This document shows, one piece after another, positions 1-64,000 of a stretch of DNA of 64,000 nt (positions within the stretch are counted from its first letter, which is position 1; each line of letters opens with the position of its first letter). The notes below the pieces were generated by a model, which did not search any database, had not been told where the DNA came from, and was given only the letters and a program-made list of their open reading frames with translations. Both the position numbers and the translations under genes were made by a program. The DNA comes from an archaeon (GTDB taxonomy: Archaea > SpSt-1190 > DYHY01). The DNA lies in the NCBI GenBank assembly GCA_043803745.1, contig JAZDJS010000021.1:16738-80737 (forward strand). The letters are read 5' to 3'.

Positions 1-1648
1 AAGATGTAGTCAAGGATCTCGTCCGTAAGGTCTGCCGGAGTCAGTTTCTCCTCCTTGATTATGTGGGAAACTGTGTAGTAAGCCATGTAAATCACCGAAT
101 CCGAAAGGGTTTCGACAATCCAGGATTTGTCCCAGGGCAAAGGGGTGCCGAGCCCGGAGCGGCGGGCGCAGGCCTTGTCATGGAGCCAGTCGACCGTGTT
201 CTCGAACTGGGTCCGGTAGGTTTCGGGACGGAAGTTCATTTTCGAGATTGCCTTCTTCACTTTGACCTTCCAGGCTTCGTCGGAGAATTTCAGGAACCAC
301 TGGTTCTCGAGAATCTTCACAATGCAGGTCGTTCCGCAGCGGCAGACAACATTGTCGTCGGCTTCCCAGATGAAATCCAGGATTCCCGCCGCGAAGAAAT
401 CTTTCTTAAGCTGCTCCTTGCATGCGTCAACGGACATCCCGGCGTATTTGCCGGAGACTGGGAGCATCTTTCCCTCGTGATGTTCCTTCCGGTAAATTTC
501 CTCCTTCGCCTTCTGGAGCTTGTCGGCATCCTTCTGGCTTGATATTCCGAGGCGCTCGACAATCTCCTTCGAGGGATGCTCGCCATATCCCGGGACGGTT
601 ATCACCGCAACGGGCGTCAGCGAAGAGATTTCTTCGGGGTCGATCCCGTATTCGCTGAGGATGGAGGGATTTTTCTTCAAATCCTCCTCCCCGACCCAGT
701 CGAAAGGGGCGTGCGAGGGAACGGACATCACAACCCCCGTCGTATGGCTACCATCTACGAAGTCGGCTGGAAGGATTATCATCCATTTGCCGTTCGCCGG
801 ATTCCTGCATTTCTTCCCGAAGAATTCCCTCGGGCTGAAAGGCGGGCTGACCTCCCCGACATCATTCCGCTGGTTCCGGAGTTTCTCAACCGACTTTTCC
901 GAGACAATCCAGGTTTCCTTTCCGATTTTCACGTCAACATACTTTTCGCTAGGATTGAGGAACATCGAAGTCACTCCGAAGATTGTTTCGGGCCGGAGGG
1001 TTGCCGGGGTGAGGATTCTCCCGTCCTCGAGAGGGAACTTGAGAATTGAAAAGTCCTGGGGACTTGCGCCCTCCCCGTAAAGTCGGTCATGGTCGCCGGT
1101 CGGGCTCTGGCATCTTGTGCAGTAGATTACCGGATGAGTCCCCTGGACAACATATCCCAGCGCGCGGAGGGTGTTGTATTGCCATTCGATGAAGCGGGAG
1201 AATGTCGGGGTGAGCTGCGTCGTGACGAAGGTCCTCCTCCAGTCAATCGAGCCTCCGATTGCGTCAAGGGTTTCCTTGAAAATCCCCTTCCAATAGTTCA
1301 CAATGTAGACCGGTTCGGTGAACTTGCCCAGTTCCCCTTCCGGGACCCCCGAATCAAGGAGAATTTGCCTCTGCTTCTCGTCGCCGGCTTTCAGGCGGGA
1401 GGCAACACCGGCAATAGGCTCGCCGGTCGCGTGGAAACCGAACGGGAAGAGGACGTTTTTTCCTTTCAGCCTTTGGAACCTTGCGGAAACGTCAAGGCGG
1501 GTGAATGTATAGCCATGCCCCATGTGCATTGCGCCGTTGACATATGGGAAGGGGAAAGTGAGGAAGAACTTTTGGCGCGAGTCTGGCTCCGCCTCGAAAA
1601 CCCGCTCCTCCTGCCAGGTTTTGGAGATTTCGGATTCTGATCGTTCCA
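1..1648 (-). CDS. leuS: Leucyl-tRNA synthetase, N-terminal part (the gene runs off the left edge of the window)
   Basis: Reverse-strand translation from the ATG at 1646-1648 gives MERSESEISKTWQEERVFEAEPDSRQKFFLTFPFPYVNGAMHMGHGYTFTRLDV...RFIEWQYNTLRALGYVVQGTHPVIYCTRCQSPTGDHD. This has the class I HxGH-type motif (HMGH) and strong resemblance to archaeal LeuRS (FIEWQF..GDHD block). The + strand ORFs in the track at 63-1640 are shadow ORFs. Confidence 0.85.
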
Positions 1649-1726
1649 TCGGCGGAAAGGGCGCGCAGGCTGTTTTTAAGGGTTGAGGGGGGATTGGACG
1701 AAAAGGACGGAAAGTTTTAAAATCAC

Positions 1727-2359
1727 TTGAATGTGGTCACAAACGTGGCGAAAGATTTCGTTGTTGTTACCGGGATTGGCGAGTTTTCTCTTCTTACTGA
1801 CCTTTTGGAAACTCCTGGAAGGGAAAATCTTGACCTAAAATATTCGGCGAGGGTTTCGACAGGCCTCTTGGGCCTCGCAACCTGTCCCGCAGGAAACGCT
1901 TCCTATGCCCCGAAAGGGATGCCGGATGTTCTTATTGCGGACGGGCCCGAAGGAGTCGCTGGCCTTGTTGCCCTTGGTTTCATACCTTGCCCTGTTTGCA
2001 AGCCGGAAGAGCAGGCGGATTTCTGGCCTGCTGTCGGGGAACTTGTCGGGGAGAAATATCCGGGGATAGCTTCGCCAAAGGATTTCGCTGACAAGGAAAA
2101 GGTTCCGTATGATGTCAGAGAAACGGCTCTGAAAGCAATAGTTTTGCGGACCGGAGCTTTCCCTAACCGGCTCTATCTTCCAAGAGACTTGAGCGAGCAA
2201 GAAATTCTGCAACTTGCGGCGAGGCTCGGAGACATTCAGGATCTTGTTTTGGCTGGCTCCGGAAAATCAATTCATCTGCCGCAGGTAGGATGTTACGACC
2301 GCGATGCGCCAGGTCACTTCAGGGAATACGAACTTCCAAAACTCAGGTCTGATATTTAG
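1727..2359 (+). CDS. Hypothetical protein (TTG start in the track)
   Basis: 210-aa ORF, convergent with the next gene. No recognisable motif. Confidence 0.35.
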   Translation: MNVVTNVAKDFVVVTGIGEFSLLTDLLETPGRENLDLKYSARVSTGLLGLATCPAGNASYAPKGMPDVLIADGPEGVAGLVALGFIPCPVCKPEEQADFWPAVGELVGEKYPGIASPKDFADKEKVPYDVRETALKAIVLRTGAFPNRLYLPRDLSEQEILQLAARLGDIQDLVLAGSGKSIHLPQVGCYDRDAPGHFREYELPKLRSDI

Positions 2360-3032
2360 CAGCCGCTCTCCCAAGGAATTCGGCGGGAATTTTCGCAGTT
2401 CTCAGGTTGTCCCGCAGGAGTCCGAGAGCGACCGCATCCAAGTAATCTGAATGGCTCCCAGCGAAATCTCCAATGTGCAGAACGCCCCTTTCCGCTTTGT
2501 CGAGGTTCTCTTGAACAACCTCCTCTATCCGCGACCGCTCAGCCCTTCGTAAAGTTGGCTCGATTTTCCCGTTTTCTTTTCCAAGAACCTGTGCAATGGC
2601 AGCCATTGTGCAGGGCGTCTCGACAACAGTGTAAGAATATACATCGCCCTCCCTTGAGAGAATTGCCAGCATACGGAGATTCTCGGTAGCATAGCGAGAA
2701 TATTCCCCAACGCAGTAAACAACGCTCCCGTCCGATTCGGGCTCAGGGGAAATCCGGGCATACATGTCCGCTATTGCCCAAGCATCCCTGCGGGGATGAG
2801 GCATTTCAAGAAAATATTCAATTATTTCTTCCTCAGGGTATATCTCGCCGGGTTTTGCCAGATCGTCTATCCACAAAATCGCGCTCGCAGGATCCCTTTC
2901 AAGGGAGCCTATTTCTAAGGAAAAATCCAGGAACGCCTGAAGGTCCCCCTTTTCTTCGGATTCTGCAAGCTTTTCGCGCAGTCTGGGGACTAGTTTTTCA
3001 TTCGCAAAGGCGGCATAATCCCGGACAAACAT
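2343..3032 (-). CDS. Hypothetical protein
   Basis: 229-aa ORF with acidic, protein-like composition. No recognised domain. Confidence 0.45.
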   Translation of the reverse strand: MFVRDYAAFANEKLVPRLREKLAESEEKGDLQAFLDFSLEIGSLERDPASAILWIDDLAKPGEIYPEEEIIEYFLEMPHPRRDAWAIADMYARISPEPESDGSVVYCVGEYSRYATENLRMLAILSREGDVYSYTVVETPCTMAAIAQVLGKENGKIEPTLRRAERSRIEEVVQENLDKAERGVLHIGDFAGSHSDYLDAVALGLLRDNLRTAKIPAEFLGRAAAKYQT

Positions 3033-3165
3033 TAGCTACTATGTAGTAACTAATCTTTATAAGAGTTTTGGGTTTAAAAAGGCTGGCAAAATGACTGAAA
3101 TGTTACTTGCAGGTTTTGCCACAAACCCGCTTTTCAATCTGAACCAACCAACGCAGTTACGCGTT

Positions 3166-3365
3166 TTTTCTTTTGCGCCCGTCAACGGAGCTTTTCTTTT
3201 GCGAAAAGAAAAGATGGGTTGGGAGTGGACTGGACGGGAGTCCCCTACCGGACTTCGGCTAGCGCCTCAGGAACCCGTGACAGTGGGGTTTTCTTTTGCG
3301 CCCGTCAACGGAGCTTTTCTTTTGCGAAAAGAAAAGATGGGTTGGGAGTGGACTGGACGGGAGTC
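3166..3365. repeat. Tandem direct repeat with a 123-bp period. Copies are about 77 nt and about 74 nt are identical. Each copy ends with the last 17 nt of tRNA-Ala (tggactggacgggagtc) preceded by a conserved palindromic trailer.
   Basis: Copy 1 is at about 3166-3242 and copy 2 at 3287-3365. Copy 2 overlaps the 3-prime end of the tRNA-Ala gene. The 44-nt spacer at 3243-3286 contains gaacccgtgac, which is a T-arm fragment. Confidence 0.9.
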
Positions 3366-3420
3366 GAACCCGTGACCTCAGCGTTGCGAACGCCGCATTC
3401 TACCACTGAACTACCAGCCC
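3349..3420 (-). tRNA. tRNA-Ala (anticodon CGC)
   Basis: The reverse complement folds as GGGCTGG-TA-GTTC..GAAT-GCGGCG TTCGCAA CGCTGA-GGTC-ACGGG TTCGACT CCCGT-CCAGTCC-A. The G3:U70 pair is the alanine identity element. The anticodon loop is TTCGCAA. CCA is not encoded. Confidence 0.85.
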
Positions 3421-3606
3421 GTGCGTCTATCCAAGTTCAGTGGCGGTATATTAGCATTCCTGAGCCATCAGGCAAAGTCCGTGAGCGCACGGATACCACT
3501 GAACTACCCGCCCTTTTTTTACTGAACCCGAGCCATCGCAGGCGAGGTCCGCGCTTGATGCACGGATACCGGCCCTTGAACTTTTGGAAACTCTTCCGGG
3601 TTTTTA
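3421..3606 (-). other. Two tandem degenerate units of about 90 nt upstream of tRNA-Ala. They contain tRNA-like 5-prime fragments (GGGCGGGTAGTTCAGTGGTA on the minus strand), hairpins (TCCGTGCGCTCACGGA; CCTGATGGCTCAGG) and A/T runs. This is a possible structured ncRNA or pseudo-tRNA.
   Basis: The minus-strand read gives GGGCCGGTATCCGTGCATCAAGCGCGGACCTCGCCTGCGATGGCTCGGG.. and GGGCGGGTAGTTCAGTGGTATCCGTGCGCTCACGGACTTTGCCTGATGGCTCAGG.. The units are homologous to each other. The + strand copies end in T7 and T5 runs. Confidence 0.3.
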
Positions 3607-3668
3607 ATAGATTCTGTAGGTCTGCAAAGGTAAGATATTTAAATAATCACTAGGTAATGATGAATTAG

Positions 3669-4076
3669 ATGACTAAAAAGAGGGGCTACGCACTGCGCGT
3701 CGGGGAGTATCTTCACGAGCTTTGGCCCAACGCAATCCTCTGCCGCCCTGACAAGGAAATCCCTCAGAAAAACGGAAAGAGGCCTGACTGGCTTGTTCTC
3801 GACTCGGTTGATGAGCTTGACGGACGGACAACATATCGAGTTTTTCCCGTTGAAGTCAAACAGAGACACGCGCTGGATGGAGAAGAACAAATACGCAGGG
3901 CGACTACAAGGGCTGTTGTCGATTTTTACCGCAGAAGACCTGATGTAAGACCTGCGGTGACTGAAATTCTCCGGGGAAGTTGGGAACTTCTTCCAGGGTA
4001 TGTTGCTTCATCTGAATCGCCTCCGGAAGGCGCGCCAATTCAACACCTGCTCGTTCCTTTGAGCTATCATCGTTGA
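3669..4076 (+). CDS. hjc: PD-(D/E)xK nuclease, probably Holliday junction resolvase Hjc
   Basis: 135 aa. KKRGYALRVGEYLHEL ... PDWLVLD ... VFPVEVKQR matches the Hjc motifs (KRKG..E..; PDIIA; LIEVKS). A TATA-like ATATTTAAATAA lies about 26 bp upstream. Confidence 0.55.
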   Translation: MTKKRGYALRVGEYLHELWPNAILCRPDKEIPQKNGKRPDWLVLDSVDELDGRTTYRVFPVEVKQRHALDGEEQIRRATTRAVVDFYRRRPDVRPAVTEILRGSWELLPGYVASSESPPEGAPIQHLLVPLSYHR

Positions 4077-5275
4077 GCGCTTCTCAAATCCCGTTTAGGA
4101 AACAGGAAAATCCCCAGCGCGAACAGAGGAATGACTGCGGCGAATGCGAATGCTGCAGAAGGCCCGGAATATTTCCAGAGGAGCCCCGCAATAGCCGAAG
4201 CTGGAAGATAGACAAGCCCGGTTACGAAGCTGTAGAGACCGATTGCGCTTGCCCGGGTCTCCTTTGCGGATGTGTCGGAGATGTAGGCTTTGCTCTGCGC
4301 CTCGTCAAGCGTGTAGAAGATTCCGAAAAGGAGGAACAGGATGATTATCGTCTCCCGGGAATTCGCAAGAAGGAAGCCTATTGAGATTGCGGAGTACAGG
4401 ACATATTCTCCGGCAACAAGATATTTCCGGCCTATCTTGTCGCCCAGTTTCCCGAGGGGGACTGCAAACAGGAAGAAGGAAACGTTGAAGGTTGCATAGA
4501 GGAGAACGACCTCGCTTGCGGAGAAGCCGACAAGATATGCCTTGAGGAGGAGGAAGGAGAAGCTGAAATAGGAAAGGGAGAAGACTGCCGAGGAAAGAAG
4601 GTAGCGCTTCAAATCCCCGGAGAGGGTTCCGAGAATCTGGAAGGGATTCGCGCGGATTGCTCTTTTCCTCGGCTTCCGGTCCTTCACGAAAAGGACAAGG
4701 ACAAGGACGGAAAGAATTGCGGGAACGAGAGCGACTGCGAAGAGGAACCGGAACGCTGAAGGGGTTTCCCCGAGGGACTTGAGAATCAGATATGCAACGA
4801 AAGGTCCCAAAATTGCCCCGGCCTTGTCAAGCATTTTGTGGATTCCGAACGAAGCCCCGGTCTTCCCTTCCGAGGAAATCGTTGATATTAGCGCATCTCT
4901 CGGAGCGCCGCGGATCGATTTTCCTAGGCGCTCGACAACCCGGAAAAGGGCTGCCCCGAAAACCGTCGGGAGGAAAAGGATTATTGATTTCGCAGCAGTC
5001 GAGAATCCGTAGCCGAAAACCGCGAACGGCTTTCTTTTGCCAGTTTTGTCGGAAAGGTAGCCGGAAACAAAGTCAAGGGAGGAGGCCGCGAAATCAGAAA
5101 GGCCCTCGACAAGCCCGAGGAGCGCCTGGGATGCCCCAAGGATTACAGTGAAGAAAACGGAGAAAACGGAGAAAATCATTTCCGAGCTTATGTCAGTCAG
5201 GAAGCTGACGATTCCTAGAATAATTATTTCTAGGGGAACCCCGAAAATCTGCCTTGGCTTTCTTTTCTCGCCCAT
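4067..5275 (-). CDS. MFS (major facilitator superfamily) transporter
   Basis: 402 aa with about 12 predicted TM helices and MFS-like loops (GxLSDKTGKRKP). Confidence 0.75.
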   Translation of the reverse strand: MGEKRKPRQIFGVPLEIIILGIVSFLTDISSEMIFSVFSVFFTVILGASQALLGLVEGLSDFAASSLDFVSGYLSDKTGKRKPFAVFGYGFSTAAKSIILFLPTVFGAALFRVVERLGKSIRGAPRDALISTISSEGKTGASFGIHKMLDKAGAILGPFVAYLILKSLGETPSAFRFLFAVALVPAILSVLVLVLFVKDRKPRKRAIRANPFQILGTLSGDLKRYLLSSAVFSLSYFSFSFLLLKAYLVGFSASEVVLLYATFNVSFFLFAVPLGKLGDKIGRKYLVAGEYVLYSAISIGFLLANSRETIIILFLLFGIFYTLDEAQSKAYISDTSAKETRASAIGLYSFVTGLVYLPASAIAGLLWKYSGPSAAFAFAAVIPLFALGIFLFPKRDLRSAQR

Positions 5276-5333
5276 TTAGGTCGTGGTCCTTTTTCGTTTT
5301 CCCGTGAAAGGTCCTCTGCAGAGGAGGTTTCAG

Positions 5334-5420
5334 CGCCGAGAATGGGATTTGAACCCATATATCCCCGAAGGGAAACCAGCTCTCAAGGCTGGCGCGTTGA
5401 CCGGATTTCGCTATCTCGGC
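5334..5420 (-). tRNA. tRNA-Ser (anticodon TGA), class II with a long variable arm
   Basis: The reverse complement is GCCGAGA-TAGCGAAATCCGGTCAACGCG-CCAGC CTTGAGA GCTGG-TTTCCCTTCGGGGATATA-TGGGTTCAAATCCCA-TCTCGGC-G. The TATA TTTATAAA at 5443-5450 sits about 26 nt upstream of the 5-prime end. Confidence 0.85.
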
Positions 5421-5573
5421 AGGTTCTAAGGCTTGATGGTAGTTTATAAAATGAAGTTTTTCTTACGCCCGTCAACGGATTTTCTTTTTGCCAAAAAGAA
5501 AATGGGTTGGATGTTGACCGGATTTCGCTCTTATCTCGGCGTGCGTTAAGGCAAGGAGGGAGTTTATAAAATG
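5396..5573. repeat. Direct repeat with a 117-bp period. It duplicates the first roughly 28 nt of tRNA-Ser plus its TATA promoter (unit A 5396-5453, unit B 5513-5573, about 85% identical). The palindromic trailer element lies between the units.
   Basis: gttgaccggatttcgctatctcggcaggttctaaggcttgatggtagtttataaaatg versus gttgaccggatttcgctcttatctcggcgtgcgttaaggcaaggagggagtttataaaatg. Confidence 0.85.
5443..5450 (-). promoter_or_regulatory. Archaeal TATA box (TTTATAAA) for tRNA-Ser
   Basis: Palindromic TATA centred about 26 nt upstream of the tRNA 5-prime end. Confidence 0.6.
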
Positions 5574-5595
5574 GGCGCTGATTGGAAGAGAGACG

Positions 5596-5784
5596 ATGGA
5601 TTCTCCTTCTCACCAAGCGAAACCCGCAAGGGAAAAGCGCCTCCAGGTGGACTGCATGAACTGCGGGGAAGCGGTTGACATAACTGGCAAGGCTGCGGGG
5701 GAGAGAATATTCTGCCCTGAATGCAAAGCGGAATTCGTCGTTGCCCTGATAGACGGGCATCTTGATATCGAATTCCTGACCTGA
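5596..5784 (+). CDS. Small zinc-ribbon protein (CxxC...CxxC), LysW-like architecture
   Basis: 62 aa, ...CMNCGEAVDITGKAAGERIFCPECKAEFVVALIDGHLDIEFLT. The duplicated TATA (5563-5570) is about 29 nt upstream, consistent with a leaderless promoter. Confidence 0.45.
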   Translation: MDSPSHQAKPAREKRLQVDCMNCGEAVDITGKAAGERIFCPECKAEFVVALIDGHLDIEFLT

Positions 5785-5827
5785 TTCGGCCGGAAAAACT
5801 TTTAACCTAGGAACGTGACGTTCCGGG

Positions 5828-7924
5828 ATGGCAAAGAGGAAACTCATCTTGGTGGGCTTGGTTTTGGCATATTTGGTTATTGTCGGGGGATTTTCTCCGG
5901 GGACTGGGGATTCCGCGCTCTCTTCGGGAAGCGCTCTTGTCGCATGCACAATGGATGCGAAAATCTGCCCCGATGGCAGCGCGGTTGGAAGGACCGGACC
6001 GAACTGCGAGTTTGCGCCCTGCCCTGAAGATTCAACATCATCTGGGGGAGGCCAAACTGAGATTGCGAACCCCGCTTCGGTGAAATGCATCAGGGAGGGG
6101 GGGAAACTGGCAATCAAAGAAGCTGACGGGGGACAAATCGGCATCTGCCACTTTCCCGACGGAACCTCCTGCGAAGAATGGGCATATTACCGGGGCGAGT
6201 GCGGGACGAATTCCGGAGGGGAAATTTCGCTGCCGACAACCCTAATACAGCCAATTGACTCCGCATGCGCAAGAATCGCCCTCCTAAGGCAGGAGCTTGC
6301 GAAATATAGGGAACTTGTCTCCCTAACCGAAAACGAGCTTTCCTCAAGGGGATATTCCCTTGAAAAACTCAAGCTCATTATCAGCGAAAAGGAGAAACTT
6401 GTAAGGGAGAAAATCTCCGAGTGTCCTGAAAGCTCGGAAACCGGCGGAACAAGCACATCCTCTTCCGGAGGCTCCGGGCAGGGGGTCCTCCAAAGCGGCG
6501 ACGGCTGCCTTGAAATCCAAAACAGGATACAGAAATACAAGGAAATTCTCCTTCTGAATGACGAGCTCCTTTCCGAGAAAGGGCTTGCCAGGGAGAAAAT
6601 CAAGGCTCTGCTTGATGCGGAAGCTGGGAAATATTCCGCCTGCTTGGGTGCAAATCGGGCAACTGAAACCTTGCCTGCGGTCCCGGTGCTTACGCCCTGC
6701 GGCGAGGCGAAGGGGCTTTCCGAAAACGTTCTCTATTACAAGAAGCTCCTTTCATTGACTGATGAAGAGCTTGCGGAAAAGGGCCTTGAAAGGGCGCTGG
6801 TCCAGAAGAAATTCGAGCAAGCTGACGCTACGCACAACAATGCAGTCTCCAACTGCGTTGTCACAAAAGCGGAGCCGATTTCTTCCGAGGCAGTCCCGAT
6901 AGGTCCCTGCGAACAGGTCAGACTTGTCGAGCAGAAAATCCTCTACTACAAAAAGCTCCTTGGCCTTACGGATTCGGAGCTTGCGGAGAGGGTGAAGGAA
7001 TACACGCGCGAGAACCTGAAGGCGAACCTCGAGTCTCTTGAGAAAACTTATGCCGAGTTCGTCCGCAAATGCAGGGCGGCTTCCGGGGAAACCCGGGCGC
7101 AACCTTGTGTTCCCTCCCAGGAAAAGATGCGGGAGTATGAAGGTCTTTCCGAAAAGCTCAAGGCAGCGAACGCTAACGGAGACAAGGCGCTCGCAGAGGA
7201 GATAATGCAGGAAATCCGGGCTGTGAAGGCTGAGATTGCCGCGTCGAATTCCTGCGCCCAGGAAATTTCTGCAGCGGCAATTGCAAAGCCGACTGCAGTT
7301 GAAAATTCCCAGGAAATTTCCAGCTATTACAAGAACAAGCTGGCGACGGTGATGTCGTCCGCCTCGGGAGTTGACAGCCAAATCTCCTCCCTGAAGGAAC
7401 TCAGGACCGAGATAGACAAGATGATTGAAGCGCTCCTGAAGAGGAAGGAAAGCGTTGATGCCGAAGAGCTTTCAGGTCTCGCAACTGTCGAGATTTCGGA
7501 AGACGGGATGAAGGTCAACAACAAGGTTGTCGAATCCCTTGTAAGCAACGAGATTGTCACAAGGATAAACAACCGGGAGATGAAGGTTCTGAAGGGCGCT
7601 TCCGGGGTTTCCCTTGACGACGGCTCGGAAATAAAGCCGGATGTCGGAGAGCCGGTGATTGTCGAGGATGGGAAAGTGAATATTGGCGGAAATGAGCTGA
7701 AAATCCTTCCTGGCGAGCTTGGGACCTTGATTGGCTTCGCCCCCGACTCGGTTGAGTTGGGGTCTGAGGATGGGAAGCTCGTCTATGTTGCAAGGATGAA
7801 TGAAAAAAGGAAGCTTTTCTGGATAATCCCAGTTCAGGTCGAGAAAACGGAGAAAATAGACGCTGAGAACGGTGAGTCCCTCGGGGAAAGCATGCCTTGG
7901 TGGTCAGCCCTGGCTTCAAGATAG
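5828..7924 (+). CDS. Secreted or membrane-anchored repeat protein with an N-terminal DUF333 (putative hemolysin-like) domain
   Basis: 698 aa. N-terminal hydrophobic anchor, then SVKCIREGGKLAIKEADGGQIGICHFPDGTSCEEWAYYRGEC, which is the DUF333 signature. Four internal repeats of the type KY(K/R)ELxSLTDxELxEKGL separated by Cys-containing linkers. Coiled-coil-rich C-terminal half. Confidence 0.65.
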   Translation: MAKRKLILVGLVLAYLVIVGGFSPGTGDSALSSGSALVACTMDAKICPDGSAVGRTGPNCEFAPCPEDSTSSGGGQTEIANPASVKCIREGGKLAIKEADGGQIGICHFPDGTSCEEWAYYRGECGTNSGGEISLPTTLIQPIDSACARIALLRQELAKYRELVSLTENELSSRGYSLEKLKLIISEKEKLVREKISECPESSETGGTSTSSSGGSGQGVLQSGDGCLEIQNRIQKYKEILLLNDELLSEKGLAREKIKALLDAEAGKYSACLGANRATETLPAVPVLTPCGEAKGLSENVLYYKKLLSLTDEELAEKGLERALVQKKFEQADATHNNAVSNCVVTKAEPISSEAVPIGPCEQVRLVEQKILYYKKLLGLTDSELAERVKEYTRENLKANLESLEKTYAEFVRKCRAASGETRAQPCVPSQEKMREYEGLSEKLKAANANGDKALAEEIMQEIRAVKAEIAASNSCAQEISAAAIAKPTAVENSQEISSYYKNKLATVMSSASGVDSQISSLKELRTEIDKMIEALLKRKESVDAEELSGLATVEISEDGMKVNNKVVESLVSNEIVTRINNREMKVLKGASGVSLDDGSEIKPDVGEPVIVEDGKVNIGGNELKILPGELGTLIGFAPDSVELGSEDGKLVYVARMNEKRKLFWIIPVQVEKTEKIDAENGESLGESMPWWSALASR

Positions 7925-7933
7925 AAAGGAGTT

Positions 7934-9139
7934 TCACTTGAGGCTTTCCCGGGCTGCTGAGATTGCGGCAGGGATTCCTTCCGGGTTCCTGCCCGAACCG
8001 GTGATGAGCGTAGGTTTTCCGCCGCCCCTTCCGGAAACAAGTGGGAAGAGTTTTTCCGAGAGCTTCGGAAGGTCGAGCGCGCATTCAGGAGATTTGGCAA
8101 GGACGACCGTGAAGAAATCCTGTTCAATTCCGCCGAAGATAAGGGCAACCGCGCACGCCTGAGAAACGAGCCTTTCCGCAAGCTCCGCAAGGTCCCTCCG
8201 GTCAAGAATCCCGCAGTAGTTTTTCGAATAGAAGGAAATTTCCCCGAACTTTTCCGGGACGGGGTTCTCCGATTTGGCAATCAGGGCGGATTGCCTCCGG
8301 GAAGTTTCCCTGAGATGGAGGAGTTCCTTCTTCTGATTGACCGCGGTAGGGACGAGCTTTTCCGGCTCAACCTGGAGGGCAAGGGCCAGCTCAAGCGCCC
8401 GGTTCGCAAGGGAGCCTGATTCGGAAACCGCCCGCTCGCCGGCAGCGAACTCTACTATTGTGGACTTTCCGGATTTGTTTATTGAAAGAATCTTGAAATG
8501 GCCTATTTCCGATGTGTTCTGCAAATGCGTCCCCGAGCATGCCGCGAAATCCTCCCCCTCGATTTCGACAATCCGGATGTCCTTTTCCGGAAGCCGTTCC
8601 TCCTTCAGGCGCGAATCCGGGAGGGCTGATTTTGCCTCGGCAAGCGTGGAAAAGATTCTGCTTTTGACTGGGATTGCCCTCCTGATTGCGGAGTTCGTCA
8701 GTTCTTCGGCCTCAAGGAGCTGCCTTGGCTCAAGCTCCCCGGAGAGGAAGAGCTTGCCGCGCTCGGGGGAGAAATCAACCTTGTCTATCCGGACCTCCGG
8801 GCAGACAATTTCGAGCCTTGAGAAAAAGAGGTGCTCTCCGGTGTGGAGCTGCATCAACGGGAAGCGAAAGCCCCATTCTATTTTGCAGTTACAGTCGCCT
8901 GGGGAAAGCGGGGAATCTATTTGATGGAGGATTTCCCCGTCCTTCTCAATTGTGTCAAGGACGCGGGCGGTCCCGATAGCCCCCCTGTCGCCCGGCTGGC
9001 CTCCTCCCTGCGGATGGAACGCCGTCCTGTCAAGGATTGCGAAGGTTTTTCCTGCGAGGATCTTGATTCCTGTGATTCTTGTGGAGAATTCCTTGAGGAA
9101 GGGATCGGCAAGATAGATTTTTCCAGTCTTGGTGGACAT
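7934..9139 (-). CDS. alaX: Alanyl-tRNA editing protein AlaX-L (tRNA synthetase second additional domain + DHHA1)
   Basis: 401 aa. HTGEHLF ... CSGTHL zinc-binding motifs of the AlaX/ThrRS editing fold. C-terminal GGGKP..GSG is DHHA1-like. Confidence 0.7.
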   Translation of the reverse strand: MSTKTGKIYLADPFLKEFSTRITGIKILAGKTFAILDRTAFHPQGGGQPGDRGAIGTARVLDTIEKDGEILHQIDSPLSPGDCNCKIEWGFRFPLMQLHTGEHLFFSRLEIVCPEVRIDKVDFSPERGKLFLSGELEPRQLLEAEELTNSAIRRAIPVKSRIFSTLAEAKSALPDSRLKEERLPEKDIRIVEIEGEDFAACSGTHLQNTSEIGHFKILSINKSGKSTIVEFAAGERAVSESGSLANRALELALALQVEPEKLVPTAVNQKKELLHLRETSRRQSALIAKSENPVPEKFGEISFYSKNYCGILDRRDLAELAERLVSQACAVALIFGGIEQDFFTVVLAKSPECALDLPKLSEKLFPLVSGRGGGKPTLITGSGRNPEGIPAAISAARESLK

Positions 9140-10652
9140 GCTCTTGACCCCCTCGGGGGTTTATTTAGCTGCTTTTTGGGAAAGCTTAATAAGCTTGAAA
9201 AAGAAACCACTTGAAAGGGGTTTAGAATTGCCAGAAGAGGATGTCAGGGAGAACTACCAGGTAGATCCCGAGAGGCTCCAAAATCACCTGCTTTCCGAGG
9301 GAACTGACCTTTCCGGCGGAAAGCCCGTTTATGGCTCGATTGTCCGGGCGATTTCTGATGTTGCAAGGACAACTGATGTCCAGGTTGACGGCGCCCCGAA
9401 GGATTCGGTTTTCGTGCGCGAGCTTTTGGAAGCAATTCCAGAGGCTGAAATTATTTCATCTCCTGGGAAAAGAATCAAGAGGGGTGTCGGAACGGCTGTA
9501 GTCGAGTCATATCCCGGGCTTGACCCCGAAGGATTCCAGGAACTTGTTTCAGCGAACGGCAAGTTGCGGTTCGTTGTCCTCAGATATCCCTCGGATGACG
9601 GATTGCTGGCCTCCTCACCGGAGCTCCTCCCGAGCAGGGGCGCCGCGGTTTTCGCCGGAGCCGAGCAGGATCCGTATTCAACCAAAGAAGACAGGGCGGC
9701 AAGAATTGCAGGGCTTGTCATGCGCGAAGCTGAGTCGCGGGGGGCGGTCATTGAAGGCGCAGCTCTACACCTTGCCTGCGAGCAAACTCTCCGGTTCTGC
9801 GAGGTAAGCAGGTCCGCTGAGGAAGGAGGGATTGACGGAAATTTCGCGGCAATCATTGTTGCAAGGGCGCGGGCAAATGCGGGAAATTCTAGGGAAATTG
9901 CGGAAGATGCAGTGAGGGAAGTAATTCAAAAGGAAGAAGCCCGGATGAAGGGGAAATACGAAAGCTTTGCCAGGTATTTTCCAAAGGGTTATTCGGGAAA
10001 CGGGCGCCTGGTGTTTGAGCTTGGCGTCGATGTTTTCGAAACGGGCGCCCTGGGCGACATGAACATGATGGGGCTTGTAATTGCCCCGGGGCGGGGAAGG
10101 ATAGTTGATTCGCTTGCGAGGTTCGATCCGGAGAACGGGGACCGCGGCGGCGCGTTCTCAAAAGGGAACGACGATGTCCTAAGCTACCTCCTTGACAGAT
10201 ACCCGGGAATATTCTCCTTGCGCGACGCCCGGATAGTTTCGATGTACTGGAACGAGGTGACTGGAGCAAGCTCCTCCGCAATAAAGGCCGCGGGTCTTGA
10301 GGCCTGCATTGCCGGGGTCCCTATACTTGAGAATTTTGCAGGGACTGGAGCAATCGGGGCTAACGGCCTTGTCGAGCATATAGGGGGGGTTAATGAGAAA
10401 ATAGAAGCGGCCCATTACATTTTCAAGAGAAATCGGGCCGGAGAGAACTCGCCGTTCGGTTCAGTCATAATCCCCAGGAGAAATCTTGGAAGGCTTGCCC
10501 TGCCAGACGAGGTTGCCCAGGATGTCCGGGATGGAAACTTCAGGATTTACGCGGTTGACACAATTGAGGAATATGTCGAATGCCTAACTGGAAAAAGCTA
10601 TCAAGAAGTTCACGCGGCTGCGCTTGAAAAAAATCGGACAGGTTCGGGCTAG
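9129..10652 (+). CDS. Lon-like (S16-type) protease domain protein with no evident AAA+ Walker motifs
   Basis: 507 aa. C-terminal TGAIGANGLVEHIGGVNEKIEAAH..VIIPRRN resembles the Lon proteolytic domain (IGGLKEKLLAAH..VIIPKEN). A candidate Ser lies in TGASSSA. No GxxGxGKS motif is present. Confidence 0.45.
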   Translation: MVDMLLTPSGVYLAAFWESLISLKKKPLERGLELPEEDVRENYQVDPERLQNHLLSEGTDLSGGKPVYGSIVRAISDVARTTDVQVDGAPKDSVFVRELLEAIPEAEIISSPGKRIKRGVGTAVVESYPGLDPEGFQELVSANGKLRFVVLRYPSDDGLLASSPELLPSRGAAVFAGAEQDPYSTKEDRAARIAGLVMREAESRGAVIEGAALHLACEQTLRFCEVSRSAEEGGIDGNFAAIIVARARANAGNSREIAEDAVREVIQKEEARMKGKYESFARYFPKGYSGNGRLVFELGVDVFETGALGDMNMMGLVIAPGRGRIVDSLARFDPENGDRGGAFSKGNDDVLSYLLDRYPGIFSLRDARIVSMYWNEVTGASSSAIKAAGLEACIAGVPILENFAGTGAIGANGLVEHIGGVNEKIEAAHYIFKRNRAGENSPFGSVIIPRRNLGRLALPDEVAQDVRDGNFRIYAVDTIEEYVECLTGKSYQEVHAAALEKNRTGSG

Positions 10653-11545
10653 TTTTTCAAAAGGACCCAGATTTCCTTTCTCATTATCGGGGGCTTCCTT
10701 ATTCCAGCTGAACCGGAGAATTTCGCCCCGCCGATTGTTTTCTTGATGAACTCCCTTGCTTCCGCGGAAGGAGCGAAAAAAACGTTCCTTTTCTTTTCAA
10801 GGTCAAGGCAGGAGAGGAATCCTATTGAAACCCCCCGGGCGGAAAAAAGCTTCGGGAGCTCCCTTGAGAGGAGGGAACGGTTGCGCCTAACGAAACTTGC
10901 CCCGTCAGCAGTCTCAATCTGGATTATTCCGACATCGTCTTGGCCTGCAAACTCTTCAGAAAGAACCTTCCCGAGAGGAATTGAAAAATTTTCGGATGCC
11001 TTGAAAAGCCGCTTCAGGAAGCCGTTCGGGAGGCGCGCAATTTTCCTAAGCTTTGAGGCTGCCCGCCGGTCCCGGCCCGTCGTGACCTTTGAACTGAAGT
11101 TAGTTGTGTTGACTGTTATTGCCGAAAGGAGGAGCGCCGCCGAAATCCTTGACGGAACAATCCCTGCTGAAAAGAACCGCTCGGCAACAAGGGTTGCGGC
11201 CGCCCCCACTTGCTCGTTCTGGACCTTCCTTGCGTTAGGGAACAGGTGGAGCTCCCTTGATTTCCTGTGGTCTATTATCTCGACAACATTTTCAAGGGGA
11301 ATTTCCTTCGGAAGCCCGCCCAGCTGGCTTGCGTCAACGAGGATTATTTCGTCGCTTTTGGAAATCCTTTGCTTTTCTGCCCTTAACTTCAACTCATTCA
11401 GAAGAAATTGGCCCATGGGGTCCGGCTTGTCCGAGAAGTGAATCTTGTTCTCTGTTCCGCTCTTCGAAAGGAACTCGGAATAAGCGAGGATACAGGCAGT
11501 GCCATCGGTATCGGGAGACCTGTTCGAGGTTATTATCAGGGACAT
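10649..11545 (-). CDS. DHH-family phosphoesterase (family II inorganic pyrophosphatase / nanoRNase-like)
   Basis: 298 aa with the DHH motifs DTDGTAC, VDASQ, IIDHR and a C-terminal GGAKFSGSAG (DHHA-like). Confidence 0.6.
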   Translation of the reverse strand: MSLIITSNRSPDTDGTACILAYSEFLSKSGTENKIHFSDKPDPMGQFLLNELKLRAEKQRISKSDEIILVDASQLGGLPKEIPLENVVEIIDHRKSRELHLFPNARKVQNEQVGAAATLVAERFFSAGIVPSRISAALLLSAITVNTTNFSSKVTTGRDRRAASKLRKIARLPNGFLKRLFKASENFSIPLGKVLSEEFAGQDDVGIIQIETADGASFVRRNRSLLSRELPKLFSARGVSIGFLSCLDLEKKRNVFFAPSAEAREFIKKTIGGAKFSGSAGIRKPPIMRKEIWVLLKN

Positions 11546-11546
11546 C

Positions 11547-12530
11547 TCAGATCTTCACCGAAAGCCTATTCCCCGTTGCGGGAACTGCCTCGAACCCGAG
11601 AACCCTGAGGGCGGAAAGGATTGGCGCGTCCTTTTTCGTATGGGCGACGACTACTTTTTCCGGGTTGCAGCCGGAAACGAAATCAAGGATTTCCTGGAAA
11701 TCGGCATGGTCGGAAAGGGGGATTGCGGAAGAATATCCCCTGAAGAAGCGCGCGCCGGCAGCCCAACCGGTGAAAACCGCAGAGCGGAAACCGCTCTTCT
11801 CAAGCCTTGCCGAGAATGGCGTGTTCTTGACTGTCAAGGGAGCGACCACAATCACAGGGTCCTTGGAATGGATAAGCTTGTCAGCCTGCTTCGTGCCGAA
11901 GAGGAGGGACGCCCCGACCGGATGGTTGAATTTCTCCGAGATTCTGTTCGCGGCGAAAACCTCCGCCTGGGCAATCACGGGGATTGAGAGTTCGCTTGCA
12001 ATCCGGGTTAGGAGCTGGGCCTTGCCATAGGAATAGCCATAGAAGATCGCCCTGCTCCCGGAGGCTTCGAGAAATTCCTTTGCGGAATCTATTACCGAAT
12101 CGAGCCGGGGGAAGGAAAATTCGGGCTTGCCGAAGGTTGCGTCGACAATCAGGACCTTGCATTCCTCGGGGCGGGCGCCCTTGAGGAAGAACCGGTCCCT
12201 CGTTGAAAAATCTCCCGTGTAAAGGACCTTTCCCGCCTTGGTTTCAACCGAGATCATCTTGGAGCCGACCATGTGACCGGCATCGGAAAGCTTCACCCGG
12301 TTTATTCTGGGGCTTTCCGGAAGCTCAAGTCCCCATCTTTCCCTTGCAAAAGCCCGTGTTTCCTTCGAGGCAATCCCGAGCGCATCTGGAAGGAGCTTCC
12401 CGGGGAGATGGTCTGTGTGCGCGTGGGAAACGAAGGAAAGTCCTGATGCGGTTTTCCCGTCAAGGAGGATTGAAAAATCGCTTTCCCTGATCAGGAAGCC
12501 TCCTCCGGGGTTTGACGAGATTTCAGCCAT
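11547..12530 (-). CDS. Metallo-beta-lactamase fold hydrolase, beta-CASP-like nuclease
   Basis: 327 aa. HAHTDH (HxHxDH), DAGH, DATFG, and SDHADF near the C-terminus, which are beta-CASP motifs A-C. Confidence 0.55.
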   Translation of the reverse strand: MAEISSNPGGGFLIRESDFSILLDGKTASGLSFVSHAHTDHLPGKLLPDALGIASKETRAFARERWGLELPESPRINRVKLSDAGHMVGSKMISVETKAGKVLYTGDFSTRDRFFLKGARPEECKVLIVDATFGKPEFSFPRLDSVIDSAKEFLEASGSRAIFYGYSYGKAQLLTRIASELSIPVIAQAEVFAANRISEKFNHPVGASLLFGTKQADKLIHSKDPVIVVAPLTVKNTPFSARLEKSGFRSAVFTGWAAGARFFRGYSSAIPLSDHADFQEILDFVSGCNPEKVVVAHTKKDAPILSALRVLGFEAVPATGNRLSVKI

Positions 12531-12570
12531 TTTTTCCTTTTCTTCTTTTCAACGGCGCGGAAGAAGCTGC

Positions 12571-12777
12571 CTACTCCGCCTTTCCTTCGTGCTTTTCCCT
12601 GGTCCTCGAGAAATTGATGTTGTCAACGAAAAGCGCTGCAAGGAGTAATGGTATTGAGAAGGCGCCTGCAATTGCGGGCCAGTAGGCATAGTTCCAATTC
12701 GTTGCCCCTCTGATTATCCCGACAAGGAGGATTCCCGCCAAAATCCCTATTAGGATTTTCTGCTTCCGTTCTTCCAC
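12571..12777 (-). CDS. Small membrane protein (68 aa, one or two TM helices)
   Basis: Hydrophobic core ILIGILAGILLVGII ... AIAGAFSIPLLLAALF. Confidence 0.3.
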   Translation of the reverse strand: MEERKQKILIGILAGILLVGIIRGATNWNYAYWPAIAGAFSIPLLLAALFVDNINFSRTREKHEGKAE

Positions 12778-12842
12778 GAAGGGGATTTTCCGGCAAGGAT
12801 ATAAAACAGTTGCCCCTTTCTCCCTTGCCGGGGAAAAGTGAA

Positions 12843-13883
12843 ATGGGCCTTCAGATAAGGGAAATCATTCCGAAATCCGCCGTTAGCGCGGTTTCCCTGG
12901 ATTCTTTCAAAGGAACCGTCGTTGCGGTCGATGCATTCAACGCGCTCTACCAGTTCCTTGCGACAATCCGGCAGCAGGACGGTACGCCTCTTATGGATTC
13001 GGCGGGGAAGGTTACGAGCCATTTGTCCGGGATTTTCTACAGGAACATCCGGCTTCTTGAGGCTGGGGCGCGGATTGTCTATGTTTTCGACGGGAAAGCC
13101 GGGGCTGAAAAGGCGGAGACAATCAGGAAGCGGGAGGAAACCAAGAAGAAAGCCGAGGAGAAATACGAGGCAGCTGTTGAGGAAGGGGACCTTGAATCGG
13201 CAAGGAAATATGCCCAGGCAACAAGCAGGCTTGACACCCAGATGATTGAGGAGGCGAAAAGCCTCCTGAAAGCAATGGGAATTCCCGTTGTTAACGCGCC
13301 CTCCGAGGGGGAATCCCAGGCAAGCTTCCTTGCAAAGGAAGGGAAAGCGAATTTTGCGGCAAGCCAGGATTACGACTGCCTCCTTTTCGGCGCGCCAATC
13401 CTTGTACGGAACCTGAGCGCAACAAGCAGAAGGCGCGCGCCCGGCGGGAAATATGTCGAGGTTCCGATTGAGGCAATTGAGCTTGCGAAGGTTCTTGAGG
13501 GTTTGAAGCTTGACAGGGAACAGCTTGTTGCGCTCGGGATTCTTGTCGGAACTGATTATAATCCGGGGGGAATCAAGGGGATTGGCCCGAAAAAGGCGCT
13601 CAATTTGATTGAAAGTGAAAAAACCTTTGAAAGGATTTTCAAACAGGTTTCGGACAAATGGACTTTCGGGATAACTCCGGAGGAAATCCGGGAGCTTTTT
13701 CTGAATCCGAAAGTTGACTCTTCAGTTGAAATCGGCGAGGAAACTCTCGATTCAGCCAAGATAAAGGAGATTCTTTGCGGCAAGCACGAGTTCTCAGCAG
13801 AGAGAATTGATTCATCGCTCAGCAAGCTTCAGAGTATTGTTTCCGAGTCTAAAAAGCAGAAAGGCTTGAATGAGTGGTTTTAG
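12843..13883 (+). CDS. fen: Flap endonuclease 1 (FEN-1)
   Basis: MGLQIREIIPKSA...VVAVDAFNALYQFL...VYVFDGKAGAEK...GIPVVNAPSEGESQASFL...QDYDCLLFGAP. This is canonical archaeal FEN1. Start chosen at the internal ATG at 12843. Confidence 0.9.
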   Translation: MGLQIREIIPKSAVSAVSLDSFKGTVVAVDAFNALYQFLATIRQQDGTPLMDSAGKVTSHLSGIFYRNIRLLEAGARIVYVFDGKAGAEKAETIRKREETKKKAEEKYEAAVEEGDLESARKYAQATSRLDTQMIEEAKSLLKAMGIPVVNAPSEGESQASFLAKEGKANFAASQDYDCLLFGAPILVRNLSATSRRRAPGGKYVEVPIEAIELAKVLEGLKLDREQLVALGILVGTDYNPGGIKGIGPKKALNLIESEKTFERIFKQVSDKWTFGITPEEIRELFLNPKVDSSVEIGEETLDSAKIKEILCGKHEFSAERIDSSLSKLQSIVSESKKQKGLNEWF

Positions 13884-14229
13884 AGCTGAAAAAGAGATTT
13901 TCCCGGCTATAGCCCCTAAATGCAAAAACCGAGATTGCATTAACCGTATTTCGTCTGTTTGCGTTCTTCTTTTCCATTTCCTTGTTTTCCAGGTTCCGGT
14001 GTTCTTTTTTCTTTTCTTGATCAGTCCTTTTTACTCAACAAGAGCCAATATCTTGCTGAGAAGAACTGCGTTTGCAGCTACCAGGGCTGCGATTGCTCCC
14101 AGTAGTGCTCCTGTCACTACCACGTTCTCCCCCCTCCCCATTACATATGCCCTCAATTTGCTTAAAGAGTTTATTGTAAGTACCTTACAACAGTGCTATT
14201 CCTGATTTTGACCGGATAGGGACAAATTT

Positions 14230-15084
14230 TCAATTTCTTGCGCTGAAAAAACCGTCGAAATCCTCGTATTTTTCCGCCCCGTCAGCTTCCTTAAGGAGCG
14301 CAAAGCCGTCCTTCAGGTCCTTCCCAAGGCAGGCTCCGGCAAGGATTGCGGAAACGATCGGGGTCCTCCGCTTGAACTTCCCAATCCTTTCTTGGGAGAA
14401 CCTTTCCAAATAGACTTGCTTCTCTCCGGAAGTGAGCTCGTCCCAGGAAACGAACCCCCAGTTGGAAAAGCCGGAGATTTCCGCTTCATCCCTGACTGAT
14501 TTTACCAGAGAGAGGGCGCCGTTCAGGGAAGTTGCCCGCTCCTTTCTCCTTGTATGCCAGCCGGTAAGGGCTTCGCCATAAAGGCAGTCCCCGTCGAAAA
14601 GAAGGAGGAGCTTTTCGTGGTTGAGGTTGTATCTCCTGGGGCGGAAGCTTCCGGCCTCGGAAATTGGATGGTGTTCCGAAACCCTTGGGAACCCCGTGGG
14701 GAACTCTCGGGGAAGGCCGGCAGTAACATAGACGGTTCGCTTTTTCTTGGCAATTTCCGGGCTGAATGAGGAGCAGCCAATGCTTCCTGGGGAATACTGG
14801 GTGTCTGTGTGCTGGTCAACGAATAGGACGGGGTGTTCCGCGGAGTATTTTGCTGAGAAAGGATAGTCATAGTGATGAAATGCGTTGGACGGTCCAAGAA
14901 TGTATGCAGGAACTTGAACCTGTTCGAACGTCTTTAGGAGGGCTGCGTTACCAGGTTCCCATATGAAAAAGTCCTCCGCAGGAAGGGGGAGCGGAGCAAG
15001 AGTCTCACCCCAGAGGAGCTTGAGAACCTTCGCAGTCCGTTCGGGGGATTCCGAGCCGGCTATTTCAAGGGCGTAGCCTTGCAT
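14230..15084 (-). CDS. Hypothetical protein (possible arginase/deacetylase-like fold, LFVDQHTDT)
   Basis: 284-aa ORF. Only a weak DxHxD-like motif. Confidence 0.4.
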   Translation of the reverse strand: MQGYALEIAGSESPERTAKVLKLLWGETLAPLPLPAEDFFIWEPGNAALLKTFEQVQVPAYILGPSNAFHHYDYPFSAKYSAEHPVLFVDQHTDTQYSPGSIGCSSFSPEIAKKKRTVYVTAGLPREFPTGFPRVSEHHPISEAGSFRPRRYNLNHEKLLLLFDGDCLYGEALTGWHTRRKERATSLNGALSLVKSVRDEAEISGFSNWGFVSWDELTSGEKQVYLERFSQERIGKFKRRTPIVSAILAGACLGKDLKDGFALLKEADGAEKYEDFDGFFSARN

Positions 15085-15213
15085 TCCGAGAGAAAGGAGA
15101 GACCACTTAATAATGGTTTCTCAGGCAAATATGTTTCTGAGTTTAATGGTTACTTAAAAGGAGTAAAAAAAGAAAGGATTATAAGGCTGCCTTGACCGAT
15201 ATAGGCTGCTGAA

Positions 15214-16680
15214 ATGGCGAACTTTGGAACTGAGGAGCTTGAAAGAGAGCTTGGGGGAGCTTTCGCAATATTCTCAGTTTCTCCCTCCGACCAGGAAAAG
15301 ATCCGCGCCCGGCTTAAAGAGATCAGGGAAGTTGACGAGGAAACATACCGGCATTCTGTGCGGGACGGACTGAAAGCTTCTGAAATCGCGAGCTACCTGA
15401 ATCTTGACCCGAAACCGGCTCTCATTTCAGGGAGCCTTCATGATTTCGGGAAAACTAAAGTTCCTGAAGCGCTCCTTAGAAAAAAATCCGGCTTTTCCGA
15501 GGAAGATTATGCTGTAATGGAAGGGCACGTCCTTGCCGGCTACGAGGCTCTTAAGGTTGATTTCCCCTTCTCAGCTGAAATCCTCCTAAGGCATCACATA
15601 TTCCAGGAAAGGGGTTATCCGAAAAGCCTGCCAAAGCCAAGCAAACCATTTTCCGAAGGAACCCTTGCAACAATCGGCTTCTATTCAAGGCTGCTTGCCC
15701 TTGCGGATTTTTACGACGCAATAACAACGAGGAAGAACGACATGTTCGGGGGGGCGCTTTCGAAAGCTGATGCAAAGGCCATTTTCCTTGCCAAGAGCCC
15801 GGACCAAAAAAGGCTGATAAATGCTCTTTACAATAATTCGGTTTTCGACAGCGGGGAGAAAGCTGATTCCGGAAAGGAGGGAATTTACCCCCTTGCGTTT
15901 GGAAGGGCTGCGGAAACCAGGCAACCGCGGGAAATAAGGCGGCTTGTGACCCTTGCCTCCGCCCTTGAGCCCCTCTCCGACAAACCTGGACTGACAACAA
16001 GGCATTCTGACATTAGCAGGCACCTGAAACTTCCCTATTTCGTTGCTTCAGCAATAAACATCGGGGATGCTTTCGAGGATTTGGCTGAATCCCTGGCCGG
16101 AGGGACCCAACCAGATGAAATTTACAGCCACGCCCTTACCGCGCAACTCGAAGCTGTAAGAAATAGGGATGGGGGAAGGGTAATACAGGGAGAAATAGAG
16201 CTTTTCCTCCCAATTGTTGCGGCGCAGATTCTCTATGACCGGGACAGAACCCTTTCCGTTGACGAACTTCTTGGCAAGGCTGTTGAAGTCCTGAAAGCGA
16301 CGGGTGAAGTGGATGTGAAAAATCTCTGGGAAATGAAAGCTGCCGCGAACGCCCTTTCAGAATATGCGCGGACAGTTCCGGAGCATCCGGAAGCCAAAAG
16401 CGTTTACGACTATTACCTCTTCGACCTTGGCTCGTCTGAAGGGAAGCCGACAAGCGTTGCCCATAACGGAGAGTTCGTGCGGGGATTCCCAGCTGTCAGG
16501 AAAGCTTACGAGCTTATTTCAGGAAGTGGGAAGAAGGATTTCAACAAGCGGGTTGAGGAAGCTTATGCACAAATCCGGCTCGAAACCCCGGAAGTTTCCC
16601 CCGGCTTCACCGCCGACTGCATTGCGGCTGGGATTTACCTAGCGCTTTCCCAGAACCCTAGAGAGAAATTAATCAAATAA
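15214..16680 (+). CDS. HD-domain phosphohydrolase family protein
   Basis: 488 aa. ISGSLHDFGKTKVPEALL ... MEGHVLAGYEAL gives the HD motif context. A TATA-like GATTATAAGG lies about 33 bp upstream. Confidence 0.5.
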   Translation: MANFGTEELERELGGAFAIFSVSPSDQEKIRARLKEIREVDEETYRHSVRDGLKASEIASYLNLDPKPALISGSLHDFGKTKVPEALLRKKSGFSEEDYAVMEGHVLAGYEALKVDFPFSAEILLRHHIFQERGYPKSLPKPSKPFSEGTLATIGFYSRLLALADFYDAITTRKNDMFGGALSKADAKAIFLAKSPDQKRLINALYNNSVFDSGEKADSGKEGIYPLAFGRAAETRQPREIRRLVTLASALEPLSDKPGLTTRHSDISRHLKLPYFVASAINIGDAFEDLAESLAGGTQPDEIYSHALTAQLEAVRNRDGGRVIQGEIELFLPIVAAQILYDRDRTLSVDELLGKAVEVLKATGEVDVKNLWEMKAAANALSEYARTVPEHPEAKSVYDYYLFDLGSSEGKPTSVAHNGEFVRGFPAVRKAYELISGSGKKDFNKRVEEAYAQIRLETPEVSPGFTADCIAAGIYLALSQNPREKLIK

Positions 16681-16682
16681 GT

Positions 16683-17027
16683 CTAGGCAAAGTTCTCGAA
16701 AAGCTCGGATTTCTGGGCCATCAGGGCGGCTCCAATGAAGGAAATCGCGACAAGGAACCGGAGGATGAAGTCGACAAGGAGGAGAATCGGAATTTCCCCG
16801 TGGTTCGTTATTATCTCCGAGGAGATGAAAAGCGTGAACCCGTTGAAGAAAAGCGCGAGATAGAGGAGGACGAATACGAGGTCGTTCTTGGTCATCGTGA
16901 CATATGTTTTCGAGACTGTTATCTTCTTGAAGACAATTGACGTGAATATCCGGAGGGCTGCCGCATAGCCGAGGAGGTAGACTACTGATGCAATGAATCC
17001 GGGGGAAATGTGTATGCTTACCGCCAT
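16683..17027 (-). CDS. Small membrane protein (114 aa, about 3 TM helices)
   Basis: Hydrophobic segments. An alternative frame (16669-17034) looks less protein-like. Confidence 0.35.
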   Translation of the reverse strand: MAVSIHISPGFIASVVYLLGYAAALRIFTSIVFKKITVSKTYVTMTKNDLVFVLLYLALFFNGFTLFISSEIITNHGEIPILLLVDFILRFLVAISFIGAALMAQKSELFENFA

Positions 17028-17078
17028 CCCCCATTCTAGGCTGCCGATACTATTTAATGAGATTGGAAAAACCGCTTT

Positions 17079-17972
17079 TCACCTGACAATCGCGCCCGGA
17101 TATTTTTCAGCCAGGCTTTCGACTTCGCCGGGGTCGAAGGGAACTGAACTGATGATGATGTCGGGAGCTTTTGCAAGCCCGTCCTTGTATTTCCTCAAGG
17201 CGCCTTCGGGATTCACAAGAAGTTCGCTCAGGAATGCGAGCTCATTACCCGCGGACGGATATTCCCGAGAGCTTATCGGAAGGGCCTGCCACAGGAAGCC
17301 GTACCAGTGTGTTAGGATGTTGTCAGTTACTGCCTCAAGCAGTCCGGGAGTTTTCAAGTTCTTCCGGGGTTCCGGACGACCCATTCCGGGAACTTTCAGT
17401 TCCGGAACATCCCAGCCCGCCGCAACAGTTTCCCCGACACTGGAAATTAGCTCATCGGCTGCGGAATATCCCGCGCCTTCCCGGAGCTTGGAACGCCTTC
17501 CCAGCGACAGGTATTCGCCTTTCGGAAGGGTGAAAAGAACGTCCGGAGGATATTCGGTCTCCGTCTTGTAGGGAGGGAATTTCCCGGAAAAAACGTGCAT
17601 AATTCCGTGGGCAATTTCTCTTGAACCGGCCCAGGGGGCAAGGAAAACGATTGGATGACCGCACGCGGACTGCTCTGAAAGCAAGGTGTATTCGCTAAGG
17701 ATGGATTCCCTTGGAAAGTCCGCGAGCTCCCAACCCCCTTCGCACGGAAGGAAGGTTTCCACGCGTTTGGGACCTCTGGGAAGCGCAGGTACGAAATAAG
17801 CGTCAATTGAAACTTCCAGAACCTGTTCAAACTTTCCAGCAATTATTTCCGCCTGTTTTGCAATCCTGGAGTATTCTCGCTCAAGGAGAAAGGGCGGGAG
17901 GGGAAAAGAGCTTGCTTCGGAAAGCAGAGCAAGATCTTCTTTGCCGAATCCAATTGCGGTCAAGTCGGGCAT
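17079..17972 (-). CDS. Hypothetical protein
   Basis: 297-aa ORF with no recognised motif. Confidence 0.4.
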   Translation of the reverse strand: MPDLTAIGFGKEDLALLSEASSFPLPPFLLEREYSRIAKQAEIIAGKFEQVLEVSIDAYFVPALPRGPKRVETFLPCEGGWELADFPRESILSEYTLLSEQSACGHPIVFLAPWAGSREIAHGIMHVFSGKFPPYKTETEYPPDVLFTLPKGEYLSLGRRSKLREGAGYSAADELISSVGETVAAGWDVPELKVPGMGRPEPRKNLKTPGLLEAVTDNILTHWYGFLWQALPISSREYPSAGNELAFLSELLVNPEGALRKYKDGLAKAPDIIISSVPFDPGEVESLAEKYPGAIVR

Positions 17973-18035
17973 TCTTGCGGGGAAAAATCAGGCTTGCTTT
18001 AAAACAATTATCTATTTTCAAGTGGTCAATTCGAC

Positions 18036-18782
18036 TTAGGAATACTTGCCCGTTGAAACCGTCCCGAACCAGGGCCTCACTTCAACTGCAACGCTCGGAT
18101 AATTCTCCCCGACCTTTTCAAACCGGAAAAGCGTTGCGTTCTCCGGGCAACCCGGACCTATTTCGGTGCAGAGGCAGAGGTCGAGGCGCTTGCCAAGCGG
18201 CAGTTTGTCCGGAAGAGTCGACCGGTTCCAGGAAACCGACGAATTGTCAATTGAGAAAACTATCCTGTCCAAGTCCTCGCGGGGAAGCACTATTTTCCCT
18301 GTGTTCCTCAGTTCGGCGCAGAGAATCGGCCCCTCGTGCCAGATTAGTTCCAAGCTATAGGAAGTCAGCTTATCCCTCTTCAGGTCGGAAAGCTGGAGGG
18401 GAGGCTCATTCGGCCCGATAATATCTGCGATGTGAAAGTCAGGAATTGAGAGGATTATCCCGAAATAGAGGATTAACGGAACCAGGGCAATCAGGGCGAT
18501 AGGAAGTATTTTCATCAAAAGCGGAGCCTTCTTGGCCCGCCGTATCCGCTCGAGCTGGAGATATTTCGAGTTCTGATACTCCTTTATTTTTCCCGTGACA
18601 ACTGCCTCGCCCTCGAAATCAGGTCCCCAGGCATAGATTGTGTCGCTCGTGTCGGTGATTGTGAGCCAACCTTCCCCGGCCGGCTTTACGAGCCCGCTGA
18701 CCTTTGCGGAAGAGTCCACTGGCAGTGCCAAGGCTTCCGAAACTTTCATCAGCGGCTCCAAAGGGGCTTTTTGCTCCGGCAT
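18036..18782 (-). CDS. Hypothetical membrane-anchored protein (one central TM helix)
   Basis: 248 aa. TM segment ILPIALIALVPLILYFGIILSI. Confidence 0.4.
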   Translation of the reverse strand: MPEQKAPLEPLMKVSEALALPVDSSAKVSGLVKPAGEGWLTITDTSDTIYAWGPDFEGEAVVTGKIKEYQNSKYLQLERIRRAKKAPLLMKILPIALIALVPLILYFGIILSIPDFHIADIIGPNEPPLQLSDLKRDKLTSYSLELIWHEGPILCAELRNTGKIVLPREDLDRIVFSIDNSSVSWNRSTLPDKLPLGKRLDLCLCTEIGPGCPENATLFRFEKVGENYPSVAVEVRPWFGTVSTGKYS

Positions 18783-18972
18783 TTTCCGCTGAACCCCGGA
18801 TTTCCGTGCTTATAATGTTTGTCGGTTTTCGGGAGCGCCGCTCTTCGAGCTTGGACTCTGCTGAAATTGGTGGGGGCCTGTCAGAAATTCCGACAGGCCC
18901 TGTTTCCCTTGGGAGGGGGGAAAATGAGCAACCGGAGGAATTTTTGTCCAATATAGTATAAAAGGCTTTTGG

Positions 18973-18989
18973 TTGTATGGAGCATACAA
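18973..18989. promoter_or_regulatory. Perfect inverted repeat TTGTATG-gag-CATACAA upstream of the wHTH regulator gene. Candidate operator.
   Basis: 7-bp arms with a 3-bp spacer, about 90 bp upstream of the ATG at 19080. The TATA-like elements ATATAGTATAAAAGG and TTTATAAGTG are nearby. Confidence 0.4.
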
Positions 18990-19079
18990 CAGGAATCATT
19001 TATAAGTGCTGGCTGCTATTTATTCCAGGGGGGTAAAACCAACTTGACTGCTTCGTCCGGACAGGGTCCAAACCGCCGC

Positions 19080-19412
19080 ATGGAGGCGATAACTCGGACC
19101 TTTGTCAACACAATCAGGCAGGTGACGCCGACCTACCAGAGGAGGATACTCTGCTTCCTTGCGAAAAACCCCGGGAAGAAATTCACCAACATCCAGGTTT
19201 CCCAGTCCCTTTCCGAGGACAGGAGCAACATCTGGAGATTCATGAACGCGATAATCGAGGACTCCGGGGAGCATGCGATGATTGACAAGATAATCGAGGG
19301 CGGGGACATCTACTATAGCTGGAAGGAACCGAAGATAACGATAGACGGGCTGAAGATCTCAGAAATATTGCGCGTGCTTGAGGAGCTTGAGAAGGAGGCG
19401 GAAGAAAAGTAG
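19080..19412 (+). CDS. Winged-helix transcriptional regulator (about 110 aa)
   Basis: MEAITRTFVNTIRQVTPTYQRRILCFLAKNPGKKFTNIQVSQSL... is wHTH-like. The internal ATG at 19080 was preferred over the track start at 18969. Confidence 0.45.
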   Translation: MEAITRTFVNTIRQVTPTYQRRILCFLAKNPGKKFTNIQVSQSLSEDRSNIWRFMNAIIEDSGEHAMIDKIIEGGDIYYSWKEPKITIDGLKISEILRVLEELEKEAEEK

Positions 19413-19414
19413 AA

Positions 19415-20047
19415 ATGGAATTCGCCCAGACATTCAGGCTTGCCTCGTTCGGTCTTGTAGGGATTCTTGGACTGGCGCTTACCCTGCTGCGCCTGGGCAA
19501 GGTTGGAAAGCGGCGACCTTGGCTTTCGGTTGCGGGGATCGGACTTTCCCTTTCATTCGGCTTTTACACTTTCGCAGAGCTCTACGGGCTTTTCGGGGAA
19601 CCTGAACGGGAGTTCATACATGCTGCGAGCTTCCTGTTCTTCTGGGCGCTTGCAACGGTCAATTTGCTCGGCTGCCAGAGAAGCACGTTCGTTCTTCCCG
19701 TGCTTGAAACGGGCGCTGCCGCAGCAGTCTCCTGGCTTGTGCTCGGAGAGAAGGGGCTTTTCTTCGCCGCAATTGTCGCGCTCGGGGTGACGATGCATTT
19801 CACCTCCCTTTACCACGGATTGCTCCGCAGGGTCAACGCCCTTTCGACCGCGCTCAATTTCGGCGTTGTGCTCTGGATGTTCCACGTTTTCGCGCTCTCG
19901 ACGGGAGCTTCGCCGCCAGTCTGGCTCGACATCCTGAGGGGGCTCATTGCCCTTGCCTGCCTTTTCCTTTATTTCAGGTTTGCCTCGCCCCAGATTCTGC
20001 AGACAAGGATTCAGGCCAACGCGCTCAAGAAGGCGTTCAAGGTTTGA
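19415..20047 (+). CDS. Integral membrane protein (about 6 TM helices)
   Basis: 210 aa, strongly hydrophobic. Confidence 0.5.
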   Translation: MEFAQTFRLASFGLVGILGLALTLLRLGKVGKRRPWLSVAGIGLSLSFGFYTFAELYGLFGEPEREFIHAASFLFFWALATVNLLGCQRSTFVLPVLETGAAAAVSWLVLGEKGLFFAAIVALGVTMHFTSLYHGLLRRVNALSTALNFGVVLWMFHVFALSTGASPPVWLDILRGLIALACLFLYFRFASPQILQTRIQANALKKAFKV

Positions 20048-20060
20048 GAAAATAAAGAGT

Positions 20061-20675
20061 TCAAAGGGAGCCGCCGCTAACGATTAACTCCCCATTTTCC
20101 TGAACGGACACTAGTGTGAATTTCTCATTGACGTAAATTGCCTGCTGCCCGCAAATTTCCGGGTTAAATCCCTTGTAGACTGCATCAACCTTCCTTGCCA
20201 AATCGGAACTCTTGTAGCTTAAGGCGGAGCGCGCCAGCCCCTCCACAAACTTACTCTCATCATATGAACCGTTAAAAGAGATTATAGGAAATCTATCTAT
20301 TTCAATCAATCGAGTTTCGAATTTTCCTCCCCTGCGCGCCATCGTGTAAATGAAACCTTCATAAGGCGAAATGCCAAAGCAAACGTCGGTTTTTTCAGCA
20401 GATTCAGGTTCCAATTTGGCACTTTTTAATTTCTCAGCTAACTCTTCAAAAGTTTTTGCACCCGCCAAGTCAAGATGATTGTACTCACCGGGCTTTTCGT
20501 TAGGGAGAATGAATGCTTGTTTTTTGTCAGATGTCAGGTGTATTTCTAAGGGAGGTACGTTAGGAATAGCATAAGAGGCTAACGCAGCACTAGTCGTAGG
20601 TTCGTCTGTTGTCGCAATTGCTGAAACGTAACAGTTCGGGACTTCTGAATCGTCCATAGCTAGTAAACAATCCAA
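20061..20675 (-). CDS. Hypothetical protein in a low-GC patch
   Basis: 204-aa ORF. Local GC is visibly lower than the surroundings. Confidence 0.45.
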   Translation of the reverse strand: MDCLLAMDDSEVPNCYVSAIATTDEPTTSAALASYAIPNVPPLEIHLTSDKKQAFILPNEKPGEYNHLDLAGAKTFEELAEKLKSAKLEPESAEKTDVCFGISPYEGFIYTMARRGGKFETRLIEIDRFPIISFNGSYDESKFVEGLARSALSYKSSDLARKVDAVYKGFNPEICGQQAIYVNEKFTLVSVQENGELIVSGGSL

Positions 20676-20680
20676 CTTCC

Positions 20681-21019
20681 TTATAAGCTTTTCGCCACTG
20701 CGAAATGGTATTCAAATCTTGAACTTGTCCTTGCCAAAATCCGTATTCTTCCGCCGGGGGAAATCGCAATTCCGTCTTTCGAAAGGAGGGCTTGCTTGCG
20801 AAAAACACCGCCCGGGCCGGAATAGTTCCCGATTCTCCCGTCCGAGAGGACGACCTTGTAGCAGGGGATTTTGTCCGGGTTTGGATTCTTCCTCATCAGG
20901 GTCCCGACTGCCCGGGCTGCCCGGGGCGAGCCCGCCGCCCTTGCAAGGGCTGAATATGTTGTGACCTTTCCCTTTGGGACTTTCTTGAGGAGGGAATAGA
21001 CCTTTTCGGAGAAATTCAT
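20681..21019 (-). CDS. MGMT-like DNA-binding domain protein (6-O-methylguanine-DNA methyltransferase C-terminal domain family, COG3695-like)
   Basis: 112 aa. VYSLLKKVPKGKVTTYSALARAAGSPRAARAVGTLMRKNPNPDKIPCYKVV has the IPC(H/Y)(R/K)VV active-site region. Confidence 0.6.
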   Translation of the reverse strand: MNFSEKVYSLLKKVPKGKVTTYSALARAAGSPRAARAVGTLMRKNPNPDKIPCYKVVLSDGRIGNYSGPGGVFRKQALLSKDGIAISPGGRIRILARTSSRFEYHFAVAKSL

Positions 21020-21085
21020 TTCTTTTCAAAAGTTTTTAAACTGCCTGGTAGAAATGCTTTTCCAACAGGCAAGGAACTGTCCCAA

Positions 21086-22108
21086 ATGAATCCAAAATCT
21101 AGCGACGCATTCATCGAGAAATCCCTCCCAAGGAAACAGACGAAAGAAGGCATTGAGACGCTCCTTGGCAAGCCGAAATTCGCATATGATGTTGAAGCGA
21201 TAAATTCGGCGATAAATTCTCCCGCCTGGGACCTCCTTGACAGGGGCGGAAAGAGATGGAGACCGCGGCTTTTCTCCCTCATTGCCGGGGCTTTCGGGAA
21301 GCGGGATCCCTGCGGGCTTGAGGCTCTTGTGGAAATAGTCCACAGCGGCACCCTGATTGTTGACGATGTCGAGGATTCCTCGGAAAGCCGCAGGGGCAAA
21401 CCAGCTCTTCACACAATCTACGGAACAGACGTTGCGATAAATCTCGGGAACACACTATATTATCTCCCGCTGAAGCGGGTTCTTGCTGCTAGAATTCCGG
21501 GGAAAATGAAACTGGAAATCCTCGAGACATATTCGATTGAGATGATCAGAATCTCGCACGGCCAGGGGCTTGACATCTGGTGGCACAGGCACGGGAAAAT
21601 CCCGACGGAGAAGCAGTATCTGCAGATGTGCGCATACAAGACCGGCACGCTCGCGCGGATGGCTGCGGAATTCGCGGGGATTGTCGCGGGGCTTGACAGG
21701 AGGAAACGGAAGGTCCTCGGGGAATTTACCGAATCCCTTGGGGTCGCCTTCCAGATACAGGATGATTTGCTTAACCTTGTCGGGGATTTCGGAAAATACG
21801 GAAAGGAAATCGGCGGCGACATCACTGAAGGGAAGAAGACGCTTGCAGTCATTTTCGCTGTCGGAAAGCTCGGGAAGGAAGAGGCAAGCGAGCTGGAAAA
21901 GATAATCGCGGAACACACCAAGGAACCCGGGAAAATTGAGCGGGCAGTCAGGCTGATCAGGAAATCAAAGGCAATCGAATATTGCAGGGAGAAGGCAAGA
22001 GAGCTTGTAAAGGTATCTTGGGCGAAGGCTGAGAATGTCCTGCCCCCTTCCGAAGAGCGGGAAGAGCTTGGGCGGCTTGCAAGGTTCCTTATTGAAAGGG
22101 ATTTTTGA
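21086..22108 (+). CDS. idsA: Polyprenyl (geranylgeranyl) diphosphate synthase
   Basis: First Asp-rich motif LIVDDVEDSSESRRGKP and second motif FQIQDDLLN. Confidence 0.85.
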   Translation: MNPKSSDAFIEKSLPRKQTKEGIETLLGKPKFAYDVEAINSAINSPAWDLLDRGGKRWRPRLFSLIAGAFGKRDPCGLEALVEIVHSGTLIVDDVEDSSESRRGKPALHTIYGTDVAINLGNTLYYLPLKRVLAARIPGKMKLEILETYSIEMIRISHGQGLDIWWHRHGKIPTEKQYLQMCAYKTGTLARMAAEFAGIVAGLDRRKRKVLGEFTESLGVAFQIQDDLLNLVGDFGKYGKEIGGDITEGKKTLAVIFAVGKLGKEEASELEKIIAEHTKEPGKIERAVRLIRKSKAIEYCREKARELVKVSWAKAENVLPPSEEREELGRLARFLIERDF

Positions 22109-22175
22109 ATTACCATACCCGGAACCGGCAAGTCGAACCGACAAGTATTTTAGCCCCGTTTGCCGCTGCAAGCGG

Positions 22176-22694
22176 ATGGCAAAGATTGCGCCGGCAAGCT
22201 TCTTCAAGGCGGGGGATTTCTCGGAAGGGGTCCTGGCGGAAATGAAGGAAACCGCAAGATTCATCTTCGAAATGGAGGGTTTCCAGGAGGCTTTCGCAAC
22301 GAGGAAGGGATTCACCAAAATGGATCTCAAGGGGATTGGGAAAATCCTCAAGCCGGAGGAAATCCTCCTTGGCGCGCCCTATATCGAAAACTTCTCCTTC
22401 GTCAAGAAGGAGGGAGAATATCCTGGAACCCTGATAATCCTCCGGGACAGGCTGATTTTCCACACAACCTGCGCATACCGGCTTTCCGGGGCAACGGGGA
22501 ATGGGAAGGAAGGGGAGCTTGCGAGGATGAAGGGCGAGGTCGTCGCAAAGGCGAATTCCAAGAACCTCTATTTCGAGGGTTCGCTGGAAAAATTCTCATT
22601 CACCCGGCTTGCGGATTTCTCAAAGCTGAACACAATCGGGTTCATGCAGGATGTGAAGAGCGCGCTTTACGGGCTTGAACTGAAAGCTTTTTAA
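22176..22694 (+). CDS. Hypothetical protein
   Basis: Internal ATG (MAKIAP...) chosen because the track ORF overlaps the idsA 3-prime end. Confidence 0.4.
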   Translation: MAKIAPASFFKAGDFSEGVLAEMKETARFIFEMEGFQEAFATRKGFTKMDLKGIGKILKPEEILLGAPYIENFSFVKKEGEYPGTLIILRDRLIFHTTCAYRLSGATGNGKEGELARMKGEVVAKANSKNLYFEGSLEKFSFTRLADFSKLNTIGFMQDVKSALYGLELKAF

Positions 22695-22716
22695 TTCCCC
22701 GGAGAGGTTTACTAAG

Positions 22717-22905
22717 ATGGCTGGCAAGGAAGAACTCAACGTCTGCTGCCGAAGGAGACCATCCGGACTGGGGATTTTCCTGATGCTTCTGGGCGCGTTC
22801 TTCCTGCTCCAGGAGTACGGCTTTCTTCCGAAGAACCTTCCGGTTTTCCCGCTTGTCCTGATTATCGGCGGACTTTTCCTAGTTATAACGAGCGTTCTTG
22901 GATGA
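22717..22905 (+). CDS. Small membrane protein (62 aa)
   Basis: Two hydrophobic segments. Confidence 0.3.
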   Translation: MAGKEELNVCCRRRPSGLGIFLMLLGAFFLLQEYGFLPKNLPVFPLVLIIGGLFLVITSVLG

Positions 22906-22938
22906 CCCGCAGCGCAGGAGAGTTCCCGGACCGCGCGC

Positions 22939-23145
22939 CTATTTCTTCTCAGGCATCACGATCCACGCGATTATGTATGCCAAGAGTCCGGCTCCGCCGG
23001 CAAGGCAGAAGAATATCCAAAGGAGCCTTATGAGCGTTGGGTCAACTCCGAAATACTCGGCAAGCCCGCCGCAGACTCCGGCGAGTTTCCGGTTCCTCTT
23101 CGACCTATAGAGATTTTTAACGCGCGCCATCCGAGCAAAGGGCAA
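22939..23145 (-). CDS. PspC-domain membrane protein
   Basis: NLYRSKRNRKLAGVCGGLAEYFGVDPTLIRLLWIFFCLAGGAGLLAYIIAWIVMP matches the PspC domain consensus. Confidence 0.6.
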   Translation of the reverse strand: MPFARMARVKNLYRSKRNRKLAGVCGGLAEYFGVDPTLIRLLWIFFCLAGGAGLLAYIIAWIVMPEKK

Positions 23146-23199
23146 CCCTTGCTTAAAAATAGATTGGCCGCCGGTCTCCCCGGCGGCCGCTCAATTTTC

Positions 23200-23529
23200 T
23201 CAGAATTTCTGTTTCTTGACGAAGGGACCCACGATCGGGAGCTCGAACGTTTTTCCCTGGTATGCCTTGAACATGCAGTAAATCCACAAAATCAAACAAC
23301 CCAGCCCCCATATTGAGGTGAGAATTCCCCCGATTAGCGGGAATATCCCAAGAACCCAGAAAATCGCATACGCAGCAACTGAAACAACTATCGACTGCAG
23401 CGCGTGGAAACGCACCGACTTGCTCTTCTTTTCAGCCAAAAGGAACGCCAGTCCCGTAATGAAACCAAGCAGGTATGCCAGTGCACCTTCCAACTTTTCA
23501 TCTAATCCTAGAGATGTATTCTTTGCCAT
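23200..23529 (-). CDS. DUF4870-like membrane protein
   Basis: MAKNTSLGLDEKLEGALAYLLGFITGLAFLLAEKKSKSVRFHALQSIVVS... Internal start at 23529 was preferred. Confidence 0.45.
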   Translation of the reverse strand: MAKNTSLGLDEKLEGALAYLLGFITGLAFLLAEKKSKSVRFHALQSIVVSVAAYAIFWVLGIFPLIGGILTSIWGLGCLILWIYCMFKAYQGKTFELPIVGPFVKKQKF

Positions 23530-23703
23530 AGTTGCCACCGCAGACGGTGCTGATTTATGTAGTTTTGGGTTTTGGCATTCGAATCCATCTATTTTGGGCA
23601 GTTGGGGGATTTCCTCGAGAAGCGGATCGGGAGCTCTTTGCTCGGGCGGGACCGCTTGAAAATAAAAAATTGGGGGATTTCTCCCCCGTTGCATAGAAAA
23701 GCC

Positions 23704-24183
23704 TTACAGACTCTGCCGCATTCCGCGGGTTCCAGGGCTCTGGAACCTTCTTCCGCCGAATCGGCTCCGTCCGCCACTTCCGCCACCGAATGGGCGGGGC
23801 GGGCGTTCGACCTGGCGGTCGGAAAGGTTGTTGTCCATCTTCACGTCTGCGATTTCCTCTGTCGCGGGCGTGATTTTTCCGTACTTGCCCGGGTTGAGCC
23901 GCATCGACGTTTCGAAAACGGTTATCCTTGCGTTCGTAATGTCATAGGTCTTTCCGGCCTCAATCTGGTTGATTGAGTCGTCCCACAGGCTCATTACAAT
24001 GCATCCTGTTTCGTCGCCAACTAGGAACTCGGCAACCTTGTGGCTGCTTCCGTCCATCTTGGAAACTACGTCCTTTTCGTTCTTCTTCTCTACAACCTTC
24101 ACCCTTGCGTTAATTTCCTTTGAGTTTACCCCAAGGGTTTCCAGTTTTACTGCTGCCTGTTGTGTTTGTCCTTGTTCTTCCAT
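23704..24183 (-). CDS. ssb: OB-fold single-stranded DNA-binding protein (SSB) with a Gly/Arg-rich C-terminal tail
   Basis: 159 aa. INARVKVVEKK..VAEFLVGDETGCIVMSLWDD..ITNARITVFETSMRLNPGKYGKI resembles Sulfolobus-type SSB. Tail GGGSGGRSRFGGRRF. Confidence 0.7.
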   Translation of the reverse strand: MEEQGQTQQAAVKLETLGVNSKEINARVKVVEKKNEKDVVSKMDGSSHKVAEFLVGDETGCIVMSLWDDSINQIEAGKTYDITNARITVFETSMRLNPGKYGKITPATEEIADVKMDNNLSDRQVERPPRPFGGGSGGRSRFGGRRFQSPGTRGMRQSL

Positions 24184-24336
24184 TTTGTTACTTGTTCACT
24201 TCTCTTTTTTTGTTTTTTAAAACAGCTGCTCGTCGCTTCTTTTTTTTTCTTCAAAAAATTTCCGCTTCTTCGCTTCGCTGCTTGGGAACGGTTCGCAAAC
24301 ACGCTTTATTAAGCTATTTGATGGGCGGATTTTGGG

Positions 24337-24981
24337 CTATACGATTGCTCGGTATGCTTCCGAAACTCTTGAAACCTCGGCTGAAAAACTTTCCTCAAGG
24401 AATTGGGTTATTCCCGGAATGTGGGAAAGGCTACTTGGGAGAAGGCGCCTTGCTTCCTCGGCAGCTGAGAGAATCCTCCTGTTGAACTCAATTTCGTGGA
24501 AGGTCAAATATGCGCTTGCAAGCTCGTAGACTGAAGAGACCTCCGGGCGAATTTCCTTGGCTTGCACCTCTTCCGGCTTGATTTTTGGCCTGCCGTTATG
24601 GAGATAGCTCAGGAATTCATCGGCTGCGGAAATTCTTCCCTCGAAATTCCCATCAAGCCCGTCAATTAGAAGCCGGTCCTGAATATTAGCCAGGAGGGAA
24701 CTTAACTTTGAGTATTCTGATTCCCTCAAGCCATATGTCCTTTTCGCAACTTCCTTGAGGACCCAGTTTAAGCAGGCAAGTGCGTGTTCCCCTGCCCTGT
24801 TTGATTCAGCTGATTTGACTAGCGAAAGAAATCCCCGGGCCTCCCTGAAATTGTAATCTTCTGCATTTTCAAAAGCATATTCCGAAAAGAGGCGCGCCCG
24901 GGCAAGGTCGCCCTCCTCAAAGGACTTCCTCGCAATTCCCAAAAGCGTCTGGTAATCCATCTGTGGCGCCATTTTTTTCAC
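24337..24981 (-). CDS. Hypothetical helical protein
   Basis: 214 aa. It overlaps the upstream gene by 4 bp, suggesting an operon. Confidence 0.4.
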   Translation of the reverse strand: MKKMAPQMDYQTLLGIARKSFEEGDLARARLFSEYAFENAEDYNFREARGFLSLVKSAESNRAGEHALACLNWVLKEVAKRTYGLRESEYSKLSSLLANIQDRLLIDGLDGNFEGRISAADEFLSYLHNGRPKIKPEEVQAKEIRPEVSSVYELASAYLTFHEIEFNRRILSAAEEARRLLPSSLSHIPGITQFLEESFSAEVSRVSEAYRAIV

Positions 24982-25622
24982 TCGGTAATTCCAAGCATTG
25001 TCGGGTATCTCGAAACCTCTTCCATCCCTACGCTCTTCATCATTTCCCAGGAACGCGCATAGACGTTGTTAGGAGGAATCCCAAGTTCAGCTCCCAGGGA
25101 AATCCGCCGCTCGCAGTCGGCAAGATAGTCCTTCTCAATTTCATATTTGGCTGAAAGGAAGATTCTCTCAATCCGCCGATGAGCGGCCTTCCCCGAAATT
25201 CCGGGGGTTGCAGCAGCCCATCTTTCAGTTAGTTCGGCAAGCAACTCGGAAAACGCGAGGGCAATCGAGTCGGTTGCAACAAGGTCTGCTTTCGAATTCG
25301 CTATTGTGGTCAGCCCAAAGTTTCCGGCAAGCCGCGCCTCTTCCTGAACCAATTCGGAAACGTGTGTCCAGTCCGCGGAGCGCATCCCAAGGTCGGCATA
25401 TTTTCCTTCGCTTGTGCACTCGGCTGCAAGGGCAAGAAGGCGTCCCATCTGATACGCTGCTTTCCTTGCCAAAACTGCTTCGTGAACTTTCTCCGCGTCA
25501 GCAGACCCTTCCCTGAAAAGGGCGGCCCTTACGGCATATGTTTCGGCAGCTGGAAAATCATTTTCCTTGAGAGCCGCCTCGGCCTTTTCGATGCAGGATT
25601 CACAAGTCATAGGTTCAGGCAT
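24978..25622 (-). CDS. Hypothetical helical protein
   Basis: 214 aa. Confidence 0.4.
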   Translation of the reverse strand: MPEPMTCESCIEKAEAALKENDFPAAETYAVRAALFREGSADAEKVHEAVLARKAAYQMGRLLALAAECTSEGKYADLGMRSADWTHVSELVQEEARLAGNFGLTTIANSKADLVATDSIALAFSELLAELTERWAAATPGISGKAAHRRIERIFLSAKYEIEKDYLADCERRISLGAELGIPPNNVYARSWEMMKSVGMEEVSRYPTMLGITE

Positions 25623-25647
25623 TTGACCACTTCAAAGTCGCTTATTT

Positions 25648-26505
25648 TTAAACTTTCCCGTCCTTTCCGGAACTGAAACCCTCTATTTCCTTCAGGACTG
25701 CTGCGGCAAGGGGGCGCTCGAAACCGAAGAAGCCGTGCTCGCCCTCGACGAAGAGTATCCTTGCGCCGGGAAGCCTTACGGAAAGCTCTGCTGTTCGCGC
25801 GCGGGTGTTGAAAATCTCTATCAGGAAATCCCCCTTCCCGATAAGGAAGGTTGTCGGGCATGAGATCTTCTCTGAGAAATCCATTATCGGGGGGGTTGAA
25901 ATGAATTTCCTCTCGGCTGAAACGAGGTCCCTTGCCCTGAGCTTGTAGAGGGAAATCGGGTCTTTTGACCTTGACCTGTCGTGGATTTCCTGGGGAAGCT
26001 CGACAAGGAACTTTTCAAGGAACTTGCTGATTGTCGCGTGCTTCTCGAACCTGAAAACCACGGGGGAGGATATTGCAACAACCCCTGAAATCCGCTTGTC
26101 CTCGGCAGCGGTCCTCAGGCAGACATATCCCCCGAGGGAATGGCCGACGAGGAAGATTTTCAATCCCGCTTCATCCACCAGGCCAAGCTTCGAAACAAGG
26201 AAATTGAGCGCAATTGAGACGTCCGGAACCATCTGCTCAGGGTCGAAATAGTCCCCGAACTCCCCCGTTGCGGAATCGGTGCAGGAACGCCCGTGCCCGC
26301 GGGCGTCGTAGGAGGCAACCGCGGTGTCCGGCAGTCCGAGCAGGGCGCGGATTATCTCCTGCTGGAACGGGGGGAAGAAGGCGTCGACCCAAAGCCCGTG
26401 GTGGAAAAGCACAAGTGTCCCGACCCGCTTTTCCTTCGGATAAGTCAGGTTGCCAACTATTTTCACTCCGCCGGTCCCCTGGAATGAAAATTCCTCTGAA
26501 ATCAT
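25648..26505 (-). CDS. Alpha/beta hydrolase fold protein
   Basis: GHSLGG nucleophile elbow and HHGLW oxyanion region. Confidence 0.7.
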   Translation of the reverse strand: MISEEFSFQGTGGVKIVGNLTYPKEKRVGTLVLFHHGLWVDAFFPPFQQEIIRALLGLPDTAVASYDARGHGRSCTDSATGEFGDYFDPEQMVPDVSIALNFLVSKLGLVDEAGLKIFLVGHSLGGYVCLRTAAEDKRISGVVAISSPVVFRFEKHATISKFLEKFLVELPQEIHDRSRSKDPISLYKLRARDLVSAERKFISTPPIMDFSEKISCPTTFLIGKGDFLIEIFNTRARTAELSVRLPGARILFVEGEHGFFGFERPLAAAVLKEIEGFSSGKDGKV

Positions 26506-26514
26506 CCCCCAACT

Positions 26515-27801
26515 TCAGCCTCCGATGAAAATCAGTCCGATGATGAACCCGGCAAAGAGCAGGGCGCCCGCCCCGAATACCCTGAACACCTTTGAGCCGA
26601 GTTGCGCGCCCCCGATACGGTATGCAAGCGCAAGGTTGACTACTGCCGAACTCAGGCAGCCGATCAGGATTGCGACCGCCGCCTCGAGCGGGGAAATGCT
26701 TCCCACCGCGGAAAGGGATGTTATCGAAACGACAAGCGCGTTGAGGCTGCCGAATCCGGCGAAGGCTGCTGCAGCATAAAGACCGTACTTTCCAAAGAAG
26801 GTCATCAGGAGCTTGAAAAGGATCACGAGCCCTGTGAAAAGGACCGTGAACCTGATTGCCGTTGAGAATGAGAAGGGCGATGTCTTTTTCATCCCGAGGG
26901 AAATGCGTTTCCTGCTTCCCGAAAAATTGCCGCTCCGCATTGAAAGCGCAAGGGAGACCGCTGAAACGAAGATAAGCGGGAAGATCAGATATGCGAAAAC
27001 CTCCCTGCTGCCGACAAGCGAAAGCAGGAGAACCCGGACTGTTGTCACTGAAAAGGCGACCGAGAGAACGAGGGCAATCCCGTCGGAAAGGCTGCGATCC
27101 TTCCGCGCATTTTCGGAAACCGCAAAAGTGGTTGCAATGAGCGAGGCAAGCCCCCCGGCAGCCCCGATTATTCCGGCTGAAACGCGGGTTTCCTTGAAAA
27201 TCCGGGCTACGAGGTGCCCTGCAAAACCGAGAGCGAGCACAAGAAGGGTCATTGACCAGACGACGAAGGGATTGAAAATCCCCCAGGGGTCGATTGAGCG
27301 GTTCGGGAGAACCGGGAGCATTATGAAGGAGAAGAAACCGAGCGCAAGCGTTTCGATGAGCTCTTTTTCCGAAAGGTGCTTCACGAAGAACTTGGCGAAC
27401 GGCTTTATCGCAAGGAGGAGGGTCAGTATTATCGAAGCCGCTATCGCCTCAAGGAAAAGCCCCAGTTCGACGAGAAGCCCCAGGCAGAAAAGAAGGACGA
27501 ACGCGGTGCTTGTGGTGAGTCCGGGGTGCCGCTCGCGCTTCGAGCGGGCGTAGTAGATCAGGAGGGCGACGGATATTGAGAAAAGGAGCCCGAGGACAAC
27601 GATTGAAGGGGCTGAGAACGCCCGCGCAAGGAAGGAGGAGAAAAAGCCGAGGGAAGCAACGAGGAGGGAGGTCCGAAGGCCGGCGAACTTCTTCGCCTTT
27701 TCCCGCTCAAGCCCGATCGGAAGCGCGACTATTATCGTCAGGAAAAACCTCCATAGGAAGGAGGAAAAGTTCCCGCCGCTGCTTGAAAAGAACTCGAACA
27801 T
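26515..27801 (-). CDS. MgtC/SapB-family N-terminal domain plus DUF4010-type polytopic membrane protein
   Basis: LPIGLEREKAKKFAGLRT is the MgtC-like motif. More than 10 TM helices. Internal ATG at 27801. Confidence 0.55.
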   Translation of the reverse strand: MFEFFSSSGGNFSSFLWRFFLTIIVALPIGLEREKAKKFAGLRTSLLVASLGFFSSFLARAFSAPSIVVLGLLFSISVALLIYYARSKRERHPGLTTSTAFVLLFCLGLLVELGLFLEAIAASIILTLLLAIKPFAKFFVKHLSEKELIETLALGFFSFIMLPVLPNRSIDPWGIFNPFVVWSMTLLVLALGFAGHLVARIFKETRVSAGIIGAAGGLASLIATTFAVSENARKDRSLSDGIALVLSVAFSVTTVRVLLLSLVGSREVFAYLIFPLIFVSAVSLALSMRSGNFSGSRKRISLGMKKTSPFSFSTAIRFTVLFTGLVILFKLLMTFFGKYGLYAAAAFAGFGSLNALVVSITSLSAVGSISPLEAAVAILIGCLSSAVVNLALAYRIGGAQLGSKVFRVFGAGALLFAGFIIGLIFIGG

Positions 27802-27867
27802 CCGCAGGAAGAGGAGGCCGCGATTTATAAAAACTGTTTTCACCGCCTCCCGCGGCAAAAGTATTAA

Positions 27868-28671
27868 GTGCCGGACAGGCAAAACCCACGAATGGACGGG
27901 AAAACCGCCGAAAAGGCAATTGAAAAATCCGGGCAGAACCTCCTGATCTTCCTGATAATCCTGACCTTCCTATACGTGATACTCCAAAACTTCTCGCCCT
28001 TTTTCAGGATTGCCGTCCCCCTTGCAACGGCAATCGCGGTCTACCGCACAATGAAGGCGTCGGAGAGAAAATCTCCTGAGACGATAGAAACGAAGACCTG
28101 GAAGCTTGTCGCAGTCTGCCTCGGAATATGGCTCGCAGGGGAGCTTTCGGTGGTTGCTTTTTTCGCCAGGGAGGGCTTCGTTCCCTATCCATCCCTTGCC
28201 GAAATTTCCTATCTCATCGGGTATGTGCTCATGGGCGCGGGGGCTTTCAGCATAATAAGGAAGGTCGATGTCAAGCTTCCGATAACGCACATCCTGACGT
28301 TCACCCTAGTGGTCCTGCTTTTTTCCGGAGCGGTGACAAACTTCGTTATAGCGCGCGCCCTTATGAGCGAAGCCCCTTTTCTCGAAAAGGCGTTCAACAT
28401 CGGCCTCCCGATTGCCGACATGATGCTGATAATAGTCGTTTTCGCAATCTACTTCGTCTACTTCGGTTCCGGAAGGAAGGAACGCCTCCTTGAAGAAAGC
28501 TGGGCCGTTGTAATACTCGGAATGACCTTTTCGGCTTTCGCGGACATAATAATGACGTACAGCAAGATAAGGCTAATCGATTCGATTTACCTTGCGCTCC
28601 TCCCCGGAATCCTCTACATCTGGTCGCGGGGGGTTGTCGGGCTTGGAGCGAAGGCGCGGTCTTCCAACTGA
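27868..28671 (+). CDS. Integral membrane protein
   Basis: 267 aa, multi-TM. It is followed by the hairpin CCCCCCTAACGGGGGG plus a T-rich tract, a terminator-like structure at 28713-28740. Confidence 0.5.
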   Translation: MPDRQNPRMDGKTAEKAIEKSGQNLLIFLIILTFLYVILQNFSPFFRIAVPLATAIAVYRTMKASERKSPETIETKTWKLVAVCLGIWLAGELSVVAFFAREGFVPYPSLAEISYLIGYVLMGAGAFSIIRKVDVKLPITHILTFTLVVLLFSGAVTNFVIARALMSEAPFLEKAFNIGLPIADMMLIIVVFAIYFVYFGSGRKERLLEESWAVVILGMTFSAFADIIMTYSKIRLIDSIYLALLPGILYIWSRGVVGLGAKARSSN

Positions 28672-28712
28672 ACTACCTGCCCGTCAAAGATCCCCCCTAA
28701 CGGGGGGCTTTC

Positions 28713-28740
28713 TGTGTTTGCGAACACGGATCGCGCTGGA
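28713..28740 (+). terminator. Hairpin (CCCCCC-TAAC-GGGGGG) followed by CTTTCTGTGTTT
   Basis: Perfect 6-bp GC stem plus a T-rich tail immediately downstream of the 27868-28671 gene. Confidence 0.45.
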
Positions 28741-28879
28741 GCAGGAGACATGAATCGCGGGATATCTTACCACGGCCCAAAAGCCGAGGCTTTCGCGATT
28801 CAGTAAACGAGCGGGGGTCAATATAGGCAGTAGTTCATGTCACGCCGCCTTTCCGGTGCGGGGGTTCGATGCGGCGGGA

Positions 28880-29617
28880 CTAACGATTGAGGCTGCCGGT
28901 CGGCTCCCTGAAAAAGGCGATTCTTGCGGATGCTTCTGAATAGACCTTCCTGGAAATCAAGGAGGCTGAAACGCATTCCCCGGCCTCCAGAAGGGTTTCA
29001 GCAGTCCGAAGGGTTTCGTTCGCTGAGGAGGCCTCCCTCTCCGAGAAAAACCCGAGCTCCTCGACAGCCTTCTCGGCAACCCTCAGGTCGCGTTCGGCAT
29101 CAAGCCGTGCCGAGGAAAAAAGGGAATCGCGGGGGGAAATCGTCCCCACTTTCGAAGCAGCCCGCCTGATTGAAGCGACTATTATCGAAAAGGTCAGGCG
29201 GTTTGCCTCGGAAATCACGGACTTGTCAACGTAATCCTCAAGAATCTGGATGTTCCGGGCGTGGCGGGAAAAGTCGGTTTCCGTGACGGGAAGCTGGTAG
29301 TAGGAATCGAGGAGAAAAGTGTATTCGGCAAGTATTTTCTGGAGGCCTTCCGTCCGGTTGAGCGCAAGGAGCGCGTTTATTTCAGAAAGGCGGCCGTCCG
29401 CAAGGAAGAGGATTCTTGATGCCCTTGCCTCGCCGGAAAAAGAGAACGCAACCGAAAAATGCTCAAGGGAAAGCTTGGCTGGATAGAGGATGCTGCCCGG
29501 GAGGATTGAAGGAGTCCGAATGAAGACACTTCCCGGAGAGTCCGAGGCATGACCGGGGGCAAGTAGTAGGAGTAGAGTCATGAGGAAGACGACGAGAATA
29601 GTTTTTCCGGCGAACAT
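28880..29617 (-). CDS. Secreted hypothetical protein (N-terminal signal peptide)
   Basis: MFAGKTILVVFLMTLLLLLAPGHASDSPG... Confidence 0.5.
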   Translation of the reverse strand: MFAGKTILVVFLMTLLLLLAPGHASDSPGSVFIRTPSILPGSILYPAKLSLEHFSVAFSFSGEARASRILFLADGRLSEINALLALNRTEGLQKILAEYTFLLDSYYQLPVTETDFSRHARNIQILEDYVDKSVISEANRLTFSIIVASIRRAASKVGTISPRDSLFSSARLDAERDLRVAEKAVEELGFFSEREASSANETLRTAETLLEAGECVSASLISRKVYSEASARIAFFREPTGSLNR

Positions 29618-29673
29618 CTTTCCGGGTAGGAATGCGGCTCTTTTTTATAATACCGGCGCACAAGGGGATTTTG

Positions 29674-30372
29674 ATGGAGCCGGCTTTCACAAAATTCAGG
29701 ATTTCGAAGATAACCGAGGCGCTCCCGGGGAAGGTCAGGATTTTCCGGCTTGAGCCTGTTGAAGGGACGGTTCCTGGAAGAAAGCCGGGCCAGTATGTTG
29801 CGCTGAAGCTTGGCGAGGTCGAGCGGTCCTATTCGCTTTCAGGACCCGTCGAGGCGGACTATCTTGAGGTGACTGTCAAGCTTGCCGGGTCGTTCACTGG
29901 AAAGCTTTTCGGGCTTGGCGAGGGGGCGGAGATTCTCGCTTCCCCGCCCCAAGGCAGGTTTGTTCTTGAAGTGGAAAAGGTCGGGGCGGCGGAAATCGTT
30001 TTCCTTGCCGGGGGGGTAGGAATAACCCCCTTCTCCTGCTTTGCAGATTACATTTCCCGGAGAAGAATGGAGAACAAGGTGACCCTGATTTACGGGAGCC
30101 GGGTTCCCTCGGAAATAATATTGCGGGAGAGAATTGAGCTGCTTTTCTCGGAAATTCCTAACGGGAAGATTGTCTACACCGTCGACTCTGCCGAGCCCGG
30201 CTGGACTGGGAACGTCGGCTTCATCGGGAAGGACCTGCTTGAGAAAAGCGTTGCGGCTCCGAAGGAAGCGAAATATTTCATCTGCGGCCCGCCTCCGATG
30301 GTGAAGGCAATTGTCGAGGTCCTGAAGGAAATGCAAGTTCCCCTGCAGAACATCGCTTTGGAAGGCTGGTAA
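29674..30372 (+). CDS. FAD/NAD(P)-binding oxidoreductase of the ferredoxin-NADP reductase / PyrK-like family
   Basis: RSYS (RxYS FAD motif) and GGVGITP (NAD-binding). TATA TTTTTATAAT about 25 bp upstream of the ATG at 29674. Confidence 0.65.
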   Translation: MEPAFTKFRISKITEALPGKVRIFRLEPVEGTVPGRKPGQYVALKLGEVERSYSLSGPVEADYLEVTVKLAGSFTGKLFGLGEGAEILASPPQGRFVLEVEKVGAAEIVFLAGGVGITPFSCFADYISRRRMENKVTLIYGSRVPSEIILRERIELLFSEIPNGKIVYTVDSAEPGWTGNVGFIGKDLLEKSVAAPKEAKYFICGPPPMVKAIVEVLKEMQVPLQNIALEGW

Positions 30373-31053
30373 ATGCTTGTCCTTTTCGACATTGACGGAA
30401 CTTTGGTTGCGAAAGGAACGGGCGCACACGAGCGGGCCTTCGTCTTGGCAATTGACAAAATATATTCAGTTGACTCGGAGAAGGCATTCTATTCTCTCAA
30501 ATTGCACGGCAGAGTTGACAAGGAGATAATAGTTGAAACTGTCGGGAAACTGGGGATCCCGGAATCACTTGCAAAGAAAAAGGTTCCTGACTGCAAAAAG
30601 CTTGTCGAGGGCTTATTTCCCGGGGAGTTGAAACGGGATTTCTCTGGCCAAGTGCTTCCCGGAGTCAGGGAAATTCTCTCCAAACTGAAGAAACGAAAAG
30701 TCAAGCTCGGGCTGCTCAGCGGGAACTTCCCGAATGTTGCCTACGGCAAGCTGAAACGGGTCGGGTTAGAGAAGTTCTTTTCCAAAAAACTGAGCGGGCT
30801 TGGGGATTCGGGATTCAGCCGGGTCGAGGTTGCCTGCAAGCTTGCCCGGAAGGTTGTAAGGAGAACAAGGGGAGAGAAGATAGTCCTTGTCGGGGACACG
30901 CCCAAGGACATCCTTGCAGGCAAGGCCATCGGAGCAGTGACTGTCGCAGTTGCAACCGGGGGAGCAACGAAAGCCGAACTTGCACGGGCAAAACCGGATT
31001 TCCTTATCCGAAATATGTGGGGCTTTAGAAAGATTATTGAAAACCTTATTTGA
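30373..31053 (+). CDS. HAD-superfamily hydrolase (phosphatase)
   Basis: LFDIDGTLV (DxDxT), SGNFP, GDTPKDI. Confidence 0.75.
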   Translation: MLVLFDIDGTLVAKGTGAHERAFVLAIDKIYSVDSEKAFYSLKLHGRVDKEIIVETVGKLGIPESLAKKKVPDCKKLVEGLFPGELKRDFSGQVLPGVREILSKLKKRKVKLGLLSGNFPNVAYGKLKRVGLEKFFSKKLSGLGDSGFSRVEVACKLARKVVRRTRGEKIVLVGDTPKDILAGKAIGAVTVAVATGGATKAELARAKPDFLIRNMWGFRKIIENLI

Positions 31054-31705
31054 AAATCTCGCCGGTCCCGTCGGACCAGAGTAGGAGGTCCAGTTCCGCG
31101 AGGGGGATTTTCACCTTCCGGGAAAATGCGCGGAGTTTCTCCTCAAGCTCAAGGTACTTCTTGGGCGGGATGCTTTTCGGGATTTCCTTTAGTATTCCGA
31201 GGGGAACAAGCCGCCGAAGGACGTGGATGTCGAGGATTGCAAGGTCCTCGCCGAAGCCGATGTTCCGGAGGAAATGGCTTGCCTCCTTCATCCCAAGCCC
31301 CTTGACGCGCGCGACTAGCAGCTTTCGGGATAGGAGGGGGTTTGAAAGGGGGAGGGAAGGGGTTATGGAGATTTTTCCTCCTTCTGAGAAGACTCGTCTC
31401 GCCAAAGAAACATATCTTGCCTTGTTATTCGGGAACCTCACCCCCGAAAGGCTTGAGCGGATTTGTGTGAGCGGGAGGCTCTTGCGCGGGAACCTCTTGT
31501 TTCTGAGGGAATCCGCTGCTTTCTCCGCTGCCCGCGCGCGCGACTGGGGGGTGAGGAGGCAGAAGACGAGCTCAAGGAAGATCTCTTCCTCGGGAAGCCT
31601 TCCGGCCTTTTCGAAATCGGAGAGGCGAGATGCAATTTCAGCTTTCTTCCGAGAATGGTCCTTCAAGAGTCTCTGGATTGAAAGGGAACTTCTTGCTCCG
31701 GTCAT
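31046..31705 (-). CDS. ogg: N-glycosylase/DNA lyase, Ogg2-type 8-oxoguanine DNA glycosylase (HhH-GPD)
   Basis: ELVFCLLTPQSRA...VKGLGMKEASHFLRNIGF...LAILDIHV. Confidence 0.65.
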   Translation of the reverse strand: MTGARSSLSIQRLLKDHSRKKAEIASRLSDFEKAGRLPEEEIFLELVFCLLTPQSRARAAEKAADSLRNKRFPRKSLPLTQIRSSLSGVRFPNNKARYVSLARRVFSEGGKISITPSLPLSNPLLSRKLLVARVKGLGMKEASHFLRNIGFGEDLAILDIHVLRRLVPLGILKEIPKSIPPKKYLELEEKLRAFSRKVKIPLAELDLLLWSDGTGEIFK

Positions 31706-31756
31706 TTTTCTTGGGGGTGCGCAAGGGTTTATATTCTTGGGCCTCGCGGGGCTAAA

Positions 31757-32155
31757 GTGAGTTTTTCCAAACTCGATTATGAGAAAACTTCCGCCAAGGG
31801 GGTCCTGATTGCAGCCGTTGAAACTGGCCGGGCAAAATCTGTCTCGGTGATAAAATTCCTCCCCGGCTCAAGCTTTCCAAGCCATTCCCACGGGAAAGCA
31901 ACGGAGCGTTATTTCGCGGTTTCAGGCAAGGGCATCGTTTCCGTTGGGAAGCTGAAACGGGTTCTGGACAAGGGGGATTCAATCGAGATTGGGCGAGGAA
32001 GGGTTCATTCCGTTTCCAATCCGTTCAAGAGGCAGTTCGTAATGGTCGAGATTTCAATTCCCGGATTTGACGAAAAAGACGTTCTGTTTGGACCAAAAGG
32101 CCGGAAGATTCAAGCGGAAAGGATTAAATACCGGAAGAGCCGGCCTTTCCACTAA
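31757..32155 (+). CDS. Cupin-domain protein
   Basis: FPSHSHGKATERYFAVSGKG...GDSIEIGRGRVHSV. Confidence 0.55.
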   Translation: MSFSKLDYEKTSAKGVLIAAVETGRAKSVSVIKFLPGSSFPSHSHGKATERYFAVSGKGIVSVGKLKRVLDKGDSIEIGRGRVHSVSNPFKRQFVMVEISIPGFDEKDVLFGPKGRKIQAERIKYRKSRPFH

Positions 32156-32156
32156 T

Positions 32157-33314
32157 ATGAGGGGCAGCCTTTTTGCGGATTCAACTGGATTCTCCGAGAA
32201 AAACCTTTTCAGGGACGAGGGGATCCTTTACTCGGATTTCCTTCCGGACAAGCTGCCGCACAGGGAAGGCCATGCGCGCTTCCTTGCTGATTGCCTGAGG
32301 CCAATCACCGGCGGGAAGAGCCCGGAGAACGTTTTCATCTGGGGTCCCGCAGGGGTCGGGAAAACCTCCGTTGCGAAGTTCGTCCTCCGGGAGATGAAGG
32401 AGCACACCGAAATCCCTGTTGTCTACATAAACTGCTGGCAGAACGACACGAGGCACGCGGTCCTGACGACAATCGCATATGCGCTTGGGAGCTTTGCGCC
32501 CCGGAGGGGGACTGCGACCGATGAAATCTTCGAAAAGGCCTGCGAGGGGATGAAAAGGCGCGGGGGGAAGGGGCTTGTGATCGTGCTTGACGAGATTGAC
32601 AAGCTCCTTGCGAACGACGGGGGGCGGCTTCTCTACGACCTTGCAAGGGGACCGGTCTTTACCGGAAAGACGGGAATCGTCATGATTTCTAACGACGAAT
32701 ATGCCCTCCGGAAACTCGACGACCGGACGAGGAGCAGCCTCTCCTACCAAGAGTCCTCATATCCCGCATATTCCTTCGAGGAGCTGAAAGGGATTTTCTC
32801 GGAAAGGATCGGGGCTGCGTTCGTCGAGGGTTCCGTGAAAGCGGGAGTGAACTCCGCGGTTGCGAGGATTGTCGCGGATTCCGGCGGGGACGTAAGGCTC
32901 GGGCTCGACTGCCTCCTCAAGGCGGGACGGCTTGCAGAATCCGACGGGAAGGATTTTTCGGTCGAGCACGTCCAGAAGATGATTGGGAAGATCCAGAACA
33001 GCAAGACGAAGGCGATAATCACGGGGCTCGAGAGAAACCTCCTTGGAATCGTCAGGATTCTCGCTGCGACCGGGATAAGGGAGAAAACAACCGGGGAGCT
33101 TCTTGCCGATTATTCGCGGGAAATGGGGGAAACGAACGAGCGGACCTTCAGGAACTACCTGACTGAGCTCGAGACGAAGGGAGTGATAACCTCGGTGATG
33201 AGCGGCAAGGGCCAACGGGGGAAAACAAGGATAATCACGCTGAAGAACTCCGAGATGGTAAGGAGAATCCTTCAATCAGCTAATGAGGATGGCAAAGGAG
33301 GAAAGGAAAAATAA
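32157..33314 (+). CDS. cdc6: Orc1/Cdc6 replication initiator (AAA+ plus C-terminal winged helix)
   Basis: HREGHARFLADCL...IWGPAGVGKTSVAKFV (Walker A), VIVLDEIDKL (Walker B). Start at the ATG at 32157. Confidence 0.9.
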   Translation: MRGSLFADSTGFSEKNLFRDEGILYSDFLPDKLPHREGHARFLADCLRPITGGKSPENVFIWGPAGVGKTSVAKFVLREMKEHTEIPVVYINCWQNDTRHAVLTTIAYALGSFAPRRGTATDEIFEKACEGMKRRGGKGLVIVLDEIDKLLANDGGRLLYDLARGPVFTGKTGIVMISNDEYALRKLDDRTRSSLSYQESSYPAYSFEELKGIFSERIGAAFVEGSVKAGVNSAVARIVADSGGDVRLGLDCLLKAGRLAESDGKDFSVEHVQKMIGKIQNSKTKAIITGLERNLLGIVRILAATGIREKTTGELLADYSREMGETNERTFRNYLTELETKGVITSVMSGKGQRGKTRIITLKNSEMVRRILQSANEDGKGGKEK

Positions 33315-33316
33315 AT

Positions 33317-33823
33317 ATGGTTGACACGGGAGAGCCGGAGGGAGAAAAGGGCGGGGAGGGAATGCTTGAGAAGCTCCCCTATCTTCTGAGGAAGCAGACG
33401 CTTCAGGAGGAGATGCCCGAGTTCTCGGAGGAGCGGGACATTTTCAGGCGGGCGCAGGCGGGAGCGGTCGGGAGCACCCTCCATACCGACAGAATACTCG
33501 TCCTTGTCGCAAACTGCAGGGAGGGGACGAAGGCGCTTAACGCGGCAATCGACATTGCCCGCCAGAACGGAAGCGAACTGGTGGTTGCGTTCTACACCGA
33601 GATTATTCCCGCACTGAAGGACCGGGTCATCAGCAGCGGCATAAGGTACAAGCTCATTGCAAAGCCGACAAGCGCAACGGGCGACATAATGTTCGTGATA
33701 AAGAAGGAGAAGGTCGACCTTGCGATAATACCTGAAAAATTCTCGGACAAGCTTTCCGGGATAAGCCAGGTTACCAAGCAGATTGTGGAGGCTTCCGAGT
33801 CCTCGGTCCTTGTCGTAAGGTAG
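33317..33823 (+). CDS. Universal stress protein (UspA) family-like protein
   Basis: RILVLVANCREGTKALNAAIDIARQNGSELVV...VDLAIIP...SVLVVR. Confidence 0.5.
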   Translation: MVDTGEPEGEKGGEGMLEKLPYLLRKQTLQEEMPEFSEERDIFRRAQAGAVGSTLHTDRILVLVANCREGTKALNAAIDIARQNGSELVVAFYTEIIPALKDRVISSGIRYKLIAKPTSATGDIMFVIKKEKVDLAIIPEKFSDKLSGISQVTKQIVEASESSVLVVR

Positions 33824-33834
33824 TAGAAGAACGA

Positions 33835-35079
33835 ATGAGCTTTCCAGTCCTCCCGGTTGCGATTTTCGCAATAACCTTTTTCCTTATATTCACCGAGAGG
33901 ATTAACAGGACGCTTGCGGCGCTCCTCGGAGGATTTTCAATGGTCGCCTTCGGGGTGATAACCGGAGGGGAAGCGCTCGCATCAATCGAATTCACCGCAA
34001 TTTCCTCGATTATCGGAATACTCATCCTGGTCTCCGTCGTGAGATCGAGCGGGCTTTTCGCATGGCTCGCGATAAAGGTGGTCAAACTTTCGAAGGGGAA
34101 TCCCGCAAAGCTGATGGTTGCGCTTTCGCTTCTTTCCGCTTTTGTTGCGTCATTCCTAGGGGGGACTGCGACAATCCTGATAATGGGCGGACTGATCGTC
34201 ACGATCTGCAAGCAGCTGAACCTGAAAGTTCCGCCTTACCTGATGGCTTCGGCTCTGATGACTTCGGTTGGGGGGGGATTCTTCCTTACAGGGAGCTCGA
34301 TAAACATACTCCTTTCAAACGCGGGAGGGTTCTCATTCATTGACTTCTTCAGCAACAGCCTCCCGATTTCCCTCCTGCTCGGGATAATCACCTCCCTGTT
34401 CTTCGTCTGGTATTTCAAAATAGAGAACAAGGAATCGGGGGAAATCCTTCTTGACGAAAAGCAGGCGATTACGGACTGGAAGAAATTCTGGATTACAATG
34501 GCGCTCCTATCCGGGACAATCTTCCTTTTCATAATCTCCGGATTCGTCGGCCTGACCGTCGAGATGATTGCAATCGGCTCCGGGATACTTGCGCTTCTCC
34601 TTACGGGATTCGAGCCTGAAAAGGCTTTCAGGGAGGTTCAGTGGGAAACCCTGTTCTTCCTGATTGGCGTTTTCGTTGTAATGGGCGGCCTTGAGAAGAG
34701 CGGGGTCTTCCACGCCGTTGCAAGCGTGCTTGCCCCGATCGTGAAGGGGGATTCCGGAAGGCTCCTGCTCATAGGGATAATCGGGCCAATATCGGGGATA
34801 GTCCACTCCCTTCCGATAACGGTCGCGCTGATACCGATTGTGAAGGAGATTGTCGGAATAACGGGTGAATTGGCGGGACCCATCTTCTGGACGCTGATTC
34901 TTGCCATAAATTTCGGGGAGAACCTGACTCCGCTCGGCTCAACTTCCAGCATACTTGCGATGGGGATTGGAAAGACCTCCGGCCAGCCGGTCAGCTTCGC
35001 GGAATTCCTGAAAATAGGCGCAATTCTCTGCGCAATCCACCTGACGATCGCCGGGATATGGGTTTTCTTCAGGTACTAG
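33835..35079 (+). CDS. ArsB/NhaD-superfamily ion transporter (permease)
   Basis: 414 aa with about 11 TM helices, organised like COG1055-family permeases. Confidence 0.55.
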   Translation: MSFPVLPVAIFAITFFLIFTERINRTLAALLGGFSMVAFGVITGGEALASIEFTAISSIIGILILVSVVRSSGLFAWLAIKVVKLSKGNPAKLMVALSLLSAFVASFLGGTATILIMGGLIVTICKQLNLKVPPYLMASALMTSVGGGFFLTGSSINILLSNAGGFSFIDFFSNSLPISLLLGIITSLFFVWYFKIENKESGEILLDEKQAITDWKKFWITMALLSGTIFLFIISGFVGLTVEMIAIGSGILALLLTGFEPEKAFREVQWETLFFLIGVFVVMGGLEKSGVFHAVASVLAPIVKGDSGRLLLIGIIGPISGIVHSLPITVALIPIVKEIVGITGELAGPIFWTLILAINFGENLTPLGSTSSILAMGIGKTSGQPVSFAEFLKIGAILCAIHLTIAGIWVFFRY

Positions 35080-35125
35080 GTACTAAAAGTAAACTATTTA
35101 AGCCGGTCGGGCCCTCCGAGCCCCG

Positions 35126-35521
35126 ATGAGAAACGGAATGTTTTTTGTTGCCTCAGGGATACTGATTTTCGCGGGGATACTCCTCGCTGGGTGTGTTTCA
35201 TCAGCGCAGGGACTGGGGGGGAGCCCGGGGGGGAGCCCAGGGGGGAGCCTTAGCACGCCTCCGACAACCGCCCCCGCTCCGGAAGAGAAAACCTTCACTC
35301 TTTCTGAGATTGCCGGATATTCGACAAAGGAAAACTGCCTGATTGCGATAAACGGGAGCGTCTACAACATTACGGGGTATTTCGGCAAGCATCCTGCGGG
35401 GGACCGGACTTTGCTTTCCGGCTGCGGGAAGGATGCGACGGGAATCTTCAGCGAGAAGCATTCCCAGACGGCGTGGCAGCTTCTGCCCTCGTTCTATGCC
35501 GGAAAACTGGCCGGGCAATAA
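35126..35521 (+). CDS. Cytochrome b5-like heme/steroid-binding domain lipoprotein
   Basis: Lipobox-like LAGC. GGSPGGSPGGS linker. FTLSEIAGYSTKENCLIAINGSVYNITGYFGKHPAG is a b5-like motif. Confidence 0.5.
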   Translation: MRNGMFFVASGILIFAGILLAGCVSSAQGLGGSPGGSPGGSLSTPPTTAPAPEEKTFTLSEIAGYSTKENCLIAINGSVYNITGYFGKHPAGDRTLLSGCGKDATGIFSEKHSQTAWQLLPSFYAGKLAGQ

Positions 35522-35575
35522 AAAAGGATAAAAAGACGTTTTGTCCTCTCTTGACTGAGGCGAGCGAAAAGAGAA

Positions 35576-35827
35576 ATGTCCTTCCTTGACACACTGAAAG
35601 TAATTACCTTCTTCGGAATTCTTGCAGCAGTCTTCATAGTCAGCCTTGGAAGGCGGCTTTTCGGCTGGGGGATAAAGCCAACTCAGGCCCAGCCTCCACC
35701 GCCAAATCCGCCGGGCCCTCAGCAGGTCAGGTCCCCTCAGCCTCCCGAGCAGGGCCGGATTCCGTCTCCAGCTCGACAACAGCAGTATCCTCCTCAGCAA
35801 CCACAACAGCAACAGAGGAAGTTCTGA
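35576..35827 (+). CDS. Small membrane protein with a Pro/Gln-rich tail
   Basis: 83 aa. One TM helix followed by PPPPNPPGPQQ...QQPQQQQ. Confidence 0.3.
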   Translation: MSFLDTLKVITFFGILAAVFIVSLGRRLFGWGIKPTQAQPPPPNPPGPQQVRSPQPPEQGRIPSPARQQQYPPQQPQQQQRKF

Positions 35828-35851
35828 TTATTTGAAACGGGAAAATGGTTC

Positions 35852-36029
35852 CCGTGCTCCCGACGGTTGAGTCATCTTCAGAGGACGAAATCTCGGGACG
35901 CGAGCGCGTTAGACCCGCCAGACGAAAAAGTGCGAGTGCTCCCGACGGTTGAGTCATCTTCAGAGGACGAAATCTCGGGACGCGAGCGCGTTAGACCCGC
36001 CAGACGAAAAAGTGCGAGTGCTCCCGACG
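35852..36029. repeat. Perfect tandem repeat of 2 x 82 bp plus a 13-nt third start. Each unit begins with the last 13 nt of tRNA-Glu (gtgctcccgacgg) followed by 69 nt of trailer.
   Basis: Units at 35852-35933 and 35934-36015 are identical. The third unit is the tRNA 3-prime end itself. Confidence 0.9.
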
Positions 36030-36091
36030 GGATTTGAACCCGTGTCTCGGGCTCGAGAAGCCCAGATCCTTGGCCGAGCTAGACGACAGGA
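36017..36091 (-). tRNA. tRNA-Glu (anticodon CTC)
   Basis: The reverse complement is GCTCCTG-TCGTCTAGCTCGGCCAAGGATC-TGGGC TTCTCGA GCCCG-AGAC-ACGGG TTCAAAT CCCGT-CGGGAGC-A. Confidence 0.85.
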
Positions 36092-36187
36092 GCTTGAGAA
36101 TCGGGTCTTTCTCCCCGTTTTAAACGTTTTCCATCGAGTTTCGCCCAACCCAAAAATCTTTTTAACCTCTGTTCTTCCGGTTAGGCC

Positions 36188-36305
36188 GGGTCCATAGCTC
36201 AGCCCGGTAGAGCGGCAGTCTTATATGACTGTGTTCTATACACAAAGGATAGACTAGGTCTGAGTCAGCTGTTGGTCATGGGTTCGAATCCCATTGGGCC
36301 CACCA
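36188..36305 (+). tRNA. Intron-containing tRNA (118 nt including the encoded CCA). The tentative mature anticodon loop is CTTATAA, giving anticodon UAU (tRNA-Ile2 type). The isotype is uncertain.
   Basis: GGGTCCA-TA-GCTC AGCCCGGTA GAGC-G-GCAGT CTTATA | 41-nt intron (contains the hairpin TGTGTTCTATACACA) | A-GCTGT-TGGTC-ATGGG TTCGAAT CCCAT-TGGGCCC-A-CCA. The acceptor has a G4:U pair. A GCCCC-TTCA-GGGGC hairpin follows immediately. Confidence 0.65.
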
Positions 36306-36365
36306 GCCCCTTCAGGGGCTGAAGAAATTCCCACAGCCAGCATTCCCTTTGCGCTCTGAGGGGCT

Positions 36366-36410
36366 CATTGGGCCCACCAGAGCCCGTTTTCTTTTCCGAA
36401 AGAAAAAGCC
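36366..36410 (+). repeat. Copy of the tRNA 3-prime end (cattgggcccacca) 74 bp downstream of the intron-containing tRNA, followed by the palindromic trailer (gcccgttttcttttccgaaagaaaaag)
   Basis: 14-nt exact copy at 36366-36379. The trailer at 36381-36410 is similar to the elements at 3176-3222 and 5463-5510. Confidence 0.7.
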
Positions 36411-36426
36411 TTCGGGGAAAAAGAAA

Positions 36427-37326
36427 TCATTGGAGCGGGAAATACCTGCAAAAGGCGCAGAGCTTTCCCGAGGTCGGCTCCCTGCCGCAGGAGGGACAGA
36501 GCCGCGTCTCCTTCCCGAGGAGGGGGGCAAAAACCGGCTGGCCCTTGGAAAGATAGCTCAAGTAGAATTTCAGCCTGAATCCCGGTTCCCTCTTTTCAGC
36601 TGAAGAGAGGATTGCTTGCCACTTTTCCGTCTTCGGCTCCTTTGAAAAATTGCATTTCTTCTTCAAGTAGGGGAGTTTGAATAGTTTCGCCCAGTTTGAA
36701 AGCTCCTCCTTCGAGAAGAGGCAGAGCGGCTTTACCTTCTTCCCGAATCCAGGCAAGAGGCCGGAAACAATGGGAGTTCTCCGGGAAAGAATGTCTGGAT
36801 TCCAGGAATATACGCCGCCGAAAATCGCGGCTGTTTCGTCGTCAAGGTGATGGCCGGTTGCGAACGGGATTCCGGATTCCCGCGCCTCCCGGTTCAGGAG
36901 GGCGTTCCTTATTTCGCTGCAGGTTGCGCAGGGGTTTCGCCCCGTTCTTGAAAGTATTTCCCCGAGGGATTTATCCGGCTTTAGCAGCTTCAACTCAACG
37001 CCGCAGAAGCCGGAAATTCTCTCCGCAGCTTTTCTCGATTTGACTGAGAAAGCCCCGTTGCCCAAATCAACATGGATTGCGCGGACATTGAAACCGGCAA
37101 GCTTGAGCGAGTGGCAGAGGACGGAGCTGTCAAGGCCTCCGGAAAGCGCGACAAGGAAGGAGTTTCCCATCTGGAAATTCTTGACAGTCCAGTTTATTCT
37201 CCGAAGGAACCATTCCTTGTAATGCTCCCTGCAAAGGTCGTATTTGTGAGCCGGGAGGTGGAAGATTGCCTTTTTCTTCGCCGGGGCGTTCTTCTTGATG
37301 CAGATTGTGCAGTAAGGTGAAGACAC
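36427..37326 (-). CDS. PP-loop ATP pyrophosphatase of the TtcA/NcsA (Ctu1-like) tRNA thiolation family
   Basis: SGGLDSSV PP-loop, N-terminal CxxC and C-terminal CPSCG..CAFC zinc/Fe-S cysteines. Confidence 0.6.
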   Translation of the reverse strand: MSSPYCTICIKKNAPAKKKAIFHLPAHKYDLCREHYKEWFLRRINWTVKNFQMGNSFLVALSGGLDSSVLCHSLKLAGFNVRAIHVDLGNGAFSVKSRKAAERISGFCGVELKLLKPDKSLGEILSRTGRNPCATCSEIRNALLNREARESGIPFATGHHLDDETAAIFGGVYSWNPDILSRRTPIVSGLLPGFGKKVKPLCLFSKEELSNWAKLFKLPYLKKKCNFSKEPKTEKWQAILSSAEKREPGFRLKFYLSYLSKGQPVFAPLLGKETRLCPSCGREPTSGKLCAFCRYFPLQ

Positions 37327-37437
37327 TTTCGGATTCTAAAGGGTTGCTTTTAACGGAATTGGTGTGGCTTGCAAAAGTCTTGAAATAACCCTGCTTAAGT
37401 AGTAAATGTTATAAAGGAAAAGGTATCTTTAGCGCGT

Positions 37438-38271
37438 ATGTTCGAAGTTGCCCAAGCGCTTTATGAGTTCACCGTAGGGCCGATTATTGAGGGCCTGGGT
37501 GCTGCCAAGCAAGATTTAGATTTGTCTCAATTTGAGCTTGGCAAGGGGAATGTTCCGCAAATCCCGGCGCGGATTTCTGGAAGGCGGGGCGCTCCCGAAA
37601 GACCTGAAAGTTATCAGGCACTCCTTGATGCCGCTTTGAAAGTCGCATCTGGCCCAAAAGGCACACGGGTTGCTGGAAAGTACGTCAATCCCGAAAACCC
37701 GGACGGGCTTCCGCAAGGGTTCCACATTGCAAAGGTTTCCCAAGTGACTGCCAGCGTAAGAGAAGTTCCGGAACCGGGATATTTGTGGAATCGGCCGAAA
37801 ACACCAGTTCATTACGCGCAAGTCAAAATTGCAAGAAGGGGTGAACTGGATGTCGCATGGCTCGATAACTCTGCTTCCGATTTCTTCGAGGGCATGGTTG
37901 GAACACACAAATTCATTTTCGAAAAGTCCGAGCTAGGAGACCCCAAAATTTCAACTGACAACGCTATTGACAGGTATCACGGCATCTGCCGAACAAATTG
38001 CACTGTTCCGATACGGGTTGGTGGCGAAGAAATGGCGGCAATGCAGCTTTACCAGGAAAGCAACGGCAAACCCGTCTATTTGCGCCTTGCGATAGCTGGT
38101 CCTCTCGGAAATCCGACTGGGAAACGTGAGCTTTTGACGGAGTCTTTGTGCACGTTTGTTGCAGCAACCGGGGTTCTCTGGCAAGCTTGGCAGGAAAGCG
38201 AAAGCCTGAAAGAGTTCGAAAGATATGCCAACGCAGCTTTTTCGGGGAAACGCGCTAGGGCAAATTGTTAA
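37438..38271 (+). CDS. Hypothetical protein in a low-GC patch
   Basis: 277-aa ORF. The flanking 5-prime region is AT-rich. Confidence 0.4.
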   Translation: MFEVAQALYEFTVGPIIEGLGAAKQDLDLSQFELGKGNVPQIPARISGRRGAPERPESYQALLDAALKVASGPKGTRVAGKYVNPENPDGLPQGFHIAKVSQVTASVREVPEPGYLWNRPKTPVHYAQVKIARRGELDVAWLDNSASDFFEGMVGTHKFIFEKSELGDPKISTDNAIDRYHGICRTNCTVPIRVGGEEMAAMQLYQESNGKPVYLRLAIAGPLGNPTGKRELLTESLCTFVAATGVLWQAWQESESLKEFERYANAAFSGKRARANC

Positions 38272-38297
38272 TATACCGGAACGTTTGGGACCAGGAA

Positions 38298-38522
38298 ATG
38301 GCGGAAAAGGTTGGCAAGAAGAAATCCGAAGAGTGCCGCAGTTGCAGCTGCTGGAAGGGGCAGGGGGCTTCCGGAGGAATCTACGGCCTCGGATTCATAG
38401 GCGCGCTTTTCTATTACATTCCCCAGGCAGCAACATTTTGGGCGGGAGTTCTCGGTTTCCTAAAGGCGCTTGTCTGGCCGGCATTCCTCGTTTACAGGCT
38501 ACTGTCTTTTCTGAAAGCTTAG
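38298..38522 (+). CDS. Small membrane protein
   Basis: MAEKVGKKKSEECRSCSCWKGQGASGGIYGLGFIGALFYYIPQAATFWAGVLGFL... Confidence 0.3.
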   Translation: MAEKVGKKKSEECRSCSCWKGQGASGGIYGLGFIGALFYYIPQAATFWAGVLGFLKALVWPAFLVYRLLSFLKA

Positions 38523-38536
38523 GTTCCCGAAAGAAA

Positions 38537-38773
38537 ATGAAATTCAGTAAAGTCATCCTTGCTCCCGGGGGGGAAATGAAAGCGCATTCGAACGGGGCTT
38601 CCGAGGAACTCATTGTCGTTGTAAGGGGAACCGCGGCCGTTTCATTTGGCGGAGTTGAACGGGAGGCTTCTGCGGGAGGCCATCTTCTGATACCGAGGGA
38701 AACCTTGCATTCGGTCAGGAACCGGGGGAGCGCGCCTTTAGAGTATTACTATATCCTTCCCGAGAAAAACTAG
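38537..38773 (+). CDS. Small cupin-domain protein (about 78 aa)
   Basis: MKFSKVILAPGGEMKAHSNGASEELIVVVRGTAAVSFGG...HLLIPRETLHSVRN. Confidence 0.5.
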   Translation: MKFSKVILAPGGEMKAHSNGASEELIVVVRGTAAVSFGGVEREASAGGHLLIPRETLHSVRNRGSAPLEYYYILPEKN

Positions 38774-39411
38774 GGTTGCTGCTGCTGAAGAACTTGGGAA
38801 GAAACCTGCTTTTTCAGGGCATCGATTTTCCTTCTCCTGACAACGAAAAATCCTGCGACTTGGAAACCTATTGTAGCTAATGCGAAAATAACCAGCAGGA
38901 ATTCGACGAGGTTCGGGCGGGACAAGTCAAGGCCGTTCGCCTTGAAAATGAAATGATAGAGGGAGAGCGCAAAGGCAAGATAGTTGAACCTTTGGATTCC
39001 TTTCCAGACGGGAGTGCCGAGGAGCTTCGTCGCCCAGTCAGCTGAGGTCAGGGCGAGGGGAGTGAAGATTGCAAGGGCGATTGTCCCTGCCGTGAAAGGC
39101 AAATAGGAAAAAAAGAGGGAAAAATCCCAGCCAAGCTGGAAAGAAAGGGAAAGGATCCCGTGGAAAAGGACGAGGAAGAATGAAGCAATCCCGACCGCGC
39201 GCCTCGGCTCGACAAGCTGTGCGAACCTCTGGGGCCAGATTACCGCAAGGGGCCCAATCAGGAGGGTCACCGTAATCAGGAAGAACCCTGAGAGGGCGAG
39301 GAACCTTGTTCCCGAGGAAACCCCTGCCGGGGCCGGAACGGTAGAATTGTAGAACGCAATTGCGGCAAGGGCGAGGAAAAGGTAGAGGAAAAGCTGGCTT
39401 GTCTTGTTCAT
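38770..39411 (-). CDS. Polytopic membrane protein, possibly with a ferric-reductase-like (MsrQ/YedZ-type) heme-binding TM domain
   Basis: 213 aa with about 6 TM helices and conserved His in FHGILS and LYHFIF. Confidence 0.4.
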   Translation of the reverse strand: MNKTSQLFLYLFLALAAIAFYNSTVPAPAGVSSGTRFLALSGFFLITVTLLIGPLAVIWPQRFAQLVEPRRAVGIASFFLVLFHGILSLSFQLGWDFSLFFSYLPFTAGTIALAIFTPLALTSADWATKLLGTPVWKGIQRFNYLAFALSLYHFIFKANGLDLSRPNLVEFLLVIFALATIGFQVAGFFVVRRRKIDALKKQVSSQVLQQQQP

Positions 39412-42400
39412 TCTTTTTCCCCTGCAGGTTCTCTTGAGGACTCCGACCCTTCCCGGGAGAAACCGATTTCCGCGGCCCCGAGCCCGAGGTCGCCGAGGGA
39501 AACGCTGTCGCAGAAAACTTTCGAGCCACTCATTATCCTCACAAGCTCCATTTCCTGCGCCCCGACCTTCTCTTTCATAGCGGGGAGGAAGGGCGTTATC
39601 AGCTGCTCGGCCTTTTCGTCAAGACCGAGCTCAAGGACTATTTTCTGGGAAACCGTGAAACCGGAATCCTTCCGCATTGCCTGAATCTTGCGCGTGATTT
39701 CCCGGGAAGCTGCCTCGCCAAGCAGCGCGTCGTCAAGCTTCTTGTCAACGAAAACGACGAAGCCCGCTTCCTCGCCTCTCGCGTAATCGCCTGCGGGCTC
39801 CTCCGGGGAAACCTCGATTTTCTTGCAGTTCGCAAGGCGGGAGATAATTTCCCCCGCGAGGGAAATTGCCCTGGAAATGCCCTCTTCCTTGGAAACCACG
39901 ATTGCCTTCGCAACTGGATATCTGAGTTTTATTCCGGCAGCGTTCCGCGCAGCCATCAGAGCCTCAATTACTTTCTGGGCTGTGAAGACGGCCTCCTCAA
40001 GGGCTGAGTCGATTTTCCCTTCCTCGCATTCCGGCCAGGAACAGAGATGAATCGACTCTGAAACGGAGGAATCAAAGCTCTTCTCAAAGTTCTGGTAGAT
40101 TTCCTCGGAAATCATTGGGACGATTGGCGCCGAAAGCCGCAGTAGCTTTGAAAGAACCTCGTAAAGGGTCTGGTATGCGGCAAGCTTGTCCTCCCCCTGC
40201 GCGCCGGGCCAAGTCCTCTCGCGGATCAGCTTGATGTATGTCCGAGAAAGGTCGTTCACGAAAAACTTTTGGAGTGTCTCGGAAGTCTCCTCAATCTTGT
40301 AGTTGTCGAATGCTTCCGTAAGCCCTCGCACAAGGCTGTTGAGCCTTGAGAGAATCCATTTGTCCTCGATTTTCTTCTCGACCTGAGCCCCGCCGGGCCT
40401 GAATCCGTCAACGGACATGTAGCCGTGGGCGAAAGAATAGCTGTTGTAGAGAATCCGGAGATTGTTGAAAGCGTCCCTGACATATCTTTCGGAATATGAC
40501 ATGTCTTCCCCCGCCTTTGCGGAGGAGATGAAGAACATCCGGAGGCTGTCCGCCCCGTATTTCGGAAGGACTTCCTCGGGGGAAACGAAATTGCCAAGGG
40601 ATTTCGAGAATTTCCGCCCAATCTCGTCGTTAACGAATCCGTGCATGTAAACCGCCTTGTAGGGCGCTCGCCCGGTTGCAAGGACGCCGAGGCACATCAG
40701 GCTGTTGAACCAGCCGCGTATCTGGTCCTTGCCCTCGATTATGAAGTCGACAGGATAGGAGTCCGAAAGAACGTTCGGGTTTTCCGCCGGGAAGCGCTGG
40801 GCCGCCCAGGAGGCGGAACCGGCTTCTCCCCAGACATCGAAAATATCTGGCACGCGCGTCATGGCGTCCCGCTTGCATTTCTTGCACGCGAACTTTATCT
40901 CGTCAATCCAGGGCCTGTGCAAATCCTTCGGCTGGGTCGGGAGCTCTTTCGCGGAACCGACAACCTCTATTTCCCCGCAGTATTCGCATTTCCATATTGG
41001 GAGGGGAACGCCCCAGTATCTCTGGCGGGAGATGCACCAGTCCTGGAGGTTATCGAGCCAGGAATCGAACCAGGAAGAACCCGCCCAGTCCGGGACCCAC
41101 TTGACCTGCTTGTTCGCCTCGCGCATCTTCTCCTTGAGGCTTGCGGTTGAGAAGAACCACTGAGTCGTCGCAAGGAATATCAGGGGCGTCTTGCATCTCC
41201 AGCAAATCGGGTATTCGTGCGTGAATTTCTCGGTTGAGAAAAGCAGGCCTTTCTTCTCAAGATCCTCGATTATTTTCGGGTCGGCGTCCCTCTTGGCAAT
41301 GAATCCGTGATATTTGCCGGCCTCCTCGGTGAATGCTCCGGAAAGCTTGATCGGGCAGAACATGTCAAGGCCCTCCTTCTTCCCAACCTCAAAATCCTCG
41401 GGACCGGTTCCCGGAGCCAGGTGGACGCATCCGGTTCCGGCATCAAGATGGACATATTCCTTCGAGAGGACGACTGAATGGTTCTTATTGTCCTTCTCAG
41501 CAAACTTCCTCTGGGCGGGGATCTCGTCAATCAGGGGGTGGACGTACTTCAGACCGGCAAGCTCGGAGCCGGGAACCTCCTTCACGATTTTGTATCCGCG
41601 CCCGGCAAGTATCTTTTCCGCAAGCTCCTTTGCAAGTATCAGGGTCTCCCTCGGGGTCTCCCTCGGGGTCTCCCCGGGGAGCTCCCCGCCGCACTCGGCA
41701 TAGACATACTGGAAATCCGGGTTTACCATCACCCCCATGTTTGTCGGGAGCGTCCAAGGGGTTGTCGTCCATATCAGTATGAATGTTTTCTCGGCTCCGG
41801 CGACCGGGAACTTCACGAATATCGAGTTCTCAGTTATGTTCGCGTATTCCTGCTCGTGCTTGGCAAGGGCGGTTTCGCAGCGGGGGCATGCCGTAAGGAC
41901 CTTCGGCCCGTTGACAAGGTAGTTGCTGAGATATGCCTGCTTTATTCCCCACCAGACACCCTCGATGTAATAGTTCTCGATTGTCAGGTAGGGATTCTCC
42001 CAATCCATCCAGACCCCGAGGCGGATGAACTGGCCGTTCATTATCGCCAGGTTCTTCTTCGCGAAATTCCGGCAGTAGTTCACGAAATTCCCGACGCCGT
42101 ATTCCTCAATCTGCTTTTTGGATTTTATCCCGATTTCCTTCTCGACCTTGAGCTCGACCGGGAGCCCGTGCATGTCGTATCCCGGGGTGTCATTTACCGA
42201 AAAGCCCCGCATTGCCTTGTAGCGGAGGACCGAATCCTTCATTATCTTGTTCCAGGCGGTTCCGAGGTGTATTGCGCCGGTCGGATAGGGGGGTCCGTCA
42301 ATGAACGTGAACCTAGGCTTGCCGGACTGACCGGCCTTCCATTTTGAATAAATCGACTTCTCTTTCCAGAACGAAAGAATCCGCTCTTCTGTTGGAACTA

Positions 42401-42437
42401 TTTCGAACGCGCCCCCGCTACCATCGCCAAAGACCAT
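39408..42437 (-). CDS. ileS: Isoleucyl-tRNA synthetase
   Basis: 1009 aa. PPYPTGAIHLGTAWNKI (HIGH-type) and KFSKSLGN (KMSKS). It carries an ETPRETPRETP tandem insertion. Confidence 0.9.
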   Translation of the reverse strand: MVFGDGSGGAFEIVPTEERILSFWKEKSIYSKWKAGQSGKPRFTFIDGPPYPTGAIHLGTAWNKIMKDSVLRYKAMRGFSVNDTPGYDMHGLPVELKVEKEIGIKSKKQIEEYGVGNFVNYCRNFAKKNLAIMNGQFIRLGVWMDWENPYLTIENYYIEGVWWGIKQAYLSNYLVNGPKVLTACPRCETALAKHEQEYANITENSIFVKFPVAGAEKTFILIWTTTPWTLPTNMGVMVNPDFQYVYAECGGELPGETPRETPRETLILAKELAEKILAGRGYKIVKEVPGSELAGLKYVHPLIDEIPAQRKFAEKDNKNHSVVLSKEYVHLDAGTGCVHLAPGTGPEDFEVGKKEGLDMFCPIKLSGAFTEEAGKYHGFIAKRDADPKIIEDLEKKGLLFSTEKFTHEYPICWRCKTPLIFLATTQWFFSTASLKEKMREANKQVKWVPDWAGSSWFDSWLDNLQDWCISRQRYWGVPLPIWKCEYCGEIEVVGSAKELPTQPKDLHRPWIDEIKFACKKCKRDAMTRVPDIFDVWGEAGSASWAAQRFPAENPNVLSDSYPVDFIIEGKDQIRGWFNSLMCLGVLATGRAPYKAVYMHGFVNDEIGRKFSKSLGNFVSPEEVLPKYGADSLRMFFISSAKAGEDMSYSERYVRDAFNNLRILYNSYSFAHGYMSVDGFRPGGAQVEKKIEDKWILSRLNSLVRGLTEAFDNYKIEETSETLQKFFVNDLSRTYIKLIRERTWPGAQGEDKLAAYQTLYEVLSKLLRLSAPIVPMISEEIYQNFEKSFDSSVSESIHLCSWPECEEGKIDSALEEAVFTAQKVIEALMAARNAAGIKLRYPVAKAIVVSKEEGISRAISLAGEIISRLANCKKIEVSPEEPAGDYARGEEAGFVVFVDKKLDDALLGEAASREITRKIQAMRKDSGFTVSQKIVLELGLDEKAEQLITPFLPAMKEKVGAQEMELVRIMSGSKVFCDSVSLGDLGLGAAEIGFSREGSESSREPAGEKE

Positions 42438-42689
42438 TTGAGGCGGGGGATGAAACGGAGGTTTTTAACTATTTTTCCCCGTAGGGCGAGTTTTCCCCGG
42501 GAAATTTTGGGTAAGGGTTGAACCACCTCGGGCTAAGGCCTGGGAGTTCATCAAATAGCTCGGCGTAGCTGGACCCAAATCCGTGAAATCCTTGGAGCGT
42601 CGCGGACGAAGACCGCCCGCATCTCCGGCCTGAAAGGTTGTTAGATTTAAGCGGAAAGGATTAAAAACAAACGCAGAGTCCGGATTACC

Positions 42690-44555
42690 GTGATGCGCGC
42701 GGGGAAACGTGGCGGAAGAAGGGGAATTGACGCGATTCTAACGACAATTCTCCTGGTCCTGCTTGTGATTGCCTCGGTCGGGGGCGCCTGGTTTTTCTTC
42801 TCGAAAATGCAGGGCAAGTTCCAGAGCTCCGGCGAGGGCAGCGCGGAGGAGCAGATAGAAACCACCGGAGGAATGCTCTCAATTGACTCGGCATACTCGA
42901 GGGAAGTCTACATAAGGAACGTCGGCAGGACTACCCTGCGAACCTTCGACCTTTACCTTAACGAGGAAAAACTCTTCCTGACAACGAGGCCGGAACCGCT
43001 CACCTCCGGGCAGTCCGGAATACTCAAGATTGCAATCGAGCTCAAGAAGGGCGACTGGGTCAAGGTAATCTCGGACAAGAGCGTCATCGCCTCCTACAAG
43101 GTTGAGCGGACGAAGACCGCCCGCTGCGGGAACCTGCGCTGCGAATTCCCCTCCGAGGAAAGCTGCACAAGCTGCCCCGAGGACTGCGGATATTGCACGG
43201 ACTTTGTTTCCGCAAGAATGTATCCGAAAAACACCCAGGTCGGGGGGACTCTGACAATAGAGCTTTCCCTCGAGGCGAAGATGCTTGTTGAATCGGCAAT
43301 AGCAAGAATGAGCCTTCCGAACAGGACTGTCGAGGAAATCCCGATGAGGAACGCGGGCGGGCTTTGGAGCGTCACAAGAGTCTCGGACCAGACGGGCCTT
43401 TATGTTGCCGATGTCAGGGTCAAGGAGAAGAACGGGCCCTTCCTTCCGGATGTACGGGCAGGAATTTCAAGCACATCCGGATGGGGAAGCAACGACTGGA
43501 AGAGACGGAAGGCGATAATGGCAAGCGAAGGAGTCGGCTTTGAGAGGGTTTTCGAATATGTCAGGGCTAACTTCACCGGGCTCGTTCTCTCTTCCGGAAG
43601 CTGCAGGGAAGTCAAGATAACGGACATTTTCGGCAACCCGAGGCCGAGCCAGGTCATTGACGGGGGAAGCGACTGGTGCGAAATGATTGCCCCGCTTGAC
43701 GCGCTCGAGGGTGTTTCCGACCAGATAATCGGGTTCATCTATTATGACAACCCCAGTCCGCCGGGGCCTGGCGCGCCAACCGACCTGCTTCCTTTCGACA
43801 ATTCGACTAAATGCGCGGAAAGCGGGAATCTCAGGCTCTGCTTCGGCGGGGCGGATGACGGCGGGATGCGCTCCCTTTCCTCGTCAATTGTCGGAAAGGA
43901 CACCAATCTCCTTTCGGCGCACACCCGGGACAGCAAATACTACCGGAGCGGAATACAGCCGCAGATGGACTATCCGATTGGGCTCGACCTCCTCTGGTGC
44001 TCCAATTACACGAGCATAGGCTCCCCGGAAATAATTGTCGGAGGGGGGCTTTACCAGCGGGTCAGGTATGACCTAGGGGTGACCTGCTCCGGAACCGAAT
44101 ACAACTACCGGATTTTCCTCGACTTTTATTCGAACAAGAGCTTCTACGACTTTTCGGCGCAGACGCTCTCGGAAATAGAAACTGGAAAGGGCGGGGAGAG
44201 CGTCCTTTTCGCTCCCAACTGGAACATGGATGCGGTCTATTTCACGCAGGAAGGAACGACCTGCAGCGGCGACGCATGCTTCTACTGGAGCGACCTCCTG
44301 AAATCCCCGGCAGACCTTGGGATAGGAGCGACTCCGATTGAGAATTCGCAATACGTTCTTTTCGAATCCCTCACGCCCCCGCACACCTACAAAGTTCCGG
44401 AAGGCAGCTCAATTCCCCCGGGGGAGCTGCTCTACCGCGTGAGAACGTTCCTGGCGACAAGGGATGACATTTTCTTCAACGCAATATCAGTTCCGCCAAT
44501 TGCAAGGAACCCGATTTCGAGTTCAGTTTACTTGGGTGAGGAGGAAATAGCATGA
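42690..44555 (+). CDS. Large secreted/surface protein with a class III (archaeal type IV pilin-like) signal peptide
   Basis: N-terminus MMRAGKRGGRRG|IDAILTTILLVLLVIASVGG has a basic region then Gly then a hydrophobic helix. 621 aa, Cys pairs, several N-x-S/T sites. Confidence 0.55.
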   Translation: MMRAGKRGGRRGIDAILTTILLVLLVIASVGGAWFFFSKMQGKFQSSGEGSAEEQIETTGGMLSIDSAYSREVYIRNVGRTTLRTFDLYLNEEKLFLTTRPEPLTSGQSGILKIAIELKKGDWVKVISDKSVIASYKVERTKTARCGNLRCEFPSEESCTSCPEDCGYCTDFVSARMYPKNTQVGGTLTIELSLEAKMLVESAIARMSLPNRTVEEIPMRNAGGLWSVTRVSDQTGLYVADVRVKEKNGPFLPDVRAGISSTSGWGSNDWKRRKAIMASEGVGFERVFEYVRANFTGLVLSSGSCREVKITDIFGNPRPSQVIDGGSDWCEMIAPLDALEGVSDQIIGFIYYDNPSPPGPGAPTDLLPFDNSTKCAESGNLRLCFGGADDGGMRSLSSSIVGKDTNLLSAHTRDSKYYRSGIQPQMDYPIGLDLLWCSNYTSIGSPEIIVGGGLYQRVRYDLGVTCSGTEYNYRIFLDFYSNKSFYDFSAQTLSEIETGKGGESVLFAPNWNMDAVYFTQEGTTCSGDACFYWSDLLKSPADLGIGATPIENSQYVLFESLTPPHTYKVPEGSSIPPGELLYRVRTFLATRDDIFFNAISVPPIARNPISSSVYLGEEEIA

Positions 44556-46453
44556 AGGTCCGTGAGCGGGGACGGATAAGGAAGGGCCTTGCGCCCGTTG
44601 CGATAATGCTGATCCTGCTTCTGACGCTTTCCATTGCCCTCTCGGCATGGCTTGTGATCAGCGGGCTCAATAACCAGGCAAAAACGCAGGCGGAAGCTGA
44701 TGCCGCGGCGGCAAGGAAGAAAATATCGACGGGAATTGCAATTGACGGGATAGACAGCAACCGGCTTTTCATAAGGAATTCTGGCAAGGGAAGGATAAAC
44801 GACGTAAGCGTTTATGTTGACAACGTGCCAATAGAGATCGTCGAGCAGTTCAGGGGGCTTGACGCTGGGCAGAGCGGGGAAATCAGCCTTGAGAAGGCCC
44901 CCACTTTCGGGGACCACAGGATAAAGATAATTGCAAACTCGGCGGTCCAGGACGAAATAACAGTTTCCGGGCGGGCGCTCTCGGGATTTGACGCAAGAAT
45001 CCCGATTAGGGTCACAAACCAGTATCCGCGGGACTATCGCTCAGTCTGGGCTTTCGGAGGCTCCGGAAAGAATGTGACGATTTCAATCCCGGTTTCAAGC
45101 CGCACATCGGTGGTCCTTGATTCCGAAGGGCTCGAATATCCGAGCAGGGTAAAGACGAGCTGGTATGACCCGGCGTGGAAAAAGCGCAGGCCGCTCGTTT
45201 TCTCGGACCTCTCCGGCGTCGGTTTCTCCGGGGAGCCGGTCGAATTCACGCTTTCCAGCCTCGCCCTTTCAACGGGGCGCTGCGAAGAAGTCAGGATTAC
45301 CGATGATTCCGGGGCGCTCGTCAGGTCGGATTTCGTTTCCGGTTCCGGAGCAACGTGCAAATTCAGGATGCAGTTTTTCTCCCCTCCGAACGGGTCAACG
45401 AGATATTACGCATATTATGCGAATCCTACGGCGGAAATTCAGAATGCCGAAACCGGGATAAACGTCTCGGAAATGGGCGACCGGCTCTGCCTCGACAACG
45501 GGAAGCTTCTTGTCTGCCTTGGACTTGACAAGGGGGGCGTCTTGAACATTTCCGAGTCCGAAATGCAGAACCTGCTTGCCGAAAACGTCGGTCCGGACGG
45601 GAAATATTCCGGTCTTGCCCCTTCGGTGAAATACAAGGAGGGTTGGGACTACTCCGTCTGCTCGCCATACAGATTCAGCGAGTATGCAATCACGGAAGGC
45701 TCGAAGGATCATGCGGGAAAAACCAATTCAACGAGCGGCGCAAGCAAGAAAATCGGCGTGAAGGTTTCCTCGACAAGAACAATTGTGGAATACGTTTTCG
45801 GGACAACCTGCTCCGGCACGGAATACCTGTACAAATACCTCCTTACGATTTACCCGGATACCCTCTTTTACGACATCGAAATCCAGAACCTCGCCCAGAT
45901 TGATTTCGGGGGGAGCCTGCAGAACTTCTTCGCCCAGGCAAATTGGGCGAAGGTTTACCCGAGCGGGAACTCCGTTGTTGCCGACGGGAACTATTCCGCA
46001 TACTGGAACGAAAAGATTCCAGACGGAACCGGCATAGGCGTTGTTGCGCTCGAGCTTTCCCCGCGGGCAATTGCCGGCTTCCTAAGACCGCCAAGCTTCA
46101 TCGTTGTCGAGGATTCCGAACCCCTTCAGGCCGGGACGATAATTTCCGCAAGGACGGTCCTTTCGAAGAACTACGCGGGTGCCGAGGAAACCCGGCGCGC
46201 CTTCATCAGAAGCCAGGGGGGTTACATAAATATTTCCGAGGGCGGCGACGAGGGCATCCCAGTAAACACGACTGCAACGGTTGATTTCGCGCTTGCGATC
46301 GACAAGGGCGCCTCCCGGAGCGTTTATTTCTATTACGCTGACAGGGGACCTGAGGGCGCTTCACGGGAAAAGCCGGAACATCCGAGTTCCATTTCCGGAT
46401 ATGCCCTGGAAGCCTCCTTGGTCGGAAAGGAAGAGCGCCTCTCTTCCAGGTGA
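44552..46453 (+). CDS. Paralogous large surface protein with a class III signal peptide
   Basis: N-terminus MKVRERGRIRKG|LAPVAIMLILLLTLSIALSAW. Shares blocks with the upstream gene (TCSGTEY.Y...FYD, C.EV.ITD). Its start overlaps the upstream stop by 4 bp. Confidence 0.55.
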   Translation: MKVRERGRIRKGLAPVAIMLILLLTLSIALSAWLVISGLNNQAKTQAEADAAAARKKISTGIAIDGIDSNRLFIRNSGKGRINDVSVYVDNVPIEIVEQFRGLDAGQSGEISLEKAPTFGDHRIKIIANSAVQDEITVSGRALSGFDARIPIRVTNQYPRDYRSVWAFGGSGKNVTISIPVSSRTSVVLDSEGLEYPSRVKTSWYDPAWKKRRPLVFSDLSGVGFSGEPVEFTLSSLALSTGRCEEVRITDDSGALVRSDFVSGSGATCKFRMQFFSPPNGSTRYYAYYANPTAEIQNAETGINVSEMGDRLCLDNGKLLVCLGLDKGGVLNISESEMQNLLAENVGPDGKYSGLAPSVKYKEGWDYSVCSPYRFSEYAITEGSKDHAGKTNSTSGASKKIGVKVSSTRTIVEYVFGTTCSGTEYLYKYLLTIYPDTLFYDIEIQNLAQIDFGGSLQNFFAQANWAKVYPSGNSVVADGNYSAYWNEKIPDGTGIGVVALELSPRAIAGFLRPPSFIVVEDSEPLQAGTIISARTVLSKNYAGAEETRRAFIRSQGGYINISEGGDEGIPVNTTATVDFALAIDKGASRSVYFYYADRGPEGASREKPEHPSSISGYALEASLVGKEERLSSR

Positions 46454-46458
46454 GCCAT

Positions 46459-47304
46459 TCAGAGTCCGGCGACTTTTTTCCTTGCGGCCTTCACCGCCTC
46501 GCCAAAGGCAAGAATCCCCTCCTCACAAACAATCCCCCTGACGAACTTTTTCGGGATGAAGTCAAATGCGGGATTCTCAAGGCGGGCGCCGTGAAGGTGG
46601 AAGCCGAGTTCGGAAACCGGCCTCTTCTCAATGTGGATTTTCCCGGTTTCGGCAAACTTGATTAACCCGAGGACTGCATAAAGGGGCTTTCCGTGCTCCC
46701 TTGCGGAAAGGGCTAGGAGGGACGTCCCTATTTTGTTGACGAATCCGTCCGGGAGGAGCGCGTCAGCTCCGACGAGCGCAATGTCGGCTTCGGGCATGAA
46801 ATAATTCATCGCCGAATCAACGAACATCGTCTGGCGGATTCCCCCGGAGACGAGGTCCCTGGCAGTGCGGTGACCCTGGTAGCGGGGGCGCGTTTCAGTG
46901 TGGAGGACAGAGAATCTCGTACCGCGCGCCCGTGCTTCCCTGAGAAGTGATGTGACTGAAGAGGCGTGGCAATGTGTGATTATCGTCGAACCGGGCTTTA
47001 CGAGCGGGAGCCCCGACCGGACAATCCTGTCGGAATCGACCCCTATTTCGGAAAGGAGCTTGTCGCATTTCTTTTCGGGATTTCCCGAGCGAAGGACTGC
47101 GGAAAGGAGGTTCTGGAGGGCGGGCTCGGTTGGTCTCTGGGCGGCGAGGAGGGCTGCGCTCTTTTCAATCCCCGCTTTTCCCGGCTTCTCCGAAACAATG
47201 TAAAACCGCAGGGCTGAAAGGGCGCTCCGCGCAACGTTGATTGCGCCCTGGATTTGGAGGTCCCTTATCGCAATAGCGGTTTTCTCCACTTGGTTCGGTT
47301 TCAT
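46459..47304 (-). CDS. eIF-2B alpha/beta/delta-family protein (aIF-2BI / ribose-1,5-bisphosphate isomerase-like)
   Basis: 281 aa. IQGAINVARSAL...TIITHCHAS...VLHTETRPRYQG...ALVGADALLPDGFVNKIGT. Confidence 0.7.
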   Translation of the reverse strand: MKPNQVEKTAIAIRDLQIQGAINVARSALSALRFYIVSEKPGKAGIEKSAALLAAQRPTEPALQNLLSAVLRSGNPEKKCDKLLSEIGVDSDRIVRSGLPLVKPGSTIITHCHASSVTSLLREARARGTRFSVLHTETRPRYQGHRTARDLVSGGIRQTMFVDSAMNYFMPEADIALVGADALLPDGFVNKIGTSLLALSAREHGKPLYAVLGLIKFAETGKIHIEKRPVSELGFHLHGARLENPAFDFIPKKFVRGIVCEEGILAFGEAVKAARKKVAGL

Positions 47305-48221
47305 TTCGCATCATCAATCCTCTTCAAGGCGAGGATTCTTTTCGAGGTAAGGGGGTGACTCATGAAACCCTCGATGAAGGAAGATGGCTTTTCCCGCTCA
47401 AGAGCCTTCGAAAGCGCGCCGGAATCAAGGTCAAGATACTTTGCAAGGGCTTCCGGGGATTCCCCGGTGTTGTCCCCGATGTAAAGGCAGGAAACCGAAT
47501 CGTTCGTGTCTCCCTTGCCAATGCCGTAGGAAATCTTGACGAGCGCTTTCGCAAGGTTCCTTCCCCCCGAAATTCCCGAGGCGAATTCGTCGGCGGAATA
47601 CTCCCTAACGCGCGAAAGCCAAAGAACGAGGAATTGGCCTATGAACCGTGCAAGGAAGCCGCCTGCGAAAACGGCCAGGGAATTTCTCCGCTCCCTGTCC
47701 GAGGACCCCGAAAGCAGGATTATTGCGGCATAGTAGAGGAGCACGGGGATTAGCGACGCGATTGTCATTATGACGACATCCCTGTGCTTGATGTGGCCAA
47801 TTTCGTGGGCAATCACAGCCTCGGCCTCCTCCGGGGAAAGTTCCTTCAGAAGACCTGTGTGGAGGGCGATGCTTGAATCCGAGCGCGAACGGCCGAATGC
47901 GAAAGCGTTCGGAACGGGACTCCTGACAATCAGGACTTTCGGGGGCTTTGGGAGGCCCGCTTTTTTCGAGAGGCGGGCTACCGTTTCGAATATTTTCGGC
48001 GCCTGGCTGCGGGTGATTTCCTCGGCGCCGGTAATCCATCTGATTATTCCCGGGGCGAAATACCACTGGGCGAAGCCTATCAGGATTGTGAAGACGAGAG
48101 AAAGGAGAATCGCCGAAAACCCCGTTGTTCCGGAAAGGTAAAGGACGACCCCGAGAATTCCCGCAATTGCCCCGAAAAGCAGGACAATTGTGAAGTTCGC
48201 AACGGCTTCAAGTTTGCTCAT
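47301..48221 (-). CDS. htpX: M48-family zinc metalloprotease HtpX
   Basis: VIAHEIGHIKHRD (HExxH), N-terminal TM helices, ...FASGISGG... Confidence 0.8.
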   Translation of the reverse strand: MSKLEAVANFTIVLLFGAIAGILGVVLYLSGTTGFSAILLSLVFTILIGFAQWYFAPGIIRWITGAEEITRSQAPKIFETVARLSKKAGLPKPPKVLIVRSPVPNAFAFGRSRSDSSIALHTGLLKELSPEEAEAVIAHEIGHIKHRDVVIMTIASLIPVLLYYAAIILLSGSSDRERRNSLAVFAGGFLARFIGQFLVLWLSRVREYSADEFASGISGGRNLAKALVKISYGIGKGDTNDSVSCLYIGDNTGESPEALAKYLDLDSGALSKALEREKPSSFIEGFMSHPLTSKRILALKRIDDAK

Positions 48222-48823
48222 GCTATCGGGAGGCGCGGGCGGGTTTTAACGTTTTCTCCGGTGAAAAGCCAGACCTTGTAGGCGCCCTTCCTCCCCACGA
48301 GAATTCCCCGGGGGGGCTTTTCGTTCCTGTATAGGACGAAGAGCGCTTTCGAGTTTCCCAAGGCTGAGACGAGCTTCGCAAGCATTGCGCGTCGCCCGGA
48401 GTTTTTGGAAAAAAGGGCTGCTGCCAAGGCGCTCAGGAGGGGAAGTTTCCGAAGGGCGGAAAGTTCTCCTGCGGGCTTGCCAAGAAGAGGCGGGTTGAAA
48501 AGGACCCAGTCCGCTTTGGGGACTTTTGAAAGGAGGTCCGATTGAAAAAGGGGAATTTCCACTTTCCGCGCCCGGAAGTTCCTCTCGGCGGAGGAAATTG
48601 CGTCCGGGTCAATGTCGGAGGCTAGCACGCGCGCCCAGCCGGAGAGCTTCAGGTGAAGCGCAATGTAGCCGGTGCCGGTTCCAAGGTCGAGGATTGAAGA
48701 ATCCCTGGGGATTATTTTCTTTGCTGTTTCCAGAAGGAGAAGGGAATCCGGACCGGGGGGGCTCGCCCTCGGGCCAGCCCTAATCAACCCGCTTCCTTGT
48801 CTCAAGCTGGTCCTCATGCTCAA
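48218..48823 (-). CDS. Class I SAM-dependent methyltransferase (HemK/PrmC-like N-methyltransferase, NPPL motif)
   Basis: ILDLGTGTGYIALHL (motif I), VLFNPPLLG (motif IV). Confidence 0.55.
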   Translation of the reverse strand: MSMRTSLRQGSGLIRAGPRASPPGPDSLLLLETAKKIIPRDSSILDLGTGTGYIALHLKLSGWARVLASDIDPDAISSAERNFRARKVEIPLFQSDLLSKVPKADWVLFNPPLLGKPAGELSALRKLPLLSALAAALFSKNSGRRAMLAKLVSALGNSKALFVLYRNEKPPRGILVGRKGAYKVWLFTGENVKTRPRLPIA

Positions 48824-50126
48824 TCTTGCCCATCAAAAGGGATGCCGACTCCCCGCCGTGCCAGGTGAGGCGCGGGCGCGTCCTGACTGCGTAAACCTTC
48901 TCGCTGTTGTCATCGAGGAGGACTGCCGAGCCCTTCACCCGCGGAAGCCCCGAGAGGTATTTCTCAAGGGTGAAAACCATGTAGTTGGCCATTATCTTGT
49001 TGAGCGCATCGATGTCCGGGAGGGAAGTCACGCGGTGGGCAAGCACAATGTCGCACTGGCTCATCACGTCGGTGTGGATTTTTCCCGGCTGCTGGGTCGC
49101 GATAACCAGGGTTAGCCCTGGCTGGCGCCCTTCCCGGATGACCTGGAGAAGCGGTTCGGTTGCCGGAGTTGAACCCTCCCGCGGAAGGACCTCGTGAGCT
49201 TCGTCAATGAAAATCCAGGTCATCGGGATTTCCTTTTCCCCCTCGTCCCGCTCGAGGAGGGGGTGTTTCGCCGCCGAAAGGGTTTTCACCTCCTCGGTTT
49301 TCCTCGAGCCGGTCCTTGCCTGGAAAATCTTCTTGGTGAGGAGCCCTATAACCAGCGCGCGGATTGACCATCCGCCAATCGAGGATGAATAGGGCGAAAT
49401 GTCGAGGATGTTGATTTTCCCTGCCTTGATGATGTCCTTGAGCGGCGTGCCCTTCTCGTGGAAAAGCCCCCATTCAATTGCCGCGACAAGCTTGTTCTCA
49501 ACCGCGAGCTTGACCGTCTGGTCAACCGTATCGTCGCGCCGGACGCATTCAACAATGTCCTCGATTGTGAACTCCTCCTTGTCCTCCCGGATTGCCTTGA
49601 GGGCGCGCTCGAGGAGAACTCCCGGCATCGAGTTCTGGTCAAGCCCGAAAACCATTTCGAGGTCCTGGGCGGAAAGCTCGGAGGGCTTCAGGGCGAATGC
49701 GGTGTCAACGGGGATTCCTGCCTTTGTGAACCGCTCAACATGCCCAAAGGGGACTATCAGGTTAACGTCGGTAAGCGCCTTCCCCTCAAGGCCCCAGTTC
49801 TTCAGGATTGCTCCGTCCTTCATGTTCGGGTATTTCATTGTCCAGAAAATCCCCATAAGGTCGAATATCAGGACTGCGACCTGTTTCTTCAGCTTTTCCG
49901 GGAGAAAATTGATCTCCTCCGCAATAACCCCGAGGGTATAGGATTTGCCGGTTCCCCGTTTCCCGCAAATCAGCATTACGTGCGGGCGGGAAAGGTCCAT
50001 GTAGACCTCCCCGGAAAGGTTGATCTCGTCGCCGGTCTTGACATAGTGTTTCCCGATGAATCCTGTTGCGTCAAAGCCGAACTTCTTGACATCCTCCTCG
50101 TCGCGCCCGATGAGTATTTCCCGCAT
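48780..50126 (-). CDS. DUF87 / HerA-like P-loop ATPase (COG0433 family)
   Basis: Walker A ICGKRGTGKSYTLGVI. Walker B WIFIDEAHEVLP. IATQQPGKIHTDVMSQCDIVLAHRVT. Short N-terminal region with no full HAS barrel. Confidence 0.6.
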   Translation of the reverse strand: MREILIGRDEEDVKKFGFDATGFIGKHYVKTGDEINLSGEVYMDLSRPHVMLICGKRGTGKSYTLGVIAEEINFLPEKLKKQVAVLIFDLMGIFWTMKYPNMKDGAILKNWGLEGKALTDVNLIVPFGHVERFTKAGIPVDTAFALKPSELSAQDLEMVFGLDQNSMPGVLLERALKAIREDKEEFTIEDIVECVRRDDTVDQTVKLAVENKLVAAIEWGLFHEKGTPLKDIIKAGKINILDISPYSSSIGGWSIRALVIGLLTKKIFQARTGSRKTEEVKTLSAAKHPLLERDEGEKEIPMTWIFIDEAHEVLPREGSTPATEPLLQVIREGRQPGLTLVIATQQPGKIHTDVMSQCDIVLAHRVTSLPDIDALNKIMANYMVFTLEKYLSGLPRVKGSAVLLDDNSEKVYAVRTRPRLTWHGGESASLLMGKIEHEDQLETRKRVD

Positions 50127-50237
50127 TTCAGTGAAAATCCGCGGGCGGGATATTTAAGGATTCCAGGGAATGCTGCGGGGGGCCAGGAAAACCGCTCCAG
50201 CTTTTTTGAAGGGGGTTCAGTTACAGAGAGCTTCCGC

Positions 50238-50696
50238 TCAGACAGCTTCCAGCAAATTCAGGGGATGCGCTTCGATGGCCTTCTTTACGTCGTTCAAGGC
50301 AATCTGGCTGCTTGAATATCCCAGGCCTCTTCCGTAGCTTTTGTTTTCCTCGGGGCGATCTCCCTGACCAACCGCCACACAATACGGTTCGTCTCTTGGA
50401 GTCCGGAGGATTGTGTCCGCAGTGAAGGCTAGGAAATCTGCATAGCTTCTGACGTTGGGCTCAACGGATATTGCGACTTGCCATATTCTTAGACGGGGCG
50501 GGGAATTTGTTCCGGAAAAGTCAACCGCGTCCCCGTCCTGATAATCCAGCAAACAGGCGAGCTTTGCAGCTTCCTCGACCGCGCCGGCTATTGCCCGTCC
50601 GTAAGCGGATTTTTTGGATTTCTCAGGCATGCTTGGATGGAGAGGCAAGTTCACTATTTTATAAAAGCAATCTTTTTGGGAAAGTCTATTGACCAC
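50238..50696 (-). CDS. Hypothetical protein upstream of the HerA-like ATPase
   Basis: 152 aa, same strand, 111-bp gap to the ATPase. Confidence 0.35.
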   Translation of the reverse strand: MVNRLSQKDCFYKIVNLPLHPSMPEKSKKSAYGRAIAGAVEEAAKLACLLDYQDGDAVDFSGTNSPPRLRIWQVAISVEPNVRSYADFLAFTADTILRTPRDEPYCVAVGQGDRPEENKSYGRGLGYSSSQIALNDVKKAIEAHPLNLLEAV

Positions 50697-51171
50697 TTGG
50701 AAGGGATATATTTATAAGAGATGGCTGCGCATTCTTGGCGTGGGAGAATACGGCAAAAGGATTTCCTACCTTGAATACCGCTCGGAACCTGGGGCGCCGG
50801 ATTCCCTTGGGCCGGATTCGGCAAGACTGATTGGCGGTCTGAAAGGAAGCGGGATTGTCCTGAACTGCGGGGAATTTCCTGAAACGTCTCCCTTTTGCGG
50901 GGAATTCAAAGCCCGGCTTTCGGCGGGAACGGAAATGCGGTTCAGTTTTCCGGAATATGAACTCGCTGAAGGCCCCGGAAGATATGAGCGGACAATAACC
51001 GTTGAAATAAATGCTAACGAACCCGGAGGGATCAAGCGGGCTGAGGCGCTGGTAAAAAGATATGCTGGAAACAAGCATGCCAAGCTGGAACCAATTCCTC
51101 TGGAAAGACCGGCAAAACTCGCTGCCCCGGTTCCGGTTCGACAGCCTAGTCGGCAGGCTTCCCTCTTCTGA
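50689..51171 (+). CDS. Hypothetical protein
   Basis: 160-aa ORF. More protein-like than the antisense ORFs at 50686-51083. Confidence 0.3.
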   Translation: MTTWKGYIYKRWLRILGVGEYGKRISYLEYRSEPGAPDSLGPDSARLIGGLKGSGIVLNCGEFPETSPFCGEFKARLSAGTEMRFSFPEYELAEGPGRYERTITVEINANEPGGIKRAEALVKRYAGNKHAKLEPIPLERPAKLAAPVPVRQPSRQASLF

Positions 51172-52237
51172 CGAATAGGCTTGCTAGTTTCAGATACTTC
51201 CCCTCCCAGGAAAGGAATGCATTCTTGTCAAGGAAAAAGACCAGGCAGCCGCCGAAAATGAGCCCGACCGAGTGAGGCCAAGGGGCTTCCGGGGTCCCCT
51301 CCCGGGTTTTCTCGGTCACCGAAAGCTGGTATGCTTTCCGTTCTATTTCCCTCCGTTCGGTTGAAATCGTCTTCTTATCCCCGCTCGTCTCAAGGATGTC
51401 GCGGGAAATCAGCGTCATTTTCCGGGATTCGTCGGTAATGTTTCCGTCAAGGCGCGAGAGTTCCAGGAGGATTTCCTGCGCCTGGCTCGAATAGGCCGCC
51501 TCGCTGATTTTCCCGGAAGCCTTCTGCTCGTCAATAAGCTTGAGGCGTTCCTCGAGCTGGGCGCGGGTCTCCTGCTTCTCGGAAATTGTCCGGTTTATTT
51601 CGTTGCGCTCGGACGAAAGGTTCATTATTTTTTCCCAGAGGATCGAGTCAACCGTTGAAAGCACGTCCCGCTCAGCGGCAATCCTTTCGACGAACGCGGT
51701 TTCGACAGAGTCAACTGCCCTGACAACGATTGGAGCGAAAAGGTTTATTGCCGCGACGAAAAGCGTCATCGAGAGGAAGGGCCTGAGGACAACTGCGGCG
51801 CCTATCAGCCCGAATACCGCCCCGCTCGAGCCAATCAGGGTCTTCGTCGGGAAGAAAAGCAGGTTCACAAGACCCCCGAGAAAGCCGGAGGAAAGGAAAA
51901 TCAGGAGGGTTTTCCAGCCGCCGATTCTCCTTTCGACAATTGTTCCGAATACAAGTAGGAGCATCCCGTCGACAAGAAGGTGGCTTGGCCAGAGATGGAT
52001 GAACATGTATGTGAGGATGGACCAGGGAGCGTTGTAGTGGAGGCCGAGGGTTGCAAGAAAGTCATAGGAGGGGGAAACGAAGGGGAAGAAGCTCACCGAG
52101 AGATAGTAGATGAAAAGCGTTATTGAGAAAATGTATAGGGTGACCAGGGGGAGCCATTCCCGACCCGGAAGCTCCCGCTTCGGGGGGGCTGCTTTCGCCG
52201 AATTTCCGGAAGCGGCGCCGCGCCTTTTCTTCGGCAT
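51146..52237 (-). CDS. Rhomboid-family intramembrane serine protease with a coiled-coil extension
   Basis: GSSGAVFGLIGA (GxSG catalytic Ser) and a later TM His. The C-terminal half is predicted coiled coil. Confidence 0.65.
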   Translation of the reverse strand: MPKKRRGAASGNSAKAAPPKRELPGREWLPLVTLYIFSITLFIYYLSVSFFPFVSPSYDFLATLGLHYNAPWSILTYMFIHLWPSHLLVDGMLLLVFGTIVERRIGGWKTLLIFLSSGFLGGLVNLLFFPTKTLIGSSGAVFGLIGAAVVLRPFLSMTLFVAAINLFAPIVVRAVDSVETAFVERIAAERDVLSTVDSILWEKIMNLSSERNEINRTISEKQETRAQLEERLKLIDEQKASGKISEAAYSSQAQEILLELSRLDGNITDESRKMTLISRDILETSGDKKTISTERREIERKAYQLSVTEKTREGTPEAPWPHSVGLIFGGCLVFFLDKNAFLSWEGKYLKLASLFVRRGKPAD

Positions 52238-52255
52238 TTCAGTCAGTCCCGTGCT

Positions 52256-52462
52256 TTACTTGAGGGCGCCGCGCCTTTTCGCGCACTTGAAACACAGGTA
52301 AAGCTTCTGCGTAGGACGGTAATATTTCCCGATAAAGTTCTTCCCGCCCGTAAGCCCCTTGTCAATCATTGGCTTGTGCTGCACAATCGCCCTTGACTGG
52401 GGGATTCTTCTATGGCATGAATCGCAGGTAATCACCTTTTCGCTTCCTCTTGCTCCGCTCAT
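52256..52462 (-). CDS. Small zinc-ribbon protein, possibly ribosomal protein eS26-like
   Basis: 68 aa. ITCDSCHRRIPQSRAI...KLYLCFKCAKRRG follows the C-x2-C ... YxC-x2-CA pattern of eS26. Confidence 0.3.
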   Translation of the reverse strand: MSGARGSEKVITCDSCHRRIPQSRAIVQHKPMIDKGLTGGKNFIGKYYRPTQKLYLCFKCAKRRGALK

Positions 52463-53346
52463 TCCAGAAGCCTGTCCCGGCGGTTTTTAAAGAATTGGGT
52501 GCGGATTTCCGGGATAAAGCAAAGCTAGAAAAAGACCCACTTTCCAATGGGGACATGAGTCAGGAAATTCCATCTCGGATTCCATTGACTTTTTATGGAA
52601 TTATCGGAAGCGATTCCGCTGCGCTAGAGGCTTGCCAGGCCTTTCTGGGGGAGCCCGTTTTGGAAGCGAAATATTCCGGGCATTCCGAGACTGGCAAGAA
52701 CGTGCGTTTCTACGAGGCCAGGACAGAGAAGGGAATCCGCCGGGTTGCCTTGAAGATGTCCTCTGACCCGACATATGTCCCAATTGAAATCCTTGCCCTC
52801 GGGCTTGCCCGGCGCCTTGGAGCTAACACCTACCGCGCAGCTCCCTTGGTTGACGGTCTTCTGATGGAGCGGGTTGAAGGGGTTTTTTCACTTAACAAAA
52901 TGGAGCTTGCCGCCGAATGGGCATATGAAATTGGGACGCAGATGCCTTACCTGCTCCTTCTGGGCGCTTTCGACTGGGGACGTTGCAACAACTTCATGAT
53001 TAGCGGCGGGGAGAATAGAACTCCCCGGAAAGCGACAAGGATTGATTATGATTCCAGCTTCGTCGGAGAGCCCCTCCCTCCGGAAGAAGAGCTTGCGCAG
53101 GAGGTAATTGGCTGCCTCAAGGTTCCCCAAGCGGCAATTGAAAGGTTCGAAGCGGGCTTCCGGGACGGAAAAGCGCAGGTTGTAAGGAATTGGTCGCCCG
53201 GAATATTCGAGTATATTGATCGTTTCGCCGCAACTTATTCCGGAAATCAACCAGGCGGACCGGCTGCCCCCGATTTGGACTATGGGGCGATAAAATCAAA
53301 TATCCAAGAAACCCTCCTCCGTTGGGGGGCTTCTGAAATCGGCTGA
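52450..53346 (+). CDS. Hypothetical protein (possible kinase-like fold)
   Basis: 298 aa. LLGAFDWGRCNNF weakly resembles a kinase catalytic loop. Confidence 0.35.
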   Translation: MLRSFQKPVPAVFKELGADFRDKAKLEKDPLSNGDMSQEIPSRIPLTFYGIIGSDSAALEACQAFLGEPVLEAKYSGHSETGKNVRFYEARTEKGIRRVALKMSSDPTYVPIEILALGLARRLGANTYRAAPLVDGLLMERVEGVFSLNKMELAAEWAYEIGTQMPYLLLLGAFDWGRCNNFMISGGENRTPRKATRIDYDSSFVGEPLPPEEELAQEVIGCLKVPQAAIERFEAGFRDGKAQVVRNWSPGIFEYIDRFAATYSGNQPGGPAAPDLDYGAIKSNIQETLLRWGASEIG

Positions 53347-53414
53347 CCTGCTCCCAGACCCGTCTGAGTTCCCCAAGCGAAACGTTTATTACATAGAAAT
53401 GATTAACTTCCCGA

Positions 53415-54089
53415 ATGGGAGGGGTTGCTGCTGCTGCTAGAGGCTTTTCCAAGGAAAGCGTCAAAATCCTCCTTGAAGCGTGCGGGCTTGAGTTTCCCCA
53501 GCCAGAGCCAAGACAAAGCGTTCCTTTTGAAAATGGGCTTGTCGTGACAACCGACATACGGGCCCTTGGCGGGACTTGTGAGGAAAAAAGGTCCCTCACG
53601 CTTTACCTAGTAACCGTTCTTCCGTTCGGTTTTCTTGGGCAGGGTTTCCTCGACGAGGAAAGGCGGCTGAAGAAAGCCGGAGCGGAAAGGCAAAAAGTTT
53701 CGGAAGCACTTGTGCGGATGTTTTCCGACACATACGCAAGGACGGAAACTTTCCTTGTCGCGGAAGCAGGAAGTTTCGACGGGAAAAGAGGAATCTGCTT
53801 CTACAGGGATGTCGAGACGCCGGAAGGGGAACGCCTCATGGAAACTGTTGTTGATTACGGACCTCGGAGCCGTCTTGATTTCTCCCGGAAAGCTCCGATT
53901 GTTGCGGCAACCGCGAAATACCGGCTCGGTGCCTTTTACACTAATGCCGAAGCAACCGCGCAGGCGATAAGGGAAGCTGAAGCGACGACCCTTTTGCACG
54001 GGGCGGATGTGCTCAGGGCTCTCCGAGATTACAAGCAAGAGGAAGCCGGGATTGCCCTGGCCCTGATTGGACGGGCCGCAGTAGATTAA
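53415..54089 (+). CDS. Hypothetical protein
   Basis: 224 aa. Confidence 0.35.
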   Translation: MGGVAAAARGFSKESVKILLEACGLEFPQPEPRQSVPFENGLVVTTDIRALGGTCEEKRSLTLYLVTVLPFGFLGQGFLDEERRLKKAGAERQKVSEALVRMFSDTYARTETFLVAEAGSFDGKRGICFYRDVETPEGERLMETVVDYGPRSRLDFSRKAPIVAATAKYRLGAFYTNAEATAQAIREAEATTLLHGADVLRALRDYKQEEAGIALALIGRAAVD

Positions 54090-54181
54090 TTCAAGTGTAT
54101 TTTCTCGCAGGGACGGGGAGGAAAAATGAAAGAAGGCCCCCTGTTCTTAGGGGGCTTGTTTTCTTGTTCAGAGACCGAGAT

Positions 54182-55420
54182 TTAGAGTCCTAAATCCTGC
54201 GGGGTCACCAGGCCGATTCCTTCCGGAACCGCTCCGACGTTTATCTTACGCATGCCAACGACATACTTGACCGGCTTGCCCTTGAGCATGTCGAGGAGGC
54301 GGGATGTTATCACGCCGTCAAGGACGATTGCGTCCATCCCCTCAATGCCCTCGATGCTTCTCTGGAGCTCGGATATTGGAACGCGCCCGAGAATCTGGAG
54401 GTTGCTATCGAGGAGATATGCCGCCCTTGTCCCGACAATCTCGTCAATGAATTTCTTGAACGTTTCCCTGTGGGGGGTGTCAAGCTCAACCGGCTTGGCC
54501 GGGGCTGCCGGCGGGGCAACCATCCTCTGCTCCGGCGCAGGAGGCTGAGAATCCGTCCGTGTCTGCTGAGGCTGGGAATATCCCTGCCCTTGCTGAATCC
54601 CCCTCTGGGGCGCTTGGTCGGACTGGTCGGACTCGGAAATGTCGTCCCCCGTCGATGTTGGTATGTCCTGTATCGTTTCCCCGACCTGCTCGACCGCAAC
54701 GCGCGCCCTGAGGCACTTGTGCAGTTCCTTCTTCTCAAGCTCCTCGACTTCCTTTCCGGAAGGCGCGCGGGCAATGTAGTCAATGTCCGCGACTTGCTTG
54801 ACTTCCTTGAAAATCAGGTCTCCGCCCCTGTCGCCGTCAACGAAAAGGGTTGTTGTCTTTTTCCTGGAAAGCTCCGCAAGGCTTCCCGGCACGTGCGTTC
54901 CCCCGATTGCAACGCAGTTCTTTATCCCGTTCCTGAGGAGGTTCACCACGTCGGCCCGCCCCTCGACAACGATTATCTCGTCGCTATCAAGGATTCCGGA
55001 GCCGGCAGGCATCCTGTCCGGACCCCACTCGATTATTTCACCGATTCTCACCGATTCGCGGACCGCATCAGTCAGTTCCTGCGTGTCCGGAAGGGTTTCC
55101 CCTACGAGGTTCTTCAGTATTTCCTTCGCCCGGTTTATTATCGACTTGCGCTTGGAAATCCTGACATCCTCGACTCCGAGGACTTTTATCGTTGCAGTGC
55201 AGGGCCCTACCCTGTCGATCGTCTCAAGGGATGCCGCAATTATCGCGGTTTCAGCCTTGTCCATGCTCGAAGGTATCTCGATTGTCCCGCTCGTCCTTCC
55301 GGACTTGGAGTCAACAAGGACCTCTATCCTCCCGATTCTTCCGGAACGCTGAAGCTCCCTGAGCTCCAAATCAGTTCCCAAAAGCCCCTCGGTCTGCCCG
55401 AAGATCGCCCCCGACAACAT
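54182..55420 (-). CDS. dnaG: Archaeal DnaG-type primase (TOPRIM domain)
   Basis: IIVVEGRADVVNLLRNGIKNCVAIGGTHVPGSLAELSRKKTTTLFVDGDRGGDLIFKEVKQVADIDYIARAPSGKEVEEL matches archaeal DnaG closely. Confidence 0.8.
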   Translation of the reverse strand: MLSGAIFGQTEGLLGTDLELRELQRSGRIGRIEVLVDSKSGRTSGTIEIPSSMDKAETAIIAASLETIDRVGPCTATIKVLGVEDVRISKRKSIINRAKEILKNLVGETLPDTQELTDAVRESVRIGEIIEWGPDRMPAGSGILDSDEIIVVEGRADVVNLLRNGIKNCVAIGGTHVPGSLAELSRKKTTTLFVDGDRGGDLIFKEVKQVADIDYIARAPSGKEVEELEKKELHKCLRARVAVEQVGETIQDIPTSTGDDISESDQSDQAPQRGIQQGQGYSQPQQTRTDSQPPAPEQRMVAPPAAPAKPVELDTPHRETFKKFIDEIVGTRAAYLLDSNLQILGRVPISELQRSIEGIEGMDAIVLDGVITSRLLDMLKGKPVKYVVGMRKINVGAVPEGIGLVTPQDLGL

Positions 55421-55611
55421 CAGGCTTTTCGATTACCCCGTTCGCCTGGATTTGTGCCTTGACTATGTATTTTGACGATACTGGTGCTATTTTTCCCATG
55501 TCTTTCTTTTTCTCCTTTCTTAATTTCATTCGTTCGTTTCCAGGTCAGTCAGAAGAACTTTCAGAAACCCAGCAAAAACACCGCTGTTCCTTGAACCGAC
55601 CGGGAGATTTT

Positions 55612-56013
55612 CTAGCCCTCATCAACCAGCTCGCATACATTCGCAAGCTGCTCGACAGCCGATTTGCCAAACAGTTTCGTCATTTTCCGGAAATGCATCA
55701 CCGGATGCATGCCGAAATCCTCAAGCGTTTGCGCGACAAGGTTCGCGAGTTTCGCGCCTTCCCTGTCAGGATCAGTTAGTATTATTGCAGACTTCGCCTT
55801 CGTCTCTTTCCTCAGGTCTTCTGCTACCTTTTTCTGCACGGGACCGGGTTTCTCCGATACCCGCAGCACCGGGTTGGTTATTCCGAGTGTTCTTAAAGCT
55901 TTCTCATCGTTTCTTCCCTCGACGATTATTGGCAATCCGGACTCCTTCAGCTCGGAAAGGAGTTTTTTCGCCTCTTTGAGGGAATTTTCCCGGGAGCTCA
56001 TCCAGGGCGACAT
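55612..56013 (-). CDS. Small stand-alone TOPRIM-domain protein (about 134 aa)
   Basis: LPIIVEGRNDEKALRTLGI...AIILTDPDREG. TATA CAAATATAAAC about 18 bp upstream of the internal ATG at 56013. Confidence 0.5.
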   Translation of the reverse strand: MSPWMSSRENSLKEAKKLLSELKESGLPIIVEGRNDEKALRTLGITNPVLRVSEKPGPVQKKVAEDLRKETKAKSAIILTDPDREGAKLANLVAQTLEDFGMHPVMHFRKMTKLFGKSAVEQLANVCELVDEG

Positions 56014-56138
56014 TTTCCCAAGTTTATATTTGGTTGTTTGCCCGAGCCCGCAAATTGCTTTCCTCTCAATTTTTCGGTCTTTTCTGAGGCCGCTTGAACA
56101 AACTATTTTAACCCCTTCCAAGTAATAGTCATGAGCCC

Positions 56139-56798
56139 ATGAAACCTGGACAAGACCGGCTTTCATCAAACCATCCCCGCTTGGCGCGGGAGATTCTCAA
56201 GCTGGCCGACTATGGAGAGCGGCGCGGCTTTGAAGTGATTTTCAATGGAAGCTGCGCCGCATATGCGCTCGGAATACTTGACAGGCCTCCCGGGGATGTC
56301 GATGCTCTGGTCGGACCGGGCGGGATAGACGAATATGCTTCTCCAATCTTTCGCAGGCCGAAGAAACGCAGGGAATGGCAGCTCCCGGATAGCAGTCAGC
56401 GAGGACTCTTGGCGGTTTTCAAGAATCCGTTGACCGGAGTCAAGATTGACTTGAACGAGATTTATCTTCGTAAGGAAGGGGTTGAGGTTCCCCAATATGA
56501 TGAAATGAAGGCGGCTTGGGTTGAAATCGGCGGCAGGCAGGTAAGAGTGATGCCGCCTGAGGAAATGGTTTATAGGAAAATCGTTGCTCTTGGAAATAAA
56601 AGACGGGCTGCGAACGGACTAGTTGAACGGGATTATGCCGACGCCCTCGAAATGTATGGGAAGGTATTGGCGGCAGGAAATTGGGATTCGGAATATTTCC
56701 TTGCAAGGGCGGCTCGGCTCGGGGACAACCTTCCAAAAGTTGCGGAAAGGTTTCCAAAGGCAACTCCTTTGATGAAGGAGCTAGGGCTTTTGGCATGA
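56139..56798 (+). CDS. Nucleotidyltransferase-fold protein (putative)
   Basis: FNGSCAAYALGILDRPPGDVDALV has GS followed by DxD. Confidence 0.35.
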   Translation: MKPGQDRLSSNHPRLAREILKLADYGERRGFEVIFNGSCAAYALGILDRPPGDVDALVGPGGIDEYASPIFRRPKKRREWQLPDSSQRGLLAVFKNPLTGVKIDLNEIYLRKEGVEVPQYDEMKAAWVEIGGRQVRVMPPEEMVYRKIVALGNKRRAANGLVERDYADALEMYGKVLAAGNWDSEYFLARAARLGDNLPKVAERFPKATPLMKELGLLA

Positions 56799-56834
56799 AA
56801 ACGGGTTTAAAGTGAGGTTTAAGCGGACACGCAA

Positions 56835-57773
56835 ATGGCTGGGAAAGCGAAAAGGAAGCAGAAGCACGCATATGTTGTCGTGAACCTAGAGGGGGAGAAT
56901 CTTGGCCCGGACTGGGAAAACTATTCCCGGGCGCTTGGCTTGGAAATCAGGGAAATTGACGGGAAAACCGAGGAAATGCCGAAAGTTGGCAAGGGTGAAG
57001 TTGCCTTCCTAATGGGCGGGAACCAGACTGCGACAACCGCGGAAATTGCGGCAAGCTGTCCATATCTGCAGGGGCAAGTCGACCTTGTGAATAGAATAAT
57101 TGACGGACAGAAGGGGCTTGCTGTCGGGGTCAATCTCGGCGCTCAGATAATCGCGCATGCTGTCGAGCCTGATTGCACGAAACCTTCCGGAATAATCCGG
57201 ATCGGAGAGAGCGCAGTTCATATAGACCCTGGCAACGAGCCAAGCCGGCAGGCTTTCTCGGGCGATGTTCCGTTCCAGGCAGTCAATTTCAACAGCTACG
57301 GAATCTACTTCAGCGAGCCGGAGCTTGATGTAACTATGCTTGCAACTTCCGGCAACTACAAGCAGTTTCCCTTCGAAGCGTTCTATGTCTTTGACGAAAC
57401 GAGCGTGCCGCGCGCTTTCGGGACTGCCTACCACGGCGAGCCCGCCGAATATTTTGCCAGGATTTTCAAGAGCCTGGAATACCGGGATTTCCTCGGGACT
57501 GGAGAGGATGTTTTCACTTTCCTAAGAAAAAAGGCGGCGGAGGGACTTGTCTATTCCGGGGGAAAACCGCTTGCGCCGAATTCCCCTGTCCTGACAAGGA
57601 GGGGTTTTGCCAAACTCTCGCAGGAGCATGAGCTTGAGCGAAGAATTGCCGGGATACATTCCCTCCACAACACGGTTGTCTTGTCCGGGACTGCCGAAAA
57701 GGCGCGCGCCCAAAGCGCGCTTGTTGAAACCCTTGCGGAAGCCGGCAGGGGTTATCTGGGGAAGCTGAAATAA
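56835..57773 (+). CDS. Hypothetical protein, GATase1-like fold with Cys replaced (GVNLGAQII)
   Basis: 312 aa. Confidence 0.3.
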   Translation: MAGKAKRKQKHAYVVVNLEGENLGPDWENYSRALGLEIREIDGKTEEMPKVGKGEVAFLMGGNQTATTAEIAASCPYLQGQVDLVNRIIDGQKGLAVGVNLGAQIIAHAVEPDCTKPSGIIRIGESAVHIDPGNEPSRQAFSGDVPFQAVNFNSYGIYFSEPELDVTMLATSGNYKQFPFEAFYVFDETSVPRAFGTAYHGEPAEYFARIFKSLEYRDFLGTGEDVFTFLRKKAAEGLVYSGGKPLAPNSPVLTRRGFAKLSQEHELERRIAGIHSLHNTVVLSGTAEKARAQSALVETLAEAGRGYLGKLK

Positions 57774-57787
57774 TTTTTTGGATGGAG

Positions 57788-57861
57788 TGGGCCTGCCGGG
57801 ATTCGAACCCAGGTCCGAGGCTTCGGAAGCCCCTATTCTGTCCAAGCTATACTACAGGCCC
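57788..57861 (-). tRNA. tRNA-Arg (anticodon CCG). The D-arm pairs poorly.
   Basis: The reverse complement is GGGCCTG-...-GGGGC TTCCGAA GCCTC-GGAC-CTGGG TTCGAAT CCCGG-CAGGCCC-A. The acceptor and T-arm are perfect. Confidence 0.7.
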
Positions 57862-57890
57862 TTTGCCGCAAGGGAGAATTCTCCCCGCTT

Positions 57891-57898
57891 TTTATAAA
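57891..57898. promoter_or_regulatory. Palindromic TATA box TTTATAAA, midway between the two divergent tRNA-Arg genes (about 30 bp from each 5-prime end). A GGAGAATTCTCC palindrome lies at 57873-57884.
   Basis: The spacing fits archaeal BRE/TATA-to-TSS distances in both directions. Confidence 0.55.
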
Positions 57899-57924
57899 CT
57901 CGGATTTTCCTACTTTTGCCCTCC

Positions 57925-58002
57925 GGACCCGTAGCTTAGCTTGGATAGAGCGAGTGGCTTCGAACCACTAGGTCGGGGGTCCAAATCCCTCCGGGTCCGC
58001 CA
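57925..58002 (+). tRNA. tRNA-Arg (anticodon TCG), CCA encoded
   Basis: GGACCCG-TA-GCTT AGCTTGGATA GAGC-G-AGTGG CTTCGAA CCACT-AGGTC-GGGGG TCCAAAT CCCTC-CGGGTCC-G-CCA. Confidence 0.85.
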
Positions 58003-58130
58003 AGCGTCCCCTCAGATCTCGCCCAGGTGAAAGCGCGCATAATAGGCTTGACCTCCGGGTCCGCCAAGCGTCCCCTCAGATCTCGCCCAGGTGAAAGCGC
58101 GCATAATAGGCTTGACCTCCGGGTCCGCCA
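57990..58130. repeat. Tandem repeat of 64 bp x 2.2. Each unit starts with the last 13 nt of tRNA-Arg(TCG) including CCA (tccgggtccgcca).
   Basis: Units at 57990-58053 and 58054-58117 are identical. A third start at 58118-58130 then diverges. Confidence 0.9.
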
Positions 58131-58193
58131 GAACCCATCCTCCGCGGAGGATCCGTTCGCGGGCGTCAAAGAAAGGTTGTGAAAAACCATAAA

Positions 58194-58643
58194 ATGGCTG
58201 CCAAAACAAAACGGGAAAAAAGGGCTTTTGCGAACGGCGATGCAATCATAATCCAAAAAGGAAAAATCCTCCTCGAGAAAAGGCATTCCGGAAAATGGGG
58301 CGGCTACTGGTGCCTTCCCGGGGGAAAGCTCAGGCAGGGGGAAAGCGTTTCGGCCGGAGTGGCAAGGGAGGTTTTCGAGGAGACCGGTTTCAGAGTAAGG
58401 ATTGGGAAGCTTGCCGGAATTTATTCGGGCAAGAAAAAATTTCGGGGAAGCACTTCAATTGACACAACGTTCTTTTCCGAAATAACCGGGGGAAAAGAAA
58501 GGCTCCAGAAGGAAGAGGTTGACGAGCTCGGCTGGTTCGGTCCGGAGAACCTTCCGGAAAAGCTGGCGTTCGACCACGACAAGAGAATCAAGGACGCCTT
58601 CGCAATAATCGGCGGAAGGAAGCGGGCACCTGTGATTTCCTGA
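58194..58643 (+). CDS. NUDIX hydrolase
   Basis: GGKLRQGESVSAGVAREVFEETG is the Nudix box. Confidence 0.7.
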   Translation: MAAKTKREKRAFANGDAIIIQKGKILLEKRHSGKWGGYWCLPGGKLRQGESVSAGVAREVFEETGFRVRIGKLAGIYSGKKKFRGSTSIDTTFFSEITGGKERLQKEEVDELGWFGPENLPEKLAFDHDKRIKDAFAIIGGRKRAPVIS

Positions 58644-58653
58644 CTCTCACAAC

Positions 58654-59538
58654 TCACTTCATTTCCAAGTGACCCATTATCTTGAAAATCAGCCGCGCGG
58701 CAAGGAAGGTCGTGATATTGTTCTCGTCGGGGATTACCTCGTTGATGTCAAAGCCGACTATTTCCGCGCTGGTGCAGACCGTCTTGATTATCTCAAGCCC
58801 GTCCTGATAGGAAAGGCCTCCTGGCTCGGGGGTTCCGGTTCCGGGGGCAACCGCGGGGTCGAACCCGTCAATGTCAATTGAAAAGTAGACTTTCTTCCCG
58901 GAAATCTCCCTTGCGAATTTCTTAAGGATTTCCGAAATGCCTCTCTTCCTGATTTCGTCCGAAAAGTGCAGGGTTATCTTGCCTGGGTTCTTCTCCGCAA
59001 GCTCGGCTTCCTCCGCCGAGATTGCCCGCACCCCGAATTCCACCAATCTCTTCCCGGAATCGAAAGCCCGCTTCATTACGCAGGCGTGGCTGAACTTGCT
59101 TCCCTCGTAGGAATCGCGCAAATCCCCGTGGGCGTCGATTGAGACCACGGTAACGTCCTTCGGGAAAGCCCCGATTGCGCCAATCGAGACCGAATGGTCG
59201 CCCCCAAGGACAACCGGAATCTTCCCTTCATCCAGTATTTGGGAGACCGTTTCCCGCACACGCCTGCAGTTTTCCTCCGGGCTTGCCCCGGCAGTTTCGA
59301 TCGGGGGCAGGGTTTCTATTGCAGGGCAAATTTCCCTACCAAATTCCAGGTCGAAAAGCTCGACCTGCTTCGATGCCTCGATTATTGCGGCAGGCCCTTT
59401 CTTTGAGCCCGAACGGTAGCTTGCGGTTGAATCGAACGGAACGGAAATAACTGAAAAGCGCGGTTTTCGCGTTCCCTCAGTTTCGATTCCGAGAAATCCG
59501 AAGGGCGTTCCCCAAGAGGTTTTCTTTGCCATTGGCAT
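58654..59538 (-). CDS. speB: Agmatinase / arginase-family ureohydrolase
   Basis: VVLGGDHSVSIGAI, SIDAHGDL, DIDGFDPAVAPGTGTPEPGGLS. Confidence 0.8.
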   Translation of the reverse strand: MPMAKKTSWGTPFGFLGIETEGTRKPRFSVISVPFDSTASYRSGSKKGPAAIIEASKQVELFDLEFGREICPAIETLPPIETAGASPEENCRRVRETVSQILDEGKIPVVLGGDHSVSIGAIGAFPKDVTVVSIDAHGDLRDSYEGSKFSHACVMKRAFDSGKRLVEFGVRAISAEEAELAEKNPGKITLHFSDEIRKRGISEILKKFAREISGKKVYFSIDIDGFDPAVAPGTGTPEPGGLSYQDGLEIIKTVCTSAEIVGFDINEVIPDENNITTFLAARLIFKIMGHLEMK

Positions 59539-59634
59539 AGCAAATAGCCAAAATTTAAAAAAATACCCCTTAGGCGGGCATTCCGGGTGTTTGCGGAAAG
59601 CTTAAAAGGAGATTACTGTTCAGAAGTGTTGCAC

Positions 59635-60276
59635 ATGAAGGAACTCGAGAAGGAGGTTGCGTCTGGTGGGGGACCCGAGGGGGGACCCGAGGGGGGACCC
59701 GGTGGGGAACCTTGCGAGTGCACTTGCAAGGGCAATAAGGAGCCCGAGGAATCCGGAGCCAAAGTTACGCTTCAGTCGAAAGAAGAGGTTGGCAAGGAAC
59801 TTCGGTTGCTTCGGCTTGCAGCGGATTTCGAGAACTACAAGAAGCGGACCGCGAAGGAATTCGCAGACCAGAGGAATTCCGGCAAGAAGGACCTGCTTGA
59901 AAAGCTAATCTCCCTTTCGGACACCTTCGAGCTTGCGCTCCATTCAGTGAAGAACGCAAGCCCCGAGGTTCTGAAGGGTTTCCTAATGATACAGAACCAG
60001 CTCAAAGCAATACTCTCCGGGGAAGGCGCCGAACCTTTCGGAACTTCTGGCGAGCATTTCGACCCGTTCAGGCACGAGGCTGTCGAATTCGTCGCTTCCG
60101 CGGGGGGCGCGGAAGAGGGAACTGTCTCGGAGGTAATCCAGAAGGGATACCTTTTCAAGGGGAACCTGCTCAGGCCCTGTGCGGTCAAGGTATTCAAGAA
60201 CGCTACTCATCAGACAGGAGATGTCAAAGAAGATGCGGCACCCACGTCTGAACCTGAAATGAAACAAATGGAGTGA
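59635..60276 (+). CDS. grpE: GrpE nucleotide exchange factor
   Basis: [17 protein letters not shown]. It has an unusual N-terminal [13 protein letters not shown] + CECTCKG segment. Confidence 0.8.
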
Positions 60277-62144
60277 AGGAAAACATGACAAAAATAATCG
60301 GAATTGATCTGGGAACATCGAACTCGGCTGCCGCTGTTGTCGAAGGCGGGCGGCCGGTGATAATCCCTTCGGCTGAAGGCTCTACCGCCGCGGGGAAGAC
60401 CGTCCCCTCGGTCGTCGCCTTTGCAAAGGACGGGACGCTTCTTGTCGGCGAGCCGGCTCGGAGGCAGGCTGCGGTCAATCCGGAAAGAACTGTCCTTGCA
60501 GTGAAGAGAAAGATGGGTCGAGTTGAGAAAATAGCCGTCGGGGGAAAGGAATATTCCCCGCAGGAGATTTCCGCCTTCCTCCTCCAGAAGATGAAGAAGG
60601 ATGCTGAAGCGTACCTTGGCGGACCCGTGACAAAGGCGGTGATAACCGTTCCGGCATATTTCGACGACAACCAGAGGCAGGCAACGAAGGATGCGGGGAC
60701 GATTGCGGGCCTGGAAGTGGTGAGAATAGTCAACGAACCGACTGCGGCAGCCCTTGCATTCGGTCTTGACAAATCCGGAAAGGATTCCAAGATAATGGTT
60801 TTCGACCTCGGGGGCGGAACGCTTGACGTCACCATAATGGAGATGGGCGGGGGCGTCTTCGAAGTCAAATCGACCAGCGGGGACACGCAGCTCGGCGGGA
60901 CAGACATGGACCGGGTGATTGTCGACTACATCGTTTCCGAGTTCAAGGCTGCCGAGGGAATTGATATTTCCAAGGACAGGATGGCGAGCCAAAGGATACG
61001 GGAGGCTGCTGAAAAGGCTAAAATCGAGCTTTCCACGACAATGTCAACCGACTTGAACATTCCGTTCGTCTCGGCAACTGCCGAGGGACCGAAACATCTC
61101 GCAATGACTATCACGCGCGCGAAACTCGAGGAACTCGTCAACCCGATTGTCGAAAGGTGCCGCAAGCCAGTCAAACAGGCACTCTCGGATGCGGGGCTCC
61201 AGCCAAGCGAAATCGACAAGGTGCTCCTTGTTGGCGGACCCACGAGGATGCCGATTGTCCAGAAGCTTGTCGAGGAGCTTGTCGGGAAGAAAATAGAAAG
61301 GGGAGTCGACCCGATGGAATGCGTTGCGCTCGGAGCGGCAATCCAGGGCGCGATTCTTTCCGGGGAAGTGAAGGATGTCGTTCTCCTCGACGTTACGCCG
61401 CTCTCGCTCGGAATCGAAACCCTTGGCGGGGTTACTACGCGCCTGATTGACAGGAACACCGCAATCCCGGTGAAGAAGAGCCAGACCTTCTCGACAGCGG
61501 CAGACATGCAGACGAGCGTTGACATACACGTCCTCCAGGGGGAGAGGCCGATGGCGGCAGATAACGTCGAGCTCGGGAACTTTTCGCTGATAGGGATTCC
61601 GCCGGCGCCGAGGGGGATACCTAAGATAGAGGTTTCCTTCGACATTGACGCAAGCGGGATAATGCATGTCTCGGCAAAGGATCTCGGGACAGGAAGGGAG
61701 CAGAAAATCCAGATTACCGCGCCGCACAAGCTTTCCAAGGACGAGATTGAAAAGAAGGTCAAGGATGCCGAGGCTTTCGCCGATGCCGACAAGAAGCGCA
61801 TTGAGGAAGTCGAGCTTTACAACGAAGCTGATGCGTTCATCTATACCGCTGAAAAGACGCTTGCGGATGTCGGGGACAAGCTTTCCGAAGACAAGAAAAC
61901 CGAAGTCAAGAAATGGATTGGAGAGCTAAAGGAAGAGGTCCAGAAGAAGGATTCCGTGAAAGTGAAGGAGAAGCTTGACGCGCTCAGGAAGGCGGTCTCA
62001 GCCGCAAGCGAAGCGCTTTACAAGGACAAGGACGGAGCGCCGCCCGGAGGAGAGGGGTTCACGAAGGAGCCCTCTGGCGGCGGACCTGAAAACGAGGAAA
62101 CGTTCGACGCCGAATTCTCCAAGAAGAAAGAGGATGGAAAGTAA
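60273..62144 (+). CDS. dnaK: Hsp70 chaperone DnaK
   Basis: [42 protein letters not shown]-less C-terminus. Confidence 0.95.
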
Positions 62145-62286
62145 GTCAAAGACCTTGCCCTGAACCACCCCGGACGCCCTCCGCAGACACAAGGAAGGCT
62201 CATGCGGAAAGGACTGAATGCGTTTCCGCTGAAAGCCGCGTCTTCTACAGCTGCGCGGTTTCCTGGAAACTTTCGCCTGACTGAAC

Positions 62287-63006
62287 TCAGTTGCCAAGCG
62301 CCGTGCTAAGGGCTGACGCGAATTCCGAGTACGGGCTTGCCCCTAGCGGGAGGCTTTCGCCGTTGAGGAGGAATCCCGGGGTCCCGGATATTCCGCTGCT
62401 TGCGCCCTCGGAAGCTTCCGCATCAATCTCGTCCTGGTATGCCGAGGAATCAAGGCATTCCGTGAACTTGGCTTCGTCAAGGCTGAGGCCCCTTGCATAT
62501 TTTATCAGGCTTGCCCGGTCAAGGGCGCCCTGGTTCGCATAAAGCTCAGCCTCATAGTCGAGGAAACTCCCCTGCGCTTCCGCGCATTTGGCAGCGTTCG
62601 CGGCGATCTTCGCATTGCTGTGGAAGGAAAGCGGGAAGCTCTTCACCTCGAATTTCAAGAGCCCAGTGTCAATGAAATTCTCCTTGATTCCGGGAAATGC
62701 TCCTGTGAAAAAACTGGCGCAGTACGGGCATTGGAAGTCAGTGTACATTGTCAGGGTGAGCGGCGCATCAGCCTTGCCAATGAATCCAGGACCGCCGACT
62801 CCCGTAACTTTCGGGGGACCCACATAGTTCGTCAGCTTGGAAATCATGAAGAAGTTCGAGACAACCGAGACGAGCAATATTGCCAAAAGCGCTACCGACA
62901 CATATACCCACTTGTTCTTCGCGGTTACGACCTGTTCCGCGGGATTCTTAGCCTGCTCGTGGTGGTGAGTGTGTTGCTTCGCGCTTTCCATCCGCAGGGA
63001 ACCCAA
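62287..63006 (-). CDS. Membrane-anchored DsbA-like thioredoxin-fold protein
   Basis: N-terminal TM helix and FQCPYC (CxxC) active site. Confidence 0.7.
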   Translation of the reverse strand: MGSLRMESAKQHTHHHEQAKNPAEQVVTAKNKWVYVSVALLAILLVSVVSNFFMISKLTNYVGPPKVTGVGGPGFIGKADAPLTLTMYTDFQCPYCASFFTGAFPGIKENFIDTGLLKFEVKSFPLSFHSNAKIAANAAKCAEAQGSFLDYEAELYANQGALDRASLIKYARGLSLDEAKFTECLDSSAYQDEIDAEASEGASSGISGTPGFLLNGESLPLGASPYSEFASALSTALGN

Positions 63007-63081
63007 CTACCTTTTTTAAACTTAATTGATTCTGGAAACTGAGATAAAGGAATAAAAGGCGGCGCTAGAAGGTGCAGAACA

Positions 63082-64000
63082 ATGCCTGAAGATTACTATT
63101 CGATTCTGGGGATTTCCAAGAACGCAAGCACCGAGGAGGTAAAAAAATCCTTCAGGGCCCTTGCAAGGAAGCTCCACCCGGACGTCAGCAAGGCGCCCGA
63201 CGCAACCGAGAAATTCAAGAAAATAAACGAGGCATATTCGGTCCTTTCCGACCCGGCGAAGAGGGCGAAATACGACCAGTTCGGCACTGCCGAGGGCTTT
63301 TCCGCCGGTCAGGATTTTTCCGGCTTTTCGGAATTCGGGGATTTCGGCGACATCGGAAGCATTTTCGAAACTTTCTTCGGAGGCGGGAGAGGGGCGTTCC
63401 AGTTTGGCGGAGAGGAACCTGAGGATGGCCCAAGGGCGCGGAACATAAGATACCCGGCTTCCGTCAGCCTGAAGGAGGCTTTCACGGGAACCGAGCGCAA
63501 AGTGCGGATTGACCGGATGGAAATCTGCGGGAACTGCAAAGGCGCGGGCGGCTTCAATCAATCAACGTGCAAAACCTGCGGCGGCCGGGGGCGGGTGGGA
63601 AAAACGAGGCGGACGATTATCGGCGTTGTCCAGACTTTCGGAATCTGCCCTTCTTGCAGAGGACGGGGAGAAACCCATTCGAAGGAATGCGGAAGCTGCG
63701 GCGGGGGCGGCGCTGTTGAGGGACGGCAGGAGCTTACTGTGAAAATACCCGCCGGCGTCGAGGACGGGACGGTCCTACGCGTCAAGGGCGAAGGCGAGCT
63801 TGGCGGAGACCTTCTTGTCGCAGTTTCAGTCGAGGAGGATGAGAAATTCAAGAGGCGCGGCGCGGACCTTCTCTATCGAGCGGAAATAAGCTTCGCAAAG
63901 GCGGCGCTCGGCGGAACCCTGAACCTTGAGTCGATTGACGGACCCGCTGCGGTTGAACTGCCTGAGGGAACCCAGAGCGGGGAAGTTTTCACGATACAGA
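63082..64000 (+). CDS. dnaJ: DnaJ (Hsp40), N-terminal part (runs off the right edge)
   Basis: MPEDYYSILGISKNASTEEVKKSFRALARKLHPDVSK gives the J domain with HPD. Zinc-finger repeats CGNCKGAGG, CKTCGGRG, CPSCRGRG and CGSCGGGG follow. Confidence 0.85.
   Translation, partial: MPEDYYSILGISKNASTEEVKKSFRALARKLHPDVSKAPDATEKFKKINEAYSVLSDPAKRAKYDQFGTAEGFSAGQDFSGFSEFGDFGDIGSIFETFFGGGRGAFQFGGEEPEDGPRARNIRYPASVSLKEAFTGTERKVRIDRMEICGNCKGAGGFNQSTCKTCGGRGRVGKTRRTIIGVVQTFGICPSCRGRGETHSKECGSCGGGGAVEGRQELTVKIPAGVEDGTVLRVKGEGELGGDLLVAVSVEEDEKFKRRGADLLYRAEISFAKAALGGTLNLESIDGPAAVELPEGTQSGEVFTIQ

Follow-up and report, generated by a model that had tools for sequence, protein, structure and literature searches.

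A partial tandem copy of a tRNA-Ser gene and its palindromic TATA box as the putative promoter of a divergent zinc-ribbon gene in Micrarchaeota

The stretch of archaeal DNA analyzed in this work (64,000 nucleotides, hereafter the window) carries two divergently oriented genes separated by a partial copy of one of them. An intact tRNA-Ser(UGA) gene occupies positions 5333-5420 of the minus strand, where it was called by ARAGORN and matched by the Rfam family RF00005 with 63.4 bits. A gene for a 62-aa zinc-ribbon protein follows on the plus strand at positions 5596-5784. Between them, repeat and tRNA alignments reveal a dead tRNA-Ser stub of 28 nt on the minus strand (5513-5540), which comprises tRNA positions 1-25 and three inserted nucleotides (plus-strand CTT, 5530-5532) and is located 93 nt from the intact gene. 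The stub is fused directly to a 59-nt trailer element on the same strand, designated E (5454-5512), that was delineated by repeat and palindrome searches and by a motif scan. A second trailer, E', directly follows the 3' end of the intact tRNA-Ser at positions 5280-5332 of the minus strand; it was recognized as a palindrome, and its positions 5290-5311 match the 3' motif of E.

Each of the two tRNA-Ser copies is preceded by a 22-nt spacer and by the palindromic TATA box TTTATAAA. Spacer A (5421-5442) extends from the tRNA 5' end to TATA_A (5443-5450), the promoter box of the live tRNA-Ser, whose center lies 26.5 nt from the first base of the tRNA. Spacer B (5541-5562), delimited from the sequence, leads to TATA_B (5563-5570), the putative promoter of the zinc-ribbon gene. 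The center of this box is 26.5 nt from the first base of the stub and 29.5 nt from the ATG at 5596, and its end is 25 nt from that ATG. From the first base of the stub (5540) to the zinc-ribbon ATG the distance is 56 nt.

A repeat search of the window returned two direct repeats in this region, one of 17 nt that is exact (5396-5412 and 5513-5529) and one of 42 nt with 76% identity (5412-5453 versus 5532-5573). Global alignment of the two units (5396-5456 versus 5513-5576) gave a score of 63, whereas shuffled controls (n=2000) scored -17.6 +/- 7.5 with a maximum of 11, which corresponds to z = 10.7. The first-pass annotation had described unit B (5513-5573) as a copy of the first 28 nt of tRNA-Ser together with its TATA box. 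The alignment score bears out that unit B is a copy, located about 120 nt from the original tRNA-Ser/promoter unit and composed of the stub, the 22-nt spacer and the palindromic box; however, the 28 nt of the stub copy only tRNA positions 1-25. The 13-nt block AGTTTATAAAATG is identical between units A and B, but only 12 of the 22 positions in the adjacent spacers are the same, a pattern consistent with constraint on TATA_B. Five occurrences of TTTATAAA were counted in the window, compared to 0.5 expected. The stub received no tRNA call from ARAGORN or Rfam, and the stub together with element E produced nothing credible in Rfam even at a permissive threshold.

The 62-aa CxxC..CxxC reading frame that the first-pass annotation had placed on the plus strand at 5596 was recovered at 5596-5784. 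It corresponds to the NCBI record V1820_02750, a hypothetical protein entered there for an archaeal MAG without classification, and has a CxxC...CPxC arrangement with a predicted LysW-like fold. Its orthologues, with 36-67% identity, originate from seven independent assemblies. An exhaustive profile-free search returned the short orthologues P0002 and P0056 as well as P0004, an over-called ORF running through a tRNA-Ser on the opposite strand. Seven related loci were compiled from the orthologue contigs, the GTDB genome of Ca. Micrarchaeum sp. DR5_63_9 (L004) and contigs reached through the neighboring large protein. A word-based homologue search with the zinc-ribbon protein found only the protein itself, and exact look-ups of the window zinc-ribbon, AlaX and P0001 found no contig. 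The genome scan returned one true relative (L004) and five unrelated bacterial matches. A metagenome scan with the zinc-ribbon alignment yielded nine loci, six of which were scanned by ARAGORN without any tRNA being found, and these matches were rejected as generic zinc ribbons.

The gene order of tRNA-Ser on the minus strand, zinc-ribbon gene and large DUF333-type protein on the plus strand and AlaX on the minus strand is conserved. In the window, the five proteins scanned with Pfam around the locus (3669-9139) are an MFS transporter, the zinc-ribbon protein, a DUF333 protein, AlaX and one ORF without a match. Among three of the related loci (L139, L142 and L143) the dN/dS ratio of the zinc-ribbon gene is 0.03-0.14, with 34-70% of synonymous sites being different. 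Such strong purifying selection implies that the gene must be expressed. Judging by these sequence comparisons, the ORF at 5596-5784 is a real gene conserved in Micrarchaeota.

The likeness of the encoded protein to LysW was noted at several levels. The Pfam family PF21344 (Zn_ribbon_LysW) matched seven of eight orthologues, although weakly and with scores below the Pfam cut-off, and the orthologue profile matched the LysW chain of PDB 5k2m_E with E = 1.7e-5. An AF2 model computed from an alignment of four sequences has a pLDDT of 78.9, and its top six Foldseek matches are all LysW (TM 0.58-0.81, rmsd 1.7-2.4 Å). The C-termini in the orthologue set read DIEFLT (window), DIEFLA, DIDFVT and EVEALA. 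We regard the zinc-ribbon protein as LysW-like in fold only.

Element E consists of a hairpin with 18-nt arms (5473-5490 and 5492-5509), followed by CCGTTGACGGGCG and an A-rich tail, and has T-runs on both strands. It is 78% identical to the trailer copies found after tRNA-Ala, and its fold has a z-score of -1.74. On the tRNA strand, the family is built from AACC, then a hairpin whose 5' arm is rich in pyrimidines, CCnTTnnCGGG and finally AAAAGAAA. Its 3' motif has six matches in the window, compared to 0.09 expected, and each of them directly follows the stub, the 3' end of a tRNA or a terminal copy of such an end. Trailer E is also present in relatives of the window genome. Its hairpins belong to two sequence classes, CTTTTCTTT/AAAGAAAAG and CCTCC/GGAGG, and thus pairing has been kept through changes on both arms. 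E' has the form GAAACC, hairpin TCCTCTGCAGAGGA, CCTTTCACGGG and AAAACGAAAAAGG, and resembles the trailer after tRNA-Ser in locus L002. A 14-mer scan of viral contigs for E produced chance matches only, none of them with the full element.

Oligo-T acts in archaeal termination. Given its T-runs on both strands, E should end the stub transcript as well as any divergent transcript from TATA_A, and it is likely to be a bidirectional terminator or insulator. Since E otherwise occurs as a tRNA trailer, the succession of promoter, 25 nt of tRNA and E would read as a tRNA-Ser unit minus its body. In L139, the junction between a comparable stub and E retains TCTCGG, which matches part of the tRNA 3' acceptor strand. 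The arrangement suggests that the stub is a tandem tRNA-Ser unit gutted by internal deletion. A recent, simple in situ tandem duplication of the whole unit was also considered and is excluded, because the E between the units differs from E' and would not be placed there.

The position of TATA_B was compared with promoter positions throughout the window. Upstream of 57 long ORFs, AT-only 8-mers are mostly centered 25-30 nt before the first ATG, and the A+T content before these starts peaks at 0.60-0.67 between -35 and -21, compared to about 0.48. Leaderless mRNAs are therefore expected to be the rule, and TATA_B stands in the standard place. The earlier claims that the TATA copy sits 29 nt upstream of the ATG and that this spacing fits a leaderless archaeal promoter agree with the measured center distance of 29.5 nt and with the 25-30 nt observed for boxes in this genome. 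The spacing is also close to the 28.5 nt measured for the orthologues' own TATA boxes. TATA_B is the only cluster of AT-only 8-mers upstream of the zinc-ribbon ORF, none other being present between 5453 and 5596. A crude PWM built from 35 in-window promoters (training median 10.7 bits, range 2.1-18.1 bits) assigns TATA_B 4.7 bits on the plus strand and 8.0 bits on the minus strand; both orientations thus rank within the top 0.5% of window positions, with no preference for the plus strand.

Sharing of one box by two divergent genes is implied elsewhere in the window. Four divergent pairs of protein genes have starts 55-59 nt apart and a single AT box between them. The divergent tRNA-Arg(ccg) and tRNA-Arg(tcg), with 5' ends at 57861 and 57925 (63 nt apart), have one TTTTTATAAA and no other AT box between them. 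The stub and the zinc-ribbon ORF are likewise divergent around a single symmetric box, centered 26.5 nt from one and 29.5 nt from the other, as is characteristic of bidirectional promoters with a shared TATA, in which each start lies about 26 nt from the box center. Its geometry and the comparison with relatives make TATA_B a well-supported candidate for the leaderless promoter of the zinc-ribbon gene.

The zinc-ribbon gene is divergent from tRNA-Ser(UGA) in five other Micrarchaeota loci (L002, L004, L139, L142 and L143), and in all of them TTTATAAA lies 25.5-29.5 nt from the tRNA-Ser 5' end. L002 and L004, the closest by zinc-ribbon sequence (64-67% identity) and with a tRNA-Ser nearly identical to that of the window, have an unduplicated tRNA-Ser and a single TTTATAAA between the genes. 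The center of this box is 25.5-27.5 nt from the tRNA and 38.5-45.5 nt from the start of the zinc-ribbon ORF, which in these two loci carries an acidic N-terminal extension. In addition to the tRNA box, L142 and L143 carry CTTATAAA as a second box 28.5 nt ahead of a GTG start; together with L139, they make up the three loci with a dedicated zinc-ribbon box (CTTATAAA, GGCTTATAAAGAA) at this distance from a GTG start. L139, which belongs to the same clade as L142 and L143, possesses in addition a segment of about 113 nt, in which a complete trailer hairpin is accompanied by a stub of tRNA positions 1-22, a spacer of 24 nt and a second TTTATAAA. This is the architecture seen in the window.

In L003, the zinc-ribbon gene adjoins tRNA-Ala instead. 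L001, the nearest relative, shares only 46% identity in the neighboring protein, and its TTATAAAC is set in a palindromic context of its own; local alignment of the 96 nt upstream of the gene detected no significant decayed stub or E (41 of 500 shuffles reach the score).

The first-pass annotation had proposed that the duplication created or relocated a promoter, and had named genomes lacking the duplication as the comparison to make. That comparison goes against the proposal, as L002 and L004 have the same divergent pair with a single TTTATAAA and without the duplication, and the adjacency recurs in L139, L142 and L143. The link between the two genes is therefore independent of the duplication. 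On the evidence of these loci, the zinc-ribbon gene and the tRNA-Ser promoter are old neighbors whose adjacency is a lineage trait, and the apparent role of the duplication is that it separated, or preserves, two transcription units. Box sharing is evidently not obligatory, given the separate box of the gene in L139, L142 and L143. The state of L142 and L143 could have arisen from an L139-like state via one recombination between the repeated units, whereas the reverse would need new sequence (the hairpin). The single-box state of L002 and L004 could in turn represent the collapse of a duplicated ancestor.

The stub is identical to the live tRNA at 25 of 25 positions in the window and, independently, at 22 of 22 positions in L139, but the neighboring spacers are only about 50% identical. 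Such a contrast would not be explained by simple decay in either locus; it could reflect gene conversion, an att-like recombination origin or a recent truncation of a paralogous tRNA-Ser unit. The D-loop variant AAATCC is common to the stub and the live tRNA-Ser of the window; the corresponding sequence in L002 and L004 is AAGCCC.

Taking these observations together, we consider it fairly probable that this region serves as a common promoter zone for the conserved divergent tRNA-Ser/zinc-ribbon pair, in which the tRNA-Ser unit is present twice in tandem with its proximal copy dead. The distal copy, composed of TATA_A, its spacer, the full tRNA and the trailer E', would be the working gene. The proximal copy, composed of TATA_B, its 22-nt spacer, the first 25 nt of the tRNA and then E, would be the dead stub. 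Since TATA_B is palindromic, TBP could seat the initiation complex on it in either orientation. Transcription in the plus direction would produce a leaderless zinc-ribbon mRNA starting at about 5592-5596, and transcription in the minus direction would produce a stub RNA of about 40-48 nt terminated at the T-run of E. Divergent transcription from TATA_A would likewise be stopped by this T-rich palindrome. The stub may have survived, at least in part, because its TATA box is the only promoter of the zinc-ribbon gene. The duplication would thereby separate two genes that in some relatives rely on one box; alternatively, collapse of the two repeats would have produced the single-box state.

A different order of events is that the zinc-ribbon gene came first, with its own promoter or with another neighbor, and that duplication of the tRNA terminus then brought a TATA box that was co-opted, which would amount to the creation or replacement of a promoter. 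We regard this history as unlikely. It accords with the dedicated box of L139, L142 and L143: if this box is ancestral, the window lineage has lost it and now has the stub box at the same spacing. The independent palindromic context of TTATAAAC in L001 and the location of the gene beside tRNA-Ala in L003 also count in its favor. However, the loci that are 64-67% identical to the window, L002 and L004, make do with a single tRNA-Ser box and no duplication, adjacency to tRNA-Ser is common to six loci, and single shared boxes are so routine in this genome that a new promoter would be unneeded.

The sharp border between identical and diverged sequence leads to another explanation, also doubtful in our judgment, by which the repeat is a relic of att-type recombination. 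Foreign DNA carrying E, a promoter and the 5' part of tRNA-Ser would have crossed over within the 17-nt core AGCGAAATCCGGTCAAC, rebuilt the tRNA and displaced the resident promoter together with the stub, the body of the element being absent or later deleted. A perfectly identical tRNA part flanked by spacers whose identity falls sharply to about 50% is typical of attL/attR borders and is seen in L139 as well. A direct repeat of a tRNA terminus around intervening DNA is found here, about 61 nt long with an exact core of 17 nt, and exact terminal copies of 13-22 nt accompany 8 of 12 tRNAs in the loci. In Caldiarchaeum, 5' fragments of tRNAs form direct repeats derived from integration of the pNOB8 type (PMC3293823), and integration-derived partial tRNA copies are common in archaea (PMC9897764). 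On the other hand, the repeats of the window enclose only 59 nt, which constitute a native tRNA trailer element, with neither integrase nor element DNA, and Pfam detected no recombinase domain in the five flanking proteins (3669-9139). Circles of 64-123 bp would be implausible recombination substrates. Furthermore, the similarity does not stop at the core but runs on through the spacer and the TATA box.

It is also conceivable, though quite improbable, that TATA_B is not the zinc-ribbon promoter at all, so that the stub unit would be an inert relic and the ORF would be transcribed from elsewhere or poorly expressed. The modest PWM score of the plus orientation (4.7 bits) is in line with this. 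Against it stand the lack of any other AT box between 5453 and 5596, the T-runs on both strands of E, which should block read-through from either side, the strong purifying selection on the gene and a spacing equal to that of the orthologues' promoters. Finally, a functional RNA made from the stub, be it a split-tRNA 5' piece or a small RNA with a regulatory role and its own promoter, would fit the correctly spaced TATA, the 25/25 tRNA identity beside a diverged spacer (likewise in L139) and the heavily disrupted tRNAs and broad-specificity splicing endonuclease of Micrarchaeum (ARMAN-2) (PMC3239211), but it is hardly credible for a stub that stops at position 25, bears a 3-nt insertion in the D-arm region, differs in length from its L139 counterpart (25 versus 22 nt), has as its trailer a generic E hairpin that is not complementary to a partner, finds no second copy of tRNA-Ser positions 26-88 elsewhere in the window and has an intact tRNA-Ser next to it.

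When all tRNAs of the loci were considered, 8 of 12 tRNAs in the Micrarchaeota loci had 12 nt or more of their own terminus copied exactly within 400 nt, compared to none of nine in unrelated loci. For instance, tRNA-Arg(tcg) and tRNA-Glu are associated with units of 64 nt and 82 nt, respectively, each present in 2.2 perfect copies. The fillers between tRNA 3'-end copies showed no significant similarity to tRNAs, with the exception of an 11-mer in tRNA-Ala, and filler plus core showed no unusual folding (z between -0.3 and +1.3). An active Micrarchaeota-specific process that repeatedly duplicates tRNA termini of 13-22 nt over only 46-120 nt, with unrelated filler and always linked to E, might underlie these copies, although we think this rather improbable. 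Candidates for such a process are a miniature system for insertion or recombination that targets tRNAs and template switching driven by palindromes. If the process is real, it would have generated the tRNA-Ser stub along with the spare promoter, and in these reduced genomes it would both supply new promoters and fragment tRNA genes.

The lineage-wide duplication of tRNA termini is a more unusual lead than the promoter case. Partial tRNA copies are already known, as are symmetric TATA boxes shared by two genes; in this locus they are combined. A divergent tRNA/protein pair is found among relatives in three states, namely with one shared box, with two separate boxes, and with a duplicated promoter accompanied by a stub. 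These states may form a natural series in which bidirectional promoters of compact archaeal genomes are split or merged through recombination over about 120 nt. The literature searched contained no description of tRNA-terminus duplications with a tRNA-specific trailer hairpin. Terminal duplications at most tRNAs, together with a trailer hairpin that has compensatory variants, may bear on the origin of disrupted and split archaeal tRNA genes.

Several known systems resemble parts of this locus. With the LysW/ArgW carrier proteins (PF21344; PDB 3wwl and 5k2m) the window protein shares a four-cysteine zinc-ribbon globular domain and a similar size. However, these carriers end in an acidic, substrate-carrying EDWGE tail with a conserved Glu, which is missing from the window protein ending in ...DIEFLT. 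LysW and ArgW also cluster with LysX/ArgX, LysZ, LysY, LysJ and LysK, and none of these was present among the scanned window neighbors. The genes for 5' halves of split tRNAs in Nanoarchaeum equitans, and the tri-split tRNAs of Caldivirga, likewise pair the 5' part of a tRNA with a dedicated promoter at the usual spacing. In contrast to them, the window stub has neither a complementary trailer nor a partner piece, and it is found next to an intact gene for that tRNA.

The borders of integrated elements, including those of the SSV1 and pNOB8 types, tRNA-Thr-F of Caldiarchaeum (PMC3293823) and cases in Thermococcaceae (PMC9897764), are similar in having a direct repeat of a tRNA terminus beside an intact tRNA, with identity mainly in the tRNA part. 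In these known cases, the copies are separated by 1.8-23 kb of element DNA with an integrase, whereas the window has 59 nt and no recombinase, and its repeat includes the promoter.

The bidirectional TATA boxes of Thermococcales provide a parallel for the promoter itself. In P. furiosus, a single symmetric TATA gives rise to two start sites 49 bp apart in vitro (PMC6640164), and in T. kodakarensis divergent start sites 52 bp apart surround a shared TTATAAA (bioRxiv 10.1101/2020.01.31.928960). The TTATAAA core, the symmetric binding of TBP and the distance between starts (49-52 bp, compared to 56 nt between the stub's first base and the ATG here) are all alike. The Thermococcales cases, which mostly concern mRNA/antisense pairs, were established by start-site mapping and in vitro transcription, whereas the promoter in the window is deduced from sequence. 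Unlike in Thermococcales, the partner in the window is a tRNA or a dead tRNA stub, and the box is present in two paralogous copies, one for each partner.

Several tRNA ends of the window are followed by a conserved trailer, here called E, which consists of AACC, a Y/R hairpin and CCnTTnnCGGG followed by AAAAGAAA. Copies were located at 3164-3344, 5280-5332, 5454-5512, 36308-36432 and 58131-58175, and the element is also present in the related loci L002, L004, L139 and L142. E is restricted to positions after tRNA ends, after terminal copies (short exact repeats of a tRNA gene end near the tRNA itself) or after stubs, the dead copies of a tRNA 5' part, with 6 matches observed versus 0.09 expected. 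Its hairpins fall into two compensatory classes, and a comparison of E with Rfam returned no match.

Terminal copies were found at several tRNA genes. At tRNA-Arg(tcg), the final 15 nt, CCTCCGGGTCCGCCA, take in the encoded CCA and are present in three places within a forward-strand array of 2.2 copies of a 64-nt unit at 100% identity (57988-58130); the two 49-nt fillers between the copies are identical to each other, and the E copy at 58131-58175 comes after the array. For tRNA-Glu, on the reverse strand, the final 13 nt are present two further times downstream, in 2.2 copies of an 82-nt unit at 100% identity (35854-36030), and the filler showed no significant similarity when compared for tRNA likeness. 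The reverse-strand tRNA-Ala(cgc) region (3166-3513) carries a 77-nt perfect direct repeat after the tRNA, composed of its final 17 nt plus E. The downstream partial copy retains GTCACGGGTTC and has a 28-nt insertion at the T-loop position; the same arrangement, with an insertion of 30 nt, was found in Ca. Micrarchaeum (L004, 3935-4074). Upstream of the window's tRNA-Ala(cgc) lies a 5' fragment (3494-3513), which is not accompanied by a promoter copy. Finally, an intron-containing tRNA on the forward strand (36188-36380, together with its 3'-end copy) was found by Rfam at 57 bits and missed by ARAGORN. Its 3' end, CATTGGGCCCACCAG, precedes a short hairpin and an A-tail that match the 3' motif of E, and is repeated 60 nt downstream (36366-36380), where a complete E comes next.

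Between tRNA-Ala and tRNA-Ser, the window contains an ORF of 135 aa that lacks annotation, together with an MFS transporter gene (3669-5275). The ORF has a PD-(D/E)xK-like D...VEVK motif; a Pfam search with it gave no match. Because the two tRNAs are neighbours in L142, and the zinc-ribbon gene lies immediately after tRNA-Ala in L003, a 1.9-kb insertion is suggested to separate them in the window. Contig ends fall inside or beside this tRNA-Ser/tRNA-Ala repeat region in L001, L139, L140, L141, L142 and L143, which represent several independent assemblies. These short repeats probably disrupt short-read assembly, and terminal-repeat structures at tRNAs are therefore likely under-sampled in MAGs.

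In L142 (355-430) and L143 (80-155), the 25 nt separating tRNA-Ser from its TATA box are identical, along with the sequence immediately beyond, yet the adjoining zinc-ribbon gene differs at 70% of synonymous sites, reflecting either strong constraint on the promoter region or its exchange between lineages. In L002 (416-826) and L004 (5719-6147) the zinc-ribbon protein has an acidic low-complexity N-terminal extension of ~75-90 residues, missing in the window, in L001 and in the L139 clade; alternatively, this stretch may be a long purine-rich leader rather than a protein extension.

Bidirectional TATA boxes common to two genes appear to be routine in this compact genome. A single AT box occupies the intergenic region of a divergent tRNA-Arg pair (57862-57924), and the same holds for four protein-gene pairs whose divergent starts are separated by 55-59 nt (9139/9195, 29617/29674, 50630/50689 and 59532/59587).

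Follow-up and report, generated by a model that had tools for sequence, protein, structure and literature searches.

What process places copies of the end of a tRNA gene around a non-coding spacer of 69 nt and then doubles the product without a single mismatch? The question is raised by the tRNA-Glu(CUC) gene of an archaeon, which we examined within a window, the term used here for the whole analyzed stretch of 64,000 nucleotides (GCA_043803745.1 JAZDJS010000021.1:16738-80737). Partial copies of tRNA genes are, to our knowledge, the standard footprint of mobile elements and always lie around kilobases of element DNA; in this deep-branching, DPANN-like archaeon, most tRNA genes of the window carry the footprint around only 49-74 bp. 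The window represents archaeal core chromosome, with genes for Orc1/Cdc6, FEN1, IleRS, aIF-2B, DnaK/GrpE, HerA, and Toprim proteins, and among species representatives a Candidatus Micrarchaeum MAG stands nearest, with 63% IleRS identity. The feature is real: it is a duplication of the tRNA end at a proposed insertion site, and it is notable for being miniature, prevalent, conserved, and recently amplified.

TRF places the repeat at 35854-36030, with a period of 82, 2.2 copies (2.16), 100% matches, and zero indels; the perfect 2 x 82-bp repeat described in an initial annotation is thereby confirmed, and its limits, given there as 35852-36029, are shifted by 1-2 nt. On the plus strand, each 82-nt unit starts with GTGCTCCCGACGG, the reverse complement of positions 62-74 of tRNA-Glu(CUC), so that the repeat does begin, as had been proposed, in the 3′ end of the tRNA gene; by Rfam alignment numbering, this core contains the 3′ strand of the T stem, the 3′ strand of the acceptor, A73, and one further C. 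Read in the orientation of the tRNA, the array runs CCGTCGGGAGCAC-69 nt-13 nt-69 nt-13 nt, followed by GGGAACCATTTTCCCG: three 13-nt cores with two identical 69-nt spacers between them. The annotation had correctly counted two units starting with the tRNA end and had overlooked the third copy of the core, which implies that the precursor was a core-spacer-core arrangement rather than a plain tRNA flank. In tRNA orientation, each spacer starts with TCGCACTTTTTCG, whose T5 run corresponds to the T-rich, terminator-like tract noted earlier, and also holds CTCGCGTCCC and two CGTCC boxes. The open reading frames (ORFs) at 35727-35957 (-) and 35949-36197 (+) exist and, in agreement with the annotation, are both regarded as spurious, since the second crosses tRNA-Glu antisense. 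A chance origin of the repeats is excluded because shuffled windows yield 0-2 repeated 13-mers within 20-200 nt, compared with 10 pairs in the actual window, 7 of them at tRNA genes.

The initial annotation missed that the same architecture stands at other tRNA genes of the window (Table 1) and that the spacer is unlike the native trailer. At tRNA-Arg(UCG), three 15-nt cores (at 57988, 58052, and 58116) enclose two identical 49-nt spacers. At tRNA-Ile(UAU), which is divergent to tRNA-Glu at a distance of 94 nt, the last 15 nt are repeated once, 74 nt downstream, and a trailer module comes next (about 36381-36427); this gene was not called by ARAGORN, because of its 42-nt intron, and was recovered by Rfam only. 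The repeat at tRNA-Ala is composed of an 18-nt tRNA end (positions 57-74) and a 59-nt trailer module at a spacing of 123, with 46 nt between the copies (3243-3288) that contain a T-arm piece, GTCACGGGTTC, and a 28-nt insert, and this 3′ duplication is apparently young; the copy of the tRNA-Ser promoter and 5′ fragment lies 117-120 nt upstream of its gene. The window genes for tRNA-Arg(CCG) and tRNA-Ser are without a core-spacer-core element. Counting all kinds of duplication, five of the six tRNA genes in the window are affected; in other archaeal loci, totaling 1.3 Mb, the count is 1/28 (Fisher P = 1.3e-4). The cores of tRNA-Glu, of tRNA-Arg(UCG) in both the window and the relative described below, and of the relative's tRNA-Arg(CCG) begin at position 62, that of tRNA-Ile at 63, and that of tRNA-Ala at 57, and cores end 1-4 nt past the discriminator; the duplicated cores across loci measure 13, 14, 14, 15, and 15 nt, lengths that are near 14 and non-uniform, with a spread to which chance extension could have contributed.

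Table 1. Positions of tRNA genes, cores, spacers, and trailers in the window, or in the relative's assembly L090 where named
Feature	Position	Strand	Description
tRNA-Glu(CUC)	36018-36093	-	ARAGORN; Rfam tRNA, 50.7 bits, full alignment; gene intact
Glu core copy 1	36018-36030	-	Last 13 nt of tRNA-Glu, inside the gene
Glu spacer copy 1	35949-36017	-	69 nt, adjoins the tRNA
Glu core copy 2	35936-35948	-	CCGTCGGGAGCAC, tRNA positions 62-74
Glu spacer copy 2	35867-35935	-	Identical to copy 1 (TRF, 100%; blastn, 69/69)
Glu core copy 3	35854-35866	-	Presumed native trailer comes next
Presumed native tRNA-Glu trailer	35839-35853	-	Hairpin GGGAACCATTTTCCC; read from the sequence and the trailer comparison
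tRNA-Ile(UAU)	36188 to about 36306	+	Rfam, 57 bits; 42-nt intron at 37/38
tRNA-Ile core copy 1	36292-36306	+	CATTGGGCCCACCAG, positions 63-77
tRNA-Ile single unit	36307-36380	+	59-nt spacer (36307-36365) and core copy 2 (36366-36380)
tRNA-Arg(UCG)	57925-58002	+	Core copy 1 is the last 15 nt, 57988-58002, positions 62-76 including CCA
tRNA-Arg(UCG) array	57988-58130	+	TRF period 64, 2.2 copies, 100%
Conserved trailer module at tRNA-Arg(UCG)	58131-58176	+	AACCCAT, hairpin ATCCTC/GAGGAT, TCCGTTCGCGGGCG, AAAGAAAGG
Trailer module sites	3166-3224, 3289-3347, 5454-5512, 36381-36427, 58131-58176; L090, about 12890-12935		
tRNA-Ala 3′ partial duplication	3166-3365	-	Perfect 77-nt repeat, 3289-3365 and 3166-3242
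tRNA-Ala 5′ fragment	3494-3513	-	19/20 nt match, 93 nt upstream of the gene
tRNA-Ser upstream pseudo-cassette	5454-5573	-	Promoter-like TATA box and first ~25 nt of tRNA-Ser, then Ala-type trailer module
L090 tRNA-Arg(CCG) unit	13203-13304	+	14-nt core CCAGCAGGCCCGCC twice, 74-nt spacer, period 88

Two further observations concern tRNA fragments. A T-loop insert of ~27-28 nt stands directly after GGGTTC (position 56/57) in the tRNA-Ala 3′ fragment (window 3243-3288, minus strand) and recurs in the relative (L090, about 12800-12880, minus strand), where, downstream of the module, it follows a T-arm fragment of tRNA-Arg, with a z of 10 for the 33-nt alignment; an intron was considered here and rejected, with no BHB and no significant fold. 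A lone fragment resembling a tRNA 5′ half, GGGCAGGTAGTTCAGTTGGAAGACCGCGCCTTCGC, lies on the minus strand at 28650-28682, overlapping the 3′ end of the ORF at 27868-28671; the hairpin CCCCCCGTTAGGGGGG stands before it, its first 16 nt have one mismatch to the 5′ end of tRNA-Ala(CGC), and it gave no Rfam tRNA hit.

The position of the units relative to the gene can be read from the trailers. The general trailer module consists of AACCCAT, a variable hairpin, TCCGTTGACGGGCG with a UUGA or UUCG loop, and then AAAGAAA; it follows the last core at tRNA-Arg and tRNA-Ile and both cores at tRNA-Ala, and within the window its motifs occur only beside tRNAs or tRNA fragments. The first hairpin varies in sequence among loci and keeps its pairing, and in L090 the changes in the Arg module are confined to hairpin loops. 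The trailer past the last Glu core starts in a similar fashion, with AACCAT and then a T-rich hairpin, the combination of AACC(C)AT and T-rich sequence being common to the tRNA trailers of the window. A trailer of this type is missing after the first core, and its presence after the last core but not the first indicates that the units lie between the gene and its native trailer.

The spacers themselves resemble nothing in their surroundings. Those of Glu, Arg, and Ile are similar neither to the tRNA nor to the promoter of their own locus (p = 0.24-0.70), and blastn found nothing similar to them in the rest of the window or in the fetched loci; derivation from a decayed half of their own tRNA was not significant at any of the three, and derivation from the trailer module was discarded after the trailer comparison revealed no similarity. 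The 17-nt arms that precede the downstream cores, in contrast to the T-arms of their own tRNAs, which they do not resemble, are alike across different tRNAs (33 versus 18.3 +/- 4.1 for random 17-mers; P = 0.0025), although this similarity is weak. CTCGCGTCCC is common to the Glu and Arg spacers, and CGTCC, a motif picked post hoc, occurs 8 times, on the sense strand only, compared with 0.5 expected. A degenerate arm pattern, CTCTN{3,7}GRCTYR, was not enriched (9 versus 6.2 expected) and was circular, and the pairwise arm test was used instead. The units are no more stably folded than their shuffled counterparts (z from -0.3 to +0.9), terminal inverted repeats are present in neither the Glu nor the Arg units, the Ile spacer alone having inverted ends, and an Rfam search of the unit (E <= 10) returned no family, C/D-box sRNA included. 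A C/D-box reading, based on CUGA beside AGAUGA in the Glu unit, was rejected because proper internal boxes were absent and Rfam lent no support, and a BHB intron or split-tRNA leader was rejected because the tRNA is complete without the unit and there is no BHB or significant fold. An Orc1/Cdc6 gene at 32067-33314 (+) lies 2.5 kb from the Glu array, and a replication origin may be near; the Glu spacer bears no resemblance to the known ORB origin consensus.

The age of the unit could be approached through a relative. A homolog of the agmatinase beside the Arg array, 70% identical, lies on contigs syntenic with the window at 48.7-63 kb, and three assemblies (L090, L091, and L092), from different samples and independent metagenomes, have one and the same sequence across 840 nt surrounding the tRNA-Arg pair. 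In L090, CCTCCGGGTCCGCT comes after tRNA-Arg(UCG), and then a 62-nt spacer, the same 14 nt, and the same module, that is, one unit compared with the window's two. The two Arg(UCG) spacers are homologous over their full length and differ by one 30-nt and one 18-nt indel; a block, GCGTCCCCTCAGAYCTCKCC, is conserved at 18/20 positions, and AGGCTYGR before the core, the 10 nt preceding the core, and the downstream core itself (13/13) are conserved as well. An acceptor-like minihelix in the relative's Arg spacer (GGACUCG with the core) was considered and dropped, its pairing not being kept in the window. The inter-tRNA promoter region, the TATA box excepted, has diverged between the genomes, and four-fold degenerate sites in five orthologous genes are only 38% identical (318/835), which is near saturation; a neutral 14-nt core would have a chance of about 1e-6 of surviving unchanged. 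Such saturated divergence implies that selection, gene conversion, or repeated re-creation has maintained the module, the spacer block, and the perfection of the cores. The tRNA-Arg(CCG) unit of L090 is missing in the window ortholog, so units are gained or lost. The relative comparison rests on the Arg locus (contigs L094 and L095 stop before the tRNAs). For the Glu locus, exact look-ups of window proteins matched nothing, hits in the one metagenome scan were confined to unrelated low-GC archaea that have this tRNA end in unduplicated form, and PP-loop homologs at 50-52% identity were not syntenic.

The one-unit precursor state is thus seen both at tRNA-Ile and at the relative's orthologous Arg locus. 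To judge from these alignments, the core-spacer-core state is evidently of long standing or has been created again and again, and recency applies to the doubling alone, which at Glu and Arg(UCG) appears to be specific to the lineage of the window. The "very recent duplication" of the initial annotation is accordingly upheld for the doubling, given the single unit of the relative at tRNA-Arg(UCG) against two in the window, but not for the single-unit state. Its alternative, active homogenization, gains indirect support from cores that are perfect in both genomes despite saturated neutral sites and from the post-discriminator bases, which are GCCA in one genome and GCT in the other, the copies agreeing within each.

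We favor the interpretation that these sequences are related inserts of 49-74 bp, a family located at the 3′ boundary of tRNA genes, each with a target duplication of 13-15 bp and doubled by exchange between cores, and would give it a probability of roughly 45%. The 82-bp unit would then be a short non-coding insert, a 69-bp spacer with a 13-bp copy of the tRNA end, lodged between tRNA-Glu and the native trailer, and the direct repeat, which begins at tRNA position 62/63 and stops shortly beyond the 3′ end, would be the footprint of site-specific integration, either an att identity block or a target-site duplication (TSD). The tRNA would stay intact through the rebuilding of its 3′ end by the duplicated core, the T5 run of the Glu unit may supply a terminator, and the unit probably has no product of its own. 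Core-spacer-core would be the long-lived single-unit form, and the Glu and Arg(UCG) units would have been doubled afterwards, by unequal exchange or replication slippage between flanking cores or by renewed use of the same target.

Site-specific insertion is favored by the fixed start position and the end at the tRNA terminus, by spacers that are unrelated to the locus and yet have a shared arm, by gain or loss between genomes, and by the fact that the cores of each genome match its own post-discriminator bases, as target duplication would have them do; the three-core arrays at Glu (82) and Arg(UCG) (64) and the one unit at Ile support the family aspect, and the in-frame 12-nt expansions described below are in keeping with a doubling by slippage. 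Several findings count against it. No recombinase, donor, element body, or product was found in the screens described below; the tRNA-Ala 3′ duplicate copies the native trailer perfectly and the tRNA-Ala and tRNA-Ser 5′ duplicates include promoter sequence, which gives these the look of plain local duplications; and an ancestral Arg unit across 38% four-fold identity needs selection or gene conversion, which the model does not supply. The Glu and Arg units are without terminal inverted repeats, the arm similarity is weak, the ortholog comparison covers the Arg locus, and inserts of 49-74 bp are far below the size of any integrative element known to us.

Described systems match the units in part, and some of them display this layout at kilobase scale, in support of the favored reading. 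Known archaeal att cases comprise repeats of 22-44+ bp around 5-50 kb of foreign genes, including an integrase (PMC9897764, PMC3119063). In attL/attR of PYG1 of Pyrococcus yayanosii and of haloarchaeal proviruses, as here, a direct repeat of the tRNA 3′ portion, from the T-arm to the 3′ end, lies downstream of an intact gene that has been rebuilt by duplication, whereas the units in the window are 13-15 bp repeats around 49-69 bp, carry no gene, and are tandemly doubled; at Glu, the tRNA 3′ direct repeat of an att scar is present (as it is at Arg and Ile), but the enclosed 69 bp fall far short of element size, and the screened ORFs of the window revealed no integrase. The tandem casposons at tRNA-Leu in Methanosarcina share one 14-bp TSD, in an element-TSD-element order that results from reuse of the 3′-distal target (PMC4779613), and that length is close to the 13-15 bp seen here; casposons, however, carry several genes, those for Cas1 and PolB among them, and have terminal inverted repeats, whereas inverted repeats are missing from the Glu and Arg units and the screened ORFs of the window yielded no Cas1. 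The tycheposons of Prochlorococcus can be separated from one another solely by a partial tRNA (bioRxiv 10.1101/2020.12.28.424599), but they are bacterial, carry kilobase-scale cargo, and use tyrosine recombinases. CRISPR arrays share with the tRNA arrays a regular periodicity (64-82 bp here) beside a fixed "leader" (the tRNA) and the duplication of a repeat with each added unit; they differ in that the repeats here are 13-15 bp (against a criterion of about 24-47), the spacers within an array are identical, the units are two in number, and no cas genes were found. A Thermoplasmata MAG (L037 18721-19040, plus strand) provides a further case, a tRNA-Gly(GCC) gene whose last 18-19 nt recur twice downstream, at +89 and +245; its spacers differ but share the arm GGGAGATGAGAAGAGGAA before each copy, as serial short scars, and the downstream ORF resembles SAM synthetase (metK) by its N-terminal sequence, so that no element seems left.

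An origin that is purely local, with slippage or unequal exchange at tRNA genes duplicating the tRNA end together with its own flank and no mobile element taking part, is in our estimation unlikely. Under this explanation, there would be stalling at a highly transcribed, cloverleaf-forming gene, old copies would decay except for the 13-15 nt kept by conversion, and the 2 x 82 array would be the newest round. The tRNA-Ala locus fits it well, with its perfect 77-nt repeat of tRNA end and native trailer, its T-arm piece, and a 7-nt filler, as do the promoter sequence within the tRNA-Ala and tRNA-Ser 5′ duplicates, the location of 7/10 of the window's short-range exact repeats at tRNA genes, and the lack of a recombinase among the screened ORFs of the window; in Haloquadratum, the reciprocal event, deletion between the repeats of a partially duplicated tRNA gene, has been documented (PMC3119063). 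Slippage-type duplication is, moreover, frequent in this genome, as indicated by perfect or near-perfect in-frame tandem repeats of 12 nt x ~3 in three genes (35215-35249, 41642-41679, and 59668-59701), which are expansions of tetrapeptides: GGSP in a Cyt-b5-domain protein, (G/R)ETP in IleRS, and GGPE in GrpE. Slippage or unequal exchange readily takes one unit bounded by a pre-existing 13-15 nt repeat to two perfect units, but it accounts for the doubling and not for the first extra core with its unrelated spacer: the units are identical and head-to-tail, yet only at tRNA-Ala does the unit derive from contiguous local sequence, the Glu, Arg, and Ile spacers being unlike both the trailer after the core and their own tRNA. 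The arms, too, resemble one another across tRNAs and not their own T-loops, a shared start at position 62 at three independent loci is unexpected from random breakpoints, and a conversion limited to 13-15 nt ending at the tRNA terminus is ad hoc. Were the units instead relics of kilobase-scale elements (virus, plasmid, or casposon) deleted to <100 bp, with attL and attR too close for excision, the partial tRNA repeats would be the usual footprint of archaeal integration (PMC9897764; PMC3119063; PMC3293823), and the Thermoplasmata locus, with two short scars, a shared arm, and the element gone, would be a parallel. Independent deletions should, however, vary in size, and all six units (from four loci of the window and two of the relative) measure 46-74 bp and contain no piece of a gene; the Arg spacers of both genomes are, in addition, homologous throughout and two clean indels apart, and we find this history hard to credit.

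Conservation at the Arg locus invites a functional explanation, in which spacer, downstream core, and module form a cis-element or small RNA kept by selection, a tRNA-end mimic or hairpin with a part in how the tRNA transcript is terminated, processed at its 3′ end, or stabilized, and the doubling is a neutral accident. The core, GCGTCCCCTCAGAYCTCKCC, the 10 nt before the core, and the module have indeed been kept across 38% four-fold identity while the promoter side drifted, the first module hairpin changes sequence among loci and stays a hairpin, and the excess of CGTCC on the sense strand, post hoc as it is, points in the same direction. We nevertheless consider such a role very unlikely: folding is no better than in shuffles and no Rfam family was matched, the T5 run past the first Glu core should end transcription before the remainder of the unit, the pairing of the relative's minihelix is lost in the window, and the element appears dispensable, given that tRNA-Arg(CCG) and tRNA-Ser of the window are without it and the relative's tRNA-Arg(CCG) has it. 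The assembly itself might be at fault, the contig holding either one unit joined wrongly or a collapsed loop of more than two, with the identity of the units produced by consensus building. The sequence comes from one MAG, represented by one assembly, both arrays stand at the minimum count that contains a unit-to-unit junction, and at k <= 95 (Glu) or k <= 79 (Arg) the de Bruijn graph would be the same for two or more copies. A one-unit genome, on the other hand, should be unable to yield a unit-to-unit junction at k > 15, so that at least two units would be expected in the reads; the relative's one-unit state was assembled identically by three pipelines; and a k-mer overlap mis-join is ruled out by the differing unit lengths of the two arrays (82 and 64). 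A wrong copy number is accordingly highly improbable as an account of the feature, but the true number may be higher than two and differences between copies may have been flattened by short-read de Bruijn assembly, and perfect identity and a count of exactly two are weaker evidence than the initial annotation assumed. In practice, features of this kind lead to spurious ORFs, possible tRNA mis-calls, and an uncertain assembled copy number.

The favored reading, insertion with target duplication, touches on a more specific and distinctly improbable proposal: a class of miniature inserts, not described before, for which an integrase (casposase-like or other, encoded elsewhere or viral) would place ~50-75 bp at position 62 and duplicate 13-15 bp, the units stacking head-to-tail. 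If such a class exists, the conservation would mean that inserts are continually re-made or have been co-opted as a cis-acting tRNA-end mimic, and the arrays would exemplify natural "leader-repeat-spacer" growth at a tRNA. Miniature insertions would more generally point to a new integration activity directed at tRNA genes, in a lineage with virtually unstudied mobile elements, and would offer, on a small scale, a natural system for following how repeats and spacers accumulate at a fixed site; units kept by conversion or selection would constitute a new kind of conserved tRNA-flanking element. The striking aspect is a family of units that extends across tRNAs, one of which has been kept at the same tRNA in a relative at saturated divergence and two of which appear to have just been doubled.

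The search for an enzyme and a donor covered the window and several sequence collections. No integrase, Cas1/casposase, PolB, transposase, or cas gene was detected among the screened window ORFs, the Pfam screen covering ORFs of >= 250 aa and the neighbors of the tRNA loci and the PHROGs/NCBIfam screens covering part of the unannotated ORFs. The junctions and spacers of Glu, Arg, and Ile had no exact match in IMG/VR, and plasmid and phage collections contained neither a match to the spacers nor a donor with an arm-core-spacer junction; the viruses of this lineage are probably absent from these resources. Five consecutive ORFs (159-229 aa) at 63-3032, directly downstream of the tRNA-Ala 3′ duplications, have no Pfam, PHROGs, or NCBIfam hit and may be a foreign island whose far end lies beyond the window. 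A 135-aa ORF at 3669-4076 (+), between tRNA-Ser and tRNA-Ala, gave no family hit; by eye only, its …PDWLVLD…VFPVEVK… recalls the PD-(D/E)xK nuclease motif. Identical GC hairpins with T-runs (GGCGCCGCGCCTTTTC), 51 nt apart, occupy intergenic positions 52214-52229 and 52265-52280 (+); they resemble tandem terminators and are among the few short-range exact repeats of the window that lie away from tRNAs.

Follow-up and report, generated by a model that had tools for sequence, protein, structure and literature searches.

The window, by which we mean the whole 64,000-nt stretch of archaeal DNA analysed here, carries an isoleucine tRNA gene interrupted within its anticodon loop, and this raises the question of how a little-known archaeon reads AUA. 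The codon is in frequent use: in 21 window genes it makes up 27.9% of isoleucine codons (19.8 per 1000, above AUG), so a dedicated AUA reader is needed. The archaeal tRNA-Ile2(CAU) has the same task as the window tRNA (reading AUA as isoleucine and not AUG) and needs C34 and TiaS, which makes agmatidine (Ikeuchi 2010 and Mandal 2010, cited in PMC3575796), whereas the window tRNA has U34. With U at position 34 there is no C34-to-agmatidine conversion, and the window tRNA cannot be a TiaS substrate. We conclude that the gene is probably (probability of about 0.9) a functional archaeal minor isoleucine tRNA with a UAU anticodon and a bulge–helix–bulge (BHB) intron spliced at position 37/38. Its parts are as follows.

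36188–36305, forward strand: complete tRNA-Ile(UAU) gene, precursor 118 nt and mature tRNA 77 nt (Rfam, ARAGORN -i and a stem-by-stem check)
36188–36225, forward strand: exon 1, tRNA positions 1–37, with the 5′ strand of the acceptor stem, the D arm, GCAGU and C32 U33 U34 A35 U36 A37 (sequence, Rfam alignment and splice-register test)
36222–36224, forward strand: anticodon U34 A35 U36 (TAT), wholly inside exon 1 (ARAGORN -i and register test)
36226–36266, forward strand: intron, 41 nt, at the canonical position 37/38 (BHB geometry)
36267–36305, forward strand: exon 2, with A38, GCUGU, the variable loop UGGUC, the T arm, the 3′ strand of the acceptor stem, A73 and CCA
36303–36305, forward strand: encoded CCA, within the 118-nt gene

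[quoted passage not shown] The gene was absent from the calls made on the window in ARAGORN default mode and the intron option was needed; the analysis provides the correct annotation for one tRNA gene missed by default bacterial-mode tRNA finders. Positions 36188–36305 of the forward strand read GGGTCCATAGCTCAGCCCGGTAGAGCGGCAGTCTTATA TGACTGTGTTCTATACACAAAGGATAGACTAGGTCTGAGTC AGCTGTTGGTCATGGGTTCGAATCCCATTGGGCCCACCA. Checked pair by pair, the acceptor stem has 7 bp with one G:U (U4:G69), the D stem (4 bp) and T stem (5 bp) are paired throughout, and the anticodon stem GCAGU/GCUGU has 5 bp, including G27:U43 and U31:G39. All universal tRNA features are in place (U8, A14, G18G19, U33, GTTCGAATC, A73 and CCA), and the mature anticodon loop CUUAUAA has U33, a purine at 37, A38 and the anticodon UAU. 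A73 and the GGGYCC/GGGCCC acceptor stem are common to the window tRNA and at least 97 listed archaeal homologues, a likeness of sequence, and presumably resemble those of archaeal tRNA-Ile(GAU). In tRNAscan-SE nomenclature the UAU species is tRNA-Ile3(UAU) (PMC8450103), which displaces the name tRNA-Ile2 used in an earlier sequence-only reading of this DNA. That reading is otherwise borne out in its main lines: an intron-containing tRNA with a spliced UAU anticodon, a 118-nt gene with paired acceptor, D and T arms (the acceptor stem having its one G:U), a stem with G:U pairs at both ends, and a 41-nt insert after position 37 that leaves the loop CUUAUAA, now fixed by the BHB register.

Archaeal pre-tRNAs with a BHB motif are cleaved by the splicing endonuclease EndA and ligated by RtcB. 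The standard motif has a 4-bp central helix and two 3-nt bulges, each cut after its second base; by this geometry, the last anticodon-stem pair is 31:39 and position 32 pairs with the intron base 3 nt before the 3′ splice site. The window precursor has such a motif in canonical hBHBh′ form, with an outer helix of 5–6 bp, a central helix (H) paired at 4/4 positions, an inner helix of 4 bp and the bulges UA/U and UC/A (strokes marking the predicted cuts).

36220–36223, forward strand: 5′ strand of the central helix, C32 U33 U34 A35, pairing as C:G, U:A, U:G and A:U with 36261–36264
36261–36264, forward strand: UGAG, the 3′ side of the central helix, at intron positions −6 to −3 (pair check and homologue alignment)
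36224–36226, forward strand: 5′ bulge, U36 A37 followed by U, predicted cleavage after 36225 (geometry rule)
36265–36267, forward strand: 3′ bulge, U C followed by A38, predicted cleavage after 36266 (geometry rule)
36227–36230, forward strand: 5′ strand of the inner helix h′, GACU, pairing with GGUC at 36257–36260
36257–36260, forward strand: 3′ strand of the inner helix h′, GGUC (pair check and homologue alignment)

By a hand estimate, the chance that the H and inner helices would both pair in a register fixed by the exons is ~3 × 10−4. With the 5-bp stem fixed, seven excisions of 41 nt give back a 7-nt loop, and all were compared; 37/38 was the sole register to keep the motif (6 bp in the outer helix, 4/4 in H and 4 bp in the inner helix). 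In the six others the outer helix was absent and H had 0–3 pairs, and C fell at position 37 in five of them. The seven registers gave the anticodons UAU (four), AGU (two) and UGU (one). Each admissible register with a purine at position 37 has U at 34, and not the C34 of the agmatidine-dependent tRNA-Ile2(CAU). The sequence-only reading had named a different intron boundary yielding another anticodon, for example CAU, as a result that would undo it. Such a boundary, with the gene then being a conventional tRNA-Ile2 or tRNA-Met, has next to no chance of being correct. Boundary calls can differ (ARAGORN -i places an intron of equal length 1 nt further 3′), but this shifted boundary likewise gives UAU, none of the seven registers gives CAU, and away from 37/38 either position 37 becomes a pyrimidine or all helices are lost. 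Because exon 1 contains the entire anticodon, the identity of the latter does not hinge on the exact 3′ intron boundary. The doubt that no clean canonical BHB could be confirmed also falls away, given that all helices are paired at 37/38.

Folded in isolation, the unconstrained precursor has a minimum free energy (MFE) of −42.1 kcal/mol in a structure that is not a cloverleaf and that uses an alternative hairpin between positions 29–32 and the 5′ end of the intron, as against −36.1 kcal/mol for the constrained cloverleaf with BHB. MFE structures other than the cloverleaf are the usual outcome of nearest-neighbour rules for tRNAs and BHBs; we did not count this one against the BHB structure, on which the fold is uninformative and for which the explicit pair checks were used. 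The hairpin chosen by RNAfold has the loop UUAUAU and competes with the anticodon stem. Its intron side (i2–i5, GRCY) is complementary to tRNA positions 29–32 in 74–94% of 82 listed homologues, and some double-sided changes occur in the corresponding segments (36216–36220 with 36227–36231 in the window; alignment columns 2–6 with 13–17). This complementarity may do no more than follow from the near-palindromic form of the BHB; alternatively, it may reflect a real second conformation of the precursor. The intron was also read for box C/D elements, a candidate that we rejected: CUGA alone was seen, as part of the BHB helix, and there was no box C. No EndA domain was found among the ORFs of the 64-kb window scanned with Pfam and NCBIfam.

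The species-representative genomes of GTDB were scanned with a pattern composed of an isoleucine-type D arm, the loop CTTATA, an insertion of 14–44 nt and a T loop, which covers intron-containing genes only. At least 119 loci matched, of which at least 97 are archaeal; 22 of those listed are bacterial. The archaeal loci are labelled Woesearchaeota, Pacearchaeota, Micrarchaeota/Anstonellales, Iainarchaeum, Nanoarchaeota/Nanopusillus, Aenigmatarchaeota, Altiarchaeota and Undinarchaeota, mostly of DPANN type, with one metagenome-assembled genome (MAG) labelled Thermoprotei, several labelled Methanobacteriota or Methanosarcinales, and unclassified archaea further represented among the matches listed. 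All 97 of the at least 97 archaeal matches listed have a 5/5 anticodon stem and an intron exactly at 37/38, whereas a perfect 4-bp H helix is found in 82/97, A38 in 86/97 and the U31:G39 wobble in 65/97. The frequency of U31:G39 among these listed homologues indicates that the ‘weak’ anticodon stem, for which the parse had earlier been called tentative, is a trait of the family, and the BHB itself is canonical. The scan thus shows the UAU solution to be widespread among DPANN-type archaea, and the statement that tRNA-Ile(UAU) is rare cannot be maintained when at least 97 archaeal species representatives carry an intron-containing gene of the same architecture. Because the same gene is spread across many mostly DPANN-labelled lineages, it is of limited use as a lineage marker: across these at least 97 loci it marks a broad set of lineages and not a single one.

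For covariation, a 35-column alignment was built from 82 distinct sequences of the anticodon arm and intron ends of the listed homologues. The BHB structure pairs 90.1% of cells in these 82 sequences, compared with 22–47% when the partner is slid by 1–3 columns, a test that is partly circular given that the 5/5 anticodon stem was a selection criterion and the 5′ strand of the H helix was fixed by the CTTATA pattern. The inner helix and the 3′ strand of the H helix lie outside this circularity. The central H helix is paired in 96% of cells over the 82 distinct listed homologues and the first two pairs of the inner helix covary across them; double-sided changes occur at eight pairs, and the observed covariation score was reached by 0 of 500 shuffles of the 82 sequences.

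Close relatives allowed the gene to be compared in its chromosomal setting. In two loci, L001 (GCA_964492285.1) and L002, tRNA-Ile(UAU) stands beside a divergent tRNA-Glu(CUC) and close to the isoleucyl-tRNA synthetase (IleRS) gene, ileS. The window IleRS (MFH0961619.1) is 78% identical to its homologue in L002, 72% to that in L001 and 70% to that in L003. A further locus, L060 (DYHY01000009.1), is syntenic with the window for Cdc6 (65%), an ArsB-like protein (67%), tRNA-Glu and tRNA-Ile; its GenBank label, ‘Candidatus Micrarchaeum sp. DR5_63_9’, is the sole one within the window's clade, and among the matches listed L060 is the labelled locus most closely related to that of the window. The searches with IleRS and flap endonuclease FEN1 as single genes gave best matches in a five-member clade (61–78% identity), followed at ~50% by a mixed tier of Asgard, DPANN, Thermoproteota and Methanobacteriota, and they place the window's clade in no firm phylum. 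The introns of L001, L002 and L060 are 43–44 nt long (44 nt in L001 and L002) and keep the BHB; in L001 and L002 the inner-helix strand is GGCU for GACU in the window, an A:U to G:U change that retains pairing.

These comparisons bear on whether the gene could be a decaying, non-functional pseudogene, which we regard as very improbable. Two features could be read in that way, namely the G:U pairs at both ends of the anticodon stem and a 15-nt copy of the tRNA 3′ end that lies 74 nt downstream and could mark a rearrangement. The stem GCAGU/GCUGU recurs, however, in identical form in L024, L025, L060 and L108 (labelled Micrarchaeota or Anstonellaceae, among the matches listed), its U31:G39 pair is the common state noted above, and the universal tRNA features are all intact. 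In addition, the exons in L002 are identical to those of the window, and those of L001 and L060 differ by a single base (in the T loop and D loop, respectively), while the neighbouring proteins of the three genomes have diverged to 62–78% identity, which argues for a functional gene.

The flanks of the tRNA contain candidate signals and repeats.

36157–36165, forward strand: candidate archaeal TATA box TCTTTTTAA, A/T-rich and centred ~26 nt upstream of the mature 5′ end
36387–36395, forward strand: candidate transcription stop, the oligo-T tract TTTTCTTTT, after the second copy of the last 15 nt of the tRNA
36018–36093, reverse strand: tRNA-Glu(CUC), divergent from tRNA-Ile

The putative TCTTTTTAA box and the oligo-T tract are consistent with archaeal transcription signals; a sigma-70 promoter scan, irrelevant here, found nothing. 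The last 15 nt of tRNA-Ile (CATTGGGCCCACCAG, including CCA), at 36292–36306, are repeated exactly at 36366–36380 after a 59-nt spacer that opens with a small hairpin (AGCCCCTTCAGGGGCT). The relatives have neither the 15-nt repeat nor an encoded CCA and read GGGCCCACTT... instead. This repeat could have arisen through a small insertion that duplicated its target, or could be a scar of integration or excision. Downstream of tRNA-Glu(CUC), at 35854–36030, an 82-bp unit is perfectly repeated in tandem, in ~2.2 copies. The unit consists of 69 nt plus the last 13 nt of tRNA-Glu, which form the end of each unit, with GTGCTCCCGACGG (forward strand) at 35854, 35936 and 36018; absent from L001, L002 and L060, these copies could be a real tandem duplication, remnants of att sites or an assembly artefact.

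Att-like direct repeats at the 3′ ends of both tRNA-Ile and tRNA-Glu are what might be expected had the tRNA been brought in by a mobile element that integrates at or near tRNA genes, as is a stretch of ~1.9 kb (a PP-loop gene and an ORF) between the tRNA and the cupin and ferric-reductase genes that is absent in L001 and L002. Against this origin, to which we give very little weight, no integrase was seen nearby, and the tRNA-Glu/tRNA-Ile pair is syntenic in L001, L002 and L060 together with Cdc6, the ArsB-like gene, ferric reductase and ileS, indicating that the tRNA itself belongs to the chromosome and was inherited vertically. The first of the two genes in the ~1.9-kb stretch adjoins the 3′ side of the tRNA, and the second is the ORF at 37438–38271.

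36427–37326, reverse strand: PP-loop ATPase related to the tRNA 2-thiolases TtuA and NcsA (TtuA model, E = 1 × 10−46, 159 bits against a cut-off of 450 bits)

We considered this ATPase as a tRNA-linked U34 thiolase and rejected the idea, given its absence from that place in L001 and L002 and the presence of a homologue near only 1 of 97 listed loci.

The preferred reading, a functional tRNA-Ile(UAU) with a BHB intron, has precedents. The ARMAN-2 pre-tRNA-Ile(UAU) has a 25-nt intron at 37/38 with a strict hBHBh′ motif and is cleaved in vitro (Fujishima et al. 2011, PMC3239211), and the ARMAN-2, -4 and -5 genomes are without TiaS and tRNA-Ile(CAU) (PMC3239211). ARMAN-2 (Candidatus Micrarchaeum acidiphilum), ARMAN-4 and ARMAN-5 share with the window the UAU anticodon, the single 37/38 intron and the strict hBHBh′ motif; in every structural feature as predicted, the window gene is an ARMAN-type tRNA-Ile(UAU) gene. 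It differs from that of ARMAN-2 in the length of the intron (41 nt versus 25 nt). [quoted passage not shown] Outside archaea, Mycoplasma mobile is presented as reading AUA through a UAU-anticodon tRNA-Ile without wobble modification (Taniguchi et al. 2013, PMC3575796). This prokaryote, which is without a C34-modifying enzyme, resembles the window in using UAU for AUA; unlike the window tRNA, its tRNA is bacterial and intron-free, and its IleRS is of bacterial type and not comparable with the archaeal/eukaryotic-type enzyme of the window.

The tRNA might also be functional and yet redundant, in a genome that has TiaS and tRNA-Ile2(CAU) as well. Agmatine is the TiaS substrate and many archaeal members of the arginase family are agmatinases; the window encodes a protein of this family, so agmatine metabolism may exist, and the protein, being possibly an agmatinase, has a loose bearing on agmatine availability.

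58654–59538, reverse strand: arginase-family (agmatinase-like) protein (PF00491, 237 bits)

We nevertheless think redundancy distinctly unlikely. Neither Rfam nor ARAGORN (in default and intron modes) found a tRNA(CAU) in the 64-kb window, a small fraction of the genome, and its ~60 ORFs gave no TiaS-like Pfam or NCBIfam match. Moreover, in N. equitans, K. cryptofilum and ARMAN-2, -4 and -5, tRNA-Ile(UAU) accompanies the absence of TiaS and tRNA-Ile(CAU) (PMC3239211, PMC8450103). A literature search on TiaS or agmatidine in DPANN or Micrarchaeota found nothing useful.

If the gene is a functional tRNA-Ile(UAU), it would be transcribed as a 118-nt precursor in which C32–A35 and the 3′ portion of the 41-nt intron base-pair, forming the canonical BHB. 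The splicing endonuclease would then cut within both 3-nt bulges, on the 3′ side of A37 and on the 5′ side of A38, and the ligase would join the exons into a product whose loop, CUUAUAA, is closed by GCAGU/GCUGU. Charged by IleRS, encoded 3 kb away, this mature tRNA would read AUA, a frequently used codon, through a U34:A pair. Splicing, charging by IleRS, any modification of U34, the avoidance of AUG and the replacement (rather than supplementation) of TiaS and tRNA-Ile(CAU) are steps that we infer. Such a tRNA would tell how this archaeon reads the codon for 28% of its isoleucines, as counted in the 21 window genes.

How U34 is kept from reading AUG finds a possible parallel in yeast, in which the intron of the cytosolic tRNA-Ile(UAU) is required for pseudouridylation by Pus1 at positions 34 and 36 and, as in the window, starts 1 nt 3′ of the anticodon and pairs with the anticodon region (PMC4090602). 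The yeast tRNA shares the task of reading AUA and rejecting AUG, and the pairing of the window intron with U34 and A35 in the BHB helix might offer a route to intron-dependent modification, as in eukaryotes. For archaeal tRNA-Ile(UAU), we know of no intron-dependent pseudouridylation of U34 or U36 and of no enzyme for it. It is conceivable, if rather doubtful, that the intron is needed for an anticodon modification that prevents reading of AUG and that in several lineages the tRNA and its synthetase form a linked AUA-decoding module.

39408–42437, reverse strand: ileS (TIGR00392, 898 bits), 3.1 kb from tRNA-Ile

In the window's clade (the window, L001 and L002), ileS and the tRNA are 1–3 kb apart. 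In at least six other, otherwise unrelated archaeal loci (L006, L061, L107, L112, L038 and L066), ileS lies within 70–230 nt of tRNA-Ile(UAU). Four Iainarchaeum-type loci listed have the tRNA 70–210 nt upstream of ileS on the same strand; in the Altiarchaeota-labelled L038 the tRNA is 130 nt downstream of ileS, and in L066 the two are divergent. By a rough estimate, with loci that are not phylogenetically independent, such adjacency is far above the ~1% expected for an 8-kb slice of a 1-Mb genome.

The mechanism itself, a UAU anticodon instead of an agmatidine-modified CAU together with a canonical BHB intron, is already documented, and one further instance changes little. A dedicated study may be merited by the pattern across at least 97 species, with its near-invariant intron position, U31:G39 and recurrent ileS linkage; its question would be the way in which U34 avoids AUG.

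Several other features of the window were recorded. Upstream of ileS, two adjacent ORFs of 621 and 633 amino acids (42690–44555 and 44552–46453, both on the forward strand) gave no Pfam or NCBIfam match, and ORFs of like size and position occur in L001 (628 and 634 amino acids) and L003; of the ORFs scanned in the window, about half had no family match. A grpE (59587–60276) and dnaK (60273–62144) pair occupies 59587–62144 on the forward strand of this archaeal MAG; the Hsp70 systems of archaea are usually seen as having been acquired from bacteria. Antisense across this pair, ARAGORN -i called a ‘tRNA-Lys(ttt)’ with a 355-nt intron (60014–60463, reverse strand); there was no Rfam tRNA match, and the call is almost certainly spurious, a product of the intron mode.

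The scan also met a bacterial gene that is unrelated to the window gene. At least 20 Actinomyces genomes carry a conserved tRNA-like gene of ~92 nt with an isoleucine-type body and two successive anticodon-like hairpins, CGAG-CUUAUAC-CUCG (UAU) and then GUGC-CUGAUAA-GCAC (GAU), as exemplified by GCCCCCATAGCTCAGCGGTTAGAGCAGCGAGCTTATACCTCGTGTCGTGCCTGATAAGCACAAGGTCCTGGGTTCGAATCCCAGTGGGGGTACCA (loci L004, L011, L012, L019, L022, L031, L062–L064, L079, L080, L082, L089, L091, L093, L098, L102, L116, L118 and L122).

Follow-up and report, generated by a model that had tools for sequence, protein, structure and literature searches.

Short-range copies of tRNA 3′ ends, an apparently undescribed feature of a small group of Micrarchaeota-like archaea, and their probable tandem amplification at tRNA-Arg(TCG)

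The window, a 64,000-nucleotide stretch of DNA, is ordinary chromosome coding for Orc1/Cdc6, FEN1, SSB, DnaG, IleRS, GrpE-DnaK, arginase and Nudix proteins, and is marked as archaeal by its intron-bearing tRNAs and TTTATAAA-type promoters; the closest match of its IleRS, at 63%, is in a Candidatus Micrarchaeum MAG. At its tRNA-Arg(TCG) gene, the 3′ end of the gene recurs downstream in a tandem array, which is followed directly by a flank module. The parts of this locus are as follows (window positions).

57925-58002, plus strand: tRNA-Arg(TCG), intact, with CCA encoded at 58000-58002 (ARAGORN; Rfam tRNA, 62.5 bits)
57988-58002, plus strand: core copy 1, CCTCCGGGTCCGCCA, tRNA positions 62-76
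58003-58051, plus strand: spacer X copy 1, 49 nt, with the box GCGTCCCCTCAGATCTCGCC at 58004-58023
58052-58066, plus strand: core copy 2
58067-58115, plus strand: spacer X copy 2, identical to copy 1
58116-58130, plus strand: core copy 3, the distal "echo", with the native flank module directly after it
58131-58176, plus strand: flank module, consisting of G AACCCAT, the hairpin CCTCCGCGGAGG, A TCCGTTCGCGGGCG and TCAAAGAAAGG

Tandem Repeats Finder reports a repeat at 57988-58130 with a period of 64, 2.2 copies and 100% matches (score 286), and a repeat search of the window returns the 64-nt copies 57988-58051 and 58052-58115 as identical. Each 64-bp unit comprises the 15-nt core CCTCCGGGTCCGCCA and the 49-nt spacer X; the core is present three times, and past the third the sequence departs into GAACCCATCC... 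Core copy 1 is the last 15 nt of the tRNA gene itself and, with tRNA positions numbered backwards from the sequence's 3′ end, covers the 3′ strand of the T-stem (62-65), the 3′ strand of the acceptor stem (66-72), the discriminator G73 and CCA. A first-pass annotation had described a repeat seeded in the 3′ end of this tRNA, encoded CCA included, with two identical 64-bp units and a third that diverges after the tRNA core. The seeding is borne out by both repeat searches, ARAGORN and Rfam, and the arrangement of the units by their coordinates; the third unit does keep a tRNA core, of 15 nt rather than the 13 nt then given, as the CC of positions 62-63 is also repeated. The 2.2 × 64-bp repeat of tRNA-Arg(TCG) is thereby confirmed as real. 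By our estimate, chance alone would produce an exact recurrence of at least 12 nt of a tRNA tail inside 400 nt about 6e-4 times per tRNA. The last bases of the spacer, GGCTTGA, are similar to the 5′ half of a T-loop. The T-loop of the tRNA itself (57978-57984) reads TCCAAAT, with C at position 55, where U is near-universal; the orthologous gene of a relative, 96% identical to it, has TTCAAAT.

The identical runs measure 143 nt at Arg-TCG, 177 nt at a second array in the window, at tRNA-Glu(CTC), and 153 nt at the tRNA-Arg(CCT) of a relative. Given the lengths that the periods allow (15+64n for Arg-TCG and 13+82n for Glu) and a typical largest assembler k-mer of 127-141, each array has the smallest length that its period permits above that k, and the copy number may accordingly be underestimated: the figure of 2.2 copies is probably a minimum imposed by the assembler on arrays that may have been collapsed. 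Single-echo loci, at less than 100 nt, are fully resolved. The same coincidence of lengths, in a short-read MAG, is what could be said for an array created in assembly, an explanation to which we give very little credence: a 15-nt core cannot make a de Bruijn loop at k of about 127-141, the same design is found in assemblies of independent origin (JGI, ENA and Logan), among them one with an array of more than three copies and a diverged last unit, and two related contigs from two samples (L081 and L085) are identical across the locus. Assembly is thus an unlikely source of the structure.

Other tRNA genes of the window carry comparable copies of their own 3′ ends.

35854-36030, minus strand: tRNA-Glu(CTC) array, with the core CCGTCGGGAGCAC three times and a 69-nt X twice, period 82 (gene at 36018-36093)
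36188-36426, plus strand: tRNA-Ile(TAT) with an intron, encoded CCA, an echo and the module (gene at 36188-36305)
3166-3420, minus strand: tRNA-Ala(CGC), "architecture 2" (gene at 3348-3420)

The tRNA-Glu(CTC) array (2.2 × 82 bp with 100% identity in Tandem Repeats Finder) begins in the 3′ end of its gene, its core corresponding to positions 62-74. The tRNA-Ile(TAT) locus is in a single-echo (1.2-copy) state: a 59-nt spacer leads to an echo of the last 15 nt of the gene, CATTGGGCCCACCAG, at 36366-36380, and the module follows at 36381-36426. This gene, with its 41-nt intron, was missed by ARAGORN in default mode and found by Rfam and by ARAGORN in intron mode. The latter mode also returned a "tRNA-Lys" with a 355-nt intron in the GrpE/DnaK region (60014-60463), which is almost certainly a false positive. 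At tRNA-Ala(CGC), the order on the tRNA strand is the tRNA, a module (3289-3343), the 5′ half of a T-stem, GTCACGGGTTC (3271-3281), a 28-nt insert I (3243-3270), positions 57-73 (3226-3242) and a second module (3166-3220), and a 77-nt exact downstream repeat comprises the last 17 nt of the gene and 60 nt of its flank. In this second architecture, the T-arm and the 3′ part of the acceptor stem recur beyond the tRNA and module as a distal copy, which extends from position 47-51 or so up to 76 and is split at 56/57, within the T-loop, by an insert I of 28-44 nt. Loci of this type lie at 3166-3288 of the window (minus strand) and, in related contigs, at about 250-390 of L086, about 15250-15440 of L092 and 3256-3350 of L095. 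The tRNA-Ala(CGC) insert is homologous to those of the relatives, and all belong to a conserved family, YTGAGGCGC..GCCGARGTCCGGTAGGR, found across tRNA-Ala, Gly, Ile and Glu of different genomes. The I inserts could be T-loop introns; no bulge-helix-bulge was evident at them in MFE folds (z about 0).

Thus, the 3′ end is copied downstream of the gene at four of the six real tRNAs of the window (Arg-TCG, Glu, Ile and Ala). All five of the largest direct repeats in the window are at tRNA genes, and nine other intergenic gaps contain no large direct repeats. Duplications of 5′ parts are also seen: the promoter, leader and first ~27 nt of tRNA-Ser(TGA) recur 120 nt upstream, with a module after the repeat (5513-5573, minus strand), a 41-nt leader with 12 nt of tRNA-Ser(CGA) is repeated upstream of the gene in the relatives L082 and L086, and the promoter and 5′ part of a tRNA-Leu upstream of the gene in L083. 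An orphan 20-nt tRNA 5′ fragment, GGGCGGGTAGTTCAGTGGTA, at 3494-3513 (within 3460-3580, minus strand) is one base off the 5′ end of tRNA-Ala, and upstream of tRNA-Ala there are two related GGTATCCGTGC... units with an acceptor strand that mismatches tRNA-Ala. Smaller 12-bp repeats in about three perfect or near-perfect copies, GGGGGGGAGCCC (35215-35249), GGGTCTCCCTCG (41642-41679) and GGGGGACCCGAG (59668-59701), are present as well, at least two of the three inside coding regions (IleRS and the N-terminus of GrpE). The 306-nt intergenic gap before the Orc1/Cdc6 gene (gene at 32067-33314; region 31761-33314) is a candidate replication origin region, and the order of Orc1, a small ORF and a CitMHS transporter is kept in all relatives. 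Immediately abutting the 3′ end of tRNA-Arg(CCG) are two genes (56139-57773) that code for a nucleotidyltransferase with a weak likeness to AbiEii and a 312-aa orphan that has no homologue besides itself among 5.8 billion proteins; a syntenic relative lacks both and has SurE and an echo cassette in their place. No copy of the tRNA-Arg(CCG) 3′ end bounding this window-specific 1.6-kb segment was found within 5.8 kb. Exact-protein look-ups of the window genes left two without a record.

The flank module helps to define what has been added at these loci. This two-hairpin element follows a scheme of AACCCAT, a hairpin of variable sequence, a segment variously written TCCGTTNNCGGGCG or TCCGTTGACGGGCG, and an A-rich run. 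In the window genome it is normally located 1-5 nt after a tRNA 3′ end, and copies are found at 58131-58176, 36381-36426, 3289-3343, 3166-3220, 5457-5508 and 5288-5330, including directly after tRNA-Ala, tRNA-Ser and a tRNA-Ser 5′ fragment. At Arg-TCG and Ile the module adjoins the last core instead of the tRNA; accordingly, the (X+core)n segment constitutes an insertion exactly at the tRNA 3′ end. The module is also present in the related contigs L081-L087 and L092; the Arg-TCG copy is 85.5% identical to that of the relative, and copies are 89-96% identical between genomes with saturated neutral sites; hairpin 1 retains its pairing by compensatory changes (six of the nine predicted pairs). 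The module has no match in Rfam; termination, processing and protein binding are candidate roles.

Used as a pattern for a metagenome scan, the module returned six real loci, and at all six it follows a tRNA. Recurrence of the tRNA 3′ region was seen for eight of the ten tRNAs on these loci. Synteny links L081 and L085 to the window between about 48 and 64 kb (HerA 88%, DnaK 81-85%, arginase 69-70%, Nudix 66% and GrpE 48% protein identity), and this relative, at about 70% protein identity, carries the orthologous tRNA-Arg(TCG), which ends in ...CCGCT with no CCA encoded and is followed by a 62-nt spacer, the echo CCTCCGGGTCCGCT and the module. The relatives' Arg-CCG, Leu-TAG and Tyr-GTA have single echoes, their Gly-GCC has the Ala-type architecture, and the Arg-CCT of L086 has an array of more than three copies (period 55, 3.2 copies) in which the inner units are identical and the most distal one is degenerate. 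Five more contigs with orthologous tRNA-Glu/tRNA-Ile pairs were recovered through homologues of the transporter. In the closest of these by transporter identity, L090 (CitMHS 73%; IleRS 78%), tRNA-Glu has a core-X-core arrangement (1.2 copies) with an X about 73% identical to that of the window; the Glu echo of L095 is a decayed version, L092 has a version of the echo with a T-loop insert, and the GC-rich Ca. Micrarchaeum MAG contig L091 has echoes at neither of its two tRNAs. The single-echo state of Arg-TCG in L081/L085 and of Glu in L090 indicates that the window arrays are amplifications, and the tRNA-Ile flank, which has a different echo architecture in each of the five relatives, indicates that the events are recurrent. 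Homologues of the PP-loop gene were only about 50% identical and not syntenic, and the exact 3′ half of tRNA-Arg found no match in GTDB species representatives.

In all, 13 of 17 tRNAs in the related metagenomic contigs have an echo, and 17 of the 23 tRNA genes examined in the clade carry a copy of their own 3′ end, as against 1 of 40 tRNAs in 80 unrelated archaeal loci. That sole control echo, at the tRNA-Gly(GCC) of a Thermoplasmata MAG (19 nt from the T-loop to the 3′ end, 69 nt downstream; L037, 18721-18885), shows that isolated short-range echoes exist outside the clade. Echo cassettes are a habit of most tRNA genes in a small group of Micrarchaeota-like archaea, and their boundaries are fixed with respect to the tRNA. 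Of the eight cases of "architecture 1" (Arg-TCG, Glu and Ile of the window and the relatives' Arg-TCG, Arg-CCG, Arg-CCT, Leu and Tyr), six have an echo that begins at position 62 and two have one that begins at 63 or 64; the echoes end at 74-77, that is, 1-4 nt beyond the discriminator, and are 13-15 nt in length.

This register bears on an account by slippage or unequal crossing-over in plain intergenic DNA, in which it would be by coincidence that the unit begins inside the tRNA. The perfect head-to-tail units with a partial terminal unit speak for such an account, and slippage is very probably the source of the extra units. Borg elements reportedly carry perfect intergenic tandem repeats formed by slippage, with the same head-to-tail units and partial terminal copy; the long repeats of the window, unlike these, are confined to tRNA genes and phased on tRNA structure. 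A slippage-only origin leaves unexplained both the pre-existing 15-nt direct repeat and the position-62 boundary shared by at least eight tRNAs, and it is further opposed by the restriction of the largest direct repeats to tRNA genes. Hence, the boundary statistics contradict slippage as a complete explanation, which we consider quite improbable, and it survives only as a second stage.

The copies themselves reveal their template. The first-pass annotation, struck by the inclusion of CCA in the repeated core, had suggested a mature, CCA-bearing tRNA end as the template, and had proposed a check on whether other tRNAs of the genome encode CCA and whether their repeats include it. We ran this comparison and found that the copies carry CCA only where the gene encodes it. 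Thus, the Arg-TCG and Ile-TAT genes encode CCA and their copies contain it, tRNA-Glu encodes C74 only and its three copies end in ...GCAC followed by TCG or GGG, never CCA, the tRNA-Ala copy extends 60 nt into the genomic flank, and in the relative's tRNA-Arg(TCG) gene and echo both end in GCT and both lack CCA. The core tails match inside each genome but not from one genome to the next (GCCA in the window, GCT in the relative); they track the local gene, which fits duplication of a local target, and as the copies follow each genome's own gene down to its non-tRNA bases, the duplication occurred at the DNA level. The copies were made from the gene, not from a mature tRNA. Reverse transcription of, or templating on, a mature CCA-bearing 3′ end is barely credible: the Arg-TCG and Ile cores do finish in CCA, but at both loci it is gene-encoded, the Glu, Ala and relative's Arg-TCG copies speak against such a template, and no reverse transcriptase was detected among the 50 window ORFs.

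The spacers are a weakly conserved family. The Arg-TCG X and its orthologous spacer share an 18/20-nt block, the box GCGTCCCCTCAGATCTCGCC, with a score that none of 5000 shuffles reached, and this box is more loosely common to spacers at other tRNAs. For eight X units from two genomes, the summed pairwise score has a z of 5.7, or 4.0 without the orthologous pair, as against 1.3 in a reverse-complement control. The units share a box, [GC]AGA[TC][CT]TC..CC, and a terminal G.CTCRR like the first half of a T-loop, and these boxes recur in one orientation at different tRNAs and genomes. The three X units of the window and its tRNA-Ala spacer, taken alone, have no significant pairwise similarity, and in an nhmmer search with a short X-box profile nothing rose above noise except the copies on which the profile had been trained. 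Between these genomes, four-fold degenerate sites have reached saturation (32-44% identity), and the conservation of spacer blocks in spite of this points either to constraint or to an origin much younger than the divergence of the hosts. Old neutral scars are excluded, as the Glu X (~73%) and the Arg 18/20 block persist despite saturation. Readings of X as a C/D-box sRNA, a primer-binding site or a minihelix, made by eye, were dropped since their motifs were inconsistent across loci.

We tentatively favor, with somewhat less than even confidence, an array formed by DNA-level tandem amplification of an older cassette with the order tRNA, X, a copy of positions 62-76, and module. In a first stage, the origin of which we infer, a T-arm-registered process would have placed X between the tRNA and its flank with duplication of 13-15 bp from position 62 to just beyond the discriminator; as the duplicated segment regenerates the 3′ end, the tRNA stays intact. 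The geometry of this stage would be that of an integrase-type att duplication or of a casposase-type target-site duplication (TSD) of 13-15 bp, and the process would have struck most tRNA genes of the lineage, differently in different relatives. In a second stage, the 15-nt direct repeats, 64 bp apart, may have misaligned in replication or recombination to multiply core+X, yielding at least two identical units at Arg-TCG and Glu and at least three at the relative's Arg-CCT, where identical inner units and a decayed outer one are typical of slippage-grown arrays. Insertion is supported by the position of X+core between an intact tRNA and a conserved module, by boundaries in a fixed tRNA register, by the presence of related sequences next to the distal copy, by the recurrent and lineage-specific nature of the events, and by the relatedness of the X units, as would be expected of the arms of an element.

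Several observations weigh against insertion. The spacers are only 42-74 nt long, an inserter would have to recognize eight or more tRNA specificities, and none of about 20 loci holds a complete element. The cassettes must either be recent in every lineage or be kept by selection. T-loop-targeting integrases usually generate an identity block that starts inside the loop; in "architecture 1" identity begins at position 62, past the T-loop, and is preceded by no more than a degenerate box that resembles a T-loop, while the 56/57 breakpoint of "architecture 2" does lie inside the T-loop. No integrase, transposase, Cas1 or reverse transcriptase was detected among 50 ORFs of the window or 20 ORFs beside scarred tRNAs of relatives, nor do these enzymes appear in the precomputed Pfam lists of nine further loci. 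Perfect terminal inverted repeats (TIRs) measure 0-3 nt in the X of Arg, Glu and Ile and in the tRNA-Ala spacer, on the strength of which X was rejected as a mobile element with inverted ends. The attP-like Arg and Glu junctions (X-end, core, X-start) have no exact match in IMG/VR; sampling of DPANN mobile elements is poor. Scans of viral contigs for the module and for the I insert likewise found nothing.

The closest precedents, by analogy, would be integrase att duplications and especially casposon TSDs. Partial duplication of tRNA genes by integrating elements is common in archaea (PMC9897764, PMC3293823). As with integrases of the SSV, pNOB8 and pTN3 types and tycheposon-like islands, an intact tRNA here occupies one end and a directly repeated copy of its 3′ segment the opposite one, identity reaches the tRNA 3′ end so that the gene is regenerated, and fragments are serially layered, with duplications of 5′ fragments too (PMC9897764, PMC3293823). 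Those systems, in contrast, involve elements of 9-23 kb (down to ~1.8 kb) with a recombinase and repeats of ~44 bp, whereas the present spacers measure 42-74 nt and the repeats 13-15 nt, the DNA examined yielded no recombinase, 17 of 23 clade tRNA genes are affected and the spacers are conserved across saturated divergence. Casposons generate 14-15-bp TSDs at tRNA 3′ ends with the T-psi-C segment as the recognition "leader", and their tandem insertions share a TSD (PMC5137440, PMC4779613). The duplication described here is of the same length (plus or minus 1-2), lies beside the segment of the T-psi-C loop, has the same tandem form with a shared repeat and is, like that of casposons, formally analogous to a leader-repeat junction (PMC5137440, PMC4779613); it differs in the lack of TIRs and of Cas1 or PolB in the window or the relatives' loci, in lying wholly inside the tRNA (62-76) where the casposon TSD overlaps it by 5 bp, and in an insert of tens of bases instead of kilobases. 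With CRISPR arrays it shares a short direct repeat that alternates with spacers and is anchored at a "leader", here the tRNA. Unlike CRISPR, the repeats are 13-15 nt (vs 24-47), the spacers are identical within an array and related across loci, each array's repeat is its own tRNA end, and cas genes are absent, with no CRISPR family at the Rfam gathering score in the window. Because the defining features of both att and casposon families fail, we would say that the feature works like an insertion of either kind and do not assign it as a member.

A serious rival to insertion, though in our judgment unlikely to be the answer, is that the echo cassette is a selectively maintained functional element of tRNA loci, which could be a protein-binding site, a recombination site or a termination or processing signal, with the tandem copies as a by-product of slippage. 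It would account for the presence of the cassette at most tRNA genes of compact genomes with a uniform geometry, for the conservation of spacer blocks and echoes despite saturated neutral sites, for boxes that keep one orientation across tRNAs and genomes, for the lack of mobile-element genes in the DNA examined, and for the conserved, structured module that adjoins it. Against it, echoes are decayed or absent at the Glu of L095, the Ile of L094, both tRNAs of L091 and the last Arg-CCT unit, and the architecture at one tRNA varies between relatives. The tRNA with its array does not fold better than shuffles (z=-0.17), duplexes between leader and X+echo are no better than shuffles at eight of nine loci, a negative result for a processing stem of leader and trailer, and an RNA mimic of the tRNA end is opposed by identity that reaches bases outside the mature tRNA, which differ between genomes; no concrete function is on offer.

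The usual interpretation of a partial tRNA duplication is that of a rare scar left by an integrated element of kilobase size. The short-range 3′-end echoes described here apparently form a lineage-wide and undescribed class, of which the Arg-TCG array is one amplified member, and automated annotation and short-read assembly will misjudge such loci. If an unknown site-specific inserter is responsible, it would represent a new DPANN mobile or recombination system that targets tRNA genes, with a geometry like that of casposon or CRISPR integration; if the cassette is functional, it would be a new cis-element of archaeal tRNA loci. The fuller form of the latter proposal, in which the echo unit, with its boxes, its copy of the T-arm and acceptor 3′ strand and its structured module, constitutes a previously undescribed class of selectively maintained cis-elements, we regard as rather improbable. 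Were it true, the unit might be a landing site used repeatedly by a host or episomal Cas1-like enzyme or tyrosine recombinase, which would make it a tRNA-anchored, leader-repeat-like system able to grow into arrays, or else a signal in tRNA gene expression. The echo loci also represent intermediates relevant to the question of how tRNA genes of archaea acquire insertions in the T-arm and come to be fragmented, and the echo unit could be raw material for T-arm introns and fragmented tRNA genes.
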